Positions 1 to 64,000 of a DNA stretch of 64,000 nt are shown piece by piece. The notes beneath the pieces were generated by a model. The model did not search any database. It saw nothing but the letters and a program-made list of their open reading frames with translations, and had not been told where the DNA came from. This stretch comes from Alphaproteobacteria bacterium (GTDB lineage: Bacteria; Pseudomonadota; Alphaproteobacteria; UBA7887), in assembly GCA_965216755.1 (NCBI GenBank), contig CBDCGL010000011.1:1728001-1792000 (forward strand), read 5' to 3'. The stretch's first letter is position 1. Every line of letters starts with the position of its first letter. The position numbers were made by a program, and so were the translations under genes.

Positions 1-153
1 CTCTCCATTGTTGTCGAAGATCGTCGCATCCGTCATTACAGGCCGCTTTATTCGGTGAATGAAACCGGTTGGTGGAAACATCGCGCTCTGTGACGATTGA
101 CAAGAGCCCGTTCCCTGGTGCCAAATCCGGAAACGGGCTCTGTTGAAGACAGC

Positions 154-693
154 TTATTTGCTGTCCGCTGCAATCGCTACACGTTTGCGTCCTGTGATCA
201 TGGCGCGAACGAGGTTCTCGTGGTGGCGGACACTGGCGAAGACAACGCCAGCAATGTGCAGTGCGATCAGAAGCAACAGCCCATGGGCTAAAAGCTCGTG
301 CGTTTCCTCAACCCATTCAACGCCCCAGAAGGCGTCGGTTGTGTAGAGCCAACCGGTAACGCATAAACCTGCCATGCATAAGATCAGCATCACGATCATG
401 GCACCACCAGCAGGATTGTGGCCGACAAATCGGTCTTCCCGCCCGCGGAGCATGTCCTTTAGATAGCCAAGGACAACCGCCGGAGACCTGACAAACTTCG
501 AGAAACGCGCATAGCGTGTTCCCACCAGCCCCCAAAAGAGGCGGATCGCGATCAGACCGCCTGCCACATAACCGGCGGCCTCGTGCATGCGCTCCCAGTC
601 GTCCGCGCTGAGCCATGCGACCACAAAACTCGCTACGAGAGCCCAGTGAAAAATGCGCACGACCGGGTCCCAAACCTTGACAGTCCGCGCCAT
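154..693 (-). CDS. Cytochrome b/b6 domain membrane protein (Ni-hydrogenase cyt b-like)
   Basis: VWDPVVRIFHW, MHEAAGY, GHNPAG and HELLAH...LHIAGV heme-His motifs; 4 TM segments. Confidence 0.9.
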   Translation of the reverse strand: MARTVKVWDPVVRIFHWALVASFVVAWLSADDWERMHEAAGYVAGGLIAIRLFWGLVGTRYARFSKFVRSPAVVLGYLKDMLRGREDRFVGHNPAGGAMIVMLILCMAGLCVTGWLYTTDAFWGVEWVEETHELLAHGLLLLIALHIAGVVFASVRHHENLVRAMITGRKRVAIAADSK

Positions 694-697
694 GGCC

Positions 698-967
698 TCA
701 GTCTTCCAACTCGGCTGACACGAGTGTCAAAGTCTTGGGGTCATAGTAGTTTTCATAGCGTCGTCCGTCCGCGTCCACGCCATAGACTTCGTAGCAGCCA
801 TCGTCGACCTTGATCCGCCTGACCGTCCAGCCGGCGCCCTCCAATTGTCGCTGCAGGTCTTCTTGCGGCCGCCATTCCGCTTCCGGAACCGAGCATTTGT
901 CGCTCGCCATGGCGACACTTCCAATGCTTGTCGACAGAAGAAATATCGTACCGATCAGAGCTTTCAT
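698..967 (-). CDS. Secreted PepSY domain protein
   Basis: Signal peptide; GWTVRRIKVDDGCYEVYG..DG.RYE.YYDP PepSY_2 pattern. Confidence 0.9.
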   Translation of the reverse strand: MKALIGTIFLLSTSIGSVAMASDKCSVPEAEWRPQEDLQRQLEGAGWTVRRIKVDDGCYEVYGVDADGRRYENYYDPKTLTLVSAELED

Positions 968-1019
968 CGGGGAACCTCATTTGTTTGATTGCTGATAAGG
1001 TGCATTCTGCCGGGTGCGG

Positions 1020-1068
1020 CTGACAGCAAGCTGAAACGAAGGGAGAATCTTGTTCAGGTTCCTGTAAG
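1020..1068. promoter_or_regulatory. Two oppositely oriented OmpR-type direct-repeat boxes
   Basis: CTGAC-N6-CTGAA at 1020-1035 and TTCAG-N6-GTAAG at 1053-1068 (reverse complement CTTAC-N6-CTGAA); 11-bp periodicity; lies in the divergent pepSY/regulator promoter. Confidence 0.6.
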
Positions 1069-1109
1069 AGTACTGGGCAAGAGTCGGTGCGCGTGAAACG
1101 AAGAAGCCG

Positions 1110-1772
1110 ATGCGGATACTGCTCATCGAAGACGAACCGACCCTAGGCGAAGCGGTGCAAGAGCACGTCGCTGGCATGGGACATGCGGTCGATTGGGTGT
1201 TGCGCCTTGACGACGCCGAACTCGCGCTAAGAGCCGTCGACTATGGTCTGATTTTGCTGGACCTGCACTTGCCGGACGGTCTTGGCCTGGATTTGCTCAA
1301 GTCGCATCGACAAGGCGGCAGCCAATGCCCAGTCATCATATTGACCGCCCGGGATCAGATTCGTGACCGCATCGAAGGGCTCAACGCGGGCGCCGACGAT
1401 TATTTGGTAAAGCCATTCGACTTGGACGAACTCAGTGCGCGTATCCAGGCCGTGGCCCGTCGCTATGCCGGCAAGCCGAATCCGATTGTGCGTGTCGGTA
1501 CCGCTGAAATCGATCAAGCCGCGCGCTGCGTGAAATTGCGCGGTCAGGAGATCATCTTGACCCATCGCGAATGGGCCATCGTCGACCAACTGCTGCAAAG
1601 GCCGAACCAAATCCTGTCGAAAAGCCAACTGGAAGAAGCGCTTTATCCGTTTGGCGCCGAAATCGAAAGCAACGCGGTCGAAGTTTATGTCAGCCGTATT
1701 CGCAGAAAACTCGGTCGTGAGGCAATCAAAACCGTGCGCGGCGTTGGCTATCGTCTGGGATCGGAGCCGTGA
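1110..1772 (+). CDS. OmpR/QseB-family response regulator
   Basis: MRILLIEDE, LLDLHLPDG, GADDYLVKPF, winged helix TVRGVGY. Confidence 0.95.
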   Translation: MRILLIEDEPTLGEAVQEHVAGMGHAVDWVLRLDDAELALRAVDYGLILLDLHLPDGLGLDLLKSHRQGGSQCPVIILTARDQIRDRIEGLNAGADDYLVKPFDLDELSARIQAVARRYAGKPNPIVRVGTAEIDQAARCVKLRGQEIILTHREWAIVDQLLQRPNQILSKSQLEEALYPFGAEIESNAVEVYVSRIRRKLGREAIKTVRGVGYRLGSEP

Positions 1773-3112
1773 GCAATTGGAGCATCTCCGGGCGTTTAAT
1801 TACTATCCTAACGGTTGCGTTTGGTGGTTTCTGGCTTCTCGGCGTGGCGGCGTCCGCATTGGTCATGCGCCATGAGATCAACGAAGTGTTCGACAGCGCG
1901 CTCCAGGAAACGGCGCAGCGACTGTTACCCCTGGCAGCCGCGCAATACGTTGATTTTGACGACCATGACGATGGCGATGATGCACACGAGATCGCTGATA
2001 TGTTTTTGATTGCCGAGCACAAGGAATATCTCATTTATCAGGTGCGCAATGCCATCGGCACTGTTCTTATTCGTTCACATGATGCGCCGCATTCACCGTT
2101 TCCTGTTCCGTTGCAACATGGCTTCTTCGAATCTGATGGCCAACGTTTCTATAGCGAAGTCAGCCGCCGCGGCGACCTGATCATCCAAATCGGCGAACCT
2201 ATTGGCCATCGCACCGAAGCGATTGTCGAGAGCCTCAGCTGGCTAAGCGCACCGTTGCTCATTTTCATACCCCTAAGCGGACTTTCCATCTGGCTCACCG
2301 TGCGGACCACTTTGCGACCGATCGGCGTGGTTCGTGAGGAAATCGGCCGGCGTAGCGGCCTCCACCTCGCGCCGATCTCCGACACCGCGATGCCCGCCGA
2401 GTTGGCGCCAGTCACTCAAGACATCAATCGATTGTTGGAAAGACTCAGCCGTGCGCTGGAAAGCGAACGCGCCTTCGCCGCCAACAGTGCGCACGAGCTC
2501 AGGACGCCAATCGCCGCGGCGCTTGCCCAGACGCAGCGGCTCAGTGACCTTTTGTCTGGCAGCGCGCACCAATCGCGTGCCAACTCTATCGCGATGAGCC
2601 TACAAGACCTGAGTAGATTGGTTGAAAAGCTGCTGCAGCTCTCTCGGCTTGATGCCGGACTCGCGCTGACGCGCGAGCGCGTCGATCTGTTACCCGTGGT
2701 CAAACTTCTCATTGATGAATATCGCCACCGCCCTGACTCGGCAACACGGCTACAATTCGTACCGCCACATGATTTCGAGTTGTGCGCTTGTGTAGACGTG
2801 GACGCGTTCGGCATCGCGTTGCGCAATATCTTGGACAACGCGCTCACCCACGGCCCCCAGGATGCCCCAATCAATATTGTCGTGACCGCTGACAAGACAA
2901 TCTCGGTCGTGAATCCAGGCCCCGTGGTGCCGCCCGAGCGTCTTGCGAAACTCACTCACCGGTTTGAACGCGGCGCGACAGCAAGCCGCGGCTTCGGATT
3001 GGGCCTTGCGATCGCCGATATGGTCATGCGCCAGTCGGGCGGATGTCTGCAAATCTACTCGCCAGCACGTGGTCGTGACGACGGATTCGAGGTTGTGTTA
3101 TGTCTCGATTAG
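1769..3112 (+). CDS. Sensor histidine kinase (QseC-like)
   Basis: 2 TM, H-box AHELRTP, N-box NILDNA, G-box GFGLGLAI; overlaps regulator stop by 4 nt. Confidence 0.95.
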   Translation: MSNWSISGRLITILTVAFGGFWLLGVAASALVMRHEINEVFDSALQETAQRLLPLAAAQYVDFDDHDDGDDAHEIADMFLIAEHKEYLIYQVRNAIGTVLIRSHDAPHSPFPVPLQHGFFESDGQRFYSEVSRRGDLIIQIGEPIGHRTEAIVESLSWLSAPLLIFIPLSGLSIWLTVRTTLRPIGVVREEIGRRSGLHLAPISDTAMPAELAPVTQDINRLLERLSRALESERAFAANSAHELRTPIAAALAQTQRLSDLLSGSAHQSRANSIAMSLQDLSRLVEKLLQLSRLDAGLALTRERVDLLPVVKLLIDEYRHRPDSATRLQFVPPHDFELCACVDVDAFGIALRNILDNALTHGPQDAPINIVVTADKTISVVNPGPVVPPERLAKLTHRFERGATASRGFGLGLAIADMVMRQSGGCLQIYSPARGRDDGFEVVLCLD

Positions 3113-3121
3113 TTAGATGCG

Positions 3122-4447
3122 CTAGCGTTCGCGCAAAGCACGCCCCTTGGCGCGCAGAATCGGTTTAAGCAAATAGTCAAGCACTGTTTTCTTACCGGTC
3201 AAGATATCGACCTCGGCGATCATGCCGGGAATTATTGGCAGCGTGGCGCCACCTTTCCCTTCCAAGAAATTTCTCTCCGTCCTTACGGTAATCTCATAGA
3301 ACGATTCGCCATTTTCATCGGTAATCGTGTCGGCACTAATTTTTTGTAGCGTTGCGTCGAGACCGCCATAGATCGAAAAGTCATAGGCTGTAATCTTCAC
3401 TTTCGCCGTTTGGCCCGGGTGCAAGAACGCAATATCGGAAGGGCGTATCCGTGCCTCGACCAGAAGGTTGTCCTCCAACGGCACGATCTCGATCAAATCA
3501 GCGCCCGGCTGCATCACACCGCCTACCGTATTGATCATGATTTGCTTCACTGTGCCTTCGACCGGCGATCGCACTTCTGTGCGCCGCACGCGATCGGCGG
3601 CCGAGGCAAGTGATTCCGTAATCGCCGCCAACTCACCGCGCGCCCGCGCCAGGTCAACCGCGACCTCGGATTGAAACGCGGCGTTGCGTTCCTCGATGCG
3701 ACGCCGGACTTCGTTGAGCGCGGCACGCGCCCGCGGTACCGACTCTTGGGCCGTCTCCAGGTCACCAGACATGTCGTTAATTTGGCGCTCAAGGCGAATC
3801 AGCTCGATCCGCGCACTCACGCCTTGCGCCACGAGCGGTTCCAAAATGGAAAGCTCCTCGCGACCCAATCTCAAATTGCCACGCAATTGACGGATCCGAG
3901 CGTCAAGTTCGGCCAATTCCTGCGAACGTTGATCCGCCTGCCGGCGCAGCACTTCGATGCCGGTTTCCAGTTCCGATTGGCGCGCCTTATAGACCGCCAA
4001 CTCGCTTTCGATCAGGTCGGGCCGCTCCGTCGTGACTTCGTCGGCAAAGGTTGGTACTTCGCCGTCGCGTTCGGCGACCAGGCGGGCGATGGTTGCGCGC
4101 AACGCCAATACATTGGCCCGATCTTCACGATATTTGGAGGCGACGAGCGTATCATCGATAGTCAACAGAACCTGGCCGGGTTGCACGATTTCGCCTTCGC
4201 GGACGTGCACCGCCGACAATATGCCGCCTTCCAAATTCTGCACGATTTGTAGTTGGCTTGACGGGATCACGCGCCCCTGACCAGCGGTGACTTCATCCAA
4301 GGTCGCGACACTGGCCCAGACGCCGGCCGCGACGAAAAACGCGACGATCGACAGCAACAAAATATGCGCAGACAGGCGCGGGCCACGCATAACAGCCGCG
4401 CGCAAATCCGACATGAATGCGATATCTTCACTCCGCGCGCTATGCAT
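3122..4447 (-). CDS. HlyD-family type I secretion membrane fusion protein (LapC-like)
   Basis: GRVIPSS..QIVQNLEGG, coiled coil, RSPVEGTV, AYDFSIYG, PGMIAEVDI. Confidence 0.95.
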   Translation of the reverse strand: MHSARSEDIAFMSDLRAAVMRGPRLSAHILLLSIVAFFVAAGVWASVATLDEVTAGQGRVIPSSQLQIVQNLEGGILSAVHVREGEIVQPGQVLLTIDDTLVASKYREDRANVLALRATIARLVAERDGEVPTFADEVTTERPDLIESELAVYKARQSELETGIEVLRRQADQRSQELAELDARIRQLRGNLRLGREELSILEPLVAQGVSARIELIRLERQINDMSGDLETAQESVPRARAALNEVRRRIEERNAAFQSEVAVDLARARGELAAITESLASAADRVRRTEVRSPVEGTVKQIMINTVGGVMQPGADLIEIVPLEDNLLVEARIRPSDIAFLHPGQTAKVKITAYDFSIYGGLDATLQKISADTITDENGESFYEITVRTERNFLEGKGGATLPIIPGMIAEVDILTGKKTVLDYLLKPILRAKGRALRER

Positions 4448-4495
4448 GGTTGCACCCCATCACGTGCGCGGCCCCAGGGCCCGCCGGATATGCGA

Positions 4496-6757
4496 TCATG
4501 CTTTTGCCGCCCGCAATTTGCCGCCCGCCAGGGCGTCGATCACCGCTTGGCGTGGACCGTCGGCGACGACTCGACCGCCGTCGAAGACAATCAGCCTGTT
4601 GACCAGCGACAATAATGAGGCCCGGTGCGTTACCAAGATCAATGTACGATCGGGCAACATGCCGCCAAGACGGGTTTTGAAGGCGTCTTCGCCGCGCGTG
4701 TCCATTGAACTGGTCGGCTCGTCGAAAATTAGAATCGGTGGCTCATTCAGCAGCGCCCGGGCGATGGCGATTGTCTGACGTTGTCCGCCGGACAGCCCCT
4801 CGCCCCGTTCCCCAATCGGTAAGTCGTATCCCATCGGATGCTGGCTGACGAAATCGTCGGTACCGGCCATGATCCCCGCGCTCAGAATTGCCGCGTCATC
4901 GGCGTGGCCGGTCGCAACCGTGATGTTCTCGCGTACGGTACCGGCGAACAGATAAACGTCCTGGGGGACATAACCAATGCTGCGCCGCAGGTCGACAGGG
5001 TCGATTTGGCGAATGTCTGTGCCGTCGACCAAAATCGAACCGTCGCTTGGCTCGAACAAACCCAAAATCAGCTTTGCGACCGTACTCTTGCCAGAGCCGA
5101 CGCGCCCGATAAGACCAACCCTTTCCCTGGGCGCGATCTTGAAGCTTACGCCTTTGAGCGCTTCGATATCGCGGCCCGGGTAGCGGAAACGCACGTCTTG
5201 AAAAGTGATACCACCCTTCAGCTCGGGCCGGTGCAGGAACTTCTTCAAAGGCGGCCGTTCCACCGGCGCCCGCATGATTTGGTTGAGGGCGCGCAAGGAT
5301 GCCATAGAACGGTGGAAACGGGTCAGCAACTGGGCTACTTGCACCAGAGGCGCCAAAGCACGGTGGCTTAGCATCACGCACGCGATCAACCCGCCCACGG
5401 TCAAGGCACCGTCCTTGATCAGATAGACGCCGTAAATGACAACGCCAACAGCGGTCATCTGAGACACCAAAGTTGCGAAATGGACCGCCGCTTGCGATAT
5501 CACGCGCGCGCGCAACGACGACGTCGCGGTTAGGCCGACAAGCCCTTCCCATTTGTGGCGCATACGCGCTTCACCGCCAAGGCTCTTGAGTGTTTCCAAG
5601 CCGTTGAGCGATTCGACCAACACGCCGTGTTTTTGCTCGGCTTCGCGAACATTGCGTTGTATGACCACATTCAGCGGAATCTGCATGAGTAGGCCGACGA
5701 TCAGGACCAGCGGAATGGTCGCCATCAACACATAGGCAATCGGGCCACCGACGGCCCAAATCACCAAAACGAAAAACACGACAAACGGCAGGTCGACCAC
5801 AGCGGCAAGGGTTGCCGAGGTGAAGAAATCCCGCAGTGTTTCAAACTCACGCAACGTATTTGCAAAGGCGCCAGCAGATGCCGGGCGCGCCGCCATTCGC
5901 ATGTCGAGCACTTGTTCGAATATGCGCGATGCCAGGATCACATCGGCGCGCTTTCCAGCCATGTCGATGAAATAGCCGCGCAAATGCTTGAGCAAGAAAT
6001 CGAACAGATAGACACAGCCCACACCGGCCGCGAGCACCCACAGCGTTTCCACGGCATCATTCGGGACGACCCGATCGTACACCGTCATGATGAACAGCGG
6101 TGTCGCCAAGGCAAACAGATTGATCAGAATGGCGGCCAGCGCCACCTGGATGTATGACCACCAGCTCTTGGCTAAGGTTCCCCAAAACCAAGAATGAGCT
6201 TTGGGGATTGCTTGACGATCTGTCTGCGTGTGGTCTTCAAAGTGAAAAGTGGGCCGGACGTAGATTGCATAACCGACATAATCGTCCGCCAATGCGCCGA
6301 GATCCGCGTCAATCGTACCACCGCCGGATTCAGGCGTAACGATCTTGGCAGCACGCCGGCCCGGCAGATCAACCAGGACGCAGGCGCGCCCATCGTTCAG
6401 GATCAAGACGACAGGCAACACGAGCCGCGAGATCGCGGTCAGGCGTCGCTTGACCACTCGGGCACTTAGGCCGGCGCGTTCCGCTGCGCGTACAAATAAC
6501 TGCGGGGTCAAACCTGATCCGGCGTGCGGCAAGCCCGCCATCAAGACACTGCCGGACCGAGGATTGCCGTGGAACCGCGTCAGAAATTCAAGACATTCAA
6601 GGAGCGGATCCTCATGACTAGATGCGGCATCGACCTCGTTGGGAGCTAAATTGGCGCCACTGTCGTCGCCAACCACATAGATCGGTGACGAGGGCGCCTG
6701 CGCGCCTTCGCGAGGCCCGACGTCGAGCGGATGTTTGACTGTCGGCTCTTCCGTCAC
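4496..6757 (-). CDS. Type I secretion permease/ATPase with C39-like N-domain (LapB-like)
   Basis: PLFIMTVYDRVVPN, Walker A GRVGSGKS, LSGGQRQ, FDEPTS. Confidence 0.95.
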   Translation of the reverse strand: MTEEPTVKHPLDVGPREGAQAPSSPIYVVGDDSGANLAPNEVDAASSHEDPLLECLEFLTRFHGNPRSGSVLMAGLPHAGSGLTPQLFVRAAERAGLSARVVKRRLTAISRLVLPVVLILNDGRACVLVDLPGRRAAKIVTPESGGGTIDADLGALADDYVGYAIYVRPTFHFEDHTQTDRQAIPKAHSWFWGTLAKSWWSYIQVALAAILINLFALATPLFIMTVYDRVVPNDAVETLWVLAAGVGCVYLFDFLLKHLRGYFIDMAGKRADVILASRIFEQVLDMRMAARPASAGAFANTLREFETLRDFFTSATLAAVVDLPFVVFFVLVIWAVGGPIAYVLMATIPLVLIVGLLMQIPLNVVIQRNVREAEQKHGVLVESLNGLETLKSLGGEARMRHKWEGLVGLTATSSLRARVISQAAVHFATLVSQMTAVGVVIYGVYLIKDGALTVGGLIACVMLSHRALAPLVQVAQLLTRFHRSMASLRALNQIMRAPVERPPLKKFLHRPELKGGITFQDVRFRYPGRDIEALKGVSFKIAPRERVGLIGRVGSGKSTVAKLILGLFEPSDGSILVDGTDIRQIDPVDLRRSIGYVPQDVYLFAGTVRENITVATGHADDAAILSAGIMAGTDDFVSQHPMGYDLPIGERGEGLSGGQRQTIAIARALLNEPPILIFDEPTSSMDTRGEDAFKTRLGGMLPDRTLILVTHRASLLSLVNRLIVFDGGRVVADGPRQAVIDALAGGKLRAAKA

Positions 6758-7042
6758 GCCGCCGCTCCCAACTCCGTTTCGCTTTGGACGCCGGTCAGCC
6801 GACCAGCCGGCTCACCACCGCGCAATCGTCCATAGTGGCAGACCCGGTGAGCACTTGCGATGTCCCATTCAGATACGACGGGCTGCTCGGGACCACTGCG
6901 CAACGCGAGCCGCCGCTCGTCGCACGACCAGCACTTTGGCCCCCATGGCCCCATCGAATTGTGTGAATTGTAATATAGGCGGCCACGCGATGGTTGCGAC
7001 GACACCACACTCTTCCGTGGTATTGCGCCCAGTACGCGTTAG

Positions 7043-8515
7043 CTAATGATCACGCGGCGCCAACAGGAAGACCGGTGGCTCGTCCGACATTTCATCAAAA
7101 CCTTCAGGGGTTTCTGGGTGGATACCCATCGCTTCTGTGGTCTGTCCCAAGGTCGAAATGACCGCCCAGTGGGCAAAATGAACGTCGTATTCCGCCGACA
7201 CCAAATCGACGCGCGCCTGGAATAGCTCGTTTTCCGTATCAAGAACGTCCAGCAAAGTCCTCTGACCAAGCTCAAATTGCTGGCGATATGCAGAGACAAC
7301 TTGGGCGGAATTGATCACACGCTCTTCGACATTCGGAAGCCGGCTTTGTGCGGTTTCAAGCCGACTCCAATCCAGCCGCGTCTGCTCTTCCACCAGCCGA
7401 CGCGTCGCACGTTCGTCCATAATCGTCTTGCTGACCTGCTCTCGCGCACCGCGTAAAATGGCACTGTCACCGCCACCTCGATAGAGGTTGAAGCGCATGA
7501 CCAGCAGCGCCGCCAAATCCGTGCCCGATCCGCGCACACCGTTGACGTTGTTTTCGCCCGTTGCCGAGAGTTCGATGTCGAAGCGCGGCACAAACACGCC
7601 CTCCGCCGCCTTGGCATCGGATCGCCGGGCTTCTACAGCCGTGCGCGCGGCTAGCGCGGCTGGATTTTCAGCGACCGCCCGGGTTATCGCGTCTTGCAGC
7701 GTCTTCGGTACCCATTCCGACGGATAGTTGCCAACGATCAGGTCGTCCGGTGGCACACCCACCGCTTCAATGAAATCGGCTTCGGCGTCGCGCAGGAGTC
7801 CTTCTTGCTCTGTAAGGCGTGTCCGCGCAAGCGCGAGCCGGCTCTGCGCCTGCACGACATCGGCCTGGTTGCCCGCGCCTGTTTGGGCCCTCAGGGTCAC
7901 GTCGTCAAGAACTTCCACGTGTGTCTGTACATTGTCTTCGGCCAGCGCGATCACTTCCCGGCTGCGCTGAACCTCAAAAAAAGCTTCGATCACGGCCAGC
8001 GCGATCGCTTCTTCGACATCGGTCACTTGGTGGCCGGACGTGTCAAACCGATAGCGCGCGGCATCAACCAGATTGGGCGTTTCAAAGCCATCAAACAACA
8101 TTTGGTTGACGGTCACCGACCCATCTTGACGGAGGACGCCAACATGCGACGGACCACCGGTACCGCGCGTCCGACGAAACCGCGTCGTGTTGTTATTGAC
8201 GCTTTGAATACCCACGCCAACCCGGGTATTGACCTCGGGAAAATAGCGCGCCCGTGCTTCGCCGATCTCCTGTTCGGCGACAGCCTGAGCCTTATGAAAG
8301 GCAAGAACCTGCGGGTGCGAATCGACCGCGAGTTTGACCGCTTCTTCCAGGGTCATCGCCATACCGGGCGCGACAGGGCAGCCGATCAACATCGAAACCG
8401 CAAACGCGCGACATCTGGCCGCCCATTTGGGCGCCCTGCGGTGTTGTCCTAGCTGCCTTGGCCCCGGGCTACGCCCACCAAATTGCAATTGCTCTGCCCC
8501 CCGATCAGCAAACAA
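7043..8515 (-). CDS. TolC-family outer membrane protein (LapE/AggA-like); start uncertain
   Basis: TLEEAV..A...HP, QMLFDGF, YRQQFELGQRTLLDVLDTENE. Confidence 0.93.
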   Translation of the reverse strand: MFADRGAEQLQFGGRSPGPRQLGQHRRAPKWAARCRAFAVSMLIGCPVAPGMAMTLEEAVKLAVDSHPQVLAFHKAQAVAEQEIGEARARYFPEVNTRVGVGIQSVNNNTTRFRRTRGTGGPSHVGVLRQDGSVTVNQMLFDGFETPNLVDAARYRFDTSGHQVTDVEEAIALAVIEAFFEVQRSREVIALAEDNVQTHVEVLDDVTLRAQTGAGNQADVVQAQSRLALARTRLTEQEGLLRDAEADFIEAVGVPPDDLIVGNYPSEWVPKTLQDAITRAVAENPAALAARTAVEARRSDAKAAEGVFVPRFDIELSATGENNVNGVRGSGTDLAALLVMRFNLYRGGGDSAILRGAREQVSKTIMDERATRRLVEEQTRLDWSRLETAQSRLPNVEERVINSAQVVSAYRQQFELGQRTLLDVLDTENELFQARVDLVSAEYDVHFAHWAVISTLGQTTEAMGIHPETPEGFDEMSDEPPVFLLAPRDH

Positions 8516-8834
8516 GCCGCGGCTGCCGCATTTACGTCGGCATCGTTATCCCTGTGGGTTCGACCGCCGAAATCGCCGCGCATTTGTCGTTGAAACCAGT
8601 AGCAAATATAGTGTTGGCCGTCCACGCTTATAGGGTAATCGTGGGTCAAACAAGGGTCCTGTTGCAAAAGCGACACGCAATTCTTCAGTGATTTGTATGA
8701 CTTATCAGGTCACTGCACACCAGTCGTCCACATGTAGTCAACTAGCGGTCGCGAAATGCAACATGACACTTCGGGCCGCCTGACAAACGAGGCGCAGCCC
8801 CGGTGACCGGATCTCTGTGGATGGTTTAGAAGGT

Positions 8835-9632
8835 TTAGACAACCCAGAATGAGGTGCCACCGTCGAACGTGTCATCGTCTTCAATCGAGCTGGCCGGCGT
8901 CACCAAACCGGTCACACCGATCCCCGCAAACACTCCAGAATCAAGGTCTTGTGAATTCGACTGGAACGGAGCGTCGGGGGTGGCATTCAGAGGCGGTAGC
9001 GCCGACCACACAAGGTCGGCGCCGCCGATGGTTGCGGCTGTAAAGTAACCGGCAAACGGATCTTCGGGAAAACCCGGCGCCGTCGTCGACACCATGTCAA
9101 TGGCAACTTCGTGATGCGCTTCGTCAAAGCGGAGGATGTCGTCCATGGCCAGCGGCGGCGTGTCCAAGAAACCTGGCACAGCATCATGAACCGATATCGC
9201 CGCCTCATCGGAATCAAAAAACACACCACTCTCGATGGACTCACCGACAAGCGCAGATTCGGCACCGTCGATCCAAAGCACGCCATCCGAATTATCGGTA
9301 CTCGAAAGGGTCTCGCTCTCGGTACTCCCGGCGGTCCACGCCAACAAATCTCCAAGAGCGGCGATTGTCAACGGGGTTGGGCCACCGTCGATTACCACCG
9401 ACATATCAATTTCTTGCTCCAAACCAGCGCGCAAACCGTGCAAATGGATATCGACCTGGTCCACGGTAACCACGACTTCGTCTTGCGCATCGATCGCGAT
9501 CGCGACTTTGTCGACGGTGACATCCGGAAATCTCACAGTTTCACCGTCGGCGATGGCGACAACGGCACCCGCCTCGGCGGCAATTGTCTCGGGCGCGTTC
9601 CCACCTTGCCCAATTAGCAGTTTGATCGTCAT
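8835..9632 (-). CDS. Hypothetical very acidic protein, candidate T1SS substrate
   Basis: 265 aa rich in D/E/A/G, no Cys, no signal peptide; directly upstream of tolC on the same strand. Confidence 0.65.
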   Translation of the reverse strand: MTIKLLIGQGGNAPETIAAEAGAVVAIADGETVRFPDVTVDKVAIAIDAQDEVVVTVDQVDIHLHGLRAGLEQEIDMSVVIDGGPTPLTIAALGDLLAWTAGSTESETLSSTDNSDGVLWIDGAESALVGESIESGVFFDSDEAAISVHDAVPGFLDTPPLAMDDILRFDEAHHEVAIDMVSTTAPGFPEDPFAGYFTAATIGGADLVWSALPPLNATPDAPFQSNSQDLDSGVFAGIGVTGLVTPASSIEDDDTFDGGTSFWVV

Positions 9633-9901
9633 AACAGCACCACTTCGTATTCAACACATTCGCGGACGAGGCCGACAGATTTTTTTGCGTGTTCTTCTCG
9701 CCGGCAACGACCTAACCCTTTTACCCACAGAGAGAGACATAGCGCGCGCCGCCCAGCGAAACATGATGCGAACGCACTATGCGCTATAGGCCGTCGGAGA
9801 CGTGGCTCTATGTTCACTTAGAGAGTCTCTGTCCGCGAGCCAGGACGCCAGAGGCCTGAAATGTCACGGAAATTTTGCCAATCGGGCGCAGGAGTCGGCC
9901 C

Positions 9902-10234
9902 ATGCCCTATGTGAAGCGAGATGATGCAGGTCGTATTGCGGCCATCTATGGCGAGGCTCAGACCTCAGCATACGAATTCTTGGCGCCAAATTCTAAGGAA
10001 ATTCAAGAATTTATAGATGGGCGCCCAATCGATGAGACGCGCCGGACACTGGAAGACTCGGATCTCGCCATGGGCCGCGTGGTTGAAGATCTTATTGATG
10101 TCTTGATTGCAAAAAACGTCATTCTGCTGACCGACTTGCCGCAACCGGCACAGGAGAAAATCATGAATCGCCGCCATCTTCGCGGGGGTCTGGAGGATCT
10201 GGCCGACCTTGTCGCAGAGGTCGCCGAAATCTAG
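9902..10234 (+). CDS. Small T1SS/Lap-locus-associated protein (often labelled 'tryptophan synthase beta-like')
   Basis: MPYVKRD..GRI..., SDLAMGRVVEDLIDVLI.KNVI..TDLP..AQEK...RR.LR family pattern. Confidence 0.75.
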   Translation: MPYVKRDDAGRIAAIYGEAQTSAYEFLAPNSKEIQEFIDGRPIDETRRTLEDSDLAMGRVVEDLIDVLIAKNVILLTDLPQPAQEKIMNRRHLRGGLEDLADLVAEVAEI

Positions 10235-10249
10235 CCGGTCCTTCGCATC

Positions 10250-11551
10250 TCACGCCGGACCCGGCGTCGGTTCCCTGCGGTATTGAGGCACCACATACGG
10301 GCCTTCCGGAACAACAGCAACATGGCGATCTCCAGTGCGGGCGACGCTCTCGCGCACGGCTGCATCAATCGAATCGATCATATCGACCCCAGTCAGCGAT
10401 CGCTCTTCGCCATCTAAGCCGTCCGTGAATAGCCGGATACGGCCGATACGCATGGGTTTCAGCTGCATCTCGGTTTGCCATTCGTCGATGGCAGCATGGC
10501 TTTTGTCGCGGAGCGATGCGAGAAAAGCATCTGGCCCCAAATCCACGAGACGGCGCTGAGCGGCAAAAAAATGCGGCGACCCCATACCCTCCGAGCAAGC
10601 CGAAACAACGATCAAATCGCCACCCGGCGTCATTATGTCGATCGGACCGACCATGCCTTTGACGGTTTGGTAGTACGTCTTATCAAGCGGATATCCGGCC
10701 GCGCTGGTGACCACCGTGCCAAATCGCTGCAAGACTGGTATTTCCGCATAGCCGCGCACAAAGTCCACCGCGGCCAGGTGACTGGTCTTGATCTCGCCAA
10801 AATTGACGAATGAAACGCGGCGCTGTTCATCAATGACGACATTGATGGCGTAGGCGCCACCCAGCATATCGACGATTTCAAGCTGCTCGCGGTGCAGCGG
10901 ATTGCCGTCGAGCACACAATTCGCCGCCAGCGGGTCTTCCATAAAGCGGGCACTGTGAAATGTCGTAATCGTCTCGGCATGCGCGACACCGGGCGCGATG
11001 ACTTTGCGCCCACCGGAATAGCCGGCCATGAAATGGGGTTCCACCAGTCCCACAGCAATGCGCAAATCCGCATCGACCAACCGCTTGTCGAGCCGCACCA
11101 TCGTGCCACTGGCAGTTCGGCCGATGCCAACATGATCGGCGTCTTTTTCGGCGAAGTGATTGACCACGCGCACGGTATTCAGCACCCAGCGGTCGCCCAC
11201 AACTTCCGCCAACTCATCGCCTTCGTTGGGACGATGCAGGCCGGTCGCCACCAGCACGGTGATATCGTCGGCGGCAACGCCTTGGTCAAGCAGCGTTCTG
11301 ATTAACGGCGGCAGCAAGGCGCCATTCGGCACGGGTCGCGTGATATCACAAATCACAATGCAAACCCGTTTCGCCGCGGCGGCCAGGGCGGCGAGCGGCG
11401 GACCGCCACAGGGCACCTGAAACGAGTTGCGCAAATCGGCCTTGGGATTGGCCAACAATGGCATTTCTGGCTTGCTGACCACTGTCACTTCGCAGCCGTC
11501 GGGGATCGACACCGGCACGGTCCCCTTGCCGTACCTTACATCAACGCGCAT
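10250..11551 (-). CDS. larA: Nickel-pincer-dependent racemase/epimerase, LarA family
   Basis: CDITRP, ATGLHR, HFMAGYSGGRK, TFHS, YQTVKG motifs; in lar operon. Confidence 0.92.
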   Translation of the reverse strand: MRVDVRYGKGTVPVSIPDGCEVTVVSKPEMPLLANPKADLRNSFQVPCGGPPLAALAAAAKRVCIVICDITRPVPNGALLPPLIRTLLDQGVAADDITVLVATGLHRPNEGDELAEVVGDRWVLNTVRVVNHFAEKDADHVGIGRTASGTMVRLDKRLVDADLRIAVGLVEPHFMAGYSGGRKVIAPGVAHAETITTFHSARFMEDPLAANCVLDGNPLHREQLEIVDMLGGAYAINVVIDEQRRVSFVNFGEIKTSHLAAVDFVRGYAEIPVLQRFGTVVTSAAGYPLDKTYYQTVKGMVGPIDIMTPGGDLIVVSACSEGMGSPHFFAAQRRLVDLGPDAFLASLRDKSHAAIDEWQTEMQLKPMRIGRIRLFTDGLDGEERSLTGVDMIDSIDAAVRESVARTGDRHVAVVPEGPYVVPQYRREPTPGPA

Positions 11552-11564
11552 GGTCCCAGCTCCC

Positions 11565-12239
11565 CTAAGCCGCGCCACCATTCAATTCGCGTGCCCTTAA
11601 GATGCGCAGAGCCGCGCAGGCGGCGCCGTAGCCATTGTCAACGTTCACAACGACAACACCTGGCGCGCAACTGGTCAGCGACGCGTGCAGTGCCGTCGAA
11701 CCCCGATACGCCGTGCCATAGCCGACCGACGTGGGCACCGCGATGACAGCGCCTGGTACCAACCCACCCAGAACACTGACCAACGCCGCATCCATGCCGG
11801 CGACCGCAATCACAACCGGAAACTTGGACAGTGTGTCGACATGTTCCAACAGCCGCCACAGTCCCGCGACGCCGACATCGAACACAGACGTCGCCTCATG
11901 GCCGTAATATGCCAGCGTGCGTATTGCCTCGCGCCCCACGGCAATATCCGACGTACCTGCTGTTACGACGGCGGCGCCACCGGTTTGGCTTGGCGCCGGG
12001 CGCGGCCCAAGAATTCCGGTACGCGATACCGGATCATAATCGATGACCATGCGATGGGGGCGCGGCAACGAATCGTATCGGTCGGCCGCCAGACGCGTCA
12101 AAAGCATTGTCCGCTCTGCGGCTACGGCCTTGTCCAATATTGCTGCGATTTGAGGAATTGTCTTGCTATCGCAAAGGATTGCTTCGTCAAGCCCGATCCT
12201 TTGTGGGCGCTGATGATCGTGAACCGATTCGTCGGGCAT
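11565..12239 (-). CDS. larB: NPN cofactor biosynthesis carboxylase/hydrolase LarB
   Basis: TAGTSD, DVGVAGLWRL, AGMDAAL, VPTSVGYG, SCAPG, NVDNGYGAA. Confidence 0.95.
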   Translation of the reverse strand: MPDESVHDHQRPQRIGLDEAILCDSKTIPQIAAILDKAVAAERTMLLTRLAADRYDSLPRPHRMVIDYDPVSRTGILGPRPAPSQTGGAAVVTAGTSDIAVGREAIRTLAYYGHEATSVFDVGVAGLWRLLEHVDTLSKFPVVIAVAGMDAALVSVLGGLVPGAVIAVPTSVGYGTAYRGSTALHASLTSCAPGVVVVNVDNGYGAACAALRILRARELNGGAA

Positions 12240-13063
12240 CAGGACGCCGCCCCATGCACGAACGCGCTGCCGCGCTTGTAGGCCGCCAGGCTAACGGCGA
12301 TTTGGCGACCGCCCGCGGCGAACAAGCGGCCGATGTCACGCATCAAACGCCGCCGTGCCGCCGCATCCAAACGCGACAATGTGCGGTCATCGAGCTCTAC
12401 GACAACTCCACCTCGGCGCAAACGACAGCGCACGGTATCGGTGTCAAAAGACGCCTGAATATGACGCTCCGCGTCGTTGATCAAACGCAGAGCGTCAGCC
12501 TCGATCGCGATTCCAGTTTCGACTCGGCTCGACAGGCAAGGTGATGATGGCAACGCTCCCAAGTCAACATAGCCGAGCCCCGCCGCGATGGCGCGTAGCT
12601 GGCTTTTGCCGATTCCAGCTTCGACATAGGGATGACGCACGTGGCGCGCGCGGGCCGCTTCAAGGCCGGGCCGAAAATCGCCCAGGTCGTCGCAATTGGT
12701 CCCGGAGGCGACCGTTTCAGTTGCGCGCTTGGCAATCGCATCGTAAAGGTTGGTTTTACAATAAAAGCACCGGTTGACAGGGTTACGCCGATAGTCGGGA
12801 TCGGCAAATTCACCGGCATCTATGACGCGCAGACGCCACCCCTCGCGCTCTGCGATATCACGCAGACGCGCTGTCGCTTGTGGCGGCACCGCGGGCGATG
12901 TGGCGTGGTACACGGTGCATTGGCCTGGCGCGCGACGGTGCGCAAACACCGCCAAAGTCGTGCTGTCAACACCACCGCTGGCGGCCACGGCGATTGGTCC
13001 GATCGAATCCAGCACGCGCGCCAACGCATCGCCGAGTGATCGATATTCGTGGGTTCCGGTCAT
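12239..13063 (-). CDS. larE: NPN sulfur transferase LarE
   Basis: PP-loop SGGVDS, NRCFYCK, DDLGDFRPG, SSPCLSSR. Confidence 0.93.
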   Translation of the reverse strand: MTGTHEYRSLGDALARVLDSIGPIAVAASGGVDSTTLAVFAHRRAPGQCTVYHATSPAVPPQATARLRDIAEREGWRLRVIDAGEFADPDYRRNPVNRCFYCKTNLYDAIAKRATETVASGTNCDDLGDFRPGLEAARARHVRHPYVEAGIGKSQLRAIAAGLGYVDLGALPSSPCLSSRVETGIAIEADALRLINDAERHIQASFDTDTVRCRLRRGGVVVELDDRTLSRLDAAARRRLMRDIGRLFAAGGRQIAVSLAAYKRGSAFVHGAAS

Positions 13064-13067
13064 TCGT

Positions 13068-14309
13068 TTACTTTTTTGGCTCTCGCCGCCTTCGATCCTG
13101 TGCCTCTTCGACCGCACGCTGCCGCGCTGCCTGGCGGGCCGCGTGTCCGCCACCCGTTCCAGCAACGTCATCAGCGTCGGCCTTGGCCGAAACCCGCGAG
13201 ACCCGGTCGCCGGCAGCCTTCGGCCGCATCGACAGTTTAACCCGGACTGGCCGATTCTTGCCATCGGTCTCAACCACCTCGCGCTCCAGTTCAGCCCGAT
13301 CGATCGGTCGGTGGCGCACTCCAATCGTCGTGGTCTCTTGGAAACACAGTCCAATGACGTGCTCTAATTCGCTGTAATCACACAATATTTGCACATGCAC
13401 GGCGACGCGACCCTTTTTGCCGACCACCGGCCACTGCACGACATCACGGACCGCGTGGTCGGCGCGGATGTGATCAAGCGCGATCGCAAGATCCTCGCCC
13501 GTTTGGTCATCGACTTCGAATGCGATTTCAGCCACGCGGCCACTTGTCGTCTGAATGCCGGCGAGTGCGGTCGTGGCGGGCTCAAACAGCATGGCCCGCA
13601 GAATATTACTGCGCCCCGTTAGCGTACTTATCCCAAAGCCTTGGCCATTGGCCACAAGTCGATGAGGCGTCGTTGGGCCGACCTCGCCCGGCGCCAAATG
13701 GCGCACGATCGCCGCGCCGGTCGGCGTGACCCGTTCGCCCGGTACGCCATCGTCGACCATGCGAAAACCGCGCAGGAGAATAACCGTCGCCGGTGCCGGC
13801 ACCGGTAATGCACCATGGGCGCCGCGCACCTGTCCCGAGCCGAGTGGCAATGGCGCACACGACCAAGTTGCCGGTTGTAGCGACTCGATCAAAAACGCCG
13901 CGGCGACGATATCGACGATCGAGTCCCAACCACCCACTTCGTGAAAGACCACCTGTTCAACGGGCTTGCCGTGCACCTGGCTTTCGGTATCGGCAAGCAG
14001 TTCCAGCAGCCCGAGCGCACGATTTGCCACGGCGCGGTCGATTTGTGACGCGGCAATCCGTTCGCGCAGATCTGTATAAGCGCGGTGGCCATGCGGTCGT
14101 TGGTTGCCGGCCAAGGCGACATGAAACCGCGTGCCGGTCAGCGTCTCGTCGTCATGGTCGCGGACATTTATCTCAAGGTTTGGCGGCAAATCGACCGCCG
14201 CAAGCGTCTTCAGCAACCCCTCTTCCAAGTCTGGGCGCGCGTCCAGCAGTGCCGCGATGAACATATCGCCAGCAATCCCGCCGACGGGATCAAGATGAAT
14301 GTGCATCAC
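13068..14309 (-). CDS. larC: Nickel insertion protein LarC
   Basis: GIAGDM, FHEVG..DSIVD, HG.LPVPAPAT, TPTGAA, VDDQTGE, ETTTIGVR. Confidence 0.95.
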   Translation of the reverse strand: MMHIHLDPVGGIAGDMFIAALLDARPDLEEGLLKTLAAVDLPPNLEINVRDHDDETLTGTRFHVALAGNQRPHGHRAYTDLRERIAASQIDRAVANRALGLLELLADTESQVHGKPVEQVVFHEVGGWDSIVDIVAAAFLIESLQPATWSCAPLPLGSGQVRGAHGALPVPAPATVILLRGFRMVDDGVPGERVTPTGAAIVRHLAPGEVGPTTPHRLVANGQGFGISTLTGRSNILRAMLFEPATTALAGIQTTSGRVAEIAFEVDDQTGEDLAIALDHIRADHAVRDVVQWPVVGKKGRVAVHVQILCDYSELEHVIGLCFQETTTIGVRHRPIDRAELEREVVETDGKNRPVRVKLSMRPKAAGDRVSRVSAKADADDVAGTGGGHAARQAARQRAVEEAQDRRRREPKK

Positions 14310-14321
14310 GCGCGCTTACCT

Positions 14322-15341
14322 TCAAACGCCCGGAACTTTAACGGAACCCGCGGCTGCGACCTTCGCCGCAGCAGCCGCCATAACATCGGCGCCGGCGCCG
14401 GCACGGTGGGCGCGCTCACTCAAATGGCGACGCCACGCACGACCGCCAGGGACACCATTGAACAGTCCAAGTACATGACGCGAGATGCTGCCAAGTCGCG
14501 TCCCGCGCCGCACTTCGTCATCGACATAAGGCATCAGCGCCTCCACCACATCGTGGCGCGTTTTGCCGCGCGGCGGATCGCCAAACAAGGTTTGGTCGAC
14601 CCGTGACAATAAATACGGATTCTGATAGGCGGCGCGGCCCAGCATTACACCATCGACCTGTGTCAGATGCGCCGCCGCTTCGTCAAGTGTTGTCACGCCG
14701 CCATTGATAACGATGTTCAAATCGGGATGTGCGCGTTTGAGCCGATAAACAACATCGTAGCGAAGTGGCGGAATTTCCCGGTTTTGGCGCGGACTCAATC
14801 CTTTGAGCCACGCTTTGCGGGCGTGAATAATGAACGTTTGGCAGCCGCCCGCCGCGACGATTTGGACAAAACGGGCCAAAGTGGGTTCGCTGTCTTGGTC
14901 GTCGATGCCGATCCTGGTCTTGATCGTCACTGGAATGCGCGCCCCGGCGCGAGCCAGGGCTTCGCTCATAGCCGCAACACACCGGGCGACCAAATCCGGT
15001 TCCGCCATTAGGCACGCGCCAAACCGGCCGTCCTGCACCCGACTGCTGGGACAGCCAACGTTCAAATTGACTTCATCATAGCCATAGTCTGCGCAGATCC
15101 GCGTCGCCTCGGCCAACATCGCCGGATCGCTACCGCCCAATTGCACGGCCAGGGGATGTTCCGCCCGATCATGCCCCAGCAGCCGACCGCGATCGCCGTG
15201 CAAGACCGCCGAGGCGGTCAGCATCTCGGTATAGAGGCGGGCGCGCCGACTGATTAGCCGCAGAAAGTACCGATCATGGCGATCGGTGCGCTCCATCATC
15301 GGCGCCACGCAAAAGCGGTGTGAAGACAAGGATATACTCAC
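14322..15341 (-). CDS. dusA: tRNA dihydrouridine(20/20a) synthase
   Basis: FCVAPMM, NLNVGCPS.RVQ.G.FGACLM, HARKAWL.GLSP..NR.IPPL. Confidence 0.95.
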   Translation of the reverse strand: MSISLSSHRFCVAPMMERTDRHDRYFLRLISRRARLYTEMLTASAVLHGDRGRLLGHDRAEHPLAVQLGGSDPAMLAEATRICADYGYDEVNLNVGCPSSRVQDGRFGACLMAEPDLVARCVAAMSEALARAGARIPVTIKTRIGIDDQDSEPTLARFVQIVAAGGCQTFIIHARKAWLKGLSPRQNREIPPLRYDVVYRLKRAHPDLNIVINGGVTTLDEAAAHLTQVDGVMLGRAAYQNPYLLSRVDQTLFGDPPRGKTRHDVVEALMPYVDDEVRRGTRLGSISRHVLGLFNGVPGGRAWRRHLSERAHRAGAGADVMAAAAAKVAAAGSVKVPGV

Positions 15342-15425
15342 AATCGTCTCGTTCGTCGCGCGTGCCACATGCAAGCACAGGCGCGCCGCAAGAACAAATG
15401 CCGCAGTGTAGTAGTTCGGATGTTG

Positions 15426-15614
15426 CTAGCCTCTAGGAGGATTGGCGCGCTTCTTCGTTTCCGGAAACAGCCATACGGCGAACACCATGAACGCGCCCAA
15501 AAGAACACTGACCCAGGCCACATCATACGACCCCGCGCGATGTTCGATCACGAACATCACTGCGGCCAGCGCGCACACGATCAGCGACAAAAGAAACTTC
15601 AGATGTGGTGGCAT
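15426..15614 (-). CDS. Small two-TM membrane protein
   Basis: 62 aa, two hydrophobic helices, GAGG RBS-like sequence upstream. Confidence 0.65.
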   Translation of the reverse strand: MPPHLKFLLSLIVCALAAVMFVIEHRAGSYDVAWVSVLLGAFMVFAVWLFPETKKRANPPRG

Positions 15615-15661
15615 GCGCCCTCATCCTCATATCAAAAACAGCTATTGTGCTCAGGATAGTG

Positions 15662-15673
15662 GTGATATATTAC
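15662..15673. promoter_or_regulatory. Putative GntR operator, copy 1 (GTGATATATTAC)
   Basis: Near-palindrome upstream of gntR; 11/12 identical to the palindrome at 16746. Confidence 0.65.
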
Positions 15674-15707
15674 AGGTCAAGATCAGCGTTGTAATCTGTT
15701 CTGGACC

Positions 15708-16433
15708 ATGACTGCGATACACCCTCATGAAGATCGGGAGCCGCTGTCGAACCGTGCCATCACCGGTGAAAGCCGCGGCTCGCTGACGCAGATCGCCTAC
15801 CGCACGCTTGAAGAGCTCATTGTAACCTTGCAACTGCCGCCCGGCGCAGTGATGAGCGAGACGGCGGTCGCCGACCGGGTCGGCATTGGTCGCACGCCCG
15901 TAAGGGAGGCCCTACAAATGCTGGCGCGCGAGGGTCTGATAGAGGTTATGCCGCGCCGCGGCATTCGGATCTCGTGTATCGATGGCGAGTGCCAACTGCG
16001 CCTGCTCGAATTGCGGCGCGCCTTGGAACAAGTTCTTGCTGAGGCATGTGCCGAGCGTGCGACCGACGCCGAGAAAAACGAGTTCGACGCGCTCGCCACG
16101 GCCATGGAAGCCGCTGCCGAAACCGACGACGATGTCGCGTTCATGCGCCTCGATCGGCGCTTCAATCAGTTGCTGTGTGCGGCGGCGCGCAATGAATACG
16201 TCGCAAGTGCGATGAAACTGATCCAAGGACTCTCGCGACGCTTTTGGTATTCGCACTACCGCGATGCTCTAGATCTACCACTGTGCGCCCAATTGCACGC
16301 CAATGTCGCGCGCTCAATCAGCGTCGGCAAGGCGGCCAAGGCCGTCGCTGCCAGTGATCGCCTGATCGACTACATCGAGGATTTTGCGCGCGCGAGCACG
16401 GCGACGACCTCCAAAACCAATGGTCACCAATAA
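15708..16433 (+). CDS. GntR-family (FCD) transcriptional regulator
   Basis: LPPG..SE..A...GIGRTPVREAL..LAREGL wHTH plus FCD domain. Confidence 0.95.
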   Translation: MTAIHPHEDREPLSNRAITGESRGSLTQIAYRTLEELIVTLQLPPGAVMSETAVADRVGIGRTPVREALQMLAREGLIEVMPRRGIRISCIDGECQLRLLELRRALEQVLAEACAERATDAEKNEFDALATAMEAAAETDDDVAFMRLDRRFNQLLCAAARNEYVASAMKLIQGLSRRFWYSHYRDALDLPLCAQLHANVARSISVGKAAKAVAASDRLIDYIEDFARASTATTSKTNGHQ

Positions 16434-16732
16434 TGAAGCGCTATCTGGGCGAACGAACAATTGATGGCATTCGAGTCACGGTGGACGATGCGGATCTTTC
16501 GCCACGATTTGATCTAAAGGCACTCTCGCCCAGCGGCTTCGAGTGGACCTATGAGGGCGCCGCGCCCGCCCAGTTGGCGTTGGCCCTGCTCGCCGATCAT
16601 CTTGGCGACGAAAAGGCCCTCGTGTTCTATGAAGGATTCATGCGTCACGTGGTCGCCAATTTCGAGAATGATTGGGAAATGACCAGCGACGATATCGATG
16701 CCGCACTCAAGTCCATGCCGAAGGATGATTGA
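16433..16732 (+). CDS. DUF6166-like protein
   Basis: SPSGFEWTYEG..PAQLALALLADHL pattern; start overlaps gntR stop. Confidence 0.75.
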   Translation: MKRYLGERTIDGIRVTVDDADLSPRFDLKALSPSGFEWTYEGAAPAQLALALLADHLGDEKALVFYEGFMRHVVANFENDWEMTSDDIDAALKSMPKDD

Positions 16733-16745
16733 GTTATTGCGTCGT

Positions 16746-16757
16746 GTAATATATTAC
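16746..16757. promoter_or_regulatory. Putative GntR operator, copy 2 (GTAATATATTAC)
   Basis: Perfect 12-bp palindrome about 43 bp upstream of the desaturase gene. Confidence 0.7.
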
Positions 16758-16799
16758 TGAATCGATCTGGCGCCAAAGCACATCGCCAAGGAGGTTGAA

Positions 16800-17588
16800 A
16801 TGGTGGAGTGGGCAGACTCACAAATGAGCGATCGCCAGCGTAACTATCGCGCCGGATATCGCGAACGCATTGCCGGTTGGTATAACGGCTACCTGCATGT
16901 GGCGGTGATTTATGCGATCGGCATCGTCGCGTTTTACATTTACGTATCGCACATTCACCAGCCGACTTGGTGGGAGTGGCTGGTGGTGCCGGTCGTCGCG
17001 CTGATCTGCAATTTCTTTGAATGGTTTTTGCACCGCCACGTGATGCACCGGCCGCAAACATCGCGCGCTTTGCGGGCCATCTATATGCGCCACACCATGA
17101 TGCACCATCAGTTCTTTACGGATCGAGACATGCGTTTCGCCGACTCGACCGACTGGCGCGTGACATTCTTCCCGCCCTACGCCCTGGTCACCTTTATCCT
17201 GATGTCCGTCCCAGGCGCCCTTGTGGTTGGCTGGCTAATATCCACCAATGCGGGCTGGCTCGTTATGTGTACAACCACGGGCATGTATCTCATTTACGAG
17301 TTCATGCATTTCTGCTGCCACGTGAACGAAAACTGGTTCGTGCGCAACTGTCCGTTCGTCAACACAATCCGACGCCATCACACCGCCCATCATGCGCAGA
17401 ACATCATGATGGAGCGCAACATGAACCTGACATTCCCCATTGCGGATTGGCTGATGGGTACGTCGGATCTCGATCGCGGTCTGGTCGGCCACATTTTCAA
17501 CGGCTACAACGAAAAATACGTGCGTACTGATATGCGCCAGGCCAAACGGACGCCGGGCCGTCCTGCACAGGCGGTACCGGCCCAGTAG
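16800..17588 (+). CDS. Fatty acid hydroxylase/sterol desaturase family protein
   Basis: His boxes HRHVMH, HTMMHH, HFCCH, RHHTAHH; TM helices; GGAGG RBS. Confidence 0.9.
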   Translation: MVEWADSQMSDRQRNYRAGYRERIAGWYNGYLHVAVIYAIGIVAFYIYVSHIHQPTWWEWLVVPVVALICNFFEWFLHRHVMHRPQTSRALRAIYMRHTMMHHQFFTDRDMRFADSTDWRVTFFPPYALVTFILMSVPGALVVGWLISTNAGWLVMCTTTGMYLIYEFMHFCCHVNENWFVRNCPFVNTIRRHHTAHHAQNIMMERNMNLTFPIADWLMGTSDLDRGLVGHIFNGYNEKYVRTDMRQAKRTPGRPAQAVPAQ

Positions 17589-17824
17589 AGGTTCTTGCGA
17601 CTAACGAGGACCACTCGCGAATACATGTAGCGCCGCTTGGTTCGTGGGGCGCGGCGCCCTGCAATTTGTCGTCGCACACCCGGCCGTCGCGGCATTCTGC
17701 GCCGGCACCCGTACCATCGCCTAGCTGGAGCAGAACCTGGGATGGTTCAGCGTTCCAATTCCTGCAGATTTTGGGCGGAGCTGAAATGCGAGAGGCTCTT
17801 GCGCGAGGACGCACCTGTGCCCGC

Positions 17825-18463
17825 TTAAGCAGCCCCTTCGGTACCCAGGAAGATCGCGCGAACGAAGGACCGATACAGCATCACCTGTTGCGGTAACACC
17901 TGCTTTTCGTGCACAACCTTGGACAAGATGATGCCCCCATCGACCAGAGCTGAGACCATATCGGCCAACGCATCCAGATCGACCTCCACGCGCGGCGGGT
18001 AGCGTGCAGAGATTTGATCGAAACGGGCCCGAAAACGGGCGCGCCATCCCAATATGGCGGCGGCGTTCATGTCGCGAATTTCTTTGTTGAACAACTGGTC
18101 TTGGTAGCAGTAAGACGCCACCAAACAACCAGGATGGGTGCTGGGCAGGTCCGCCATCATTTCGGCAAACATTTTGAGCCCGACCAAGAAGCCGTGCAGC
18201 GGGTCTTCGTGCAACTCGTCCGCGCGCGTGAACAGGTCGTTCAGCAGGACCTCTTCGCGATCCAAGTAGCGCTCCAGCAGTGCTTTGGCCAGCTCGCTCT
18301 TGTCCCTGAAATGATAGAAAAATCCGCTTTTAGTAATACCGACCCCGGCGATCAATTCGTCGATCGAGGTCGCGGCGAAGCCCTTTTCCAGAACCGCCAT
18401 CTCCGCCAGTTCCAAGATACGGTCCCGCGTCCCGCTTCCCGCCCGTGGCAGTGTATTGAGCAT
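17825..18463 (-). CDS. TetR/AcrR-family regulator
   Basis: RILELAE...EKGFAATSIDE....GITKSGFFYHF.DK HTH. Confidence 0.95.
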   Translation of the reverse strand: MLNTLPRAGSGTRDRILELAEMAVLEKGFAATSIDELIAGVGITKSGFFYHFRDKSELAKALLERYLDREEVLLNDLFTRADELHEDPLHGFLVGLKMFAEMMADLPSTHPGCLVASYCYQDQLFNKEIRDMNAAAILGWRARFRARFDQISARYPPRVEVDLDALADMVSALVDGGIILSKVVHEKQVLPQQVMLYRSFVRAIFLGTEGAA

Positions 18464-18468
18464 GCGTT

Positions 18469-18487
18469 ACTGTACCATAAGTACAGT
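18469..18487. promoter_or_regulatory. Putative TetR operator ACTGTAC-N5-GTACAGT
   Basis: Perfect 7-bp-arm inverted repeat 5 bp upstream of tetR ATG; adjoins TTGACA (18487-18492) facing the divergent gene. Confidence 0.7.
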
Positions 18488-18677
18488 TGACATTAGAAAC
18501 GCCGCCATGACGCCTTGGTCGGGCACGTCAACACCCCACATAAATTATTGAAGTTTCTTTCTTTATTGGAATTTCGACTGGCTTGACCACGAGTCGTCTG
18601 GAATCTATAGGCCGTCGGCGGCACCTTTTTTGCGCAACTTAGATTTCTCCTCCCACGCGTTTGAAGAGGTCGCAACC

Positions 18678-19622
18678 ATGGCCAAATACAGAGACCGATT
18701 GCCCCAATTAGACGGTGACATGTTCCTGACCGACGGCGGGCTTGAGACCGTGCTGGTATTTCACAAGCAAATTGACCTGCCGCACTTCGCCGCTTTCGAT
18801 CTGCTGCGCAACGAAGACGGTCGCAAGTTGCTTTACGACTACTATGTCGACTACGCCGAAATCGCCCGCGCCAATGGCTTGGGATTCATTTTGGAAAGCG
18901 CCACATGGCGCGCCAGTTCAGATTGGGGCACCAAGCTCGGCTACACTGCAGAAGCGTTGACCGCTGCCAATCAAGAAAGCATCTCCATGCTGAGTTCATT
19001 GCGGGCCCGTTTTGAGACCGGCGACCAGCCCATGGTGATTAGCGGTTGCCTCGGCCCGCGCGGCGACGGCTATGATCCGGGTGCCATCATGAGCCCCGAC
19101 GAAGCTGAAAATTACCATGCTCAGCAAATCCAAGCATTCCGTGAAAGTGACGCCGACATGGTGACCGCTTTTACCTTGACCAACATTCCCGAAGCAATCG
19201 GCATGACACGCGCAGCGGCCAAGGCAGGGCTCCCGATCGCGTTATCTTTTACTGTCGAGACCGATGGTTGCCTGCCGACCGGGGATACCCTGCGGCGGGC
19301 GATTGAGGGCGTCGACGCGGCGACCGACGAAGCGCCGGCATACTACATGATAAATTGCGCCCATCCCTCCCACTTCGATGGTGCGGTAGCTTGCGACGAG
19401 CCCTGGCTTGACAGGATCCGGGGTCTGCGCGCCAACGCCTCGCGCCGCAGCCACGCCGAGCTCGACGAATCGACCGAACTCGACGAAGGCAATCCGCGCG
19501 AACTCGGCACGGAAATTCGTGAATTGCGCGGATCATTGCGAAATCTCAATGTTCTCGGCGGCTGTTGCGGTACCGACCACCGCCATGTTGATGCCATTTG
19601 CAGTGCTTGGCTCGCGGCATGA
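18678..19622 (+). CDS. Homocysteine S-methyltransferase family protein
   Basis: FLTDGGLET, GPRGDGY, INCAHP and GGCCG Zn ligands. Confidence 0.92.
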   Translation: MAKYRDRLPQLDGDMFLTDGGLETVLVFHKQIDLPHFAAFDLLRNEDGRKLLYDYYVDYAEIARANGLGFILESATWRASSDWGTKLGYTAEALTAANQESISMLSSLRARFETGDQPMVISGCLGPRGDGYDPGAIMSPDEAENYHAQQIQAFRESDADMVTAFTLTNIPEAIGMTRAAAKAGLPIALSFTVETDGCLPTGDTLRRAIEGVDAATDEAPAYYMINCAHPSHFDGAVACDEPWLDRIRGLRANASRRSHAELDESTELDEGNPRELGTEIRELRGSLRNLNVLGGCCGTDHRHVDAICSAWLAA

Positions 19623-19749
19623 CGGCATCGCTTTGCCAATTCTCATAGCAGATTCTTGACAATTCTGGGTTTCCGGCGCGCGAAGAGTCGGTCAGAGTAA
19701 CGAAAGGACGCACTTTCCCGCGCAAGACCGCGCGGCCGGAGACCCAGAC

Positions 19750-20557
19750 ATGACCATCACCAATCCCTCAGTTGCACGCGCCGGCGCCATGGCGCTGGTC
19801 CTCGCGACGATCGGAGTCGGCCCCGCCAAGGGCCAAGCCCTATCCGACGACATGCGCGTCGCCCTCACCGCCATGACCGTGCACACGCTCTATCACGAGC
19901 TCGCCCACGCCTATGTCGATCTTTACGACATCCCCCATTTTGGGCCGGGAGGAAGATGCCGCCGACAATTTCGCCAACATGCTGATGATCAAGCCGAATA
20001 ACGGCGCGCGGGCCGAAGACATGGCGTTGGCGGCGGCCGAAGGATGGCTGCTCAGCCAAGATGTTCTGGCCGGTGATGAGATCGATGAAGCGGCTTTCAT
20101 GGATGAGCATGGCTTGGATTTGCAACGTGGTTACAACATGCTGTGCCATATCGTCGGCTCGGATGCCGAGGGTTGGGTCGATCTCGCCGACGATCTGGAA
20201 TATGACGATGATCGCGTCGATTTTTGCGTCGAGGAGTTTGCCGATCGGTCCGATGACTGGCGCCGCGCGTTGGCACACGGCAGTCGCGAACAAAGCCGTG
20301 GGCGGTTTGTCCTGCGCTTTGGCGAAGCGGCAACTGACGAAACCGGACGCGCCAAAGAGATCGTGCGAAGTATCTCGGACCTGCCGACCGCACTCGACGA
20401 CCTGGGCCGCAAATGGTCGCCGGGCCGCACGGTGCCGGTAACATTTCAAGATTGTGACGGCGATGCCAACGCCTGGTGGGATCCCGAAACCAAAGCCCTG
20501 ACCCTGTGTTACGAGCTGATCGGCGAGTTCGAGTTGTTGTTTTCAGCGACGGAGTGA
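19750..20557 (+). pseudogene. Frameshifted DUF4344-type HExxH metallopeptidase
   Basis: Frame 1: signal peptide plus LYHELAHAYVDLYDIP. Frame 2: ILGREEDAADNFA...NAWWDP...LCYEL. One extra C in the C5 run at 19932-19936. Confidence 0.8.
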
Positions 20558-20573
20558 AGCCGTCGCACGCCTA

Positions 20574-20681
20574 TTTCTGTTATTTCGGTGACAGTTTACT
20601 AAATACGCCGCATTTTGCATGCTCTCTCTTTCGGCTACAAGATGTAGTGTATTTAGTAAACTGTCACCGAAATAACAGAAA
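20574..20681. repeat. Perfect 33-bp inverted repeat with 42-nt spacer (REPIN/MITE-like)
   Basis: TTTCTGTTATTTCGGTGACAGTTTACTAAATAC (20574-20606) and its exact reverse complement (20649-20681). Confidence 0.92.
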
Positions 20682-20694
20682 CACCGACTTGCAC

Positions 20695-21633
20695 TCAAAC
20701 AGGCCCGCCCTGCTCCAGCCAATGGGCAAGTTCCGGCGGCAGGCGTTCGGCCATGGCCTTTCGGTAAAGCTCAAGCTCGGCCGGTCCGAGCGTATCGTGC
20801 CATTGTCCGGTGGTCCCCCTAGCGAAAAAGCGGCTGTTGTCCAGCCATGCGTCCTTATCCGCGCCGGGCGCAATGCGATCCGCATTCTGCTTCATGGACT
20901 CAAACGTCGCAGCATCAACCAATTGCGGCCACAACGCCTCATCGACCACAATACGTGTTGCTGCAGCGACCCGCCGCATTTCACCGGCAAGATCACAGCG
21001 CATATCTTCGTAGTGAAACAAATGCAGATTGGGCAAATGACGAAACGCCCAAAACGTCGCCGCATGATGGAGCACGGACCAAGATGGCCACCCGTCTTGC
21101 TCCCAGTCAAAGAAGCCGGTGGTCATCCAAAGGCGGAAAAACTCCCGCACATCGCGGGGTGTCTCGGGCCAGTCGGGCCCGTTCGCAGTCTTGCGCGCCG
21201 GTGAATCTGGATTGCTGTTGAGAATATGATTGCGCATCGAAATAAAAATGTCGCGCGGGTCGCGGCCGACGAACAGGTATGTCGCATCCGGGAAATAAGG
21301 CAAACCATCCAGGGGCGTGTGCGTTTTGATGATGCGGCGATGGGTTTGCGCCTCCAACAGCGCCAACACATCGGCAATCGGCGTCGGCTCGCGTTCCAGC
21401 CACGGCGAAATCCGGCCGAGTGGGCGGTCGAACATCGTCTTTTGAAAGACCAGCAACGCGCAGATCATCTGCATCCACGTCGTACCAGCCTTATAGGCCG
21501 TGCAGACAAAAATATCATCAGAACGTGGCCTGAAATCGGCCCAGCGGGCACTGTCAAAAAATCGATGGTCGTAGCGGCGCGTCTGTTGCGGCCGTGTTGT
21601 CATCGCAACGATACCGTGCGACGAGACGCTCAA
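20695..21633 (-). CDS. PAPS-dependent sulfotransferase (start may be ATG at 21603)
   Basis: 5'PSB YKAGTTW, KTHTP, 3'PB RDPRDIFIS, FFARGTTGQW. Confidence 0.92.
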   Translation of the reverse strand: MSVSSHGIVAMTTRPQQTRRYDHRFFDSARWADFRPRSDDIFVCTAYKAGTTWMQMICALLVFQKTMFDRPLGRISPWLEREPTPIADVLALLEAQTHRRIIKTHTPLDGLPYFPDATYLFVGRDPRDIFISMRNHILNSNPDSPARKTANGPDWPETPRDVREFFRLWMTTGFFDWEQDGWPSWSVLHHAATFWAFRHLPNLHLFHYEDMRCDLAGEMRRVAAATRIVVDEALWPQLVDAATFESMKQNADRIAPGADKDAWLDNSRFFARGTTGQWHDTLGPAELELYRKAMAERLPPELAHWLEQGGPV

Positions 21634-23330
21634 TGTCGCGCAAGGGGACCGCGCAAAATGCGGCCTGGCAGGGCACCCGTGTGCACATTGTCCCGCAACA
21701 CCGTCTGGCCGGCAACGATCGTTGCCTTGAAGCCGTCGGCATATTGTTTGAGCCGTCGGGCGCCGGCCGGCAGATCGTAAACGACCTCGGGCATGCGCGG
21801 GCCGACGGCATCCGGATCGAGAACGTTGATGTCCGCGACCTGACCCTCGCGTAACAAACCACGATCATGAAACCCCCATCGCGTCGCCGTGTCGTAGGTG
21901 ATCAACCGCACGGCTTCCTCTAAAGTGAACGCTTGCTGGTCGCGCACCCAATGACTCAAAAGGTGGGTCTGCAAGGAACTATCCATGATTTGTGAAACGT
22001 GCGCGCCGGAATCGGAAAACGTCACGACCGAATGCTTTTCCTTCATCAACGCCAGCGCATCGTCTTGATTTTCGTTCGCTAATGATTGGCGGAAAAACAA
22101 TTTGAGATCATTGGCCATTGCCAAGTCGATCATGGCTTGGGCCGGCGCAACACCGCGCTCGGACGCGATCTCCGCGACGGACCGATGCGGCCGCGCGACC
22201 TTGTCCATCACGTAAAAAATATCCCATTCCGGCGGCCGCGCCTCGGCACCGACTATTTCCGGCCCATCGTACGACTGGCTCGCCACCTCGACCAGTTTGG
22301 CGCGTAGCCCTGGGTCACGAAGCTTTTCCTTTTGGGCGTCCAACGGCAGCGGGCGCAATTCACGCCACACGTCCCATGTGTCGAACGGCGTCGTCGTTTC
22401 AAAAGATAAGATGGTGCTGAGATCGCGACTGTGAACCTGAGTGAAAATTCGCGCGCCGGCCAGATTGGCCTGATCGATGAGCTTGTAAAATTCCCGCCAT
22501 TGGCCAGGTCGATCGCGAAAACTCAAACTGCCAAACGTGATCGGGCGGCCCGTCTCGATCGATAGATCACGCAAGTTATTGTAGACGCGGGTCATATGGG
22601 CCATATCGCCACGTTCCATGGCCAGCTCGAGAATACCTGCGCCGATGTCACCCATGCCGCGCACGATCGCCTGAACCTCGGAGAACGGCGCCACCCGGCT
22701 TGCCACTGGTCGATCGTCCGACGTCAAGTGGCTCGGCGTCCGTGAGGTCGAAAATCCAATCGCGCCGGCTTTTACGGCTTCTTGAACATGGCGCACCATG
22801 GCCGCCAGATCGTCCTCCGTCGGCGCATCCTCGAACGCACGCTCGCCCATGACATAGGTGCGCAACGCCGAATGGCCGATATAGCCGCTATAGTTGATCG
22901 CCTTCGGCAGCGCATCGACGGCGTCGAGATATTCGGGATAGCTTTCCCATTGCCAGTCGATGCCCGCCAGCATGGCTTCACGGGCAATATCCTCGGCGCG
23001 TTCCAGGTTTCGGAAAACGAAATCAACTTCTGTTTCTTTGCACGGCGCCAATGTAAAGCCGCAATTCCCCATCACAACCGTCGTGACACCGTGATAACAG
23101 GAACAGCTGCCCAGCTGATCCCAGAAGATCTGAGCATCCATGTGCGTGTGGCCATCGACAAATCCCGGCGTGACCACGTGCCCGTCCGCATCGATGGTCT
23201 CGGCCGCAGGCGCCGCGATCCGCCCAATATGCGTGATCATGCCATCCTTGACGCCGACATCTGCCCAATAGCGCGGCAGGCCCGATCCATCGATCACCAT
23301 GCCGTTCTTAATCACCATGTCGTAGCTCAC
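21630..23330 (-). CDS. N-acyl-D-amino-acid deacylase family amidohydrolase
   Basis: PGFVDGHTHMD, GNCG, SDSGAH, RGLLREG..ADI; GGAGG RBS before GTG. Confidence 0.92.
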   Translation of the reverse strand: MSYDMVIKNGMVIDGSGLPRYWADVGVKDGMITHIGRIAAPAAETIDADGHVVTPGFVDGHTHMDAQIFWDQLGSCSCYHGVTTVVMGNCGFTLAPCKETEVDFVFRNLERAEDIAREAMLAGIDWQWESYPEYLDAVDALPKAINYSGYIGHSALRTYVMGERAFEDAPTEDDLAAMVRHVQEAVKAGAIGFSTSRTPSHLTSDDRPVASRVAPFSEVQAIVRGMGDIGAGILELAMERGDMAHMTRVYNNLRDLSIETGRPITFGSLSFRDRPGQWREFYKLIDQANLAGARIFTQVHSRDLSTILSFETTTPFDTWDVWRELRPLPLDAQKEKLRDPGLRAKLVEVASQSYDGPEIVGAEARPPEWDIFYVMDKVARPHRSVAEIASERGVAPAQAMIDLAMANDLKLFFRQSLANENQDDALALMKEKHSVVTFSDSGAHVSQIMDSSLQTHLLSHWVRDQQAFTLEEAVRLITYDTATRWGFHDRGLLREGQVADINVLDPDAVGPRMPEVVYDLPAGARRLKQYADGFKATIVAGQTVLRDNVHTGALPGRILRGPLARH

Positions 23331-23501
23331 AGCCAATTCCTCCACGCACAGACGGGCGAACAGGGCAACGTTACCACAATTTCGATGTGCGACGGCGGCG
23401 GCGCGCGACGAGCTGATGCAACATTTCGTCAACTGGTCCTCCAGTCGATTTCGTGCCAAATATGCGCCTACACTTGGTTACAAGTACTGGAGTAGCAACA
23501 C

Positions 23502-24341
23502 ATGGCAACCGCGTTGACCACCGAACATACCGAAGGCGTAACGGCGCCCCTGCAATTCACAACCGATACCGGCGAACCGCCGGTCGCGCTGGTGAAAGTG
23601 CCCGGTGCCGGCCTTGATGATCGCTTGGGCCAATTCGCATATCGCGACGTGTTTATCGAAGACGGCCGGCCGCGACGCGCGCAATTCACGCTTGATGGCG
23701 ACGGGTTCGCGCTGTTGGACGATGTATCCGCAACCAAGGATTTTTATGACGATGACGAAGTCCGCCGGGTCTATTACCCAGAGATGGAAAAACTCATCAT
23801 ACGGGAGAGCGGCGCGTCGAAAGTGGTGATATTCGACCACACGGCCCGGATCGACGACCGCGCCGCCCAAGACGCGCGCAAGATCAGGCCGCCGGCGGTC
23901 ATCGTCCACAACGACTTCACAGAGCAATCGGCGGAGCAAAGGGTTCGCGACCTGCTGCCCCCAGACCAAGCCGAGGCATTGCTGCAAAAACGCTTTGGCT
24001 CCATCAATGTGTGGCGGCCGATACGAAGCCCGGTCGAAACCGCGCCCTTGGCCATATGCGGCTATAACGACATCGTCTACGAGGACTTGATCCTGTCGGA
24101 GCGGCATTACCCCGACGGTCGGATTGGCCGGATCTATCATTTGGCCTATAACCCCGCGCAAAAGTGGATCTACTATCCGCACATGACCCGCGACGAAGTC
24201 GTCCTGTTGAAATGCTACGATTCGAAGACCGATGGCACAGCGCGCTGGACCGCGCATGGGTCGTTCCAGGATCCGACCAGCCGCGGCGGCGCGGCGCCAC
24301 GAGAAAGCATCGAAATCCGTTCGATGGTCTTTTACGACTGA
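23502..24341 (+). CDS. CmcJ/NvfI/AsaB-family oxidoreductase
   Basis: FDHT.R, VHNDFT, INVWRPI, PLAIC, TAHGSF.DP, RESIEIR. Confidence 0.85.
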   Translation: MATALTTEHTEGVTAPLQFTTDTGEPPVALVKVPGAGLDDRLGQFAYRDVFIEDGRPRRAQFTLDGDGFALLDDVSATKDFYDDDEVRRVYYPEMEKLIIRESGASKVVIFDHTARIDDRAAQDARKIRPPAVIVHNDFTEQSAEQRVRDLLPPDQAEALLQKRFGSINVWRPIRSPVETAPLAICGYNDIVYEDLILSERHYPDGRIGRIYHLAYNPAQKWIYYPHMTRDEVVLLKCYDSKTDGTARWTAHGSFQDPTSRGGAAPRESIEIRSMVFYD

Positions 24342-24370
24342 TTTTGATCGAACTGTGCGCTCGCCCGGAT

Positions 24371-25390
24371 ATGCGCCCTTTTCTTGATTCCGCGAACATA
24401 GCCGGCGATCGCGCCCGGTTGGCAGAACGGATGGCACGCGACGGATATCTGTATTTCCGTCGGCTGCTGCCTGCGGAACCGATTGATAATTTGCGCAGCG
24501 AACTATTAGCGATCGCGGGGCAAGCCGGCTGGCTCAGGCAGGACCGGCCGCCCACTGAAGCAATCGCGGACCCCGGTGCCGCATGCGCTGACCCCGAGGA
24601 AAACTTCGTTGCTGTACTGGCACGGTTCTACCGTCTGGAAGCGCTCCACGCGCTGAAACATCATCCGGCGCTGTTTGGCGTTTTCGAAAGCCTGCTCGGC
24701 GACGAGGTATTTGTACACCCACTAGTGATTCCGCGCGCGGTCTTTCCGGCGCGCGATGACCTCACCACGCCACCGCACCAGGATTACGTCCACATCCAAG
24801 GCACGCCAGAGACATACACGGCATGGGTGCCGCTGTCGGACTGCCCCAAGAGTATGGGCCCGCTTGCCGTCGCCAAAGGATCCCATACTGCGGGCGTGCG
24901 CGATTTCGACGTCTCAACGGGCGCGGGTGCCATCGCCGTGACCGACCCATTGCACGGCCAATGGCACTGCAACGACTTCGTCGTCGGTGATGTTCTAATT
25001 TTCCACAGCATGACCGTACATCGAGGCCTACCGAATAAGAGCGACAAGCTGCGGCAATCGCTGGATATGCGTTATCAGAGAGCCAGTGATCCCGTTGCCG
25101 AGGTCTCCCTGTCGCCCTATGCCGGCACCGGCACGTGGGATGAGATCTATGCGAACTGGCCCCACAATGGTTTGAAGTATTACTGGCGCGATGTGGGGCT
25201 CCAAATCGCACCGTTCGATCGACGGTATTACGACGATCGCGATCGCAAGGCATTCGCGATGGCGCGCCGCGGAGACACCGCCGCCCGGCCAAGTTTATTG
25301 CGCATCATGCAGCGCGACCCTGATCCCGCGAAACGGCAAACAGCCACGGAATTGATGCGCGCGTTGGAAAGCGAAGACCGACGTCTCTAG
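24371..25390 (+). CDS. Phytanoyl-CoA dioxygenase family Fe/2OG enzyme
   Basis: PPHQD, WVPL, GSH, GDVLIFHS.TVH, R.S.D.RY. Confidence 0.9.
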   Translation: MRPFLDSANIAGDRARLAERMARDGYLYFRRLLPAEPIDNLRSELLAIAGQAGWLRQDRPPTEAIADPGAACADPEENFVAVLARFYRLEALHALKHHPALFGVFESLLGDEVFVHPLVIPRAVFPARDDLTTPPHQDYVHIQGTPETYTAWVPLSDCPKSMGPLAVAKGSHTAGVRDFDVSTGAGAIAVTDPLHGQWHCNDFVVGDVLIFHSMTVHRGLPNKSDKLRQSLDMRYQRASDPVAEVSLSPYAGTGTWDEIYANWPHNGLKYYWRDVGLQIAPFDRRYYDDRDRKAFAMARRGDTAARPSLLRIMQRDPDPAKRQTATELMRALESEDRRL

Positions 25391-26292
25391 CGGGCGAGCA
25401 GCAATACGATGATCCCCACCGCGATCAAGACAACGCCGATGATCTCCTTTCGGTTCGGGTGTTCGTGAAAAAAGAAGTACGAAACGGCAAAGGTGAACAC
25501 CAACTCAATCTGCGCCAGCACGCGCACATAGGCGACCGTCTGCAGAGTCATGGCGGTGAACCATCCCGCCGACGCGCACACCCCCGCCAACCCAACCAAG
25601 CTGGACGGTCGCCAGTTGCGGAGCACGGTAGTAATCTGGCCCGGTTCGCGCACGCGCATATAGGCCATCATGACCAGCGTTTGGAATACAGTCACACAGG
25701 CCAACGTGAAAGCCGCCTGCATGACCACGCCGGGTCCCGCGATCGCCAGTGACGCACCACGATAAAACACCGCCGATGCACCGAAAAACGCCCCTGCCGC
25801 CAGGCCGATCAGTGCCGATTTTTGTGCCAAGGCAAGAAGCACCGTACGCGGCGTCGCCGGACTGCGCGCGACAGAAATGGTCATCACGCCGGCCAGACCA
25901 ATCAGAATCGCAATAGCCGCGCCCGGACTAATCGTGTCACCGAGTACGATGATCCCGAACACGGCCGCCTGGACCGGCTCTGTCTTCGAATAGGCCGTGG
26001 CCACCGCGAAATTGCGCAGCGAAAAAGAATAGACCAACAGGAAAGTCGCAAAAATCTGTGCCAGGCCGCCAAGCGCGCCGTAGAACGCAAAACCGGCGTT
26101 TGGCGTCGGCCACGCCAGGTCGAAGCCATAGTGCAGGACGAGCACATAAATGATGGCGATGGGAAAGCCGAAGCCGAAGCGCACGAATGTTGCCCCGGCT
26201 GTGCTCAAGCGTCCTTTGAGGTGCCGCTGCAGCGCTGAACGCGCGTTTTGCAGAAACGCGGCCGCGATTGTAATCGGCACCCAAAGCTCCAC
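25387..26292 (-). CDS. DMT/EamA-family transporter
   Basis: About 10 TM; QNARSALQR, YSKTEP motifs. Confidence 0.88.
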   Translation of the reverse strand: MELWVPITIAAAFLQNARSALQRHLKGRLSTAGATFVRFGFGFPIAIIYVLVLHYGFDLAWPTPNAGFAFYGALGGLAQIFATFLLVYSFSLRNFAVATAYSKTEPVQAAVFGIIVLGDTISPGAAIAILIGLAGVMTISVARSPATPRTVLLALAQKSALIGLAAGAFFGASAVFYRGASLAIAGPGVVMQAAFTLACVTVFQTLVMMAYMRVREPGQITTVLRNWRPSSLVGLAGVCASAGWFTAMTLQTVAYVRVLAQIELVFTFAVSYFFFHEHPNRKEIIGVVLIAVGIIVLLLAR

Positions 26293-26350
26293 GGCGATCC
26301 CTCTCGGCGGGTTCGATATGAACGTAACTGTCGACAGTAATGAAACAGAT

Positions 26351-26995
26351 CTAGGCGCGCTTGACCTGCCCGCGCTCAATCAAATAAAGGGCGTCGGTCA
26401 AATCTGCGGAATGGGTTGCATCCGATTCGGACAACAGAACAGACAAACCTTCGCCCTTCAGGTTCGACAGCACATCCGCCAGCCGGCGCGCCAACGCCGG
26501 CGCCACGCCTTCAAATGGTTCATCAAGCAGCAATAGCTTGCGTCCACATATCAGACCACGTGCCAGAGCCACCAATTTTTGCTGGCCACCGCTCAACTGC
26601 ATGGCGCGCCGATCGGCCATTTGCGCGACCTCGGGCATGCGTTCGAAGACCCATGCCAAGCGGGCTGGCGCATCGGTCAACCGGGTCGCCCAAGCCGGAA
26701 TCATGATGTTTTCTTCAACCGTCAATTCGGGAACCAGACGGCGATCTTCGGGCATGTAACCGATGCCGAGCGTGGCCCGCGCGTGCGACGGCTGGCCGAG
26801 CAAACTTACCGTCTCATAGTGGACATTCCCGGATCGCGCACGGACCAGGCCCATAATCGCTCGCATGCAGGTGGTTTTGCCGGCACCGTTGCGCCCCATC
26901 AGCCCGGTCATCGATCCGTTCGCGACGTCAAAGGCAACTTCCCGCAAGATCGTTGCAGCCGCGATCGATACCGTCAAATTCTCGACCTTAAGCAT
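26351..26995 (-). CDS. ABC ATP-binding protein, LivF-like
   Basis: GRNGAGKT, LSGGQQ, LLDEPFEG. Confidence 0.93.
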   Translation of the reverse strand: MLKVENLTVSIAAATILREVAFDVANGSMTGLMGRNGAGKTTCMRAIMGLVRARSGNVHYETVSLLGQPSHARATLGIGYMPEDRRLVPELTVEENIMIPAWATRLTDAPARLAWVFERMPEVAQMADRRAMQLSGGQQKLVALARGLICGRKLLLLDEPFEGVAPALARRLADVLSNLKGEGLSVLLSESDATHSADLTDALYLIERGQVKRA

Positions 26996-27773
26996 CGGTG
27001 CGGCCGTCCCGCGATTGTCCGGCATGCAGTTCCGGGCCAATGACATAGGTGCGTACATCGTCGTTGGACAAAACGTCGCCCGGCGGCCCGTCAGAAATGA
27101 TGGTGCCATCATAGAACGCGATCACACGCTTTGCGTAGCGACCAACGATTTCCATATCATGCTCGACAAACAGCACGGTCACGTTGGCCAACGCAAGCGC
27201 CGCCATGATGCGGTCCATCACCGCCAATTTCTCATCGACACTGATGCCACTGGTTGGTTCGTCCATCAAAATCATACTTGGGTTACCAACCATTGCCATA
27301 GCAATATCCAGCAGCTTTCGCTGACCTTGCGGCAATTCTTTTGCGGGTTGATTGCGCACATCACTGAGACCAAATCGATCGATCACGCCCGACGCGTCGT
27401 CCAGAGCCGCAGCAGTCCGCAATGGGCGCCAAAATCCCGGACGGGACCGGCGCGCGATCCCTTGCGCCACCAGCATATTGTCAAAGACGCTCAATTCGCC
27501 AAAGATCTGCGGGATCTGAAAAGACCGATGCATCCCCAAGCGCGTGATCGTCCGCGGCGTTCGCCCCGTGATTTCTTGGCCCCGATACCTGATGCTGCCA
27601 GAGTCCGGTACCAGATAACCGGTCACCATGTTGATAAACGTCGTCTTGCCGGCGCCATTGGCGCCGATCACACCGACAACCTCGTCCGGAGCAATGACGA
27701 TATTGACGTCAGCGGCCGCGACAACAGCGCCGAACGCTTTGTTCACGCTAGACGCCTCAAGCACCGCATTCAT
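26988..27773 (-). CDS. ABC ATP-binding protein, LivG-like
   Basis: GANGAGKT, RSFQIP, MDEPTSG, VEHDM. Confidence 0.93.
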   Translation of the reverse strand: MNAVLEASSVNKAFGAVVAAADVNIVIAPDEVVGVIGANGAGKTTFINMVTGYLVPDSGSIRYRGQEITGRTPRTITRLGMHRSFQIPQIFGELSVFDNMLVAQGIARRSRPGFWRPLRTAAALDDASGVIDRFGLSDVRNQPAKELPQGQRKLLDIAMAMVGNPSMILMDEPTSGISVDEKLAVMDRIMAALALANVTVLFVEHDMEIVGRYAKRVIAFYDGTIISDGPPGDVLSNDDVRTYVIGPELHAGQSRDGRTDA

Positions 27774-28741
27774 GACGCCCGCGCCGCCCCTAATCGGCTG
27801 AAGATTGACCACAACCCACCCGGCAAAAACACAATCACCAGCAATAGCGTGCTGCCCAACAGCATCTGCCAGAAGCCCGGCGCATATTGCAGCGCATAAG
27901 TGCGCACAAGCTCGAAAATGATCGCGCCGATGAAGGGAGCCGCCACATTGCCGGTGCCGCTCAGGATTGCGACGAACACGAACTCTCCCGATTTGGTCCA
28001 ATAGGTGAAATCTTCCGGCGTCACGTGACCGATCAGCAACGCGGTCAGGACTCCGCCAATCCCGGAAACGATGGCGGCGATCACATATTTGGTGTGGATG
28101 GCACCTTCCACCGACGCCCCCAGATATTCCACCCGGACTTCGTTTTCCCGTATACCTTCGCCGATAAAGCCGAGCGTCGCGTTGAGGTATCGGTGCACGG
28201 CGACCGCGCAGCCATAGGCCAGCAAACAGGTCAATGCATAGAGCAGAAATGTCAGCCGCGTTTCCCCACCATCTGGGGCGAAGCCAAAAAATGTTGGCGG
28301 CGCAACGCTAAAGCCATCCGTGCTGCCCAGCTCGGCGCTCTTGACCAAGATCCCAAACAGGATCATTGAGAACGCCATATTCAACATCGCGAAGAAAATA
28401 CCGCGGTAGCGTCGCGTGAGAAAACCCAGCGCGAAGGCGACACCTCCGGATACCGCCGCGCCAAATATCAGCAAAACAAAAAAATCAGATATGCCGAGCT
28501 TAACCCCAGCCATGGCCGCCGCATAACCGCCCAAGCCGAAAAACAAACCTTGGCCAAATGACACCAAACCGGCACGCATCAATACCAGCAGGCCCAAAAC
28601 CACCAGTCCATTAGCAAGCGACAAGCCGATCGTATTGACCGCCCAGCCCGGTAGCAACGGATGAACCGCGAGCATTACCGCCAGCGCCACGGTCAAGCCG
28701 ACCAGCGTCAAATCCCGGTGTCGCGCCATGCCGTTAGACAT
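27770..28741 (-). CDS. Branched-chain ABC permease, LivM-like
   Basis: GLVSFGQG..FG.GGY, IRENE.R...G. Confidence 0.92.
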   Translation of the reverse strand: MSNGMARHRDLTLVGLTVALAVMLAVHPLLPGWAVNTIGLSLANGLVVLGLLVLMRAGLVSFGQGLFFGLGGYAAAMAGVKLGISDFFVLLIFGAAVSGGVAFALGFLTRRYRGIFFAMLNMAFSMILFGILVKSAELGSTDGFSVAPPTFFGFAPDGGETRLTFLLYALTCLLAYGCAVAVHRYLNATLGFIGEGIRENEVRVEYLGASVEGAIHTKYVIAAIVSGIGGVLTALLIGHVTPEDFTYWTKSGEFVFVAILSGTGNVAAPFIGAIIFELVRTYALQYAPGFWQMLLGSTLLLVIVFLPGGLWSIFSRLGAARAS

Positions 28742-29637
28742 CAGATCTTACGCACAACGGTTTTGCCGAACAGGCCCTGCGGCCGCAGGATCAAAACCAA
28801 TGACATCACGGCATAAACAACGAACAGTTCGACTTCCGGTAACTTGTAGACGGCAAACGCACGGCCCAGGCCGACCACCAGAGCACCGATCGCGGCGCCC
28901 TCGATACTGCCCAATCCACCAATGACGACAACCGCAAAAGCCAGCACGATAATTTCAACGCCAAGACCCGGATTGACCGAAATTAAAGGCGCCGTAAACG
29001 CACCACCGAGGGCTCCCAGCACCGCGCCAACAACGAACGTGAAGGTGAAAATTCGTGCGACATTGATGCCCATGGCTTGCGCCATTTCGCGATCGAATAT
29101 GACCGCACTCAGCAGCTTACCGGGCCGCGTCCGATTGATCCCAAACCAGACCAATCCGCCCAGCACTACCGCAAGTCCAACCAGCGCGAGATCGTAAACA
29201 ACAAACGGTATGCCGCTTAGACTGACGTTGCCCAGCAGAAAATGCGGTTGATACGGCATATAGGACTCGACACCCCAAACCGCTTTCATGACATCTTCCA
29301 AAATTAGGAATATGGCAAACGTGATCAGCACAACGACGATCTCATCGCGGCCATACATCCATTGCAGAATGCCCCGTTCGATCACCAGGCCAAAGACCAC
29401 GCCAACAATGATCGCAGCGACAAACAAGACCAGATAGCTGCCTAATGGCGGCCAGCCGCCGGCAAAATACTCACCGATCAACCATGCCGCCGTGTAGGCG
29501 CCCAGGGCGTACAAGCTGCCATGCGCCACATTCAGGATTTTCATGACGCCATAAATCAGGGTTAGCCCGATGGCCACGATAAATAACCACGCGGCATAGA
29601 CGACGCCTTCGACAAAAATGACCGTTAGTGTTTGCAT
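28741..29637 (-). CDS. Branched-chain ABC permease, LivH-like
   Basis: GLTLIYGVM.ILNVAHG, VVIGGLGS, RPQGLFG. Confidence 0.92.
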   Translation of the reverse strand: MQTLTVIFVEGVVYAAWLFIVAIGLTLIYGVMKILNVAHGSLYALGAYTAAWLIGEYFAGGWPPLGSYLVLFVAAIIVGVVFGLVIERGILQWMYGRDEIVVVLITFAIFLILEDVMKAVWGVESYMPYQPHFLLGNVSLSGIPFVVYDLALVGLAVVLGGLVWFGINRTRPGKLLSAVIFDREMAQAMGINVARIFTFTFVVGAVLGALGGAFTAPLISVNPGLGVEIIVLAFAVVVIGGLGSIEGAAIGALVVGLGRAFAVYKLPEVELFVVYAVMSLVLILRPQGLFGKTVVRKI

Positions 29638-29708
29638 AGCGTGCTCAGGGATAAGGAAATTTGAGCAGATGGCCGGCGCCAGCTAGTAGCGCGCCGTCCG
29701 CTGATATC

Positions 29709-31031
29709 CTATTCGCACTCAGCGCCCGGAAAACCGGCCTGTATCCACGCGATACCGTTCATGTCGTTAGGCGGGTTGACGCAGGCAGCCGGGTAATACA
29801 CGACATCTGTGACCGTCACGCGCCCCTGTTCAGCATCATACTTACTGATACCAATCGCATTGTCTTGAATCGCCTGGTGACCATCGCCAATCGCCATGCT
29901 CACTTTGCCACTCGGTCCGTCCCATTCGAGATATTCGAAGGCCTCGATGACTTGTTCCTGAGTCGGGAACTGACCCGCCGCGGCGGCGGCTTTTTCATAG
30001 GCGGTTTTGACGCCAAGTAACGCTTGAACGAATTTGTACGCAGCATAGTTGGGTATCGTTTCGTGTCTTTCGATGTAAGTCGTCCGGAACCAATCATTGA
30101 GTTCACTGGCCGGTGCGAAATCGCCGTGCGGCCCGCGCGCACCCAATATCGTGCCATCCGGCAGCTGTTGACCGATGCGCGGCATGATCTGTTCGCCAGC
30201 ACTCAAAATCATGACGCTTTGCTGGAACAGTCCGCGCGCCCCGCCTTGAAGAATCAAGGCTTCCAGATCACCACCCCAGAAGCTGCTGTGGATCACGTCT
30301 GGGCGTTCAACCAACAACGCGGTGATTTCGGCACCGTACTGGCCCGCGAAAATTTTCGGAAACTGCGCGGTCAGTATTTCCGCTTCAGGTTGCAACACGC
30401 CCATCGCCGCCGTGAAATCATTCCACGAGTCTTGACCCCAAGCGTAATTTTGGTTGAGCCCGGCCATGGTCTTGACGTCCGGATGATGGTCTAGCAGGTA
30501 ACGCGCGGCCGCCACATTATCCATCACGGCGTGGGCGCCGGTTCGAAATACATAGCGATAGCTTGCTTCCTCGAACACCCGTGGTGTTCCACAATCGGCA
30601 AGAATCGTCAGCATCTTGAGTTCTTCCGCAACCGGCGGCACGGCGAGGCAGTCGCCACTGGAAATATAGCCAACCACCACATCGACATTTTGGCGTTGCA
30701 CAAGATTGCGGAATTCGGCGACCTGCTTGGTGGCACCGCCAGCCTCGTCGATCACCACCGCCTCGATCTGCACGCCGGCGATGCCCGGTGTGTTTGTGTT
30801 ATAGGGGGCCGGCAGACTGCCGGCATTGATCGCCTCGATCGCAATGTTGGCACCATTCTGGGCCGGAATGCCGAAATGACCGGCCGCGGGCCCAGACAGA
30901 AAAGTGACCAAACCCATGCGCAAAACCGACCCATCTTGGGCTGTGGCATCCGTTACGCCCGCAGCCGCCCCAAGCACAGTCATTACGCTTGCTGTGACGG
31001 TCGCACGCATCCATGTCTTTGCGGCAATCAT
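29709..31031 (-). CDS. ABC substrate-binding protein (LivK/PBP1 family)
   Basis: Signal peptide, LSGPAA, GYISSG, NYAWGQD; GGAGG RBS. Confidence 0.9.
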   Translation of the reverse strand: MIAAKTWMRATVTASVMTVLGAAAGVTDATAQDGSVLRMGLVTFLSGPAAGHFGIPAQNGANIAIEAINAGSLPAPYNTNTPGIAGVQIEAVVIDEAGGATKQVAEFRNLVQRQNVDVVVGYISSGDCLAVPPVAEELKMLTILADCGTPRVFEEASYRYVFRTGAHAVMDNVAAARYLLDHHPDVKTMAGLNQNYAWGQDSWNDFTAAMGVLQPEAEILTAQFPKIFAGQYGAEITALLVERPDVIHSSFWGGDLEALILQGGARGLFQQSVMILSAGEQIMPRIGQQLPDGTILGARGPHGDFAPASELNDWFRTTYIERHETIPNYAAYKFVQALLGVKTAYEKAAAAAGQFPTQEQVIEAFEYLEWDGPSGKVSMAIGDGHQAIQDNAIGISKYDAEQGRVTVTDVVYYPAACVNPPNDMNGIAWIQAGFPGAECE

Positions 31032-31071
31032 CGCGCCATCCTCCGAGTTCTTTGATTTTCTTATCAATTCT

Positions 31072-32508
31072 TTACGGTGCGGTATAAGCGGTTTTTACAG
31101 TAGTGTAAAACTCGCGCGCATAGGGCCCCTGCTCGCGCGCGCCATAGCTCGATCCTTTGCGACCGCCAAACGGCACGTGGTAGTCGACGCCGGCGGTGGG
31201 CAAATTGACCATCACCATGCCCGCTTCCGCATTGCGCTTAAAGTGGCTGGCATGCTTGAGCGAGGTCGTCACAATACCCGATGACAAGCCAAAATCCGTC
31301 TCATTGGCGGTGGCCAAGGCGTCGTCATAATTACGAACTTTCACGACGGATGCGACTGGGCCAAAGATCTCTTCGCGATTTATGCGCATGGCGTTATTCG
31401 TGTCCGTGAACAACGCGGGCGCCAGAAAGTAACCATCCGTATTGCGACTCAATCGCTCGCCGCCAACCGCCAATGTAGCGCCTTCTTTCTGTCCAATCGC
31501 CAGATAGTCGAGGTCCTGATTGAGCTGGCTTTGGTCGACAACTGGTCCGATCTGCGTGCCGTCCTTCATGGCATCGTCGACCTTCAGCCCCTTGATCGCG
31601 TCGGTCACCGCAGCGACGAATTTGTCGTGAATTCCCTCGGTGACGATCAACCGGCTTGACGCCGTGCACCTTTGACCGGTCGAGAAGAACGCGCCTTGCA
31701 CTGCACAATTGACCGCGACATCCAATTCGGCGTCGTCCAATACAACAAGCGGGTTCTTACCGCCCATCTCCAATTGCACTTTCGCCAAACGCGCCGCGGC
31801 TTTGGCAGCCACTTGCCGACCTGTTTCGACCGACCCGGTAAAGCTGATCGCGTCAACGTCCGGCGACGACAAAATCGCTTCGCCGATCACCGCGCCGCGG
31901 CCCATGACCAAGTTCAAAACCCCGTCCGGCAAGCCCGCCCGTAGCGCGATATCGGCCAGCGCCCAGGCGCAACCCGGAACCAGGTCCGCAGGCTTGAAGA
32001 CAACGCAATTGCCGTAAGCCAGTGCCGGGGCCATTTTCCATGCCGGAATCGCGATCGGGAAGTTCCAGGGCGTGATCAGGCCGACCACGCCAAGCGGTTC
32101 GCGCGTAATGTCGACATCGACGCCGGGGCGCACCGAGTCCAGCCGATCGCCGGTCAACCGCAAGGCTTCGCCGGCAAAAAAACGAAAGATCTGGCCGGCG
32201 CGCATGGCCTCACCGATCCCTTCGGGTCGGGTCTTACCTTCCTCGCGTGATAACAGGGCCCCCAATTCTTCCTTGCGGTCGAGAATTTCGGTCCCCATGC
32301 GATCGAGAATTTCGGCGCGCTGTTGGATGCTCGATCGGCCCCATGCCGGCGCGGCCGCGCGGGCCGCCGCGATCGCGCTATGGGCCTGGGCCTCGTCGGC
32401 GCGCGCATATTCTCCCACGACATCGGCCAGATCCGATGGATTGATGTTGCGATTGATATCCGCGCCCTCGACCCAGGCCCCATCGATCAGATTTTTGTGC
32501 AAGGCCAT
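31072..32508 (-). CDS. Aldehyde dehydrogenase (alpha-ketoglutaric semialdehyde DH-like)
   Basis: TPWNFP, FTGS, LEMGGKNP, GQRCTA, EEIFGP, PFGGRK. Confidence 0.93.
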   Translation of the reverse strand: MALHKNLIDGAWVEGADINRNINPSDLADVVGEYARADEAQAHSAIAAARAAAPAWGRSSIQQRAEILDRMGTEILDRKEELGALLSREEGKTRPEGIGEAMRAGQIFRFFAGEALRLTGDRLDSVRPGVDVDITREPLGVVGLITPWNFPIAIPAWKMAPALAYGNCVVFKPADLVPGCAWALADIALRAGLPDGVLNLVMGRGAVIGEAILSSPDVDAISFTGSVETGRQVAAKAAARLAKVQLEMGGKNPLVVLDDAELDVAVNCAVQGAFFSTGQRCTASSRLIVTEGIHDKFVAAVTDAIKGLKVDDAMKDGTQIGPVVDQSQLNQDLDYLAIGQKEGATLAVGGERLSRNTDGYFLAPALFTDTNNAMRINREEIFGPVASVVKVRNYDDALATANETDFGLSSGIVTTSLKHASHFKRNAEAGMVMVNLPTAGVDYHVPFGGRKGSSYGAREQGPYAREFYTTVKTAYTAP

Positions 32509-32618
32509 GATGTGTTTCCTTCCCTTACCATCCGCCTGTCCACGCCCCGATAGCGATAACCCACGGCTGACCGCCGCGCAATGGCGGTCGCTGCCTAAAC
32601 CAGAAAACTTTGAACCGA

Positions 32619-33116
32619 CTAGCGCGCGGTAGGGTGCCCCGACCCGTGCGACATGCGCCATTCCCAAGGCGGAACAAATACGTACCGCCACAGCCCACGG
32701 CGCTCCTGCTTGGCACCGGCCTGTTCTGCTTTTAGGTCAAGAGCGTCACCCGGCGGCACCACCGCCCACCCGGTGTAAATCATGTTGCGAGACAAATCAT
32801 AGCCACCGGCACTGCAACGGGCCAGCGGCCCACCATCGCCGAATCCCATCACGCTGTCGCAGACGACATCAACACCTGCCGTTAAGTCACTCAGCTGGGC
32901 GCGCGCAACGATGCCACAATCGATCGTTTGGCCGATCGCACCACAGGTCTGGTCGAGTTCAGGCGCGTCAATGCCCGCCAAGTCCACCGTCCGCTCGCCG
33001 ACCTGCAGCGTATCGCCATCGATCACGACGGGCGCGCCCCCAAACTCCTCTGCCCAGCCCGCCGTACACGCAAGAAGCGAAGCCCCGATGGCGAGCGTAT
33101 GGGAATATCGTCTCAT
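32619..33116 (-). CDS. Secreted thermonuclease (SNase)-fold protein
   Basis: Signal peptide, VIDGDTL, GIDAPELDQTC, RRGLW..PPWEWR. Confidence 0.85.
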   Translation of the reverse strand: MRRYSHTLAIGASLLACTAGWAEEFGGAPVVIDGDTLQVGERTVDLAGIDAPELDQTCGAIGQTIDCGIVARAQLSDLTAGVDVVCDSVMGFGDGGPLARCSAGGYDLSRNMIYTGWAVVPPGDALDLKAEQAGAKQERRGLWRYVFVPPWEWRMSHGSGHPTAR

Positions 33117-33298
33117 AGTTGGAGAAAGATAACATGGGGGCCGACGCCGCACCATCGTGCGTCAGCGCGCGAAAGATCCGACGAAATGGGCCATAAATCC
33201 CGTGATGCTTTAGTGCCCATTATATACTTTCGAAAGAGTAGAAATTTAGCGAGCATAATACAATCTGAAGTAAACCTATAGAAACCAAAGAAGTAAGG

Positions 33299-34609
33299 TT
33301 GTCTCAAGAAATTGGGCGCACACTGGGCCAGGTTGCACCCACGCTCGGATACGTGCCCTTGACCGACGATATCGCCCATCAACTTCGCCAAGAGTTTCTG
33401 GCTGACGCCCGCGACAGCCTGGACGCGGCGCAAACGGCGCTCAACACCATATGCGACGGCAGCGGGGATCCGGGGCGTTTGGCCCTGGAGTTTCAACGTC
33501 AGATCCATACGCTAAAGGGCATGGGCGGTTCGTTCGGGTTTCCTACGATTAGCTTGCTAGCCCATCAGCTTGAGGACTTTGTCGCGGATGCCGGCGGCCT
33601 TACTGCGGCGACCGCGCGCCAGGTTGAGATCTTCCTCGACCATATCGATCAGATATTGGATACGGGCGTCGACGACGGCATGGCCAATGCCAGCGATTTG
33701 ATCCGCGCGTTGCCAACCACGCATGGGACCCAACCATGCGATTCGGCACCCGACGATATCGAAGTCGTCATGATCACCCCGTCGAAAGTATTAGCCAGAG
33801 CCGTCAAGAACATGCTGACCCCCCGTGGTTGTCGCGTTCTAATCTGCGGCACGCCATGGGAGGCGCTGGAACTGGCTGTTTGCGCGCAGCCCGATGTGAT
33901 CGTCTCGTCCGCGGTGATGGATCACGTAACTGGAATCGATCTGCTGTGCGCATTTTCACAGATCGAAGCCACATCTTCGATTCCGAAGATTGTCTTAACA
34001 AGTTTTGAACGCGACCACCCACAGCTGCAACGCCTACCCAAAGACGTGCACGTCGTCCGATCAGGGCGCGAGCATCGGGACGCTTTGGCCGCGGAAATTG
34101 TTGCCCTGGCCACCGATCGGTCACGCCGGGCAGCGGCATCAGTCGCGGATCGGGCGCTCAACATCCTGGTGGCCGAGGACAAATTGGCCAATCGCATGTT
34201 GATTCAAACGATGATCGGCAATGCACGCCATCGGCTGACGCTGGCCGAGAATGGCGCAGAAGCTGTTCGAGAATTGGAAAACGCCGAGTTCGATGTCGTT
34301 CTGATGGATATTGAGATGCCCGTCATGGACGGGATCGCGGCCACCCAGGCCGTCCGCGCTCTGCAGGAACCAAAATCCAAAGTGCCGATCATCGCCCTAA
34401 CTGGCAACGACAACGAAGACGACAAAGCGCACTACCTCAATGTCGGCATGAACGATCACGTCGCCAAGCCTATCGATCGCCGCGCCCTGTATGCCGCGAT
34501 CGAGAGGCAAACCGGCGTCGCCGTGGATGCCGCCGAACCCGGCATCGCCCAAGACGACACCAGCGGCGACGCAGACGATCCACTGTTGAGCCTCGCGGCT
34601 TCCCTGTAA
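33299..34609 (+). CDS. Hpt-REC-REC phosphorelay protein (start may be near 33353)
   Basis: HTLKGMGG Hpt; REC1 PDVIVSS; REC2 ILVAED, FDVVLMDIEMPVMDG, KP. Confidence 0.88.
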   Translation: MSQEIGRTLGQVAPTLGYVPLTDDIAHQLRQEFLADARDSLDAAQTALNTICDGSGDPGRLALEFQRQIHTLKGMGGSFGFPTISLLAHQLEDFVADAGGLTAATARQVEIFLDHIDQILDTGVDDGMANASDLIRALPTTHGTQPCDSAPDDIEVVMITPSKVLARAVKNMLTPRGCRVLICGTPWEALELAVCAQPDVIVSSAVMDHVTGIDLLCAFSQIEATSSIPKIVLTSFERDHPQLQRLPKDVHVVRSGREHRDALAAEIVALATDRSRRAAASVADRALNILVAEDKLANRMLIQTMIGNARHRLTLAENGAEAVRELENAEFDVVLMDIEMPVMDGIAATQAVRALQEPKSKVPIIALTGNDNEDDKAHYLNVGMNDHVAKPIDRRALYAAIERQTGVAVDAAEPGIAQDDTSGDADDPLLSLAASL

Positions 34610-34727
34610 TACGGCTTCCTTCTTCTTGGACCGCACCGATTGCGTGATGGTCGCGGCGCGCTATCGTTTGTCGTAAAGCGGGCGTCTGATTCCTCGGCGC
34701 ACATATGTGTGGCGCATTTGGGAGGAC

Positions 34728-35636
34728 ATGGGGATGGGCCGCGTAAGCACGCTAGTCGGCTTGGTAATCGCGCTTGTCGTGGGGATGATCATCGGCCGGC
34801 AATATTTCGCGCCGGACGCCGGCACGGTTGCGGTCACTGAAACCGTTGCCAGCGATAATCAGGCTGAGGCGACAACAGCCGATGCCGAAGCCGCGCTGCA
34901 AACGGTCACACGGAAAATGGGCAGCGCCCAGATGAGCTCATGGCCGATCCACGGCGATCTCGGAAAATTGTTGGTCGACAATCTTGACGCGGTTTCCGGT
35001 GGAACGTTGCAAGCCAAGTATTTCGAACCCGGCGCCCTAGTGCCGGCGCTCGAGTTGTTCGACGCCGTGTCCACCGGGCCGGTCGACGCGGGCTGGTCGA
35101 GCCCCGGCCAAAGGGCTGGCAAAGAACCGGCGATGGTCATGTTCACAACCATCCCGTTTGGGCCCAACATGGGCGGGTATCTATCGCGGCTTTGGAACTG
35201 GGAACCATCCATCGACGCGCTGGAATTCTCGATGCCGATCAGCGATTTGGCCCAATGACTTTATCAAGTGGCCAAACATCATTACTTGCCTGGCTGGCAC
35301 CAGCAAACCAGCTTGTTCGAGGTCATTATCAACGTGGATCGCTGGAACGCGTTTTCAGATACACACAAACGACAAATCGAAGTGGTTTGCGGCGACATGT
35401 TTCGCGCCGGCGCCGCCATGTCTGAAGCCATGCAAGTCACGGCACTGGAGGAACTCAAGGCCGAGGGCGTGACCTTGCACCAGTGGTCGCCCGAAATGCT
35501 GGACAAGTTCGGCGAGGCGACGGATCAAGTGATGGCTGAAGAATCGGCCAACAATGAAATCTTCGCGCGCGTCTGGGAGTCGCTCAAGTCATTTCGGGAT
35601 GCCTATACCGAATGGCGCGAGATGGGATATCTTTAG
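34728..35636 (+). pseudogene. Degraded TRAP substrate-binding protein (DctP/TakP-like)
   Basis: FEPGALVP, IPFGP, IDALEFSMP, YQVAKH.Y.PGWHQ motifs; central region missing; in-frame TGA at 35256-35258. Confidence 0.85.
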
Positions 35637-36751
35637 GCAGCTAGAACTGTTCCTGCGCAGTACGTTGAGACCTCGGCAGCGGGACGGTGTCCGAGGATAC
35701 CATCTGCCACCGCCCGCCCCATGACAGGCGCGAACTTGAAACCATGGCCGGAAAAACCGGTCATGACCCATGCGCGGTCTTGGCCATCAAGCGGTTCGAC
35801 AATAAATCGTTCATCGGCGGCCACTGTGTAGTAACAAGCCAGCGTACGTGCCACGCGATAGTCGGCGCTGGCGCGCAGAATCTCGCGCGCCGCGCGCAAA
35901 TTCGCCTCGATATCGGCTTGTGTGACCTGGCGGTCGTCGTCGGGATCGCCGGATGGCGTCAAAGTGTGAATGCCGATCTTGCCGGGTGCCCCACCGGCCG
36001 GCGGCAACAGGAACGCGCCACCGCTGAGGCTAACATCCAATAACATCGGTCCATCGTCCCACGACACAGCCAGCGACGGCGGTGGCTCCAAATACACCAA
36101 GATCTGACGCGATGGCTTTGCACGGGTCGCGAAATCGGGCCGCAGCCGCGCGACCCAAGGCCCCGCCGCAATGATGACGGCATCAGCGCGAACCTCGTCG
36201 CCGCGATCCAACACGACCATCGCGCGCGCTGTGTCAACAGACGCCACCGAGGTCTCCGTCAGTATGGTCGCACCGCGCGTGATGACATAGTCGGCCAGAG
36301 CACCGACGATTTGATCTGCCAACAGCAGGCCACCGTCCGCCAAGAAATAGCCACCCTCAAACCCGTCCGTTCGGATATGCGGCCGACGGGATTCCATGTC
36401 CGCACATGTCAACGTCTCAAAGGGCAAGTTGTCGGCCCGCATGGCGCGCACCGACTCCGTTACCCAGCCGGCGCCACCGCGTGACCCAATCAGAGTCCCT
36501 TTGCGAACAAATAGCTGGCGGCCAAGATCGGCCCACAAGTCATCCCACGCGCGATAAGCTTGGCCCACCATGCGCATATAGCCGATCGCGGGCCCATAGG
36601 GCCGCCGAATCACCCGTTGTGAGTCGACTGAACTGCCACGGGGATTGGGCAATGGCCCCTGCTCCATGACCGTCACCGTACAGCCGTGCGTTTGCAGGGC
36701 CCAGGCGGCGCACAAGCCCATGATGCCACCGCCGACTATCGTGATGTCCAT
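35633..36751 (-). CDS. FAD-dependent oxidoreductase, monomeric sarcosine oxidase-like
   Basis: IVGGGIMG, GSS....RVIR, CYYT, GFSGHGFKFAP. Confidence 0.9.
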   Translation of the reverse strand: MDITIVGGGIMGLCAAWALQTHGCTVTVMEQGPLPNPRGSSVDSQRVIRRPYGPAIGYMRMVGQAYRAWDDLWADLGRQLFVRKGTLIGSRGGAGWVTESVRAMRADNLPFETLTCADMESRRPHIRTDGFEGGYFLADGGLLLADQIVGALADYVITRGATILTETSVASVDTARAMVVLDRGDEVRADAVIIAAGPWVARLRPDFATRAKPSRQILVYLEPPPSLAVSWDDGPMLLDVSLSGGAFLLPPAGGAPGKIGIHTLTPSGDPDDDRQVTQADIEANLRAAREILRASADYRVARTLACYYTVAADERFIVEPLDGQDRAWVMTGFSGHGFKFAPVMGRAVADGILGHRPAAEVSTYCAGTVLAA

Positions 36752-36837
36752 CGCCGCTCCTTTCCGCCACGACACTCTTGCGATCATCGTGCCGCGAGGC
36801 AACACTCGTCATCTGAGCGCAACATGGAGACACGGCC

Positions 36838-37518
36838 ATGGCAAGCAAGATTCCGAGCTTTGACGCTTTTCTCAAGAAAGCGATAAAACGCGCCGGCGGC
36901 GAAGCGGAACTCGCCGCCATGCTGCCCGATCCGGAAACGGACAAAACTTTGCGGGCGCGCAGTGACGACCGCTACTTATCGCTGCTGAGTCTGCGCGTGT
37001 TTTCGGCGGGGCTGAAGCATTCCATGGTCGAAGCAAAGTGGCCAGCCTTTGAAGAAGTTTTCCATGGCTTCAAACCCAAGCGGGTCGCCGCCATGCACGA
37101 CGAAGATATCGAAAAACTCATGGGTGACCGTCGCCTGATCCGCCATCTGCCCAAAATGCGCTCGGTGCCGATCAACGCCGCCGCGATTGTCGCGATCGCG
37201 AAGGAGGCCGGCAGTTTCGGCAATTGGCTGGCGGATTGGCCAAGCGACGACATGGTTGGCTTGTGGCGCGATATGGGCAAGCGCTTCAAACAGTTGGGTG
37301 GCAGCTCAACGCCCTATTTCCTTCGCATGGTCGGCAAGGACACGTTCGTGCTGACACCCGATGTGGTCAAGGCGCTAAATGGCGCCAATATCATCGATAA
37401 GAAACCGACATCGCAAAAAGACATGGCCGCGGTGCAAACTGCTTTCAACGCGTGGCATGAACAGACTGGCCGGCCACTGTGCCACCTAAGCCGTATGTTG
37501 GCCCTTTCAGTCGGATAA
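36838..37518 (+). CDS. DNA-3-methyladenine glycosylase I family protein
   Basis: VFSAGL, KWPAFEEVF.GF, LIRH..K..S...NA, FKQLGG...YFLR.VGKD. Confidence 0.85.
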   Translation: MASKIPSFDAFLKKAIKRAGGEAELAAMLPDPETDKTLRARSDDRYLSLLSLRVFSAGLKHSMVEAKWPAFEEVFHGFKPKRVAAMHDEDIEKLMGDRRLIRHLPKMRSVPINAAAIVAIAKEAGSFGNWLADWPSDDMVGLWRDMGKRFKQLGGSSTPYFLRMVGKDTFVLTPDVVKALNGANIIDKKPTSQKDMAAVQTAFNAWHEQTGRPLCHLSRMLALSVG

Positions 37519-37608
37519 CGGTCGAGTTTTGATTGTCATCGCGGGGTCGTCCTGAAAAAATGCGGCCGCCTTTCGCAGGGGCCGAAAAGTATAAGGGAGG
37601 GACGAACC

Positions 37609-38718
37609 GTGCAAACCAGAGCCGCGGTCGCACACAAGGCTGACGCACCACTGGCCATTGAAACCGTGGACCTTGACGGCCCTCGCGAAGGCGAATGCCT
37701 GATTGAAATCAAAGCAACCGGCATCTGCCACACCGATGAGTTCACGCGCTCCGGCGCCGACCCGGAAGGTGTATTCCCCGCCATTCTTGGTCATGAAGGT
37801 GCCGGCGTCGTGGTCGATGTCGGCCCGGGCGTCAGTACGCTCAGGAAGGGCGATCACGTCATCCCGCTCTACGTGCCGGAATGTCGTCAGTGTGAGTACT
37901 GTCTCAGTGGCAAAACCAACCTGTGTCAGAGCGTGCGCGAGACACAGGGCCGCGGCGTAATGCCCGACGGCACCAGCCGCTTTCGCCTCGGATCGGAACA
38001 GTTGTTTCACTATATGGGCACATCGACCTTTTCCAACTTCACGGTTGTGCCGGAAATCGCGCTCGCCAAAATTCGCGAAGACGCGCCGTTCGACAAGGTT
38101 TGCTATATCGGCTGCGGTGTCACCACCGGCCTTGGCGCGGTCATGAATACGGCCAAGGTCACACCCGGCGCCAATGTGGTGGTGTTTGGCTTGGGCGGGA
38201 TCGGGCTCAACGTCATCCAGGGGGCGCGCATCGCCGGCGCCGACATCATCGTTGGCGTTGACATCAATCCCGGCAAAAAGGCCCTGGCCGAGACATTCGG
38301 CATGACTCACTTCGTCAACCCCAAAGAAGTCGAGGGCGATCTAGTGCCCTACTTGGTCAATCTCACCAAGGGCGGCGCCGACTACAGCTTTGAATGCATC
38401 GGCAATGTCAACACCATGCGCCAGGCATTGGAGTGCTGTCACAAAGGTTGGGGCGAAAGCGTGATCATCGGCGTCGCCGGCGCCGGTCAGGAAATCACGA
38501 CGCGGCCATTTCAGCTGGTGACAGGTCGGGTGTGGCGTGGCACGGCGTTTGGCGGCGCCAAGGGCCGCACCGACGTGCCCAAAATCGTCGACTGGTACAT
38601 GGACGGCAAGATAAACATCGATGACCTGATCACCCACACAATGCCCCTTGACGATATCAACAAAGCCTTTGATCTGATGCATGAAGGCGAGTCGATTCGC
38701 AGCGTGGTGTTGTTTTAG
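37609..38718 (+). CDS. frmA: S-(hydroxymethyl)glutathione dehydrogenase / class III ADH
   Basis: [43 protein letters not shown]. Confidence 0.97.
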
Positions 38719-38993
38719 TCGTTTGTGAAAGGCGGCGGCCAAATTGGTCGTCGCCCGCCGCACACATCCCCGGCAACCGAGTCCACTTATGGCCTGGTCG
38801 CGCGCCGCCCACGCAATATCTTCCCCCGTCACCCGCGGATTTGATTCGCGGGCCAGTGGCTCAGACCATCGCGTGTCGCACGCATCGCCAGCGAGAGCAT
38901 CCGCCGCTGCCCTTTGTTTTGAGCGCAGGCTGCAAGACAAGCCCGGAACAACTTTCTGCGATCCTTAGCCCGAGCACCAATTGATCGGTTCGG

Positions 38994-39479
38994 CTAGCCC
39001 ATGCTGAGCGTGTCGATACCGACCGACAGGTCTTGTCGGTGCGCCGCTTCGAAGATAATCGAGGTCTCCAGCTGGGTCACGCCCGGACGACTGGTAAATC
39101 GATCCAAGGCCAAGTCCTTCAAATGCTTCATGTCGCGCACCACCACATGCACGATCATGTCGTGGCGGCCAGTGACCAGATAGGCCGAACGTACTTCAGG
39201 GAACGCCACCACCTCGTTGAGGAAGTCCTCGACGACGTCGCGCGTGTGTTTCTCCAGCGCGATGAATAGCAACGCCTCTAGCTCCAGCCCCAATGCGGCG
39301 TAATCGATGTCGGCATGCATGCCGCGCAACACGCCGTCGGCGCGCAGACGCTTAAGCCGTTCATGGCAACTGGATGGAGCCAGCTTGACCGCGTGGGCCA
39401 GCTGCTTGTTGGACATCCGCGCATCCTTCCGCAAAAGGCGCAGGATTTCGAAATCCGTTCGGTCAAGCACGGCACCCAT
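38994..39479 (-). CDS. Lrp/AsnC-family regulator
   Basis: LDRTDFEIL.LL..DAR.S...LA, C.ERLKRL, VTG.HD. Confidence 0.95.
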   Translation of the reverse strand: MGAVLDRTDFEILRLLRKDARMSNKQLAHAVKLAPSSCHERLKRLRADGVLRGMHADIDYAALGLELEALLFIALEKHTRDVVEDFLNEVVAFPEVRSAYLVTGRHDMIVHVVVRDMKHLKDLALDRFTSRPGVTQLETSIIFEAAHRQDLSVGIDTLSMG

Positions 39480-39569
39480 GGAAGATCCCCGAATTCAATT
39501 CGATGGTGTTTGATTAATTCCGATGATATTTCTTTAAAATAAGAATCAAAACGAATAAATGAGAATGCG

Positions 39570-40469
39570 ATGATCGATCCTCAGGCCCTGGCCATCTCTG
39601 AGTCCGACATCAATCAGTTCCAACAGGATGGCTTCCTTGTCCGCCGCGGCGTGGTGACTGCGTCGGCGGTCGAGCGCCTGCGCGATAGCTTCCCGCGCAT
39701 TTTTGCGGGCGACTTTGATACCGGTGTTTATCCGGACGAATGGCATTGGCGCGCGGGCATGAGCCTGCCGGACGTGACCCGCCACATCGGCAATGCCTGG
39801 AAATCGGATCTGACCATCGCACGTTTGGTGTTGTCGGCGGACATCGCCCGGGCGACCGGGACGCTAGCCGATTGGTCCGGCATCCGGCTTGGGCAAGACA
39901 CCATCTGGTGGAAGCCGGCGCAGTGCAAAGCGATCACGGTGCACCAAGACACGTCATTTCTCGATTTCCTCAATCCGGCGCAAACAGTGACCTGCTGGGT
40001 GACATTGGACGACACCCATCGCGATGCCGGCACCATCGAATATGTGCCAGGCTCACATCGTTGGCCGCTAACCAAAATCCCCGCCGACTTCCACGCGCCC
40101 GACGACTACCGGGCCAATATGAAGGCGGCCGCCCGCGCGGTCGGTGTCACACCGCCGGAACCGGTCAAAATCGAAGCACCGGCGGGCTCGGTCGTGTTCC
40201 ACATTGGCGAGGTCTGGCACGGCTCCGGACCCAACATTACGGCCGACAGAATGCGCCGCTCCATCGGGATTCACCTATTGCCGGCCTGGGCGCAATTCAG
40301 CGATCGGCCCGGCGGTTATATCTATCGCCGCTATCAAATCACCGGCGACCCACGGCTAAACGAAAGTTTTTTCCCAATCCTTTGGCAAGGCGACGGCTAT
40401 CGCACCGGCTGGATCGAGGCTTATTGCAACAGCGGTCAGCGGCGAGACCCGGTCGCCGCCGCGAGCTAA
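39570..40469 (+). CDS. Phytanoyl-CoA dioxygenase family Fe/2OG enzyme
   Basis: VHQD, CWVTLDD, YVPGSH, WHGSGPN, RRS. Confidence 0.9.
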   Translation: MIDPQALAISESDINQFQQDGFLVRRGVVTASAVERLRDSFPRIFAGDFDTGVYPDEWHWRAGMSLPDVTRHIGNAWKSDLTIARLVLSADIARATGTLADWSGIRLGQDTIWWKPAQCKAITVHQDTSFLDFLNPAQTVTCWVTLDDTHRDAGTIEYVPGSHRWPLTKIPADFHAPDDYRANMKAAARAVGVTPPEPVKIEAPAGSVVFHIGEVWHGSGPNITADRMRRSIGIHLLPAWAQFSDRPGGYIYRRYQITGDPRLNESFFPILWQGDGYRTGWIEAYCNSGQRRDPVAAAS

Positions 40470-40487
40470 GAGGCACTGCGAACGGAT

Positions 40488-41114
40488 CTAGCCGGCGATC
40501 GGCCACCCTGGCCGGTCCATGCGAAACACGTCACGCACGCGCACATAGTCCATGTAACCGAGTCGTCCGATCACATCGAGCCGCGCAAAGTCGACCATGC
40601 CATCGACCAGAACCGCGTCATCGATATGGACGCCGACGACCTTGCCGATCACCATGTTGGCCGGCTGATCCGGTCGCGTGCTGAGCAGCGGGACCGTCTG
40701 CAAATATTCGCATTCCAAATGAACCGGGCTTTCGGCGACGCGCGGCGCGGCGACCAGCTCCGCTGGCGCCTTGGTCAACCTGGCGACTTCGAACTCGTCG
40801 ACATCATGGGGCGCCGGACTTGCGGATCGGTTCATTGCCTCGCGAGTCTCCCATGTTGCCAAATTGACGACGTAACCGCCGGTAGCCTCGATATTGGCGA
40901 TCGTGTCCTTCAAGCCGCCGGCCTCATGCGGCCCGGTCGCGGAAAACATCACCTGAGGCGGCGTGTACGCAACGCCGTTGAAAAACGAATATGGCGCGAG
41001 GTTGACGACACCATCGGCGTCAACCGAGGAAATCCACCCGATGGGGCGCGGGACCACCAGAGCGTTGAACGGATTGTGCGGCAGGCCGTGAGGCAGATCG
41101 GTGCAATAGAACAT
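40488..41114 (-). CDS. Flavin reductase-like FMN-binding protein
   Basis: VVPRPIGWIS, NLAPYSFFN, KDT..NIE, RLGY.DY. Confidence 0.92.
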   Translation of the reverse strand: MFYCTDLPHGLPHNPFNALVVPRPIGWISSVDADGVVNLAPYSFFNGVAYTPPQVMFSATGPHEAGGLKDTIANIEATGGYVVNLATWETREAMNRSASPAPHDVDEFEVARLTKAPAELVAAPRVAESPVHLECEYLQTVPLLSTRPDQPANMVIGKVVGVHIDDAVLVDGMVDFARLDVIGRLGYMDYVRVRDVFRMDRPGWPIAG

Positions 41115-41239
41115 GTCGCCTTTGTCGCCGAACCACGGGCGGCGCGCAAGTCTTGTGGCAAATGACGGCTGGTCGCGCCGAGCCGTGGGGTCCACTAGAC
41201 TGTGCCCGCAAGACACCAATGCCTGTGGGGAGGTTAACG

Positions 41240-42241
41240 ATGGTCGATACGATCAAATGGGGCGTTTTGAGCACGGCGCGCATCGGTACCAATATCGTGA
41301 TTCCGGCGACGCAGGCGGCAGCGAACAATGAAGTCGCAGCAATCGCATCGCGCAATCCGGAGACCGCCAAGGTGGCCGCCGACCGGCTCGGCATTCCTAA
41401 AGCTTACGGCAACTACAACGACCTGCTGGCAGATCCCGATATCGACGCGATCTACAATCCGCTACCCAACGACATGCATCTGGAATGGACCAGCCGCGCG
41501 GCAGAGGCGGGCAAGCACGTCTTGAGCGAAAAGCCGCTTACCATGGACGTGGCGGAAGCCGAACGCATGCTCTCTGTTCGCGATCGCTGTGGCGTACATA
41601 TCGTCGAAGCCTTCATGGTCCGCTATCATCCGCGTTGGTTGCGGGCGCGCGAACTGGTCCAGTCCGGTCGACTCGGCGAGATCCGTCTTATTCAGACGAT
41701 CTTCTCGCGCTTCAACGTCGATCAGGATGATATCCGCAATCGACACCAAACCGGCGGCGGCGCGATTTATGACAAAGGCAGCTACGCACTGACCACCGCA
41801 CGGTTCATACTTGGCAAAGAACCCGAACGGCTGGTTGCGCAATTCATGGTTGACCCGGAATTCGACGTCGATGTGGTGAGCAGCGTCGTCGCCGTCTTTC
41901 CGAACAATTGCCAATTGTCGTTCACTGCGGCAACGCAAATGGCCGACTTGCAGCGCGTCGAAATTTTCGGCACCGATGGACGCCTGACCGTGGATCGCGC
42001 GTTTACCCCGCCACCCGACCAACCGACCACACTGACCATCGACGTTGGCGCCCACCCGGAAACCGTCGAGACCGAGCAATTTGAACCGGTCAATCAATAC
42101 ACGGCCCAGGCCGAGTCATTCGCGCGGGTTATCCGCGGCGAAATCGCGCCGCCTTGGCCGCTTGAAGACGCCATCCGAAACATGCGTGCCATCGACGCAA
42201 CCTTCCGCTCCCATCAGACCGGTCAATGGGCCTCTGTTTAG
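41240..42241 (+). CDS. Gfo/Idh/MocA oxidoreductase
   Basis: WGVLSTA.IG, YNPLPN..H, GKHVLSEKP, EAFM. Confidence 0.93.
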   Translation: MVDTIKWGVLSTARIGTNIVIPATQAAANNEVAAIASRNPETAKVAADRLGIPKAYGNYNDLLADPDIDAIYNPLPNDMHLEWTSRAAEAGKHVLSEKPLTMDVAEAERMLSVRDRCGVHIVEAFMVRYHPRWLRARELVQSGRLGEIRLIQTIFSRFNVDQDDIRNRHQTGGGAIYDKGSYALTTARFILGKEPERLVAQFMVDPEFDVDVVSSVVAVFPNNCQLSFTAATQMADLQRVEIFGTDGRLTVDRAFTPPPDQPTTLTIDVGAHPETVETEQFEPVNQYTAQAESFARVIRGEIAPPWPLEDAIRNMRAIDATFRSHQTGQWASV

Positions 42242-42421
42242 GTTTCGCACTGCCATGAGGTTTGGGCATGGGCCCCGCCCGCTTCCGGGAGTGGAAAACC
42301 ACACGCGCGCGCGGGACAATGGCAGCAATCGAACGTTTGACTAAGGGCCCGCCCGTGTTGGTTGCCAGTGTAGATTTGGCGCCAGCTGGTGGCCCGATTG
42401 CATCGTCTGGAGGGACTTGCC

Positions 42422-43588
42422 GTGAGCGTCAATACCGACACGCCGCTTTTGTTTTCACCCATCGAACTCCGTGGCGTTATGGCCAAGAACCGGATTGTCG
42501 TGTCGCCGATGTGCCAATATGCCGCCGAAGACGGCATGCCCAACGATTGGCACCTGGTTCATCTCGGCAAATTCGCGACCGGCGGTGCCGGCATCGTATT
42601 TACGGAAGCGACGGCGGTCGAGAAACGCGGTCGCATTACCCATGGCGATGTCGGTCTGTGGAACGACGAACATGTTCCGGGCCACAAGCGCATTACCGAT
42701 TTTCTGCGCGCCAATGGCGCCTTGTCGGCCGTTCAGCTGGCCCATGCCGGTCGCAAGGCGAGCATGCAACGGCCCTGGTTCGGCAACGCCGCGCTTAACG
42801 ACGATGATATCGCGCGCGGCGACAAACCATGGAATATCGTTGGCGCGAGCCCATTGCCCGTGGACCAAGGCTGGTTGGTGCCGCACGAACTGAGCCCGGC
42901 CGAGATCGTTGAACTCGTCGACAGATGGGCGGCCGCCACCAAACGCGCGGTTCAGGCCGGGTACGACATTCTGGAAATCCACGGCGCCCACGGTTATTTG
43001 ATCCAAAGCTTCCTGTCGCCAATTGGCAATGTCCGCACCGACGGCTATGGCGGCGATCTCAAGGGACGCATGCGCCTGGCATTGGAGGTGACCGAAGCCG
43101 TGCGGCCGCTTTGGCCCGAAGATCGACCTCTGTTCTTCCGCGTTTCGTCAGTCGACGGTGTCGAAGGCGGCTGGACATTGGACGATACCGTGTCATTGGC
43201 GCGCGAACTCAAGGCTCGCGGCGTCGATGTTATTGATTGCTCCTCTGGCGGCATCGGTGGCTCGGCGACGGCCGCGCGAGTCAAGCGCCAGCCAGGGTTC
43301 CAAGTGCCCTTCGCAGAGCGGGTGCGGCGCGACGGCGGCATCAAGACCCAAGCGGTCGGATTGATCACCCACCCGGTTCAGGCCGAAGAAATCATGGCCG
43401 CCGGCCAAGCCGATTTGATCGCGCTCGGGCGCGAGGTTCTCTATGACCCCTATTGGCCCCACCACGCGGCACAAATGCTGGGTGCGGACCCGCAATTTGC
43501 CGACATGCCCAAGCAATATGGCTGGTGGCTTGTGCGACGCGCGCGTTCGTCCGAATTCTACCAGCCACAGCCGGCAGCGGCGGAATAA
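42422..43588 (+). CDS. NADH:flavin oxidoreductase / old yellow enzyme (YqjM-like)
   Basis: NRIVVSPMCQY, QLAHAGRKAS, EIHGAHGYL, RTDGYGG. Confidence 0.95.
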   Translation: MSVNTDTPLLFSPIELRGVMAKNRIVVSPMCQYAAEDGMPNDWHLVHLGKFATGGAGIVFTEATAVEKRGRITHGDVGLWNDEHVPGHKRITDFLRANGALSAVQLAHAGRKASMQRPWFGNAALNDDDIARGDKPWNIVGASPLPVDQGWLVPHELSPAEIVELVDRWAAATKRAVQAGYDILEIHGAHGYLIQSFLSPIGNVRTDGYGGDLKGRMRLALEVTEAVRPLWPEDRPLFFRVSSVDGVEGGWTLDDTVSLARELKARGVDVIDCSSGGIGGSATAARVKRQPGFQVPFAERVRRDGGIKTQAVGLITHPVQAEEIMAAGQADLIALGREVLYDPYWPHHAAQMLGADPQFADMPKQYGWWLVRRARSSEFYQPQPAAAE

Positions 43589-43608
43589 CGGTCGGGCGCC
43601 ATACGGGA

Positions 43609-44310
43609 TCAGGCGTCGTCGCGTCCGCCCAACCAACGATAGACGAAGCCGCCAACGACGGCGCCGACCAAAGGTGCCAACCAAAACAGCCACAGCTGCT
43701 GAAGCGCCCAACCGCCAACAAAAAGCGCCTGGCCGGTTGAGCGCGCCGGATTGACCGATGTATTGGTGACCGGAATAGAGATCAGGTGGATCAAGGTTAG
43801 GCCGAGGCCGATCGCCAAAGGGGCAAAACCGACCGGCGCACTCTTGTCGGTCGTACCCATGATGATGATCAGGAAAAAGAATGTGAGCACGATCTCTGCC
43901 ACCAACGCCGCACCCAAGGTGTAGCCGCCCGGCGAGTGATCGCCATAGCCGTTGGCGGCGAACCCATCCGCAACGGAAAACCCCGCCGCCCCGGATGCAA
44001 TAACGAACAAGACCGCCGCAGCGGCGACGGCACCAAGAACTTGCGCGATCCAATAGGGCAAGATTTCGCCTGATGGGAAACGCCCACCGGCCCAAAGCCC
44101 CAATGTCACCGCGGGATTAAAATGACCGCCCGAAATGTGGCCGACGGCATAGGCCATGGTCAACACAGTCAAACCAAAAGCGAGTGAGACGCCGACCAGA
44201 CCAATGCCGATCTCGGGAAACCCGGCTGCCAAGACAGCCGAACCACACCCGCCAAAAACAAGCCAAAAGGTGCCGAAAAATTCGGCGCCTAAACGTTGCA
44301 AACCTGGCAT
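43609..44310 (-). CDS. aqpZ: Aquaporin Z
   Basis: [30 protein letters not shown]. Confidence 0.97.
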
Positions 44311-44463
44311 GTCATAAGCCCCCTAAGTCACACCTATCGAAACGCATCGGACGACAACACTGTTATACGCGGTGTTTCATCGGTTGCGCATCATTCAATC
44401 CGTAGCTCAACTCACAATGTCCGATCCGGCCGTGTCGGCCATCCGTCGACACATAATTCTGAA

Positions 44464-44673
44464 TCAGGTCATGCATTTGCCCCGGTCGTTAACGATCTTC
44501 GCATTAGACCGCGGAGGGACAATGTCTGCCGTCCGGCCACCGTGTGGTCTAGATCCACGGCCATCGATCGTCACGACAACGGCCTCGCGAACCAATGCCA
44601 TGGCGCATCCACGACCGAGCCCGCGGCTGGACCCACAGATCATCGCATTCTTGCCATCTCGTCTAAGATCCTC
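44464..44673 (-). pseudogene. Remnant of an SDR oxidoreductase (N-terminal Rossmann motif)
   Basis: DL..DGKNAMICGSSRGLGRGCAMALVREAVVVTIDGR after AAGGGG RBS; GAG where a start codon is expected; early stop. Confidence 0.65.
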
Positions 44674-44868
44674 TGTCGATTTCCCCTTGCCCGCTTGTTG
44701 TTTGATCCAGCGTCCGATCACCCCCGCCCGACCAGCAACCGTACGGTTGGCTCACTCCAACTTCACGGTCCATGCGTTGCAGTCGGGTCTGCCATTACCT
44801 CAAAGCGCGTCTCTCCGCCGAGATACTGGCAGCCGGATGCAGCTGCCGTGTAACCTTGGCCCAGGCAG

Positions 44869-47800
44869 GTGACAGTGATCGATATACGAGAATGGATGAA
44901 AGGCCTGGGCTTGGGCCAATACGCCGATGTGTTCGCACAGAATCACATCGACGAGACCCTATTGCCTGAACTAACCGAAGCCGACCTCGCAGACCTCGGT
45001 CTCAGTCTCGGCCATCGACGCAAACTACTGAAGGCGATTCGTGCGCGCGCTGCGCCGACGCGCGCGCGACCTCCAACACAAAACGAACAAGAGCCCACCG
45101 ACCTGAAGGCGCCGACGGAAAACGACTTGGAGCCGCAGGCCGAACGTCGACAGCTCACCATCATGTTTTGCAATTTGATCGACGCCGACAGGCGATCGGA
45201 GCAAATCGACCCGGAAGACCTGCAGGCTCTTATGCGCGCGTACCAACAGACCGGAACCACCGTAATAGACACCTATGATGGCCACATCGCCCAGTATTTG
45301 GCCGATGGATTCATGGCCTATTTTGGTTGGCCAACGGCACACGAGGACGATGCCGAGCGCGCCATCCGAGCAGCACTTGACATCGTCGAAGCAATCAAGG
45401 CCGTGGATGCGAAACCGAGCCTACACGTTCACATCGGCGTGGCGACCGGCCCCGTCGTCGTTGGGGATTTGGCGCTTGACCAGGCCGTGCACGCTGCGCG
45501 AATTACGCCGGCGCACGCGGTCGGCGCGACGCCCAACCTAGCCGCACGGTTACAGGGCCTTGCCCGCGCCGACGAAATCGTCATCGCGCCGTCGACTCGT
45601 CAACTTGTCGGCGCGGCCTTTGACCTCGAGGACCACGGCGAACACGCGTTGAAAGGCATTGTCGAGCCCGTCCGCGCGTGGCGGATCCGCGGTCTCGCTG
45701 ATATCGCCGGCCGTTTTGAAGCGCGCACGCAGCAGTTAACGCCCCTGGTCGGCCGCCAAAGCGAGATTGCGCTGCTCCTGGAACGTTGGGAAACGGCGAA
45801 AACCGGTGAAGGGCAAGTTGTGCTGCTCAGCGGCGAACCTGGCATCGGGAAAAGCCGAACCACACAAGCCCTACGGCATCACGTCGCCGACCAGGCACAT
45901 ATACGATTACGCTATCAATGTTCTCCTTACTATTCTAATTCGGCGCTCCATCCCTTCATCAATCAGTTTGAAGCTGCTGCACGATTTACGCCGAAGGACA
46001 CAGCTGCGCAAAAGCTTGATAAAGTCGAAAAGGTGCTACGCCAAGCGACGAACGACATAGCCGATATCGCGCCCCTGTTTGCTGCGATGTTGTCTCTGGA
46101 TACGGCAAACCGCTACCCGCCGCTCAACATGACGCCGCAGCAGCAAAAAGATCAAACGCTGCTCGCATTGACAAACCAAATCGAAGCGCTCTCGGAAAAG
46201 CTACCCGTATTGGTGATATTCGAAGATGCCCATTGGGTCGATCCCACGACGCAAGAGGTCTTGGAGCGGCTTATCGGCTGTATCACCAACCGGCGTGTTT
46301 TGCTGGTGATTACTCACAGGCCCGAATATGACGCCAACGCTCTGCATGCGGGCCATGTCACGTCATTGAGCTTGGCGCGGCTGGACCGCCGGCACGCGGC
46401 ATCCATCGCAACGGCCGTCGCGCGTGACACCCGCCTCGCCGATCGCGTTCTCGAACAAATCGTCGCTGGCACCGATGGCGTACCCTTGTTCATCGAAGAA
46501 CTGACGAAAACAGTGATCGAGACGGCCGCAGAGAAATCATCCACGCAAAATCAACCAACCGCGGGCAGCCCGCTACCTCTTTCAATCCCGACCAGTTTGC
46601 AGGATTCGTTGACGGCACGTCTGGACCGATTGGGCCCCGTGAAAGAGGTTGCACAACTTGCGGCAACACTCGGCCGCAGTTTTCGTCATGATCTTCTTCT
46701 CGCCCTGGCGCCAGACAGGCGCGAAGAGCTCGAATCGGCAATTCGGGCATTGGAAGCCGCTGAGCTTATATTCCGCCGCGGCGCTGCGCCCAATATGAGC
46801 TACCAGTTTAAGCACGCACTCGTGCAAGAGGCGGCGTACAACTCGCTCCTGATCAGTCGAAGACAGCGGCATCACGCACATATTGCCCGCACATTGGAGG
46901 CAAGGTTTCCGGAACGCGCGGAAACCGAGCCGGAATACCTGGCCCATCATTACACAGAGGCCGGACTAGCCGAGCAAGCCATCGACCATTGGCTCAAGGC
47001 CGGCCGTCGGTCGACCGAGAATGTCGCGAATGTCGAGGCCGTCGCCCAATTACACCGTGGGCTGGAACTTGTTGAGGCGTTGCCCAAGGATGGTCAACTC
47101 CAACAGCGCAAGGAACTCGATCTGCAGGTGGCCCTCGGGCCATCTCTCATTTCGACACAAGGTTATTTAGCACAGGAAACGGAAGTATGCTACGCGCGTG
47201 CCCTTTCGTTGTGCCACGCGCTTGGTGATCCGCCGGAGTTGTTTCCGATTCTCTATGGGCTATGGGTTATTCGCTTTATCCGTGCCGAGCTCGACAAGGC
47301 CCGAACACTTGGGGAAGATTTCTTGCGACGCGCTAAGGCATCCAAGGATCGGGTCGCTCTCATTTCAGCCCACAGAACTTTGGGATCTGCCCAGTTGGTT
47401 TTGGGAAATTTGTCAGATGCCCGTAAAGATCTGGAGCGCACAATCGAACTTTATGACCCGCAGCGAGATCGCTGGCTCGGTCACGTCTATTCGCTGGACC
47501 CCTACGTCACGGCCAAGGCTTACCTGTCCTGGACCTATTGGTGCCTGGGCTATCCGGGTCGCGCACTCGCCACAATCCGTGACGCGCGTGCCTTTGGTGA
47601 GGACATCTCGCAGCCCTACAGTCTAGCCCTTGAGCTGATGTTTGAAGCGATGATCCAATTCCTGTGCGGCGAGTGGACGCAGGCGCAACATGAGGCAGAG
47701 ACATGCTTGGCTGTCGCGTCCGAACATGGATTCCCGTATTGGCTTGCGTTCACCCATATCGTCAGGGGTTGGGCGCTGATCAAGGGCGGTGAAATTGACA

Positions 47801-48252
47801 CCGGCATGACCGAAGTATTGCGTGGGATCTCACATTACCGTCAAATTGATGGCGGCCTCTATTGGCCAATGGCGCATTGTGCGCTGGCCGATGGGTACAC
47901 GGCACAAGGCCAAATTGAATCGGCGCTCGCCGCGCTTGAAGACGCGACCCAGGCCGCCGCGAACACTAGCGAACATTGGATGGCGCCCGAGACCGTGCGT
48001 CTCAAGGGCGAGATTTTGGCGGAATCGGATATGGCAGCGGCCGAAGCATGCTTTGCCGCCGCAATATTACGGGCGGAAGCGCAAGACGCCAAATCTTGGC
48101 AACTCCGCGCCGCGACATCGCAAGCCCGCCTGTGGCGTCGCCATGGCATGGCCGACAAAGCACGCGATTTGCTCACTCCCATTTACAGCTGGTTCTCGGA
48201 AGGGCTCGAGACCGCCGACCTTCGCGCCGCGAAAGCTCTATTGGCCCCTTAA
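44869..48252 (+). CDS. SAM / class III cyclase / AAA ATPase / TPR-like multidomain protein
   Basis: SAM W..GLGLGQY..F, AERRQLT, AHEDDAERA, PNLAARLQ, Walker A GEPGIGKS, Walker B FEDAHW, Y.FKHALVQ, W.LRAATS. Confidence 0.93.
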   Translation: MTVIDIREWMKGLGLGQYADVFAQNHIDETLLPELTEADLADLGLSLGHRRKLLKAIRARAAPTRARPPTQNEQEPTDLKAPTENDLEPQAERRQLTIMFCNLIDADRRSEQIDPEDLQALMRAYQQTGTTVIDTYDGHIAQYLADGFMAYFGWPTAHEDDAERAIRAALDIVEAIKAVDAKPSLHVHIGVATGPVVVGDLALDQAVHAARITPAHAVGATPNLAARLQGLARADEIVIAPSTRQLVGAAFDLEDHGEHALKGIVEPVRAWRIRGLADIAGRFEARTQQLTPLVGRQSEIALLLERWETAKTGEGQVVLLSGEPGIGKSRTTQALRHHVADQAHIRLRYQCSPYYSNSALHPFINQFEAAARFTPKDTAAQKLDKVEKVLRQATNDIADIAPLFAAMLSLDTANRYPPLNMTPQQQKDQTLLALTNQIEALSEKLPVLVIFEDAHWVDPTTQEVLERLIGCITNRRVLLVITHRPEYDANALHAGHVTSLSLARLDRRHAASIATAVARDTRLADRVLEQIVAGTDGVPLFIEELTKTVIETAAEKSSTQNQPTAGSPLPLSIPTSLQDSLTARLDRLGPVKEVAQLAATLGRSFRHDLLLALAPDRREELESAIRALEAAELIFRRGAAPNMSYQFKHALVQEAAYNSLLISRRQRHHAHIARTLEARFPERAETEPEYLAHHYTEAGLAEQAIDHWLKAGRRSTENVANVEAVAQLHRGLELVEALPKDGQLQQRKELDLQVALGPSLISTQGYLAQETEVCYARALSLCHALGDPPELFPILYGLWVIRFIRAELDKARTLGEDFLRRAKASKDRVALISAHRTLGSAQLVLGNLSDARKDLERTIELYDPQRDRWLGHVYSLDPYVTAKAYLSWTYWCLGYPGRALATIRDARAFGEDISQPYSLALELMFEAMIQFLCGEWTQAQHEAETCLAVASEHGFPYWLAFTHIVRGWALIKGGEIDTGMTEVLRGISHYRQIDGGLYWPMAHCALADGYTAQGQIESALAALEDATQAAANTSEHWMAPETVRLKGEILAESDMAAAEACFAAAILRAEAQDAKSWQLRAATSQARLWRRHGMADKARDLLTPIYSWFSEGLETADLRAAKALLAP

Positions 48253-48293
48253 CGCCAAGCAGCGAACACTCAAGAGCTCGCGCTAGCAGGTTG

Positions 48294-49058
48294 CTAAGCT
48301 TCGATCTCAGGCCAAAGGACGTTGTCGACCTTTGTCAAAGCCGCGTCCAGAGTAACCGGGGTCAACTGTAGGCCGCGCGATACGGCCGTCAACAACAACC
48401 GTTGATCGCCAACCTCGAAAATCCGGCAAAGGGTTTCCTTGTTTTCGTCGTCGTGTATGAGCAGAGATAAAGGTGTCGCCTCGCCACCACGCGCGGCGCG
48501 ATCCGCAAACAACAAAACGAGTGAGGACAATGCGGCCAGGCGATCCAAATCGCGCGCATTGCTGCTGGCTGACAAAGGCAGACCATTGTCATCGCTCAGC
48601 AGCACCGCTTCGAATTGACCCTTTTCCGAAATCTGGTCCAACAGATGGGTTAGGTCGCTGCGACGCCCATGCCCGGTTTGAACATCGGAAAGCTCCAGCG
48701 ACAACCGTTCCCGTTTCATGAGCGGCGTCAAGATATCTTGAACAATGACACGGAGGTCCTCGACTTCCTTGTCACGCCGGACGAGCGGATGAATAGCTTC
48801 CTTAATTATTTCATGAACGCTGTTATTCTGCTCCAGCAAAACTTCGAATGTGCGATCTCGATTTGACGTCAGCGCCTCTGCCGTTGCCTGTTGATAGGCA
48901 AGGTCTTCGCGCGCCCGCATAACGTCGTTCAGCAAACGGCGCGCCTGCTGGCGTAGCCGCGATCGGGCGCGGAACCCCTGCCGAGCTCCGAATATATAGC
49001 CTGCCAATAATAGTGCGGCGCCGGAGCCAACGCCTATGAAGACGATGAACGCGATCAT
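48294..49058 (-). CDS. Membrane-anchored coiled-coil protein with C-terminal roadblock/LC7-like domain
   Basis: N-terminal TM, coiled coil, then LLDQI..KGQFEAVLLSDDNGLPLSAS...DRLAALSSL roadblock pattern. Confidence 0.8.
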   Translation of the reverse strand: MIAFIVFIGVGSGAALLLAGYIFGARQGFRARSRLRQQARRLLNDVMRAREDLAYQQATAEALTSNRDRTFEVLLEQNNSVHEIIKEAIHPLVRRDKEVEDLRVIVQDILTPLMKRERLSLELSDVQTGHGRRSDLTHLLDQISEKGQFEAVLLSDDNGLPLSASSNARDLDRLAALSSLVLLFADRAARGGEATPLSLLIHDDENKETLCRIFEVGDQRLLLTAVSRGLQLTPVTLDAALTKVDNVLWPEIEA

Positions 49059-49963
49059 GATCCTCCCTCCGCGCTCGGTTCTTCACAGACGGCGGCGTCA
49101 TCCACAAACACATGAACACGCCGGTTTGCGCCCGACCACCCCGGCATGCCAACTACAGGCTTTGTTTCTCCAAATCCCGTTCGGCGCAGCCGGTACTCCG
49201 GAACACCCGCGGCCGTCAACATTTCGGCTACCGCCAATGCACGCAGCTGACTGACAGCGAGGTTTCGGTGAACTCCGCCCCAAGAGTCGGCATGCCCTTC
49301 GATAGTCACTATGGCCGATGGGTGGTCACGCAACCATTTTGTTAATCGGGCGATGTCGGCTTGCGGCAAAACTGCTTTAGGTTTGGTGTCGTTAAACCCA
49401 AAATTGACCGACAGCATGGGCGGGCACGATTTTGATCCTGCCGTCGTCGTCGTCCGTGGCGCGATGGACCGATCCGCAGCGTCTACCAGGCCGATACCCG
49501 TGGTATCTCGCATGAGGATCTCTCTCGCATCTTCGAACCGTCCGTACAGCATCAATGCGCGCGCCCGCTGCATCCGTTGTAATCGACTGTCAAGATCCTC
49601 GATGGTCTGATCAATATCGACGTTTAGTGGTGCCCGCCGCGGCGCCACCATCGGCGCTTTGTCGGCCGCGCCGACCAATTTGCCACGGCGCATGTCTTTG
49701 TCCGCCAAAGCAGGCTGTACCATTATCGTCGCTGAGTGCGCTAAAGGCCGTGTCGGCGTCGAACCCGCAACGAATGGCTTCCCTGCAAGTCCCGACCAGA
49801 CTTCGACAAACGACGGCACCTCGCCCCGCGAAAACATGACCCAACCGCCGGCGAATGAAATCATAATCGCCATGATTGCAATGGCTGTTGCCATCGGCGA
49901 CGTAACGGTTTCGCAAAACACGTCAAATTCTTCGGGTATGCGCAAGGCATGATCAGAGAACAT
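49055..49963 (-). CDS. Membrane-anchored OmpA-C (peptidoglycan-binding) protein
   Basis: N-terminal TM; VNFGFN, IEGHADSWG, NL.VSQ.RA.AV, GFGETKP, NRRV. Confidence 0.88.
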   Translation of the reverse strand: MFSDHALRIPEEFDVFCETVTSPMATAIAIMAIMISFAGGWVMFSRGEVPSFVEVWSGLAGKPFVAGSTPTRPLAHSATIMVQPALADKDMRRGKLVGAADKAPMVAPRRAPLNVDIDQTIEDLDSRLQRMQRARALMLYGRFEDAREILMRDTTGIGLVDAADRSIAPRTTTTAGSKSCPPMLSVNFGFNDTKPKAVLPQADIARLTKWLRDHPSAIVTIEGHADSWGGVHRNLAVSQLRALAVAEMLTAAGVPEYRLRRTGFGETKPVVGMPGWSGANRRVHVFVDDAAVCEEPSAEGGS

Positions 49964-50039
49964 CTCAAAACTGGCCTCCCCCGTTTAGCCTCTGGTGCGC
50001 CCGTCATGCGACTGCGGCGGCCGGGACCGTCGAGACCAT

Positions 50040-50801
50040 CTACAATTCAGGCACCCGAAACAGATCGCTCACTACGTCGACGCCGCATTCCAACGTGGCA
50101 CACCAATCAATGAACTTGTTCACCATCTTTTTGCCCTCAAAGACGGCGCCATGTTGCGGAGCAATCATCTCGATATCCAAGGCCCGCACCATTTCGGCCC
50201 ACGCCCGCATGACACGATTTGACGCCATATAGCGGCGATGAAATCCATCCATGAAAGATAGATGGTCGTCGAAATCAGGCACGATTGTGTAATCCATGCC
50301 CAGCGACGCCCCAAGATCGCCGCTGTAAAGGATCTTGGCGACTGGATCGTAAAGCTGAAAATTGCCAACGCTGTGCAGAAAATGGGCAGGCAAGGCCGCC
50401 AACTGGGCGCCATCAAGGTCGAAAACCATGCCTTCGTCGGGGATCGGATGCAAACGCTCTTCAACCAGATGATCAAGCCCGAAATGAGGAACGAAGCGAA
50501 TCCACAATTGCGAAACGTAGGCATCCGCGTCCGTGGTCATAAGCCAACCATTGACGGCCGCGACAATGTCCGGATCTTGATGAGACAGGAATATATACCG
50601 CAACGACATGCGTCCCAGCAGCGACATCGTCGCACCGAGGACCTTGCCATAAACCTTGTGGCCGCCGGGATCCAATATCATGCCCGACTCGCCATGGATG
50701 ATAACGTGCTGATTGGCTTGCACCGCCAGGCCACCAAGTCCAAAGTCTTCAAGCATGATGTTTTGATGGGTACCGTCGTCATAGAGGACAGTGTTTGGCA
50801 T
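50040..50801 (-). CDS. MBL-fold di-iron protein, ODP (oxygen-binding di-iron protein)-like
   Basis: VQANQ, LDPGG, SHQDPDI, AHFLHS.GNF, YSGDLG, FHRRYM, APQHG; no flavodoxin domain. Confidence 0.88.
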   Translation of the reverse strand: MPNTVLYDDGTHQNIMLEDFGLGGLAVQANQHVIIHGESGMILDPGGHKVYGKVLGATMSLLGRMSLRYIFLSHQDPDIVAAVNGWLMTTDADAYVSQLWIRFVPHFGLDHLVEERLHPIPDEGMVFDLDGAQLAALPAHFLHSVGNFQLYDPVAKILYSGDLGASLGMDYTIVPDFDDHLSFMDGFHRRYMASNRVMRAWAEMVRALDIEMIAPQHGAVFEGKKMVNKFIDWCATLECGVDVVSDLFRVPEL

Positions 50802-50865
50802 TCCGGCTCCTTTCTACGACATCGGGACATCATTGATCTCTGGCGACGCCCCGGCCCACGCAAAC

Positions 50866-51264
50866 TCACAGAATGTTTTGAATATTGCTGATGGTCTCAC
50901 GCATATCGAAAAAGATGAGCCCCAGCTTGGCGTTATCGTTGGCCACAACCAGCAGCAAAACACCGCGCCCGGCGTCAATCAGAACCGCATAACCTTGCTC
51001 ACCGCGAACGACGACCTCTTCAACGGTGCCACGGCCCAACTCCGCCGCGCCGCGCGTGCCGAGGCTGAGAATTGTCGCGCTCATGCCCGCGACCCGCGTT
51101 TCGTCCAGGTGTTCCGGAAGTGAACTCGCGATCATCAATCCGTCTTCCGAAATTAGCGCTGCCGCTTCGACGTCCGGCGATCCGGTTTGCAATGATCGCA
51201 ACACGTTGGTCAGGTTTTCCGTACGGTTCAGAGAAAACGCCTTGCGTGTGGCCTCGCGTGCCAT
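50866..51264 (-). CDS. Roadblock/LC7 (MglB-like) protein
   Basis: PDVEAAALISEDGLMIAS, RVAGMSATILSLG.R...ELGRG, AKLGLIF.DM; AGGAG RBS. Confidence 0.92.
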   Translation of the reverse strand: MAREATRKAFSLNRTENLTNVLRSLQTGSPDVEAAALISEDGLMIASSLPEHLDETRVAGMSATILSLGTRGAAELGRGTVEEVVVRGEQGYAVLIDAGRGVLLLVVANDNAKLGLIFFDMRETISNIQNIL

Positions 51265-52632
51265 CGTCTCGCTCCTATTCACAGATTGGTCGTGTAGGCG
51301 ACCTGGTCTAAGTCGGATTGCCATGGTTCGCTGACATCTTGGTGAGTCGATTGATAAGCAAAAAAGTCGCGCGCCATAGGGCTGACGGCCTGGCGCGGCG
51401 TGGGCGATATTCGTTTCGTTGTCGCGCGCGGCGCGCCGCCCGCAAATGTCGGACACTTCGTTCGAGTGAATGAATGTTCACCTCTGGCGCACGCGGCGCG
51501 ACGCGCGCTTGAGCTGACGCCGCGCTATTCTGACAGGATGAACGCTCTCCCAAATCTGACAAAACATCCCGCTCCTTGCGCCAGCGATACTGTTCCGTAA
51601 GAGAAATATTTGCTTAAGCATATACCTACACACGGGTCGTCAGATTGACTTCGGTTAAGTGTCGCAAGATTTCACAAGGTCAATTCCTCACGAATCGGTA
51701 TCCTGCTGCCTACTAGTTGATGCCATGACACCCAAATAGGTGACAAGTCGCCGCTTCAATCGATATGCCCAAATAATTGGACATAGTTTATTAGTTTGAA
51801 CCTATCTAACGTTTTGCAATGATCCGAATGACTACATTCAAGCCGCAGCAGCGCGGTGCTGCCGGACCGTTCGACACAGGGCGTCAGATCAAGCTGCTAT
51901 TGTTATCGTAGCAATTATCTTTGCGACATTCATATCCACACATATTTTAAAGTTATTTTTGACGACCGCGAATTTGGCTTTAAACAAACGATTGATTTAA
52001 ACATGCGACCAAGTGACAGCCCGGTCGCAGCGGGCGTCGTATGGAATTGCACAAGGCGCGGCACTGGTATGGCTGATCTTTGTCGCGCGCGGACACAAGA
52101 TGGCACCTTGACGCTTAGCCCGATGAAGCAGTCGGGACATTGACATACGATTGGGACACTAGCGAAGCGATAACAATTTGATCCATGGAATGGATCTGGT
52201 CCTTGTTTCACCAAAGGTCTGGCTGAGCGCCGCGCAAGTATGGAACGGCCTCTTTGCGATTGGCCGACAAGGCATCTCGGAACTGCTAGCGCGGCTTCAC
52301 CTGCCATTCGGCGGCGCTGATATCAGCTTGTCACTGTTTGATTTTTCTTTTTCATTCGCCCGACACCGCGCAATGACCGGGCGCCTAACTACAGCTTGGT
52401 CGCGCGAAGCAATGCCTGACAGACGCTTTTTTGCAGTGAAACACTTGATGGGGCGACCAAATTGCCGCAAAATCAACAATGTTGAGTGGAGACGTATCGC
52501 ATGTGTTTCGCGATGATTGAATTGCCGTTGACCCGGTAAGCTCGGTTCCTTCCGACATTGTGAGCGTTGAAACGATCCCGCAGCCCACTCAGACGGGTTG
52601 CGTTCTTCCAAATCTCTGTCAGAGGTATGCTT

Positions 52633-52842
52633 ATGCCTACCGGAACTGTGAAATGGTTCAATCCCACGAAGGGATATGGGTTCATCGAACCGGAAGATGG
52701 CTCGAAGGATGCCTTCGTGCACATTTCCGCTGTCCAACGCGCAGGCCTAACCGGGCTCAGCGAAGGACAGAAAGTGTCATACGAATTGCAGACTGGACAA
52801 AACGGCAAGTCATCCGCCGAGAACTTGTCGTTGGTCGACTAG
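52633..52842 (+). CDS. cspA: Cold-shock protein
   Basis: [32 protein letters not shown]. Confidence 0.95.
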
Positions 52843-52847
52843 AGTTA

Positions 52848-52886
52848 ACGCTGTCCTCCGTGCGCGTGAGGGCAGCGTCACTTTTT
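52848..52886 (+). terminator. Rho-independent terminator after cspA
   Basis: ACGCTGTCCTC / GAGGGCAGCGT stem followed by CACTTTTT. Confidence 0.7.
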
Positions 52887-53703
52887 CGCCTGGTCTACAT
52901 GACGACCCGGTGCGCGCGGTGATCGCGCGGTTAACGATGACCTAGAGTGTCATGCGCATTTGCCCGGACGCCGTAGCGTTGCAGCTACGCCATTGGGGAG
53001 TGGCGCGCCTGGATCGTCCGACAGCTGTGAACATCTGGCGCGCTCATAGCGCATCCGCGCGGGTTTCCGGTGTTAGCCTTAACAATGACGCGATCCGCGA
53101 ACCATGCGATTGTACCCCACGCGGCAAAGGCATGGCGCGCACCGACAATCTCCTTGAGAATGGTAAGAGCCGGCTCGGCTGGGCAAGAGACGGGGGCAAT
53201 CCAACCAACATTCCAGGAGTCGCGAAGTAGGGTCGCCGAGGTCGGTTTCCTTTACGTTGTTGCCGCGCGCGAGAGTCTCAGGCTTGTTGCCAGTGCCGAA
53301 CACGATGGGTTTTCCTTCATGTTCGATGACAGCGGAAACGCCACTATCCTTCTGCATGGCCGAAGACTTTCGGAACGCATCGTCGAGGACCACCATCAAG
53401 GTCGTATCGGATTGCACCGCGATCGGCGCGACGTCGAATGGCGGCACCAACCCAGCGAAAAATAATGGCGGGCGGCTTGTGCTTGGCCACTTTGGAAGAA
53501 TACGAGCGAAGGGCACGTCCGTCGTTTCCTCCGTTCGATTCGTGGGAACCCGTAACCTACGGGCGCCACAAAGAGCGATGTCGCGCCCAAGCATTCGGTC
53601 ACGCAAAGTCCCTAGCGATAGCGCGTTCGTCAAAGCGAAGTCGCCCGAACGGGCCGCGCGTCTTTATAATGCTGCTTGCGACTTTCACATGGAGGCGTAT
53701 CCG

Positions 53704-54282
53704 ATGAGCACAGTCGACCCCAATCGCGTCATTTTGACCGGCGAGAATCCCTTTATCCGTTTGAGCCGAAACCAGGATGGGCCACTAAGCACCGTCGCCA
53801 GCTTCTGGCGCATCATCTTTTGCCCGGCCGGCCCAGGACATGTGCTCTATCTGAAGAGTGAACTCACCGACGACCATTGGCGGATCTATGCAGACAACAT
53901 TGCCATGGCGCGTTGGTTGCAGAAGACCGTCCAGGGCATGTTGAATGAAGAGACCGCCGATACGACAATTCCGGTGATTGACGCCGCATTCGACCAGTCA
54001 GGCGATGCGCGGGACTTCTGGACCGAGCATGTCGAGGCCGCCAACGAAACCATCAGTTTGACATGGTACGGTCTCGGCGAACCTCTTTTGGTGCACACAC
54101 AACCTGGCGCGGAACCTGGCCGTCCCTACGGTGTCGCCACGATATTGGTCCCAGCAATGAGCGCCCGTTTGCTGCATAACGGCAGTGAAGCCGCCGGCCG
54201 GCCCTGGCCGCAGGAACGCGAGGGGCGCCCGTTCAGCACTTGCGCCCTTGCATTTTCCGAAAGCTGGACAGAAGCACGCTGA
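53704..54282 (+). CDS. Hypothetical protein
   Basis: GGAGG RBS, 192-aa ORF with coding-like composition; no family recognised. Confidence 0.75.
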   Translation: MSTVDPNRVILTGENPFIRLSRNQDGPLSTVASFWRIIFCPAGPGHVLYLKSELTDDHWRIYADNIAMARWLQKTVQGMLNEETADTTIPVIDAAFDQSGDARDFWTEHVEAANETISLTWYGLGEPLLVHTQPGAEPGRPYGVATILVPAMSARLLHNGSEAAGRPWPQEREGRPFSTCALAFSESWTEAR

Positions 54283-54291
54283 GTTGCACGC

Positions 54292-55080
54292 TCAAAATCG
54301 GGCTTCTGCCCGACCGAGTCGATCAACCTCTATTTGGACGACGTCGCCGGCGTTGACCCATTTCGTCTCCACGACGCTGCCCAACAACACGAAACTTTTT
54401 GCAGGCAGTGTTTCACCGCGTCCGGCGCACATGTTGGCCAGCCAAGCCAACGCCTCGAACGGGTGGCCCATGATATCGCCGCCGACGCCACGTCCGACTT
54501 CGTCGCCATTGATCCGCATGACGCCGGCAATCGCGGTTAGATCCCAATCGCGCCAATCGGGACGTTCGGGACCCAACACACAACCAGCATCGAAAAAATC
54601 ATCGGCGATCAGCGTCGGCGCGCCCAGACGATGATAGTCGTTATAGCGGTCGTCGACGACTTCGATTGCAGCCATCACCGCGCCGACCGCGGGGGCCACG
54701 CTGTCTCGTGAAAAAGTCCCCGTGCCACACAAGGGCGCACACAGGCTCACGGCAATCTCACACTCGACTCCGACCTTGCGATAATCGTTATGGCGAAACT
54801 GGCCAGCTTCCCGATGGGCGGTCGGTGCCAATACGCCGCCTGCGCAGGGGTTATCGATACTCAAGAAACGCTGCATGACCTTCGTCGTGCAACCGATCTT
54901 GCGGCCTGCGATCGGACCGGCGCCACTATCGGCGAGCACGGCGTGTAACCGATTTTGGATATCATAGGCTTGGTGTTCATCGGTCGGGCGACATTCAGTC
55001 GGCAACGCGCGCACAAGGGGTCCATGGCGGCGACCCTCGGCAAGCAAGTTGGCCGCGCGATCTAAATTCTCCGGTGTCAC
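54292..55080 (-). CDS. 2-keto-4-pentenoate hydratase / FAH family protein
   Basis: AYDIQ, GRKIGCT, VECEIA, AAIEVVD.RY, IADDF, GHPF.AL.WLAN. Confidence 0.9.
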   Translation of the reverse strand: MTPENLDRAANLLAEGRRHGPLVRALPTECRPTDEHQAYDIQNRLHAVLADSGAGPIAGRKIGCTTKVMQRFLSIDNPCAGGVLAPTAHREAGQFRHNDYRKVGVECEIAVSLCAPLCGTGTFSRDSVAPAVGAVMAAIEVVDDRYNDYHRLGAPTLIADDFFDAGCVLGPERPDWRDWDLTAIAGVMRINGDEVGRGVGGDIMGHPFEALAWLANMCAGRGETLPAKSFVLLGSVVETKWVNAGDVVQIEVDRLGRAEARF

Positions 55081-55910
55081 TTTGCGGACTCCGTGCGTGG
55101 CGCCGCGCCGTCGACAAGATGGCCGTTCATCACCACGCGAGCTTGGCCGGCCAGCTCGACGCGATCCGAACCGATGGCAACCCGGACGAAACCACCCCGG
55201 TACGATGCCTGATAGCCGACGAGACTGGTCTTGTTCAGTCGGCGCGCCCAGAACGGCCCAAGCATGCAGTGTGCCGACCCCGTGACCGGATCTTCATTGA
55301 TGCCCGCTGCGGGCGCAAAAAAGCGCGACACAAAATCAGCATCGTCTTGATCACTTGGCGCTGTAACGGTGACCGCGCGCATCTCCATGGCCGCGATCGG
55401 CCCGAAATCAGGGTTGAGATCGCGCACGTCCTGTGCTCGCTCTACGACGATCAGAACATCCCATTTGCCACGGCCGGTCCATATGGGTGTCACCCCCAAC
55501 GCAGCGGTCAATCCCGCCGGCGGCTCAGATTCATGAGGTGGATCACTGGGAAAATCGAGCGCGATCCAATCGCCGTCGCGGCGCGCCACCAACACGCCAC
55601 TGCGCGTATGGAATCGAATCTGCGAAACCGGCGTAACCTTTGATGTCCAGAGCACGTGGGCGCTCGCCAAAGTCGCATGACCGCACAGATCAACTTCAAA
55701 GCGCGGCGTGAACCAGCGCAAATCGAAACCATCATCGTTGCCGCGCGCCACAACGAATGCGGTTTCGGACAGATTCATTTCCGCCGCAACCGCCTGCATC
55801 CAATCCGCGGACGCCGGCGACCGCAAGATACATATGGCGGCCGGATTGCCGGCAAACGGCTTAGTTGTGAACGCGTCAACAATAACAATGGGCTGAGTCA
55901 TAACTGCCAT
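55077..55910 (-). CDS. PhzF-family isomerase
   Basis: VDAFT..PF.GNPAA, EMNLSETAF, EVDLCGHATLA, EDPVTGSAH. Confidence 0.95.
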   Translation of the reverse strand: MAVMTQPIVIVDAFTTKPFAGNPAAICILRSPASADWMQAVAAEMNLSETAFVVARGNDDGFDLRWFTPRFEVDLCGHATLASAHVLWTSKVTPVSQIRFHTRSGVLVARRDGDWIALDFPSDPPHESEPPAGLTAALGVTPIWTGRGKWDVLIVVERAQDVRDLNPDFGPIAAMEMRAVTVTAPSDQDDADFVSRFFAPAAGINEDPVTGSAHCMLGPFWARRLNKTSLVGYQASYRGGFVRVAIGSDRVELAGQARVVMNGHLVDGAAPRTESAK

Positions 55911-55990
55911 GCGCGGTTCCAATGCGATTTGTCAGCATAAGCGGTTGGCATTGGTTGACCACCCCTAAACGGCCGGATAGCGTGGCGCCC

Positions 55991-56692
55991 ATGGCACTGT
56001 TGGGAAAAGGTCTCCTGTGCATTTGGCACGACGTCGATGCGGATGACGACGTCGCACTTCACCATTGGTACATTAAAGAGCATTTGCTGGAGCGAATCGG
56101 GATCCCGGGTTTTATTCGCGCGCGCCGCTATTCTTCTGCTGATCCCCAATCGTCTCCGCGTTTCGCCGCCGTCTACGAAACCGAAACCGCGGAGACGCTA
56201 CAAAGCGCCGCCTATTTGGGACGTCTCAACGATCCAACACCCCTGAGCCGCGACAACTTGGCGCGGTTTCGAAACACCAACCGCACCGTTTTTCGCGTCG
56301 TAGCAAGTCTGGGGCATGGCATTGGTGGTGCCCTGCGGGTGATGCCACTGGCTCCGATCGGCGACGCCGCACCTTTTTGTCGTTGGTTAGAGGACGGGGC
56401 TTTACCCGCGCTCGACGAAAGTCATGGCATTGTCGGTGCGCATCTGCTCGCCGGCGACACAGCGCTTAGCCGCAACGACTCGACAGAAACCGAGATCCGC
56501 GAGACGCCGGACGAAATCTCGTCGTTGGTGTTGATGGTTGAGGGCTTGTCTACCGCGACGATCGCCAGCGCTTGCGAGGCTCAATTGTCGGCACGCACAA
56601 TGGCCACCTATGGCGGCGTTTCTGACAAGGTCCTGGATTTCAGATTGATCCATTCGGTGGTTTCCGCCGACGCGCTGCAGATCCGATCTTGA
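55991..56692 (+). CDS. EthD/DUF4286-like dimeric alpha/beta barrel protein
   Basis: WHDV....HHWY.KEH..ER..IPGF.RARRY, Y..RLNDPTP. Confidence 0.7.
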   Translation: MALLGKGLLCIWHDVDADDDVALHHWYIKEHLLERIGIPGFIRARRYSSADPQSSPRFAAVYETETAETLQSAAYLGRLNDPTPLSRDNLARFRNTNRTVFRVVASLGHGIGGALRVMPLAPIGDAAPFCRWLEDGALPALDESHGIVGAHLLAGDTALSRNDSTETEIRETPDEISSLVLMVEGLSTATIASACEAQLSARTMATYGGVSDKVLDFRLIHSVVSADALQIRS

Positions 56693-58002
56693 CCCACAAG
56701 CCGCGGGGCCGCGTCTGGCGGCTCGCCCTGCCAATCATCCTTGCCAATTTGACCGTGCCATTGCTGGGCGCGGTCGATACCGCCGTTATCGGCGATCAAA
56801 GCGCTGCACATATTGGCGCCGTTGCGGTTGGCGCGACGATATTTTCATTCCTCTATTGGGCGTTCGGTTTTCTGCGTATGTCGACCACCGGCTTCGCGGC
56901 GCAAGCCCATGGCGGCGGCCACGCAAATGAAACCGTCGCGCTTCTTGGTCGCGCCTGCCTGCTGGCAATCGGGTTTGGTGGTGCGCTTGTCCTGCTGCAA
57001 TGGCCGACAATTGCCCTCGCTCTTTCACTTGTCGCCCCCAGTGCCGAGGTAGAACCTTTGGCACGCAACTATGCACTGATCCGTATCTGGGGCGCACCAG
57101 CGGCGCTTGCCAACTCGGTCGTGGTTGGCTGGTTGGTTGGGCAGCAACGCGCCGGAACGGCCTTCGCGGTTCAATTGGTCATCAATGGCACCAATATCGC
57201 GTTGGACGTATGGCTCGCGCGCGGTTTGAACATGGACGTCAGCGGTGTCGCCCTTGCCACCGTCATTGCACAATATTTGGGTTTGGCCGTAGGTGCCGCA
57301 TTGATTGCACATCGCGCCCGGCAGATCGGCGCCCATTGGCGGTGGGACACGATCCGTGATCGTCACGCCTTGCTGGGTCTCCTACGTGTCAACCGCGATA
57401 TCTTTGTGCGCACGATATGCGTGTTGCTGGCGGTCGCGATGTTCACGGCCCAAGGCGCACGGATGGGAGACTTGGTCCTCGCGGCCAACGGTATTTTACT
57501 GTTGTTCCAGTCCTTTATGTCTTATGGGCTGGACGGTTTCGCCCACGCCGCCGAAGCCTTGGTAGGTGCCGCATATGGGAAAGGCGATCGCCGCGCATTT
57601 CGGACCGCCGTGGTTGCTTCGACCCGCTTGGCGGTTATGGTCGCCGGCGGATACACTGTGCTTTACGGTTTGTTCGGCGTGTCCCTCATCAGCCTGATAA
57701 CCAATTTGCCGGACGTGAAAGACGAGACTGCGCGGTACCTGCCGTGGCTGGTCGCGTCGCCTCTGGTTTCGGTTTGGGCGTTCCAGTTTGACGGCATCTT
57801 TATCGGCGCCACGCGCGCCGCGCATATGCGCAATGCCATGGTGCTGTCGTTTGTCATCTTCATCGCCTTGATGCTTTGGTTGGTGCCGGTCTGGTCCAAT
57901 CACGGCTTGTGGCTGGCGTTCACACTGTTCATGTCGGCGCGCGGCATCACGCTTGGCGCCTACTATCCCGCATTGGAAAGATCGGTCGCCAACCCGCGAT
58001 AA
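56689..58002 (+). CDS. dinF: MATE efflux transporter, DinF-like
   Basis: LALPIILANL.VPLLG.VDTAV.G, FLRMSTTG, LDGFA.AAE, DGIFIGAT. Confidence 0.9.
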   Translation: MTHKPRGRVWRLALPIILANLTVPLLGAVDTAVIGDQSAAHIGAVAVGATIFSFLYWAFGFLRMSTTGFAAQAHGGGHANETVALLGRACLLAIGFGGALVLLQWPTIALALSLVAPSAEVEPLARNYALIRIWGAPAALANSVVVGWLVGQQRAGTAFAVQLVINGTNIALDVWLARGLNMDVSGVALATVIAQYLGLAVGAALIAHRARQIGAHWRWDTIRDRHALLGLLRVNRDIFVRTICVLLAVAMFTAQGARMGDLVLAANGILLLFQSFMSYGLDGFAHAAEALVGAAYGKGDRRAFRTAVVASTRLAVMVAGGYTVLYGLFGVSLISLITNLPDVKDETARYLPWLVASPLVSVWAFQFDGIFIGATRAAHMRNAMVLSFVIFIALMLWLVPVWSNHGLWLAFTLFMSARGITLGAYYPALERSVANPR

Positions 58003-58104
58003 CACCAGACGTCACAGCGACCTTGGCAATCCGGTTGCAAATAGGGCATGGTGTGGCGCGCTCGTTGGGGGGGTGCTCGAAGGTAATAGACATAGGTTGT
58101 GCGA

Positions 58105-59262
58105 ATGAAGATCGCGGTTCCAAAGGAAGTGCGCGCGGGCGAAACGCGCGTCGCGACATCGCCGGACGTTGTCAAGAAACTCGTCGGCATGGGGATCGAG
58201 GTTACCATCGAAGCGGACGCCGGAGTGGCCGCAGGTGTTTTGGACGACGCTTTCGCGGCCGCCGGCGCCAAGATCGAGAAAACCGCGAAATCAACTTTGA
58301 AGGGTGCGGACGTGGTGCTCAAGGTTGCCCGGCCGATGTCCAAAGATGAAGGCACCGATGAGGTGGGCGCGATGCCCAAGGGCGCCTTGCTGATCGGCCT
58401 GTTGGCACCGATGCAGCACAAGGAACAGGTGGCGCAATACGCCAAAGCCGGACTCACCGCCTTTGCCATGGAATTGGTGCCCCGCATCAGCCGGGCGCAG
58501 AGCATGGATGCCCTGTCGTCACAGAGCAATCTGGCCGGCTACAAGGCGGTGATTGATGCCGCCGCGACGTTTGGCAAGGCCATGCCGATGATGATGACGG
58601 CCGCCGGCACAATCGCCCCCGCGAAGACGTTGATCTTGGGCGCCGGCGTTGCCGGTCTACAAGCCATTGCGACGGCACGGCGGCTTGGCGCCGTGGTCTC
58701 GGCGTTTGACGTTCGGCCTGCCGTGAAAGAGCAGGTTGAGAGCCTGGGCGCCAAGTTCGTCGAGGTGGCGAGCGACGAGTCCGAGGGCGCGGAAACGGCC
58801 GGCGGATACGCCAAGGAGATGAGCGAGGACTACCAGCGCAAGCAGCGTGAGCTCATTCATGAGACCGCAAAAACGCAGGATATGATCATCACGACGGCCC
58901 TGATTCCGGGGCGGCCGGCACCAACCTTGATCACTGAACAAATGGTCAAGGATATGAAGGCAGGTTCGGTGATCGTCGACTTGGCGGTCGAAACCGGTGG
59001 AAATTGCGAATTGAGCGAATACGGCAAGATCGTTAAAAAACATGGTGTCATCATTATTGGCCATGCAAATGTTCCAGGGCGCGTGGCCACCGATGCCAGC
59101 CATCTTTACGCCCGCAACCTGCTCAATTTCCTGAACCCAATGATCGATGGCGAAAGCAAGAGCCTGGCCATCGACTGGGACGACGAAGTGGTCAAAGGGG
59201 CCCTGCTGACACGCGACGGCGAAGTCGTACACCCGGCCCTGAAGAATGGAGACGGTTCATGA
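58105..59262 (+). CDS. pntAA: NAD(P) transhydrogenase alpha subunit part 1
   Basis: [44 protein letters not shown]. Confidence 0.97.
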
Positions 59263-59582
59263 TCGATCCCTTTGTCAACCAAATCACAATCTTCGTGCTG
59301 GCGGTCTTTGTCGGGTACTACGTGGTTTGGAGCGTGACGCCGGCGCTGCATACGCCGCTGATGTCGGTCACCAATGCCATCTCCGGGATTATTGTGGTCG
59401 GGGCGATTATCGCTGTTGGCGCAGGCGGTGCGCTGGCACCAGCCGAAGATGGCGGTGGTGGCGGTGAAACGGGCCTGGCGCGCATTCTTGGTTTTGTCGC
59501 GGTGGCGCTGGCGTCGGTCAACATATTCGGTGGCTTCATCGTGACCCAGCGCATGCTGCAAATGTTCAAGAAAAAACGCTAA
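59259..59582 (+). CDS. pntAB: NAD(P) transhydrogenase alpha subunit part 2
   Basis: [32 protein letters not shown]. Confidence 0.96.
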
Positions 59583-59597
59583 TAACGGGGGCGAGAC

Positions 59598-60986
59598 GTG
59601 AGTGCCAATGTATCCGCGATCGCATATCTGATCGCCGCCGTCTGTTTCATTCTCGCGCTGAAGGGGTTGTCGTCACCGACATCGGCGCGCTCGGGCAACA
59701 TCTTCGGCATTGTCGGCATGGTCATTGCCACACTGACCACGCTGGCTGCGCCGGACATGGGCAACTTCGGGTATATCGTGATCGCCGTCTTGATTGGTGG
59801 CGCCATCGGCGCGGTCATCGCCATGCGCATCGAAATGGCTGCGATGCCGCAATTGGTGGCCGCATTCCATAGCTTGGTTGGTTTGGCGGCAGTGTTGGTG
59901 GCGGGCGCCGCGCTCTACGCCCCAGATGCTTACGGCATCGGCACGGTGGGCCACATCAAGGCCATCAGCCGCGTCGAAATGTCGTTGGGCGCGGTCATCG
60001 GCGCCATCACCTTTACCGGTTCTGTCATCGCATTTGCCAAGCTTCAGGCACTGATGAGCGGTGCGCCGATCGTGTTTCCAGGTCAACACTTGCTCAATTT
60101 GGTGCTTGGTCTGGTGATTGTCGGCCTGATCGTTGCGTTCTGCCTGTCGGAATCGCACGCGACGTTTTGGCTGATGACGGCGCTCGCGCTATTGATCGGA
60201 ATTCTCATCATCATACCGATCGGCGGCGCCGACATGCCGGTGGTGATCTCGATGCTCAACTCGTACTCGGGGTGGGCGGCCGCAGGGATTGGGTTTACGC
60301 TGCAGAATACCGCTTTGATCATCGTCGGTGCTTTGGTCGGCTCATCTGGCGCGATCCTTAGTTACATCATGTGTCGCGCCATGAACCGGTCGTTTTTCAG
60401 CGTCATTTTGGGGGGCTTTGGCGGCGAAGCTCAGGCGGCCGATATGGCCAGTCGTGGCGATAAAGTCGCCAAGCCGGGCAGCGCCGACGATGCTGCGTTC
60501 ATACTGAAGAACGCGAGCTCGGTGATCATCGTACCCGGTTACGGAATGGCGGTTGCGCAAGCACAACACGCAGTTCGTGAAATGGCTGATGAGCTGAAGA
60601 AAGAGGGCGTATCGGTGCGCTATGCCATTCATCCGGTGGCGGGCCGCATGCCGGGCCATATGAACGTCCTGCTGGCGGAAGCCAACGTACCTTATGAAGA
60701 CGTTTTTGAGCTGGAGGAGATCAACAGCGACTTTTCTTCGGCTGATGTCGCGTTCGTAATCGGTGCCAACGATGTGACGAATCCGGCCGCGCAAAAAGAC
60801 CCGTCCAGTCCGATCGCGGGCATGCCCATTTTGGAGGTGGAAAAGGCGCAGACCGTGCTGTTTGTCAAACGCAGCTTATCGCCCGGCTATGCCGGCATCG
60901 ACAACGAGCTGTTTTATGCTGATGGCACCATGATGTTGTTTGCCGACGCCAAGAAGATGGTCGAGGACGTCGTCAAGGCGCTCTGA
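59598..60986 (+). CDS. pntB: NAD(P) transhydrogenase beta subunit
   Basis: MPQLVAAFHS, GGADMPVVISMLNSYSG, HPVAGRMPGHMNVLLAEA. Confidence 0.97.
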   Translation: MSANVSAIAYLIAAVCFILALKGLSSPTSARSGNIFGIVGMVIATLTTLAAPDMGNFGYIVIAVLIGGAIGAVIAMRIEMAAMPQLVAAFHSLVGLAAVLVAGAALYAPDAYGIGTVGHIKAISRVEMSLGAVIGAITFTGSVIAFAKLQALMSGAPIVFPGQHLLNLVLGLVIVGLIVAFCLSESHATFWLMTALALLIGILIIIPIGGADMPVVISMLNSYSGWAAAGIGFTLQNTALIIVGALVGSSGAILSYIMCRAMNRSFFSVILGGFGGEAQAADMASRGDKVAKPGSADDAAFILKNASSVIIVPGYGMAVAQAQHAVREMADELKKEGVSVRYAIHPVAGRMPGHMNVLLAEANVPYEDVFELEEINSDFSSADVAFVIGANDVTNPAAQKDPSSPIAGMPILEVEKAQTVLFVKRSLSPGYAGIDNELFYADGTMMLFADAKKMVEDVVKAL

Positions 60987-61125
60987 CAAGGCTGAGCGCC
61001 GGAAATGCGCCCCGAGACGCGCGAAGCCTATACTCCCGCGCCGCAATCGCGGTCGGAATGCTGAATTGCTGATTTGGGGAGTTTGGCAGCTGCGGCACAC
61101 AGATCCGGCGCCGCGGCGGGCTTTG

Positions 61126-61326
61126 CTATTCTTCGCGTTGCGCCCGCTTCCGCGCCAGCTTTCGCGCCCGGCGGATCGCCTCAGCCTTTTCGCGGGCCCG
61201 ACGTTCCGACGGTTTTTCATAGGACCGGCGCATTTTCATCTCACGAAAAATCCCTTCGCGCTGCATCTTCTTTTTCAACGCACGAAGGGCCTGATCGACA
61301 TTGTTGTCGCGAACCAATACCTGCAA
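61126..61326 (-). CDS. rpsU: 30S ribosomal protein S21
   Basis: [33 protein letters not shown]. Confidence 0.97.
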
Positions 61327-61425
61327 TGTTCGGGTCTCGTTCCTCAGTGTGTGACGGGTCGACGTGGAAGCATTATAGATAGCGTAACGGAGGCTGATTG
61401 GGAAGGACGCCGGAGAAAATAGTCG

Positions 61426-61761
61426 CTATTGCTCGCCGATTGTCACATCGCGGCGCCCATCAGCAAATTGAATTTCGCGCTCCACGGCCGCGACACGCAA
61501 CGTAAATGACTCAAATATCTCGGCTTTACCCCGATCTTGGGCGGCCTGATGCGGCCCGTGACGTCGCCACGCGTCGATGGCGTCCAGATCCCGCCACAGG
61601 GAAATCGAAACATACTTGTCCGGGTCGGATACGCTTTGAAAGCGCTCAATTCCCATGAAACCGTCGATGCCATCCAGGGCCACCCGCAACTGGGCGGCCA
61701 ACGCGAAATAGGCGTCCGATTGGCTCGCTTTGGTGCGAAGTTCAAATATGACCATGTGCAT
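61426..61761 (-). CDS. Antibiotic biosynthesis monooxygenase (ABM) family protein
   Basis: VIFE, IDGF.GIERF.S, SISLWRD..AI.AWR...H..AQ..G. Confidence 0.88.
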   Translation of the reverse strand: MHMVIFELRTKASQSDAYFALAAQLRVALDGIDGFMGIERFQSVSDPDKYVSISLWRDLDAIDAWRRHGPHQAAQDRGKAEIFESFTLRVAAVEREIQFADGRRDVTIGEQ

Positions 61762-61851
61762 GACGCAGTCCCTGATACCCGTGGATATATTTACGATAGC
61801 CGCTTGGCTCAGCCCTTTACCCAAGTCCTCTAGCTGACCATAGTGGCGCCC

Positions 61852-62427
61852 ATGGCGATACTGAAAATTGCCCAAATGGGCCATCCCATCCTGGCGCGGC
61901 GTGCCGACCCGGTTGCCAATCCAGATGCGGCCGAGATCAAATCCCTGATCCGCCATATGCGCGAAACGCTGGACGACGCGGGGGGAGTCGGTCTTGCCGC
62001 ACCGCAAGTGCATGTGCCGCTGAGGGTTTTGATCTTCGAAGCACCGGCGACCCGGATCGGCCCCGACGAGGCCGAGAGCGCGGCGGAGCCACGTCGCGTC
62101 CTGATCAATCCAGAGTTGGATGTCGTCGGCGACGACATGGAGATCGGTTGGGAGGGCTGTCTGTCGGTCGAGGGGCTGCGAGGTGCCGTGCCACGCTACA
62201 CCCATATCCGCTATCGCGGCCTGTCAGACGATGGCGAAATGATCGAGCGCGAGGCCCACGGCTTTCATGCGCGGGTTTTTCAGCACGAATTCGACCATCT
62301 TGATGGCATTCTGTATCCGATGCGCATGACCGACTTGTCGACTCTTCATTTTGTCAGTGAAATGCGGTTTCACCCGGGCGCGATGGGTCCCGATCCGAAC
62401 ACGGATGCGAAGGGAGAAGATGACTGA
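61852..62427 (+). CDS. def: Peptide deformylase
   Basis: GVGLAAPQ, EGCLS, QHEFDHLDG. Confidence 0.97.
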   Translation: MAILKIAQMGHPILARRADPVANPDAAEIKSLIRHMRETLDDAGGVGLAAPQVHVPLRVLIFEAPATRIGPDEAESAAEPRRVLINPELDVVGDDMEIGWEGCLSVEGLRGAVPRYTHIRYRGLSDDGEMIEREAHGFHARVFQHEFDHLDGILYPMRMTDLSTLHFVSEMRFHPGAMGPDPNTDAKGEDD

Positions 62428-63076
62428 CGCACCAAGACATCCGCACGCAGCGGCCCGTGTCGCTATACTGGCCGCCGCTTTGCAGCGTATTCCATTTGAA
62501 GGCTGGACAGCGCAATGCGTTGCCCGCGCGACGCGTGACGCCGGATTCGAACCGACGATGGCCGGACGTGCCTTTCCGCACGGTGTCCGCGATTTACTGG
62601 AATTGTTCCTTGAGGACGCAGACGCCCAAATGGTTGCGGCGCTGGAAAAGCAGAATCTCACGGCTTTGCCGGTTCGAGAACGCATTGCGCGCGCCGTTCG
62701 GATCCGCCTGGAACAGCAAAGCGAAAATCGGGAGACCATCCGGCGCGCCATCGCTTTGCAAGCAACACCGCAATACGTACCGTCGGCGAGCCGCGCGCTG
62801 GCGCGTACGGTTGACCTCATGTGGCGCGCGGCCGGCGATAGCGCGACGGATTTCAACTATTACACGAAGCGCGGCTTGCTGGCCGGAGTCTATACCAGCA
62901 CCACGTTTTATTGGCTCAGCGATCGTTCGTCCGGCAACGCCGCGACATGGCAATTTCTCGATCGTCGGATCGAAAATGTCATGGCAATCCAGAAGTTGCG
63001 CGCTCGATTCGAAAAACGGCTTGCATCTTTAAACCCCGTTTTGCGGCGCGTTCTTGCGCGCCACGGGTCGCGCTAA
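62420..63076 (+). CDS. COQ9-family (rpsU-divergent) protein
   Basis: PFEGWT, WRAAGDSATDFNYYTKR, T..FLDRRIENVM. Confidence 0.92.
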   Translation: MTDAPRHPHAAARVAILAAALQRIPFEGWTAQCVARATRDAGFEPTMAGRAFPHGVRDLLELFLEDADAQMVAALEKQNLTALPVRERIARAVRIRLEQQSENRETIRRAIALQATPQYVPSASRALARTVDLMWRAAGDSATDFNYYTKRGLLAGVYTSTTFYWLSDRSSGNAATWQFLDRRIENVMAIQKLRARFEKRLASLNPVLRRVLARHGSR

Positions 63077-63088
63077 CCTGTGGACGGA

Positions 63089-64000
63089 TTATTTCAGTCG
63101 CGTGACATGGCCCATCTTGCGCCCCGGCCGGATCTCCTTTTTGCCGTAGAGGTGTAAACGCGCCCCAGGTTCGGCCGATATTTCCGGCCAGGCGCGCACC
63201 GCATCGCCGATCAGGTTCGTCATGACCGCATCGGCCTGACGTGCAACGGACCCCAACGGCAAACCGCAAATGGCGCGCACAACCTGTTCAAACTGGCTTG
63301 TCGCGCAGGCATCCAGGGTCCAGTGACCTGAGTTGTGCGGGCGCGGCGCCAATTCGTTGACGAGCACGCGACCAGCGTGGGTGACAAACATCTCAACCGC
63401 TAGTAAGCCAACCAAGTCAAGCGCTTCCGCAATTTGGCGCGCGATTTCGTCGGCGGCGGAAGCAACGCGTTTCGCTACCGGCGCCGGCACGATGGTCCGA
63501 TCCAAAACATGATTGGCATGATGGTTCTCAACGGCGTCATAGGTGGCCATTTGGCCGTCGACCCCGCGGGCGACGATGACCGAAATCTCGCGCTCGAAAT
63601 CGACAAAAGCCTCAACGATCCCGCGGTCACCACCCATGGTTTTCCAGGCCGTCCCGACGTCGGCCTGATCGTCGATCCGTACCTGTCCCTTGCCGTCATA
63701 TCCCATCCGAGCGGTCTTGAGGACAGCCGGTAATCCGATTCCATCAAGAGCTGATGCGATCGCAGCGGCATCGGCGACCTCCGAGAAATCCGTGGTCGCG
63801 ACGCCAATACCGCGCAGAAAAGACTTTTCGGCGATCCGATCCTGTGCGACCGCAAGAATGTTGGCGCTTGGGCGCACGGGCACGCGTTCCGCTAGCCACG
63901 CAACGGGTGCAACCGGAAGATTCTCGAATTCCAATGTGACGACGTCGACACGCGCCGCGAAGTCAGCCAGGGCCAACTCGTCACCATATGGCGCAGTGGT
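63089..64000 (-). CDS. purK: N5-CAIR synthetase (5' end truncated by window)
   Basis: TLEFEN, QDRIAEK, GYDGKGQ, NELAPRPHNSGH, LYGK...RPGRKMGH. Confidence 0.96.
   Translation of the reverse strand, partial: TTAPYGDELALADFAARVDVVTLEFENLPVAPVAWLAERVPVRPSANILAVAQDRIAEKSFLRGIGVATTDFSEVADAAAIASALDGIGLPAVLKTARMGYDGKGQVRIDDQADVGTAWKTMGGDRGIVEAFVDFEREISVIVARGVDGQMATYDAVENHHANHVLDRTIVPAPVAKRVASAADEIARQIAEALDLVGLLAVEMFVTHAGRVLVNELAPRPHNSGHWTLDACATSQFEQVVRAICGLPLGSVARQADAVMTNLIGDAVRAWPEISAEPGARLHLYGKKEIRPGRKMGHVTRLK

Follow-up and report, generated by a model that had tools for sequence, protein, structure and literature searches.

A conserved four-gene cassette encoding an oxygen-binding di-iron protein, two Roadblock proteins, and a peptidoglycan anchor: a candidate GTPase-less envelope signaling module

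Analysis of the window, i.e., the whole 64-kb stretch of DNA under study, revealed a cassette at positions 48294-51264 that encodes a soluble Roadblock protein (RB1), an oxygen-binding di-iron protein (ODP), an OmpA_C protein, and a membrane protein ending in a second Roadblock fold (TMRB). The four genes kept their order in carriers from several phyla, and the co-conservation on which the preliminary description of the locus had staked its proposal was thereby upheld. The cassette may represent one operon for an envelope-spanning signaling module that uses no GTPase and runs from ODP via RB1 to a platform pinned to the cell wall, a reading to which we give an even chance of being correct. To our knowledge, ODP is one of the few non-heme oxygen/iron sensors, and chemotaxis is the only context in which it has been studied. 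A 2014 survey counted 328 orphan Roadblock proteins, i.e., ones lacking a GTPase, none of them characterized (PMC4316618). The cassette joins these two groups, giving the orphan Roadblock proteins a concrete partner, and with it a function that can be tested, in hundreds of species from the environment. No description of it, and no characterized system of the same composition, was found in the literature searched, which lacked the original ODP article and supplements where Roadblock neighbors might be given; the preliminary description had likewise known of none.

All four genes were co-oriented on the minus strand, beginning with RB1 (50866..51264, 132 aa; ORF 50866..51456 with the ATG at 51264) and ODP (50040..50801, 253 aa), followed by the OmpA_C protein (49055..49963, 302 aa, a single transmembrane helix plus a periplasmic peptidoglycan-binding domain) and TMRB (48294..49058, 254 aa). 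The intergenic gaps were 64 nt between RB1 and ODP (50802-50865) and 76 nt between ODP and OmpA (49964-50039), and the OmpA stop and TMRB start shared a 4-nt ATGA overlap (49055-49058), such that orientation, spacing, and overlap were all as previously called from the ORF coordinates. The overlap suggests translational coupling of the two genes and recurred in 38 of 64 related loci, presumably as 4 nt in 33 and as 1 nt in five. An AGGAG motif (51276-51272) preceded the RB1 ATG and a Shine-Dalgarno-like GGAG the ODP and OmpA starts, giving such a motif at three cassette starts.

The 1.3 kb between RB1 and a divergent cold-shock gene (51265..52566) was gene-poor, had a GC content of 0.53-0.55 vs. 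~0.60-0.62 in the flanks, and is presumed to be the promoter region of the cassette. No sigma-70-like site was scored in it, the sole one in 47800-52600 lying at 48392-48365, and no Rfam family or tRNA was identified. A single FNR/FixK-like match upstream contained two mismatches, which is about chance level by our own estimate. The only adjacent signaling gene, encoding a SAM-cyclase-AAA_16-TPR protein (44869-48252), was present in none of 80 related loci.

ODP matched PF19583 over the complete profile (positions 1-194 of 194; 2.1e-69, 233.7 bits, cut-off 27.2) and consisted of a single MBL-fold domain. Its residues 3-249 aligned to 4-252 of 6qrq_B (E 2.1e-71) and residues 3-248 to 8-255 of 6qnm_A (E 1.3e-63), and the motifs SHQDPD, HFLH, SGD, and PQHG, already singled out as ODP-type metal ligands in the preliminary description, were identical in both structures, confirming that assignment. 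The protein was extremely conserved (mean column identity 78%) with H74, D76, D78, H140, H143, D162, and H217 invariant in 58 sequences; we take the HxDxD, HxxH, D, and H motifs to be the iron-ligand residues. As ODP is a full-length family member with invariant ligand motifs, a role in O2/Fe(II) sensing is a reasonable prediction. ODPs of ~45% identity in Acinetobacter and Eleftheria had no Roadblock neighbor, and the Roadblock association appears to be specific to the clade of the present ODP. Binding of O2 or Fe(II) is known only for two ODPs (6qrq and 6qnm), which are far less similar to the present protein than the members of its own clade.

RB1 was assigned to the Roadblock family by Robl_LC7 (PF03259; 5.4e-16, 58.5 bits, cut-off 23) and had a mean column identity of 68% (58 sequences). 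Its family profile matched the archaeal Robl structure 7f8m at 7e-35, CvnB5 (3leq) at 9e-16, and MglB at ~6e-4, which by profile comparison places RB1 closer to archaeal Robl and Streptomyces CvnB than to MglB; the previous call of a soluble MglB-like Roadblock protein hence held for the Roadblock family but not for the likeness to MglB. Among the 120 longer RB1 homologues listed, AAA_22 was found in 93, Fer2 in three, REC in three, and rhomboid in one. The Roadblock domain was C-terminal in every fused homologue scanned, with the partner on its N-terminal side, often an ExeA-like AAA_22 ATPase and rarely REC or a 2Fe-2S ferredoxin. Fusion of AAA_22 to RB1 was seen at 13 of 80 loci, and at 12 of 32 RB1-seeded loci AAA_22 lay no more than 1.2 kb upstream. 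Together with these fusions, RB1 is the hub of the gene pairings because it occurs with ODP in the absence of the anchor (e.g., L055, L056, L063, L080, and L083) and with the anchor in the absence of ODP (L144, where OmpA-TMRB-RB1 precedes genes for a PAS kinase and REC-DUF4388).

The OmpA_C protein matched OmpA (PF00691) over residues 202-278 (3.8e-14, 53.2 bits, cut-off 27.2), and its model displayed a transmembrane helix (22-45), disordered Pro/Ala-type linkers, a helical hairpin (117-156), and an OmpA_C-like fold (~180-290). C180, D226, R241, and C293 were invariant in 46 sequences, with D226 and R241 presumably being the conserved Asp/Arg of the peptidoglycan-binding site, and a hydrophobic segment was scored in 57 of 64 stop-to-stop OmpA frames from related loci. 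The topology was consistent with the MotB-like label given earlier, but stator features were missing: the transmembrane helix contained no Asp or Glu, no MotA/ExbB/TolQ-type channel partner was identified among the cassette neighbors (the OmpA gene being flanked by ODP and TMRB only), and the MotB and MotD NCBIfam scores were far under their cut-offs. A MotB/ExbD/TolR-type stator identity was rejected based upon the lack of an acidic transmembrane residue and of a channel partner.

TMRB comprised an N-terminal transmembrane helix, followed by a basic stretch in the translation, a ~100-residue coiled coil, and a cytoplasmic Roadblock-fold domain, and its family counted 378 representatives at E<=1e-3. 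Although the Robl_LC7 score was 17.6 bits and below the cut-off of 23, the model (pLDDT 91.6) consisted of a helix (2-124) and an alpha/beta domain (134-253) that Foldseek matched best to MglB chains in the PDB (6izw_B and 6hjm; E 3e-7, prob 1.00). Further matches at prob 1.00 were MP1-p14, Ragulator, and archaeal Roadblock proteins with target TM-scores of 0.6-0.7. The C-terminus is thus predicted to have the Roadblock alpha-beta-beta-alpha-beta-beta-beta fold, in agreement with the transmembrane/coiled-coil protein ending in a second Roadblock domain of the preliminary description. Small-residue motifs occurred in the transmembrane helices of both the OmpA_C protein and TMRB. The RB1 and TMRB Roadblock domains showed only remote similarity to each other (hhalign E 0.01, probability 4%), and a pairing of the two would draw on the general behavior of Roadblock domains.

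RB1 adjoined ODP in 77 of 80 ODP-seeded loci, and of the 38 RB1-seeded metagenome loci with room, 34 had ODP within 1 kb on the downstream side. Counting only loci with 3.5 kb or more of downstream sequence, the four genes occurred in the same order in 57 of 68 ODP-seeded loci and in 18 of 20 metagenome loci seeded with RB1, and a gene order recurring across phyla implies that the cassette is more than chance. Carriers were identified in the Gamma-, Beta-, and Alphaproteobacteria, Myxococcota, and Acidobacteriota, including cultured Bradyrhizobium and Methylocystis strains, and species-representative genomes held 571 ODP relatives. The anchor was wholly or partly absent from 11 of the 68 ODP-seeded loci with room, so RB1-ODP does not strictly require it. 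For ODP, RB1, and TMRB, the pairwise distance matrices correlated (Mantel r 0.72-0.82, with 0/999 permutations reaching the observed values), partly due to shared ancestry, and the cassette appears to behave as one unit across lineages. Its distribution is patchy. The cassette was absent from 22 genomes of the same family and had no close copy in 300 genomes of the same class, and it is therefore dispensable and was probably acquired horizontally; a plasmid search returned 11 records that were all <60% identical and contained no close copy. In other versions, the neighbors included a kinase plus REC-DUF4388, the latter regulators lying beside the cassette in Myxococcota-type loci, or ParA.

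The domains, folds, family memberships, co-conservation, and fusions described above are observations; the protein contacts, direction of signaling, and any output of the proposed module are inferred. ODP would act as a cytoplasmic di-iron sensor for O2 and/or Fe(II) with RB1 as its dedicated adaptor. TMRB would reside in the inner membrane with an N-out/C-in topology, displaying its Roadblock domain to the cytoplasm for pairing with RB1 as modeled on MglB dimers and Ragulator, while its transmembrane helix would pair with that of the OmpA_C protein, which would pin the assembly to peptidoglycan. The anatomy and gene patterns make both the RB1-TMRB Roadblock heterodimer and the recruitment of ODP to it plausible. 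The oxygen/iron state of ODP may then alter the conformation of the platform or what sits on the fixed platform. In other lineages, RB1 would bring an effector, either fused (AAA_22, REC, or ferredoxin) or encoded by a neighbor (kinase and REC-DUF4388, or ParA); in the present genome, the cassette encoded no recognizable output domain or effector. A bolder and more doubtful proposal is that the Roadblock domains are not GTPase regulators, with RB1 as the universal plug of the sensor and the wall-pinned TMRB domain as its socket. The cassette would then be a bacterial Ragulator counterpart that fixes sensing, and in many lineages also an ExeA-like ATPase, receiver, or ferredoxin, to immobile wall sites, with oxygen/iron status read as a change in protein location or as a signal crossing the inner membrane to reach the partner bound to peptidoglycan. 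If true, the platform model would reveal how a bacterium can hold a cytoplasmic gas sensor at a fixed position, and it would extend the Roadblock "platform" logic known from eukaryotic Ragulator to a bacterial form that needs no GTPase.

The ODPs of Treponema denticola and Thermotoga maritima (6QNM and 6QRQ) share family, length, and ligand motifs with the present protein and are likewise stand-alone sensors beside a signaling partner. However, the studied ODPs are reported to be encoded next to chemoreceptors and to influence chemotaxis, whereas the present clade has a Roadblock protein and a wall-anchored membrane pair as neighbors, and neither MCP nor Che genes recur around the cassette. 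Ragulator docks NTPases bearing their own C-terminal Roadblock domain, and the AAA_22-Roadblock fusions show the same domain order; on paper, the cassette would also resemble Ragulator-Rag (LAMTOR) in forming a membrane-tethered platform from a Roadblock heterodimer. The homology nevertheless ends at the fold, as the NTPase is an AAA_22 ATPase instead of a Rag GTPase and is absent here, peptidoglycan would serve as the anchoring site, and sensing would fall to a di-iron protein. The Streptomyces conservon (CvnA-D) is similar in its operon around a Roadblock protein and membrane sensor and in the RB1 profile match to CvnB5, but the cassette lacks the CvnA-type kinase, DUF742 protein, and CvnD GTPase. 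In its description, which is purely computational, the Group 1 Rup neighborhood contains an inner-membrane protein with a cytoplasmic DUF, transmembrane segment, and periplasmic OmpA domain plus a coiled-coil protein, i.e., a wall-anchored platform protein in a signaling operon (Wuichet and Sogaard-Andersen 2014, PMC4316618). Rup systems are built around a Ras-like GTPase plus an output enzyme, neither of which occurs in the cassette. The cassette differs further in its split anchor (TM-OmpA and TM-coiled coil-Roadblock) and in its ODP input with its own soluble Roadblock adaptor; Group 1 Rup membership was rejected based upon the missing GTPase, the anchor distributed over two genes, and the lack of a conserved output enzyme.

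A redox enzyme in which ODP turns over O2, H2O2, or NO, RB1 docks an electron donor, and the membrane pair lies near the respiratory chain is considered rather unlikely. The MBL/di-iron core is common to ODP and flavodiiron proteins, with close ODP homologues named 'flavorubredoxin' and 'FprA family A-type flavoprotein' in databases, and electrons could naturally be supplied by the N-terminal 2Fe-2S ferredoxin of the three fused RB1 homologues. The names of many carriers also refer to methanotrophs, nitrifiers, and purple bacteria, which live at oxic-anoxic interfaces. The 253-aa ODP nonetheless carries no flavodoxin or rubredoxin module and matches, along its full length, solved ODPs that have been described as sensors stabilizing an iron-peroxy species; ferredoxin fusions are rare compared to those with AAA_22, and the kinase and response-regulator neighbors of other versions point to signaling. 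In ExeA/GspA-ExeB of type II secretion, a cytoplasmic AAA_22-type ATPase is joined across the inner membrane via a transmembrane segment to a peptidoglycan-binding domain. A split assembly factor of this kind, in which AAA_22, linked by Roadblock pairing to the peptidoglycan-binding membrane pair, remodels or marks the wall for assembly of a trans-envelope machine while ODP gates the process according to oxygen, would fit the AAA_22 fusions and upstream genes, the JGI label 'type II secretory pathway predicted ATPase ExeA' on RB1 fusions, and the match of the AAA_22 domain to TIGR03015 (PEP-CTERM system ATPase) at 2e-39. The present cassette would then be a reduced form with its ATPase lost or encoded elsewhere, and a 1439-aa protein of this genome, encoded beside another OmpA gene, does carry a related AAA_22 domain (32% identity, E 3.5e-33). 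This explanation is unlikely, as the window contained no AAA_22 (tblastn best E 0.3), the fusion was missing from 60 of 72 loci with room, the TIGR03015 score of 135 bits was far under the cut-off of 324.5, and no secretin, pilus, or secretion genes were among the recurrent cassette neighbors. Unlike in ExeA/GspA-ExeB, each of the three functions has a protein of its own, with Roadblock and transmembrane pairing presumably linking the three.

By analogy with ZorB-like anchors, the cassette could alternatively be an anti-phage defense or conflict system with a wall-anchored sensor, which we regard as highly improbable. The patchy distribution is consistent with horizontal transfer, the OmpA domain had weak PADLOC ZorB/MotB matches (6.9e-6), and STAND-type NTPase-TPR genes adjoin the cassette in the present locus as well as in L054, L060, and L062. 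However, PADLOC gave no match for RB1, ODP, TMRB, or the AAA_22 fusion, the cassette contained no nuclease, protease, TIR, or other effector, the ODP conservation is unlike that of fast-evolving defense proteins, and plasmids carried no close copy. A regulator of the MglB type, in which both Roadblock proteins serve as GAP or scaffold of a small Ras-like GTPase for polarity or motility, is improbable and, judging from sequence searches, already largely refuted for the present genome. Such a role is favored by the TMRB fold, by the REC-DUF4388 of Myxococcota-type loci, and by the paired Roadblock proteins shared with MglA/MglB (and MglC) of Myxococcus and Thermus. In contrast, Pfam Ras (PF00071) and Arf (PF00025) searches of the genome (99.8% complete) matched only open frames of 609 and 892 aa, taken to be translation-type GTPases, Roc (PF08477) matched nothing in it, and no GTPase gene was among the recurrent neighbors of 80 loci. 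RB1 is also nearer to Robl/CvnB, and one cassette Roadblock protein is predicted to be membrane-tethered and wall-anchored; an MglA/MglB switch was rejected as no cognate small Ras-like GTPase was identified in the operon or genome. The GTPase link drawn in the preliminary description was consequently not supported in this genome, and neither was its link to polarity or motility, since no DUF4388/PATAN protein was found. For the wider family the polarity guess is not absurd, given the kinase with REC-DUF4388 or ParA in related versions.

The cassette comprises four minus-strand genes between 48294 and 51264 of the window. The first encodes a soluble Roadblock protein (RB1; 132 aa) from an ATG at 51264 within the open reading frame 50866..51456; this start is preceded by AGGAG at 51276-51272, and homologues begin near the same residue. 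It is followed by the open reading frames of an oxygen-binding di-iron protein of the MBL fold (ODP; 50040..50801, 253 aa) and a single-TM protein with an OmpA_C domain (the OmpA protein; 49055..49963, 302 aa), each with a GGAG-type motif before the start, and by that of TMRB (48294..49058, 254 aa), a TM/coiled-coil protein with a C-terminal Roadblock-fold domain. The gaps of 64 and 76 nt and the ATGA overlap of the last two genes at 49055-49058 noted in the preliminary description agreed with these coordinates. A convergent downstream gene at 44869-48252 (plus strand), its stop codon 41 nt from that of the cassette, codes for a 1127-aa SAM / adenylate-guanylate cyclase / AAA_16 / TPR (STAND-like) protein and was rejected as a component as it lay beside the cassette in 0/80 related loci. 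On the other flank, 1.3 kb of lower GC without a convincing open reading frame (51265-52566), containing an AT-rich block near 51760-52000, separates the cassette from a divergent cold-shock gene (~52630-52842, plus strand). FNR/FixK, Fur, Irr, and sigma-54 consensus patterns matched 51265-52600 with two mismatches or more weakly only, approximately at chance by our own estimate. A promoter/terminator consensus scan gave no more sites than shuffled sequence, with the terminator-like sites all within coding sequence, and no Rfam families or tRNAs were identified in the window.

Comparative analysis revealed the cassette to be real, conserved, and widespread, and its four genes near-certainly constitute one functional unit. 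In a word-indexed search with ODP, 4355 proteins of 4855 candidates reached E<=0.001; self excluded, the best 119 matches shared 71-79% identity, and the few with an organism name spanned several phyla. An ODP relative was encoded in 571 stretches of species-representative genomes, and the neighbours in the best 80 of these loci were identified by tblastn with the four window proteins. RB1 lay directly upstream of ODP in 77/80 loci (L006, one of the three misses, had no room), while the OmpA protein and TMRB followed ODP in the same order in 64, TMRB alone was present in two, and neither was found in 14, three of which had no room. The gene-neighbourhood survey called for in the preliminary description supported co-conservation, all four genes being present in 57 of the 68 ODP-seeded loci with room and in 18 of the 20 such loci among independent RB1-seeded metagenome contigs. 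In the latter sample, ODP also followed RB1 at a distance of no more than 1 kb in 34/38 loci with room. Carriers were labelled as Gamma-, Beta-, and Alphaproteobacteria, delta/Myxococcota, and Terracidiphilus, with one bin labelled Acidimicrobiales.

The inferred overlap between the OmpA stop and the TMRB start, the latter extrapolated from alignments, was 4 nt in 33/64 loci and 1 nt in five. Distance matrices of ODP, RB1, and TMRB were correlated (Mantel r 0.72-0.82, 0/999 permutations as high; 46 sequences from 45 loci and the window), which would fit inheritance and transfer as a unit, with shared ancestry alone also contributing. Mean column identity was 78% for ODP and 68% for RB1 compared to 35% for TMRB and 25% for the OmpA protein, and the first two appear far more constrained than the anchor pair. 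A library of 1.84 billion proteins contained 378 TMRB representatives at E<=1e-3, including 168 at <=1e-30; longer TMRB forms, such as a single OmpA-TMRB protein, were not found among 7999 scored candidates, a weak indication of their absence. The two genes read as a single 465-codon frame at L058:6849-8246, which was handled as a possible sequencing error because L060, the other copy in that MAG, shows the 4-nt overlap seen elsewhere. In-frame stop codons occurred in the TMRB homologue L013:7561-8199 and the OmpA homologue L015:2422-3411, both of which were left out of the alignments; these three oddities may be pseudogenes or sequencing errors. A GrpE homologue immediately preceding RB1 in the same orientation in seven alphaproteobacterial loci (L048, L049, L051, L064, L065, L068, and L074) was rejected as a component; it is apparently the housekeeping grpE with its open reading frame called too long, and its adjacency is probably shared synteny rather than function.

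RB1 was identified as a Roadblock/LC7 protein by profile search (58.5 bits against a cut-off of 23), and the solved structures nearest to its family profile were archaeal Robl (7f8m, 7e-35; 9jue, 2e-21) and Streptomyces CvnB5 (3leq, 9e-16), with MglB reaching only about 6e-4. ODP scored 233.7 bits on PF19583 and aligned over its full length with the two solved ODPs (6qrq_B, 2.1e-71; 6qnm_A, 1.3e-63). The motifs HQDPD, HFLH, SGD, and PQHG, earlier described as ODP-type, are the same in the solved ODPs and invariant across 58 sequences.

The OmpA_C domain was matched by profile at residues 202-278 of the OmpA protein. In the structural model of this protein, a TM helix (22-45) and a helical hairpin (117-156) are accompanied by disordered linkers, and an OmpA_C-like fold is modelled with confidence at ~180-290. 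Residues C180, F188, G223, D226, G229, N234, S238, R241, G265, and C293 were invariant in 46 homologues, with D226 and R241 at what we take to be the position of the OmpA_C peptidoglycan-binding pair. The two cysteines flank the domain in 46/46 aligned homologues; a disulfide clamp between them in the periplasm is possible and would be noteworthy if the system is linked to oxygen. A role for this protein as a stator was rejected because acidic residues are missing from its TM helix and no gene resembling MotA is present. By sequence, TMRB scored 17.6 bits, under the cut-off for Roadblock, and its model (pLDDT 91.6) consisted of a long helix at 2-124 (TM and coiled coil) and an alpha-beta-beta-alpha-beta-beta-beta-alpha domain at 134-253, whose best PDB matches were MglB, MP1-p14, Ragulator, and archaeal Roadblock chains. 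A basic run just after the TM helix predicts that the coiled coil and Roadblock domain are cytoplasmic, and the OmpA_C domain must be periplasmic, such that the two TM helices would be antiparallel and could pack against each other; small-residue motifs were present in both.

Several versions of the cassette were identified. RB1 (~33% identical) and ODP occurred without the anchor pair in six loci (L055, L056, L063, L079, L080, and L083). Delta/Myxococcota-type loci L038, L047, and L070 encoded a PAS kinase, RB1, ODP, REC-DUF4388, OmpA, and TMRB, with L052 similar except for lacking the kinase cluster, while L066 and L076 combined a kinase, RB1, and ODP with a ParA-like ATPase and one more protein. 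ODP was absent from L144:2979-8133 (OmpA, TMRB, RB1, PAS histidine kinase, and REC-DUF4388) and from L136:3245-6323 (HerA-like NTPase, RB1, and TMRB). In 13/80 loci the RB1 open reading frame was 306-626 aa and included an AAA_22-type P-loop domain, and among the 120 longer RB1 homologues listed, 93 carried AAA_22 (PF13401), three 2Fe-2S ferredoxin (PF00111), three REC (PF00072), one rhomboid, and 20 Roadblock only; the extra domain was confirmed as N-terminal and Roadblock as C-terminal on seven of them. The rare fusions were to ferredoxin in P0128, P0137, and P0141, receiver in P0199, P0201, and P0207, and rhomboid in P0183, and a metagenome scan seeded with P0128 gave no locus matching its ferredoxin part. 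RB1 is thus the sole part common to all versions, and it was always C-terminal in the fusions scanned. It would connect ODP with either the membrane pair or an effector.

Based on family membership and the published role of ODPs, ODP would act as a reader of O2 and/or Fe(II) in the cytoplasm. RB1 is predicted to bind ODP, given that the two are obligatory neighbours, jointly conserved, and still paired when all else is absent. The dimeric habit of Roadblock domains together with the ODP-less versions (L144 and L136) suggests pairing between RB1 and the Roadblock domain that TMRB presents in the cytoplasm. From topology, translational coupling, and the invariant D226/R241 pair, the TMRB helix is predicted to pair with that of the OmpA_C protein, which in turn would bind peptidoglycan. 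The outcome would be a wall-pinned platform with its occupancy or conformation set by oxygen or iron, and in other lineages this platform may carry an ATPase, receiver, or ferredoxin or feed a kinase / REC-DUF4388 pair. We regard this mechanism as a whole, with its output and all protein contacts inferred, as about evenly balanced between right and wrong.

The preliminary description had linked the Roadblock proteins to small GTPases. This link was not supported in the source genome, where Pfam Ras and Arf matched only 609-aa and 892-aa open frames, taken to be translation-type GTPases, and Roc had no match; regulation of a GTPase by a classical MglB is thus largely refuted for this genome, and polarity or motility as the output there is rather unlikely. 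DUF4388 was also not found in the genome nor AAA_22 in the window, and because these and a small GTPase are absent, the window carries only the minimal set of four genes and encodes no output. The nearest AAA_22 relative of the domain fused to RB1 elsewhere is ~615 kb away (32% identity, E 3.5e-33), in a 1439-aa AAA_22 / coiled-coil / ankyrin-repeat protein. This gene lies on one strand with those for a 196-aa OmpA protein and a 607-aa M48 peptidase at ~1157.5-1164.3 kb (G000:C11; L089:2488-9347), a second case in which an OmpA-family gene accompanies an AAA_22 ATPase.

The AAA_22 fusions of RB1, named ExeA-type secretion ATPases by JGI and resembling the PEP-CTERM-system ATPase TIGR03015 (2e-39, under the cut-off of that model), could reflect a split ExeA-like wall-remodelling system, but the ATPase is absent from the window and most loci and this reading is quite improbable. 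A redox enzyme in place of a sensor is unlikely for ODP; the ferredoxin fusions of RB1 and the flavodiiron-type names given by sources to close ODP homologues would fit such an activity, whereas the missing flavin module and the signalling neighbours argue against it. Almost nothing spoke for an anti-phage defence system.

The cassette belongs to the signalling systems built on ODP and on Roadblock proteins. The preliminary description knew of no characterised system of this composition, in keeping with the literature searched, which yielded no report joining ODP with Roadblock and did not include the original ODP description and supplements, where a Roadblock neighbour is possibly listed. In 2014, 328 orphan MglB homologues were counted with none characterised (Wuichet and Sogaard-Andersen 2014, PMC4316618), and the nearest architecture described there is the Group 1 Rup neighbourhood, with a DUF-TM-OmpA protein and a coiled-coil protein, although Rup is built around a GTPase. 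A 2026 preprint describes displacement of MglA by ParA in MglB-centred systems, which fits the ParA-like versions L066 and L076, and the TREND paper summarises that operons containing ODPs also include chemoreceptors and "different signal transduction related genes." New contributions are a minimal form of only four genes, a reciprocal test of conservation seeded with RB1, the fold assigned to the TMRB C-terminus, the finding that the anchor pair is translationally coupled across loci, a version lacking ODP, and a count of the domains fused to RB1. The cassette is of good interest because it supplies orphan Roadblock proteins with a partner and is readily testable.

The 22 same-family genomes gave no match at E<=1e-40. 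Of 300 same-class genomes, only eight reached E<=1e-30, and their matches shared no more than 38-44% identity. The source genome gave one strong ODP match, one Roadblock match, and one TMRB copy. This pattern, together with the lower regional GC, suggests that the cassette was acquired horizontally. No mobile-element gene or tRNA was seen, and close plasmid copies were not found, plasmid ODPs all being distant (<60% identity). The Roadblock link is specific to the ODP clade of the cassette; in Acinetobacter and Eleftheria, ODPs of ~45% identity adjoin either a TonB-dependent receptor/YkgJ gene or one for a GGDEF protein. Many carriers among L005-L084 were labelled as methanotrophs (Methylococcaceae and Methylocystis), nitrifiers (Nitrosomonas), purple bacteria (Chromatiaceae, Rhodomicrobium, and Rhodoblastus), Bradyrhizobium strains that are presumably photosynthetic, and the activated-sludge taxa Competibacter, Defluviicoccus, and Dechloromonas, groups that we take to be dwellers of oxic-anoxic interfaces, several with intracytoplasmic membranes.
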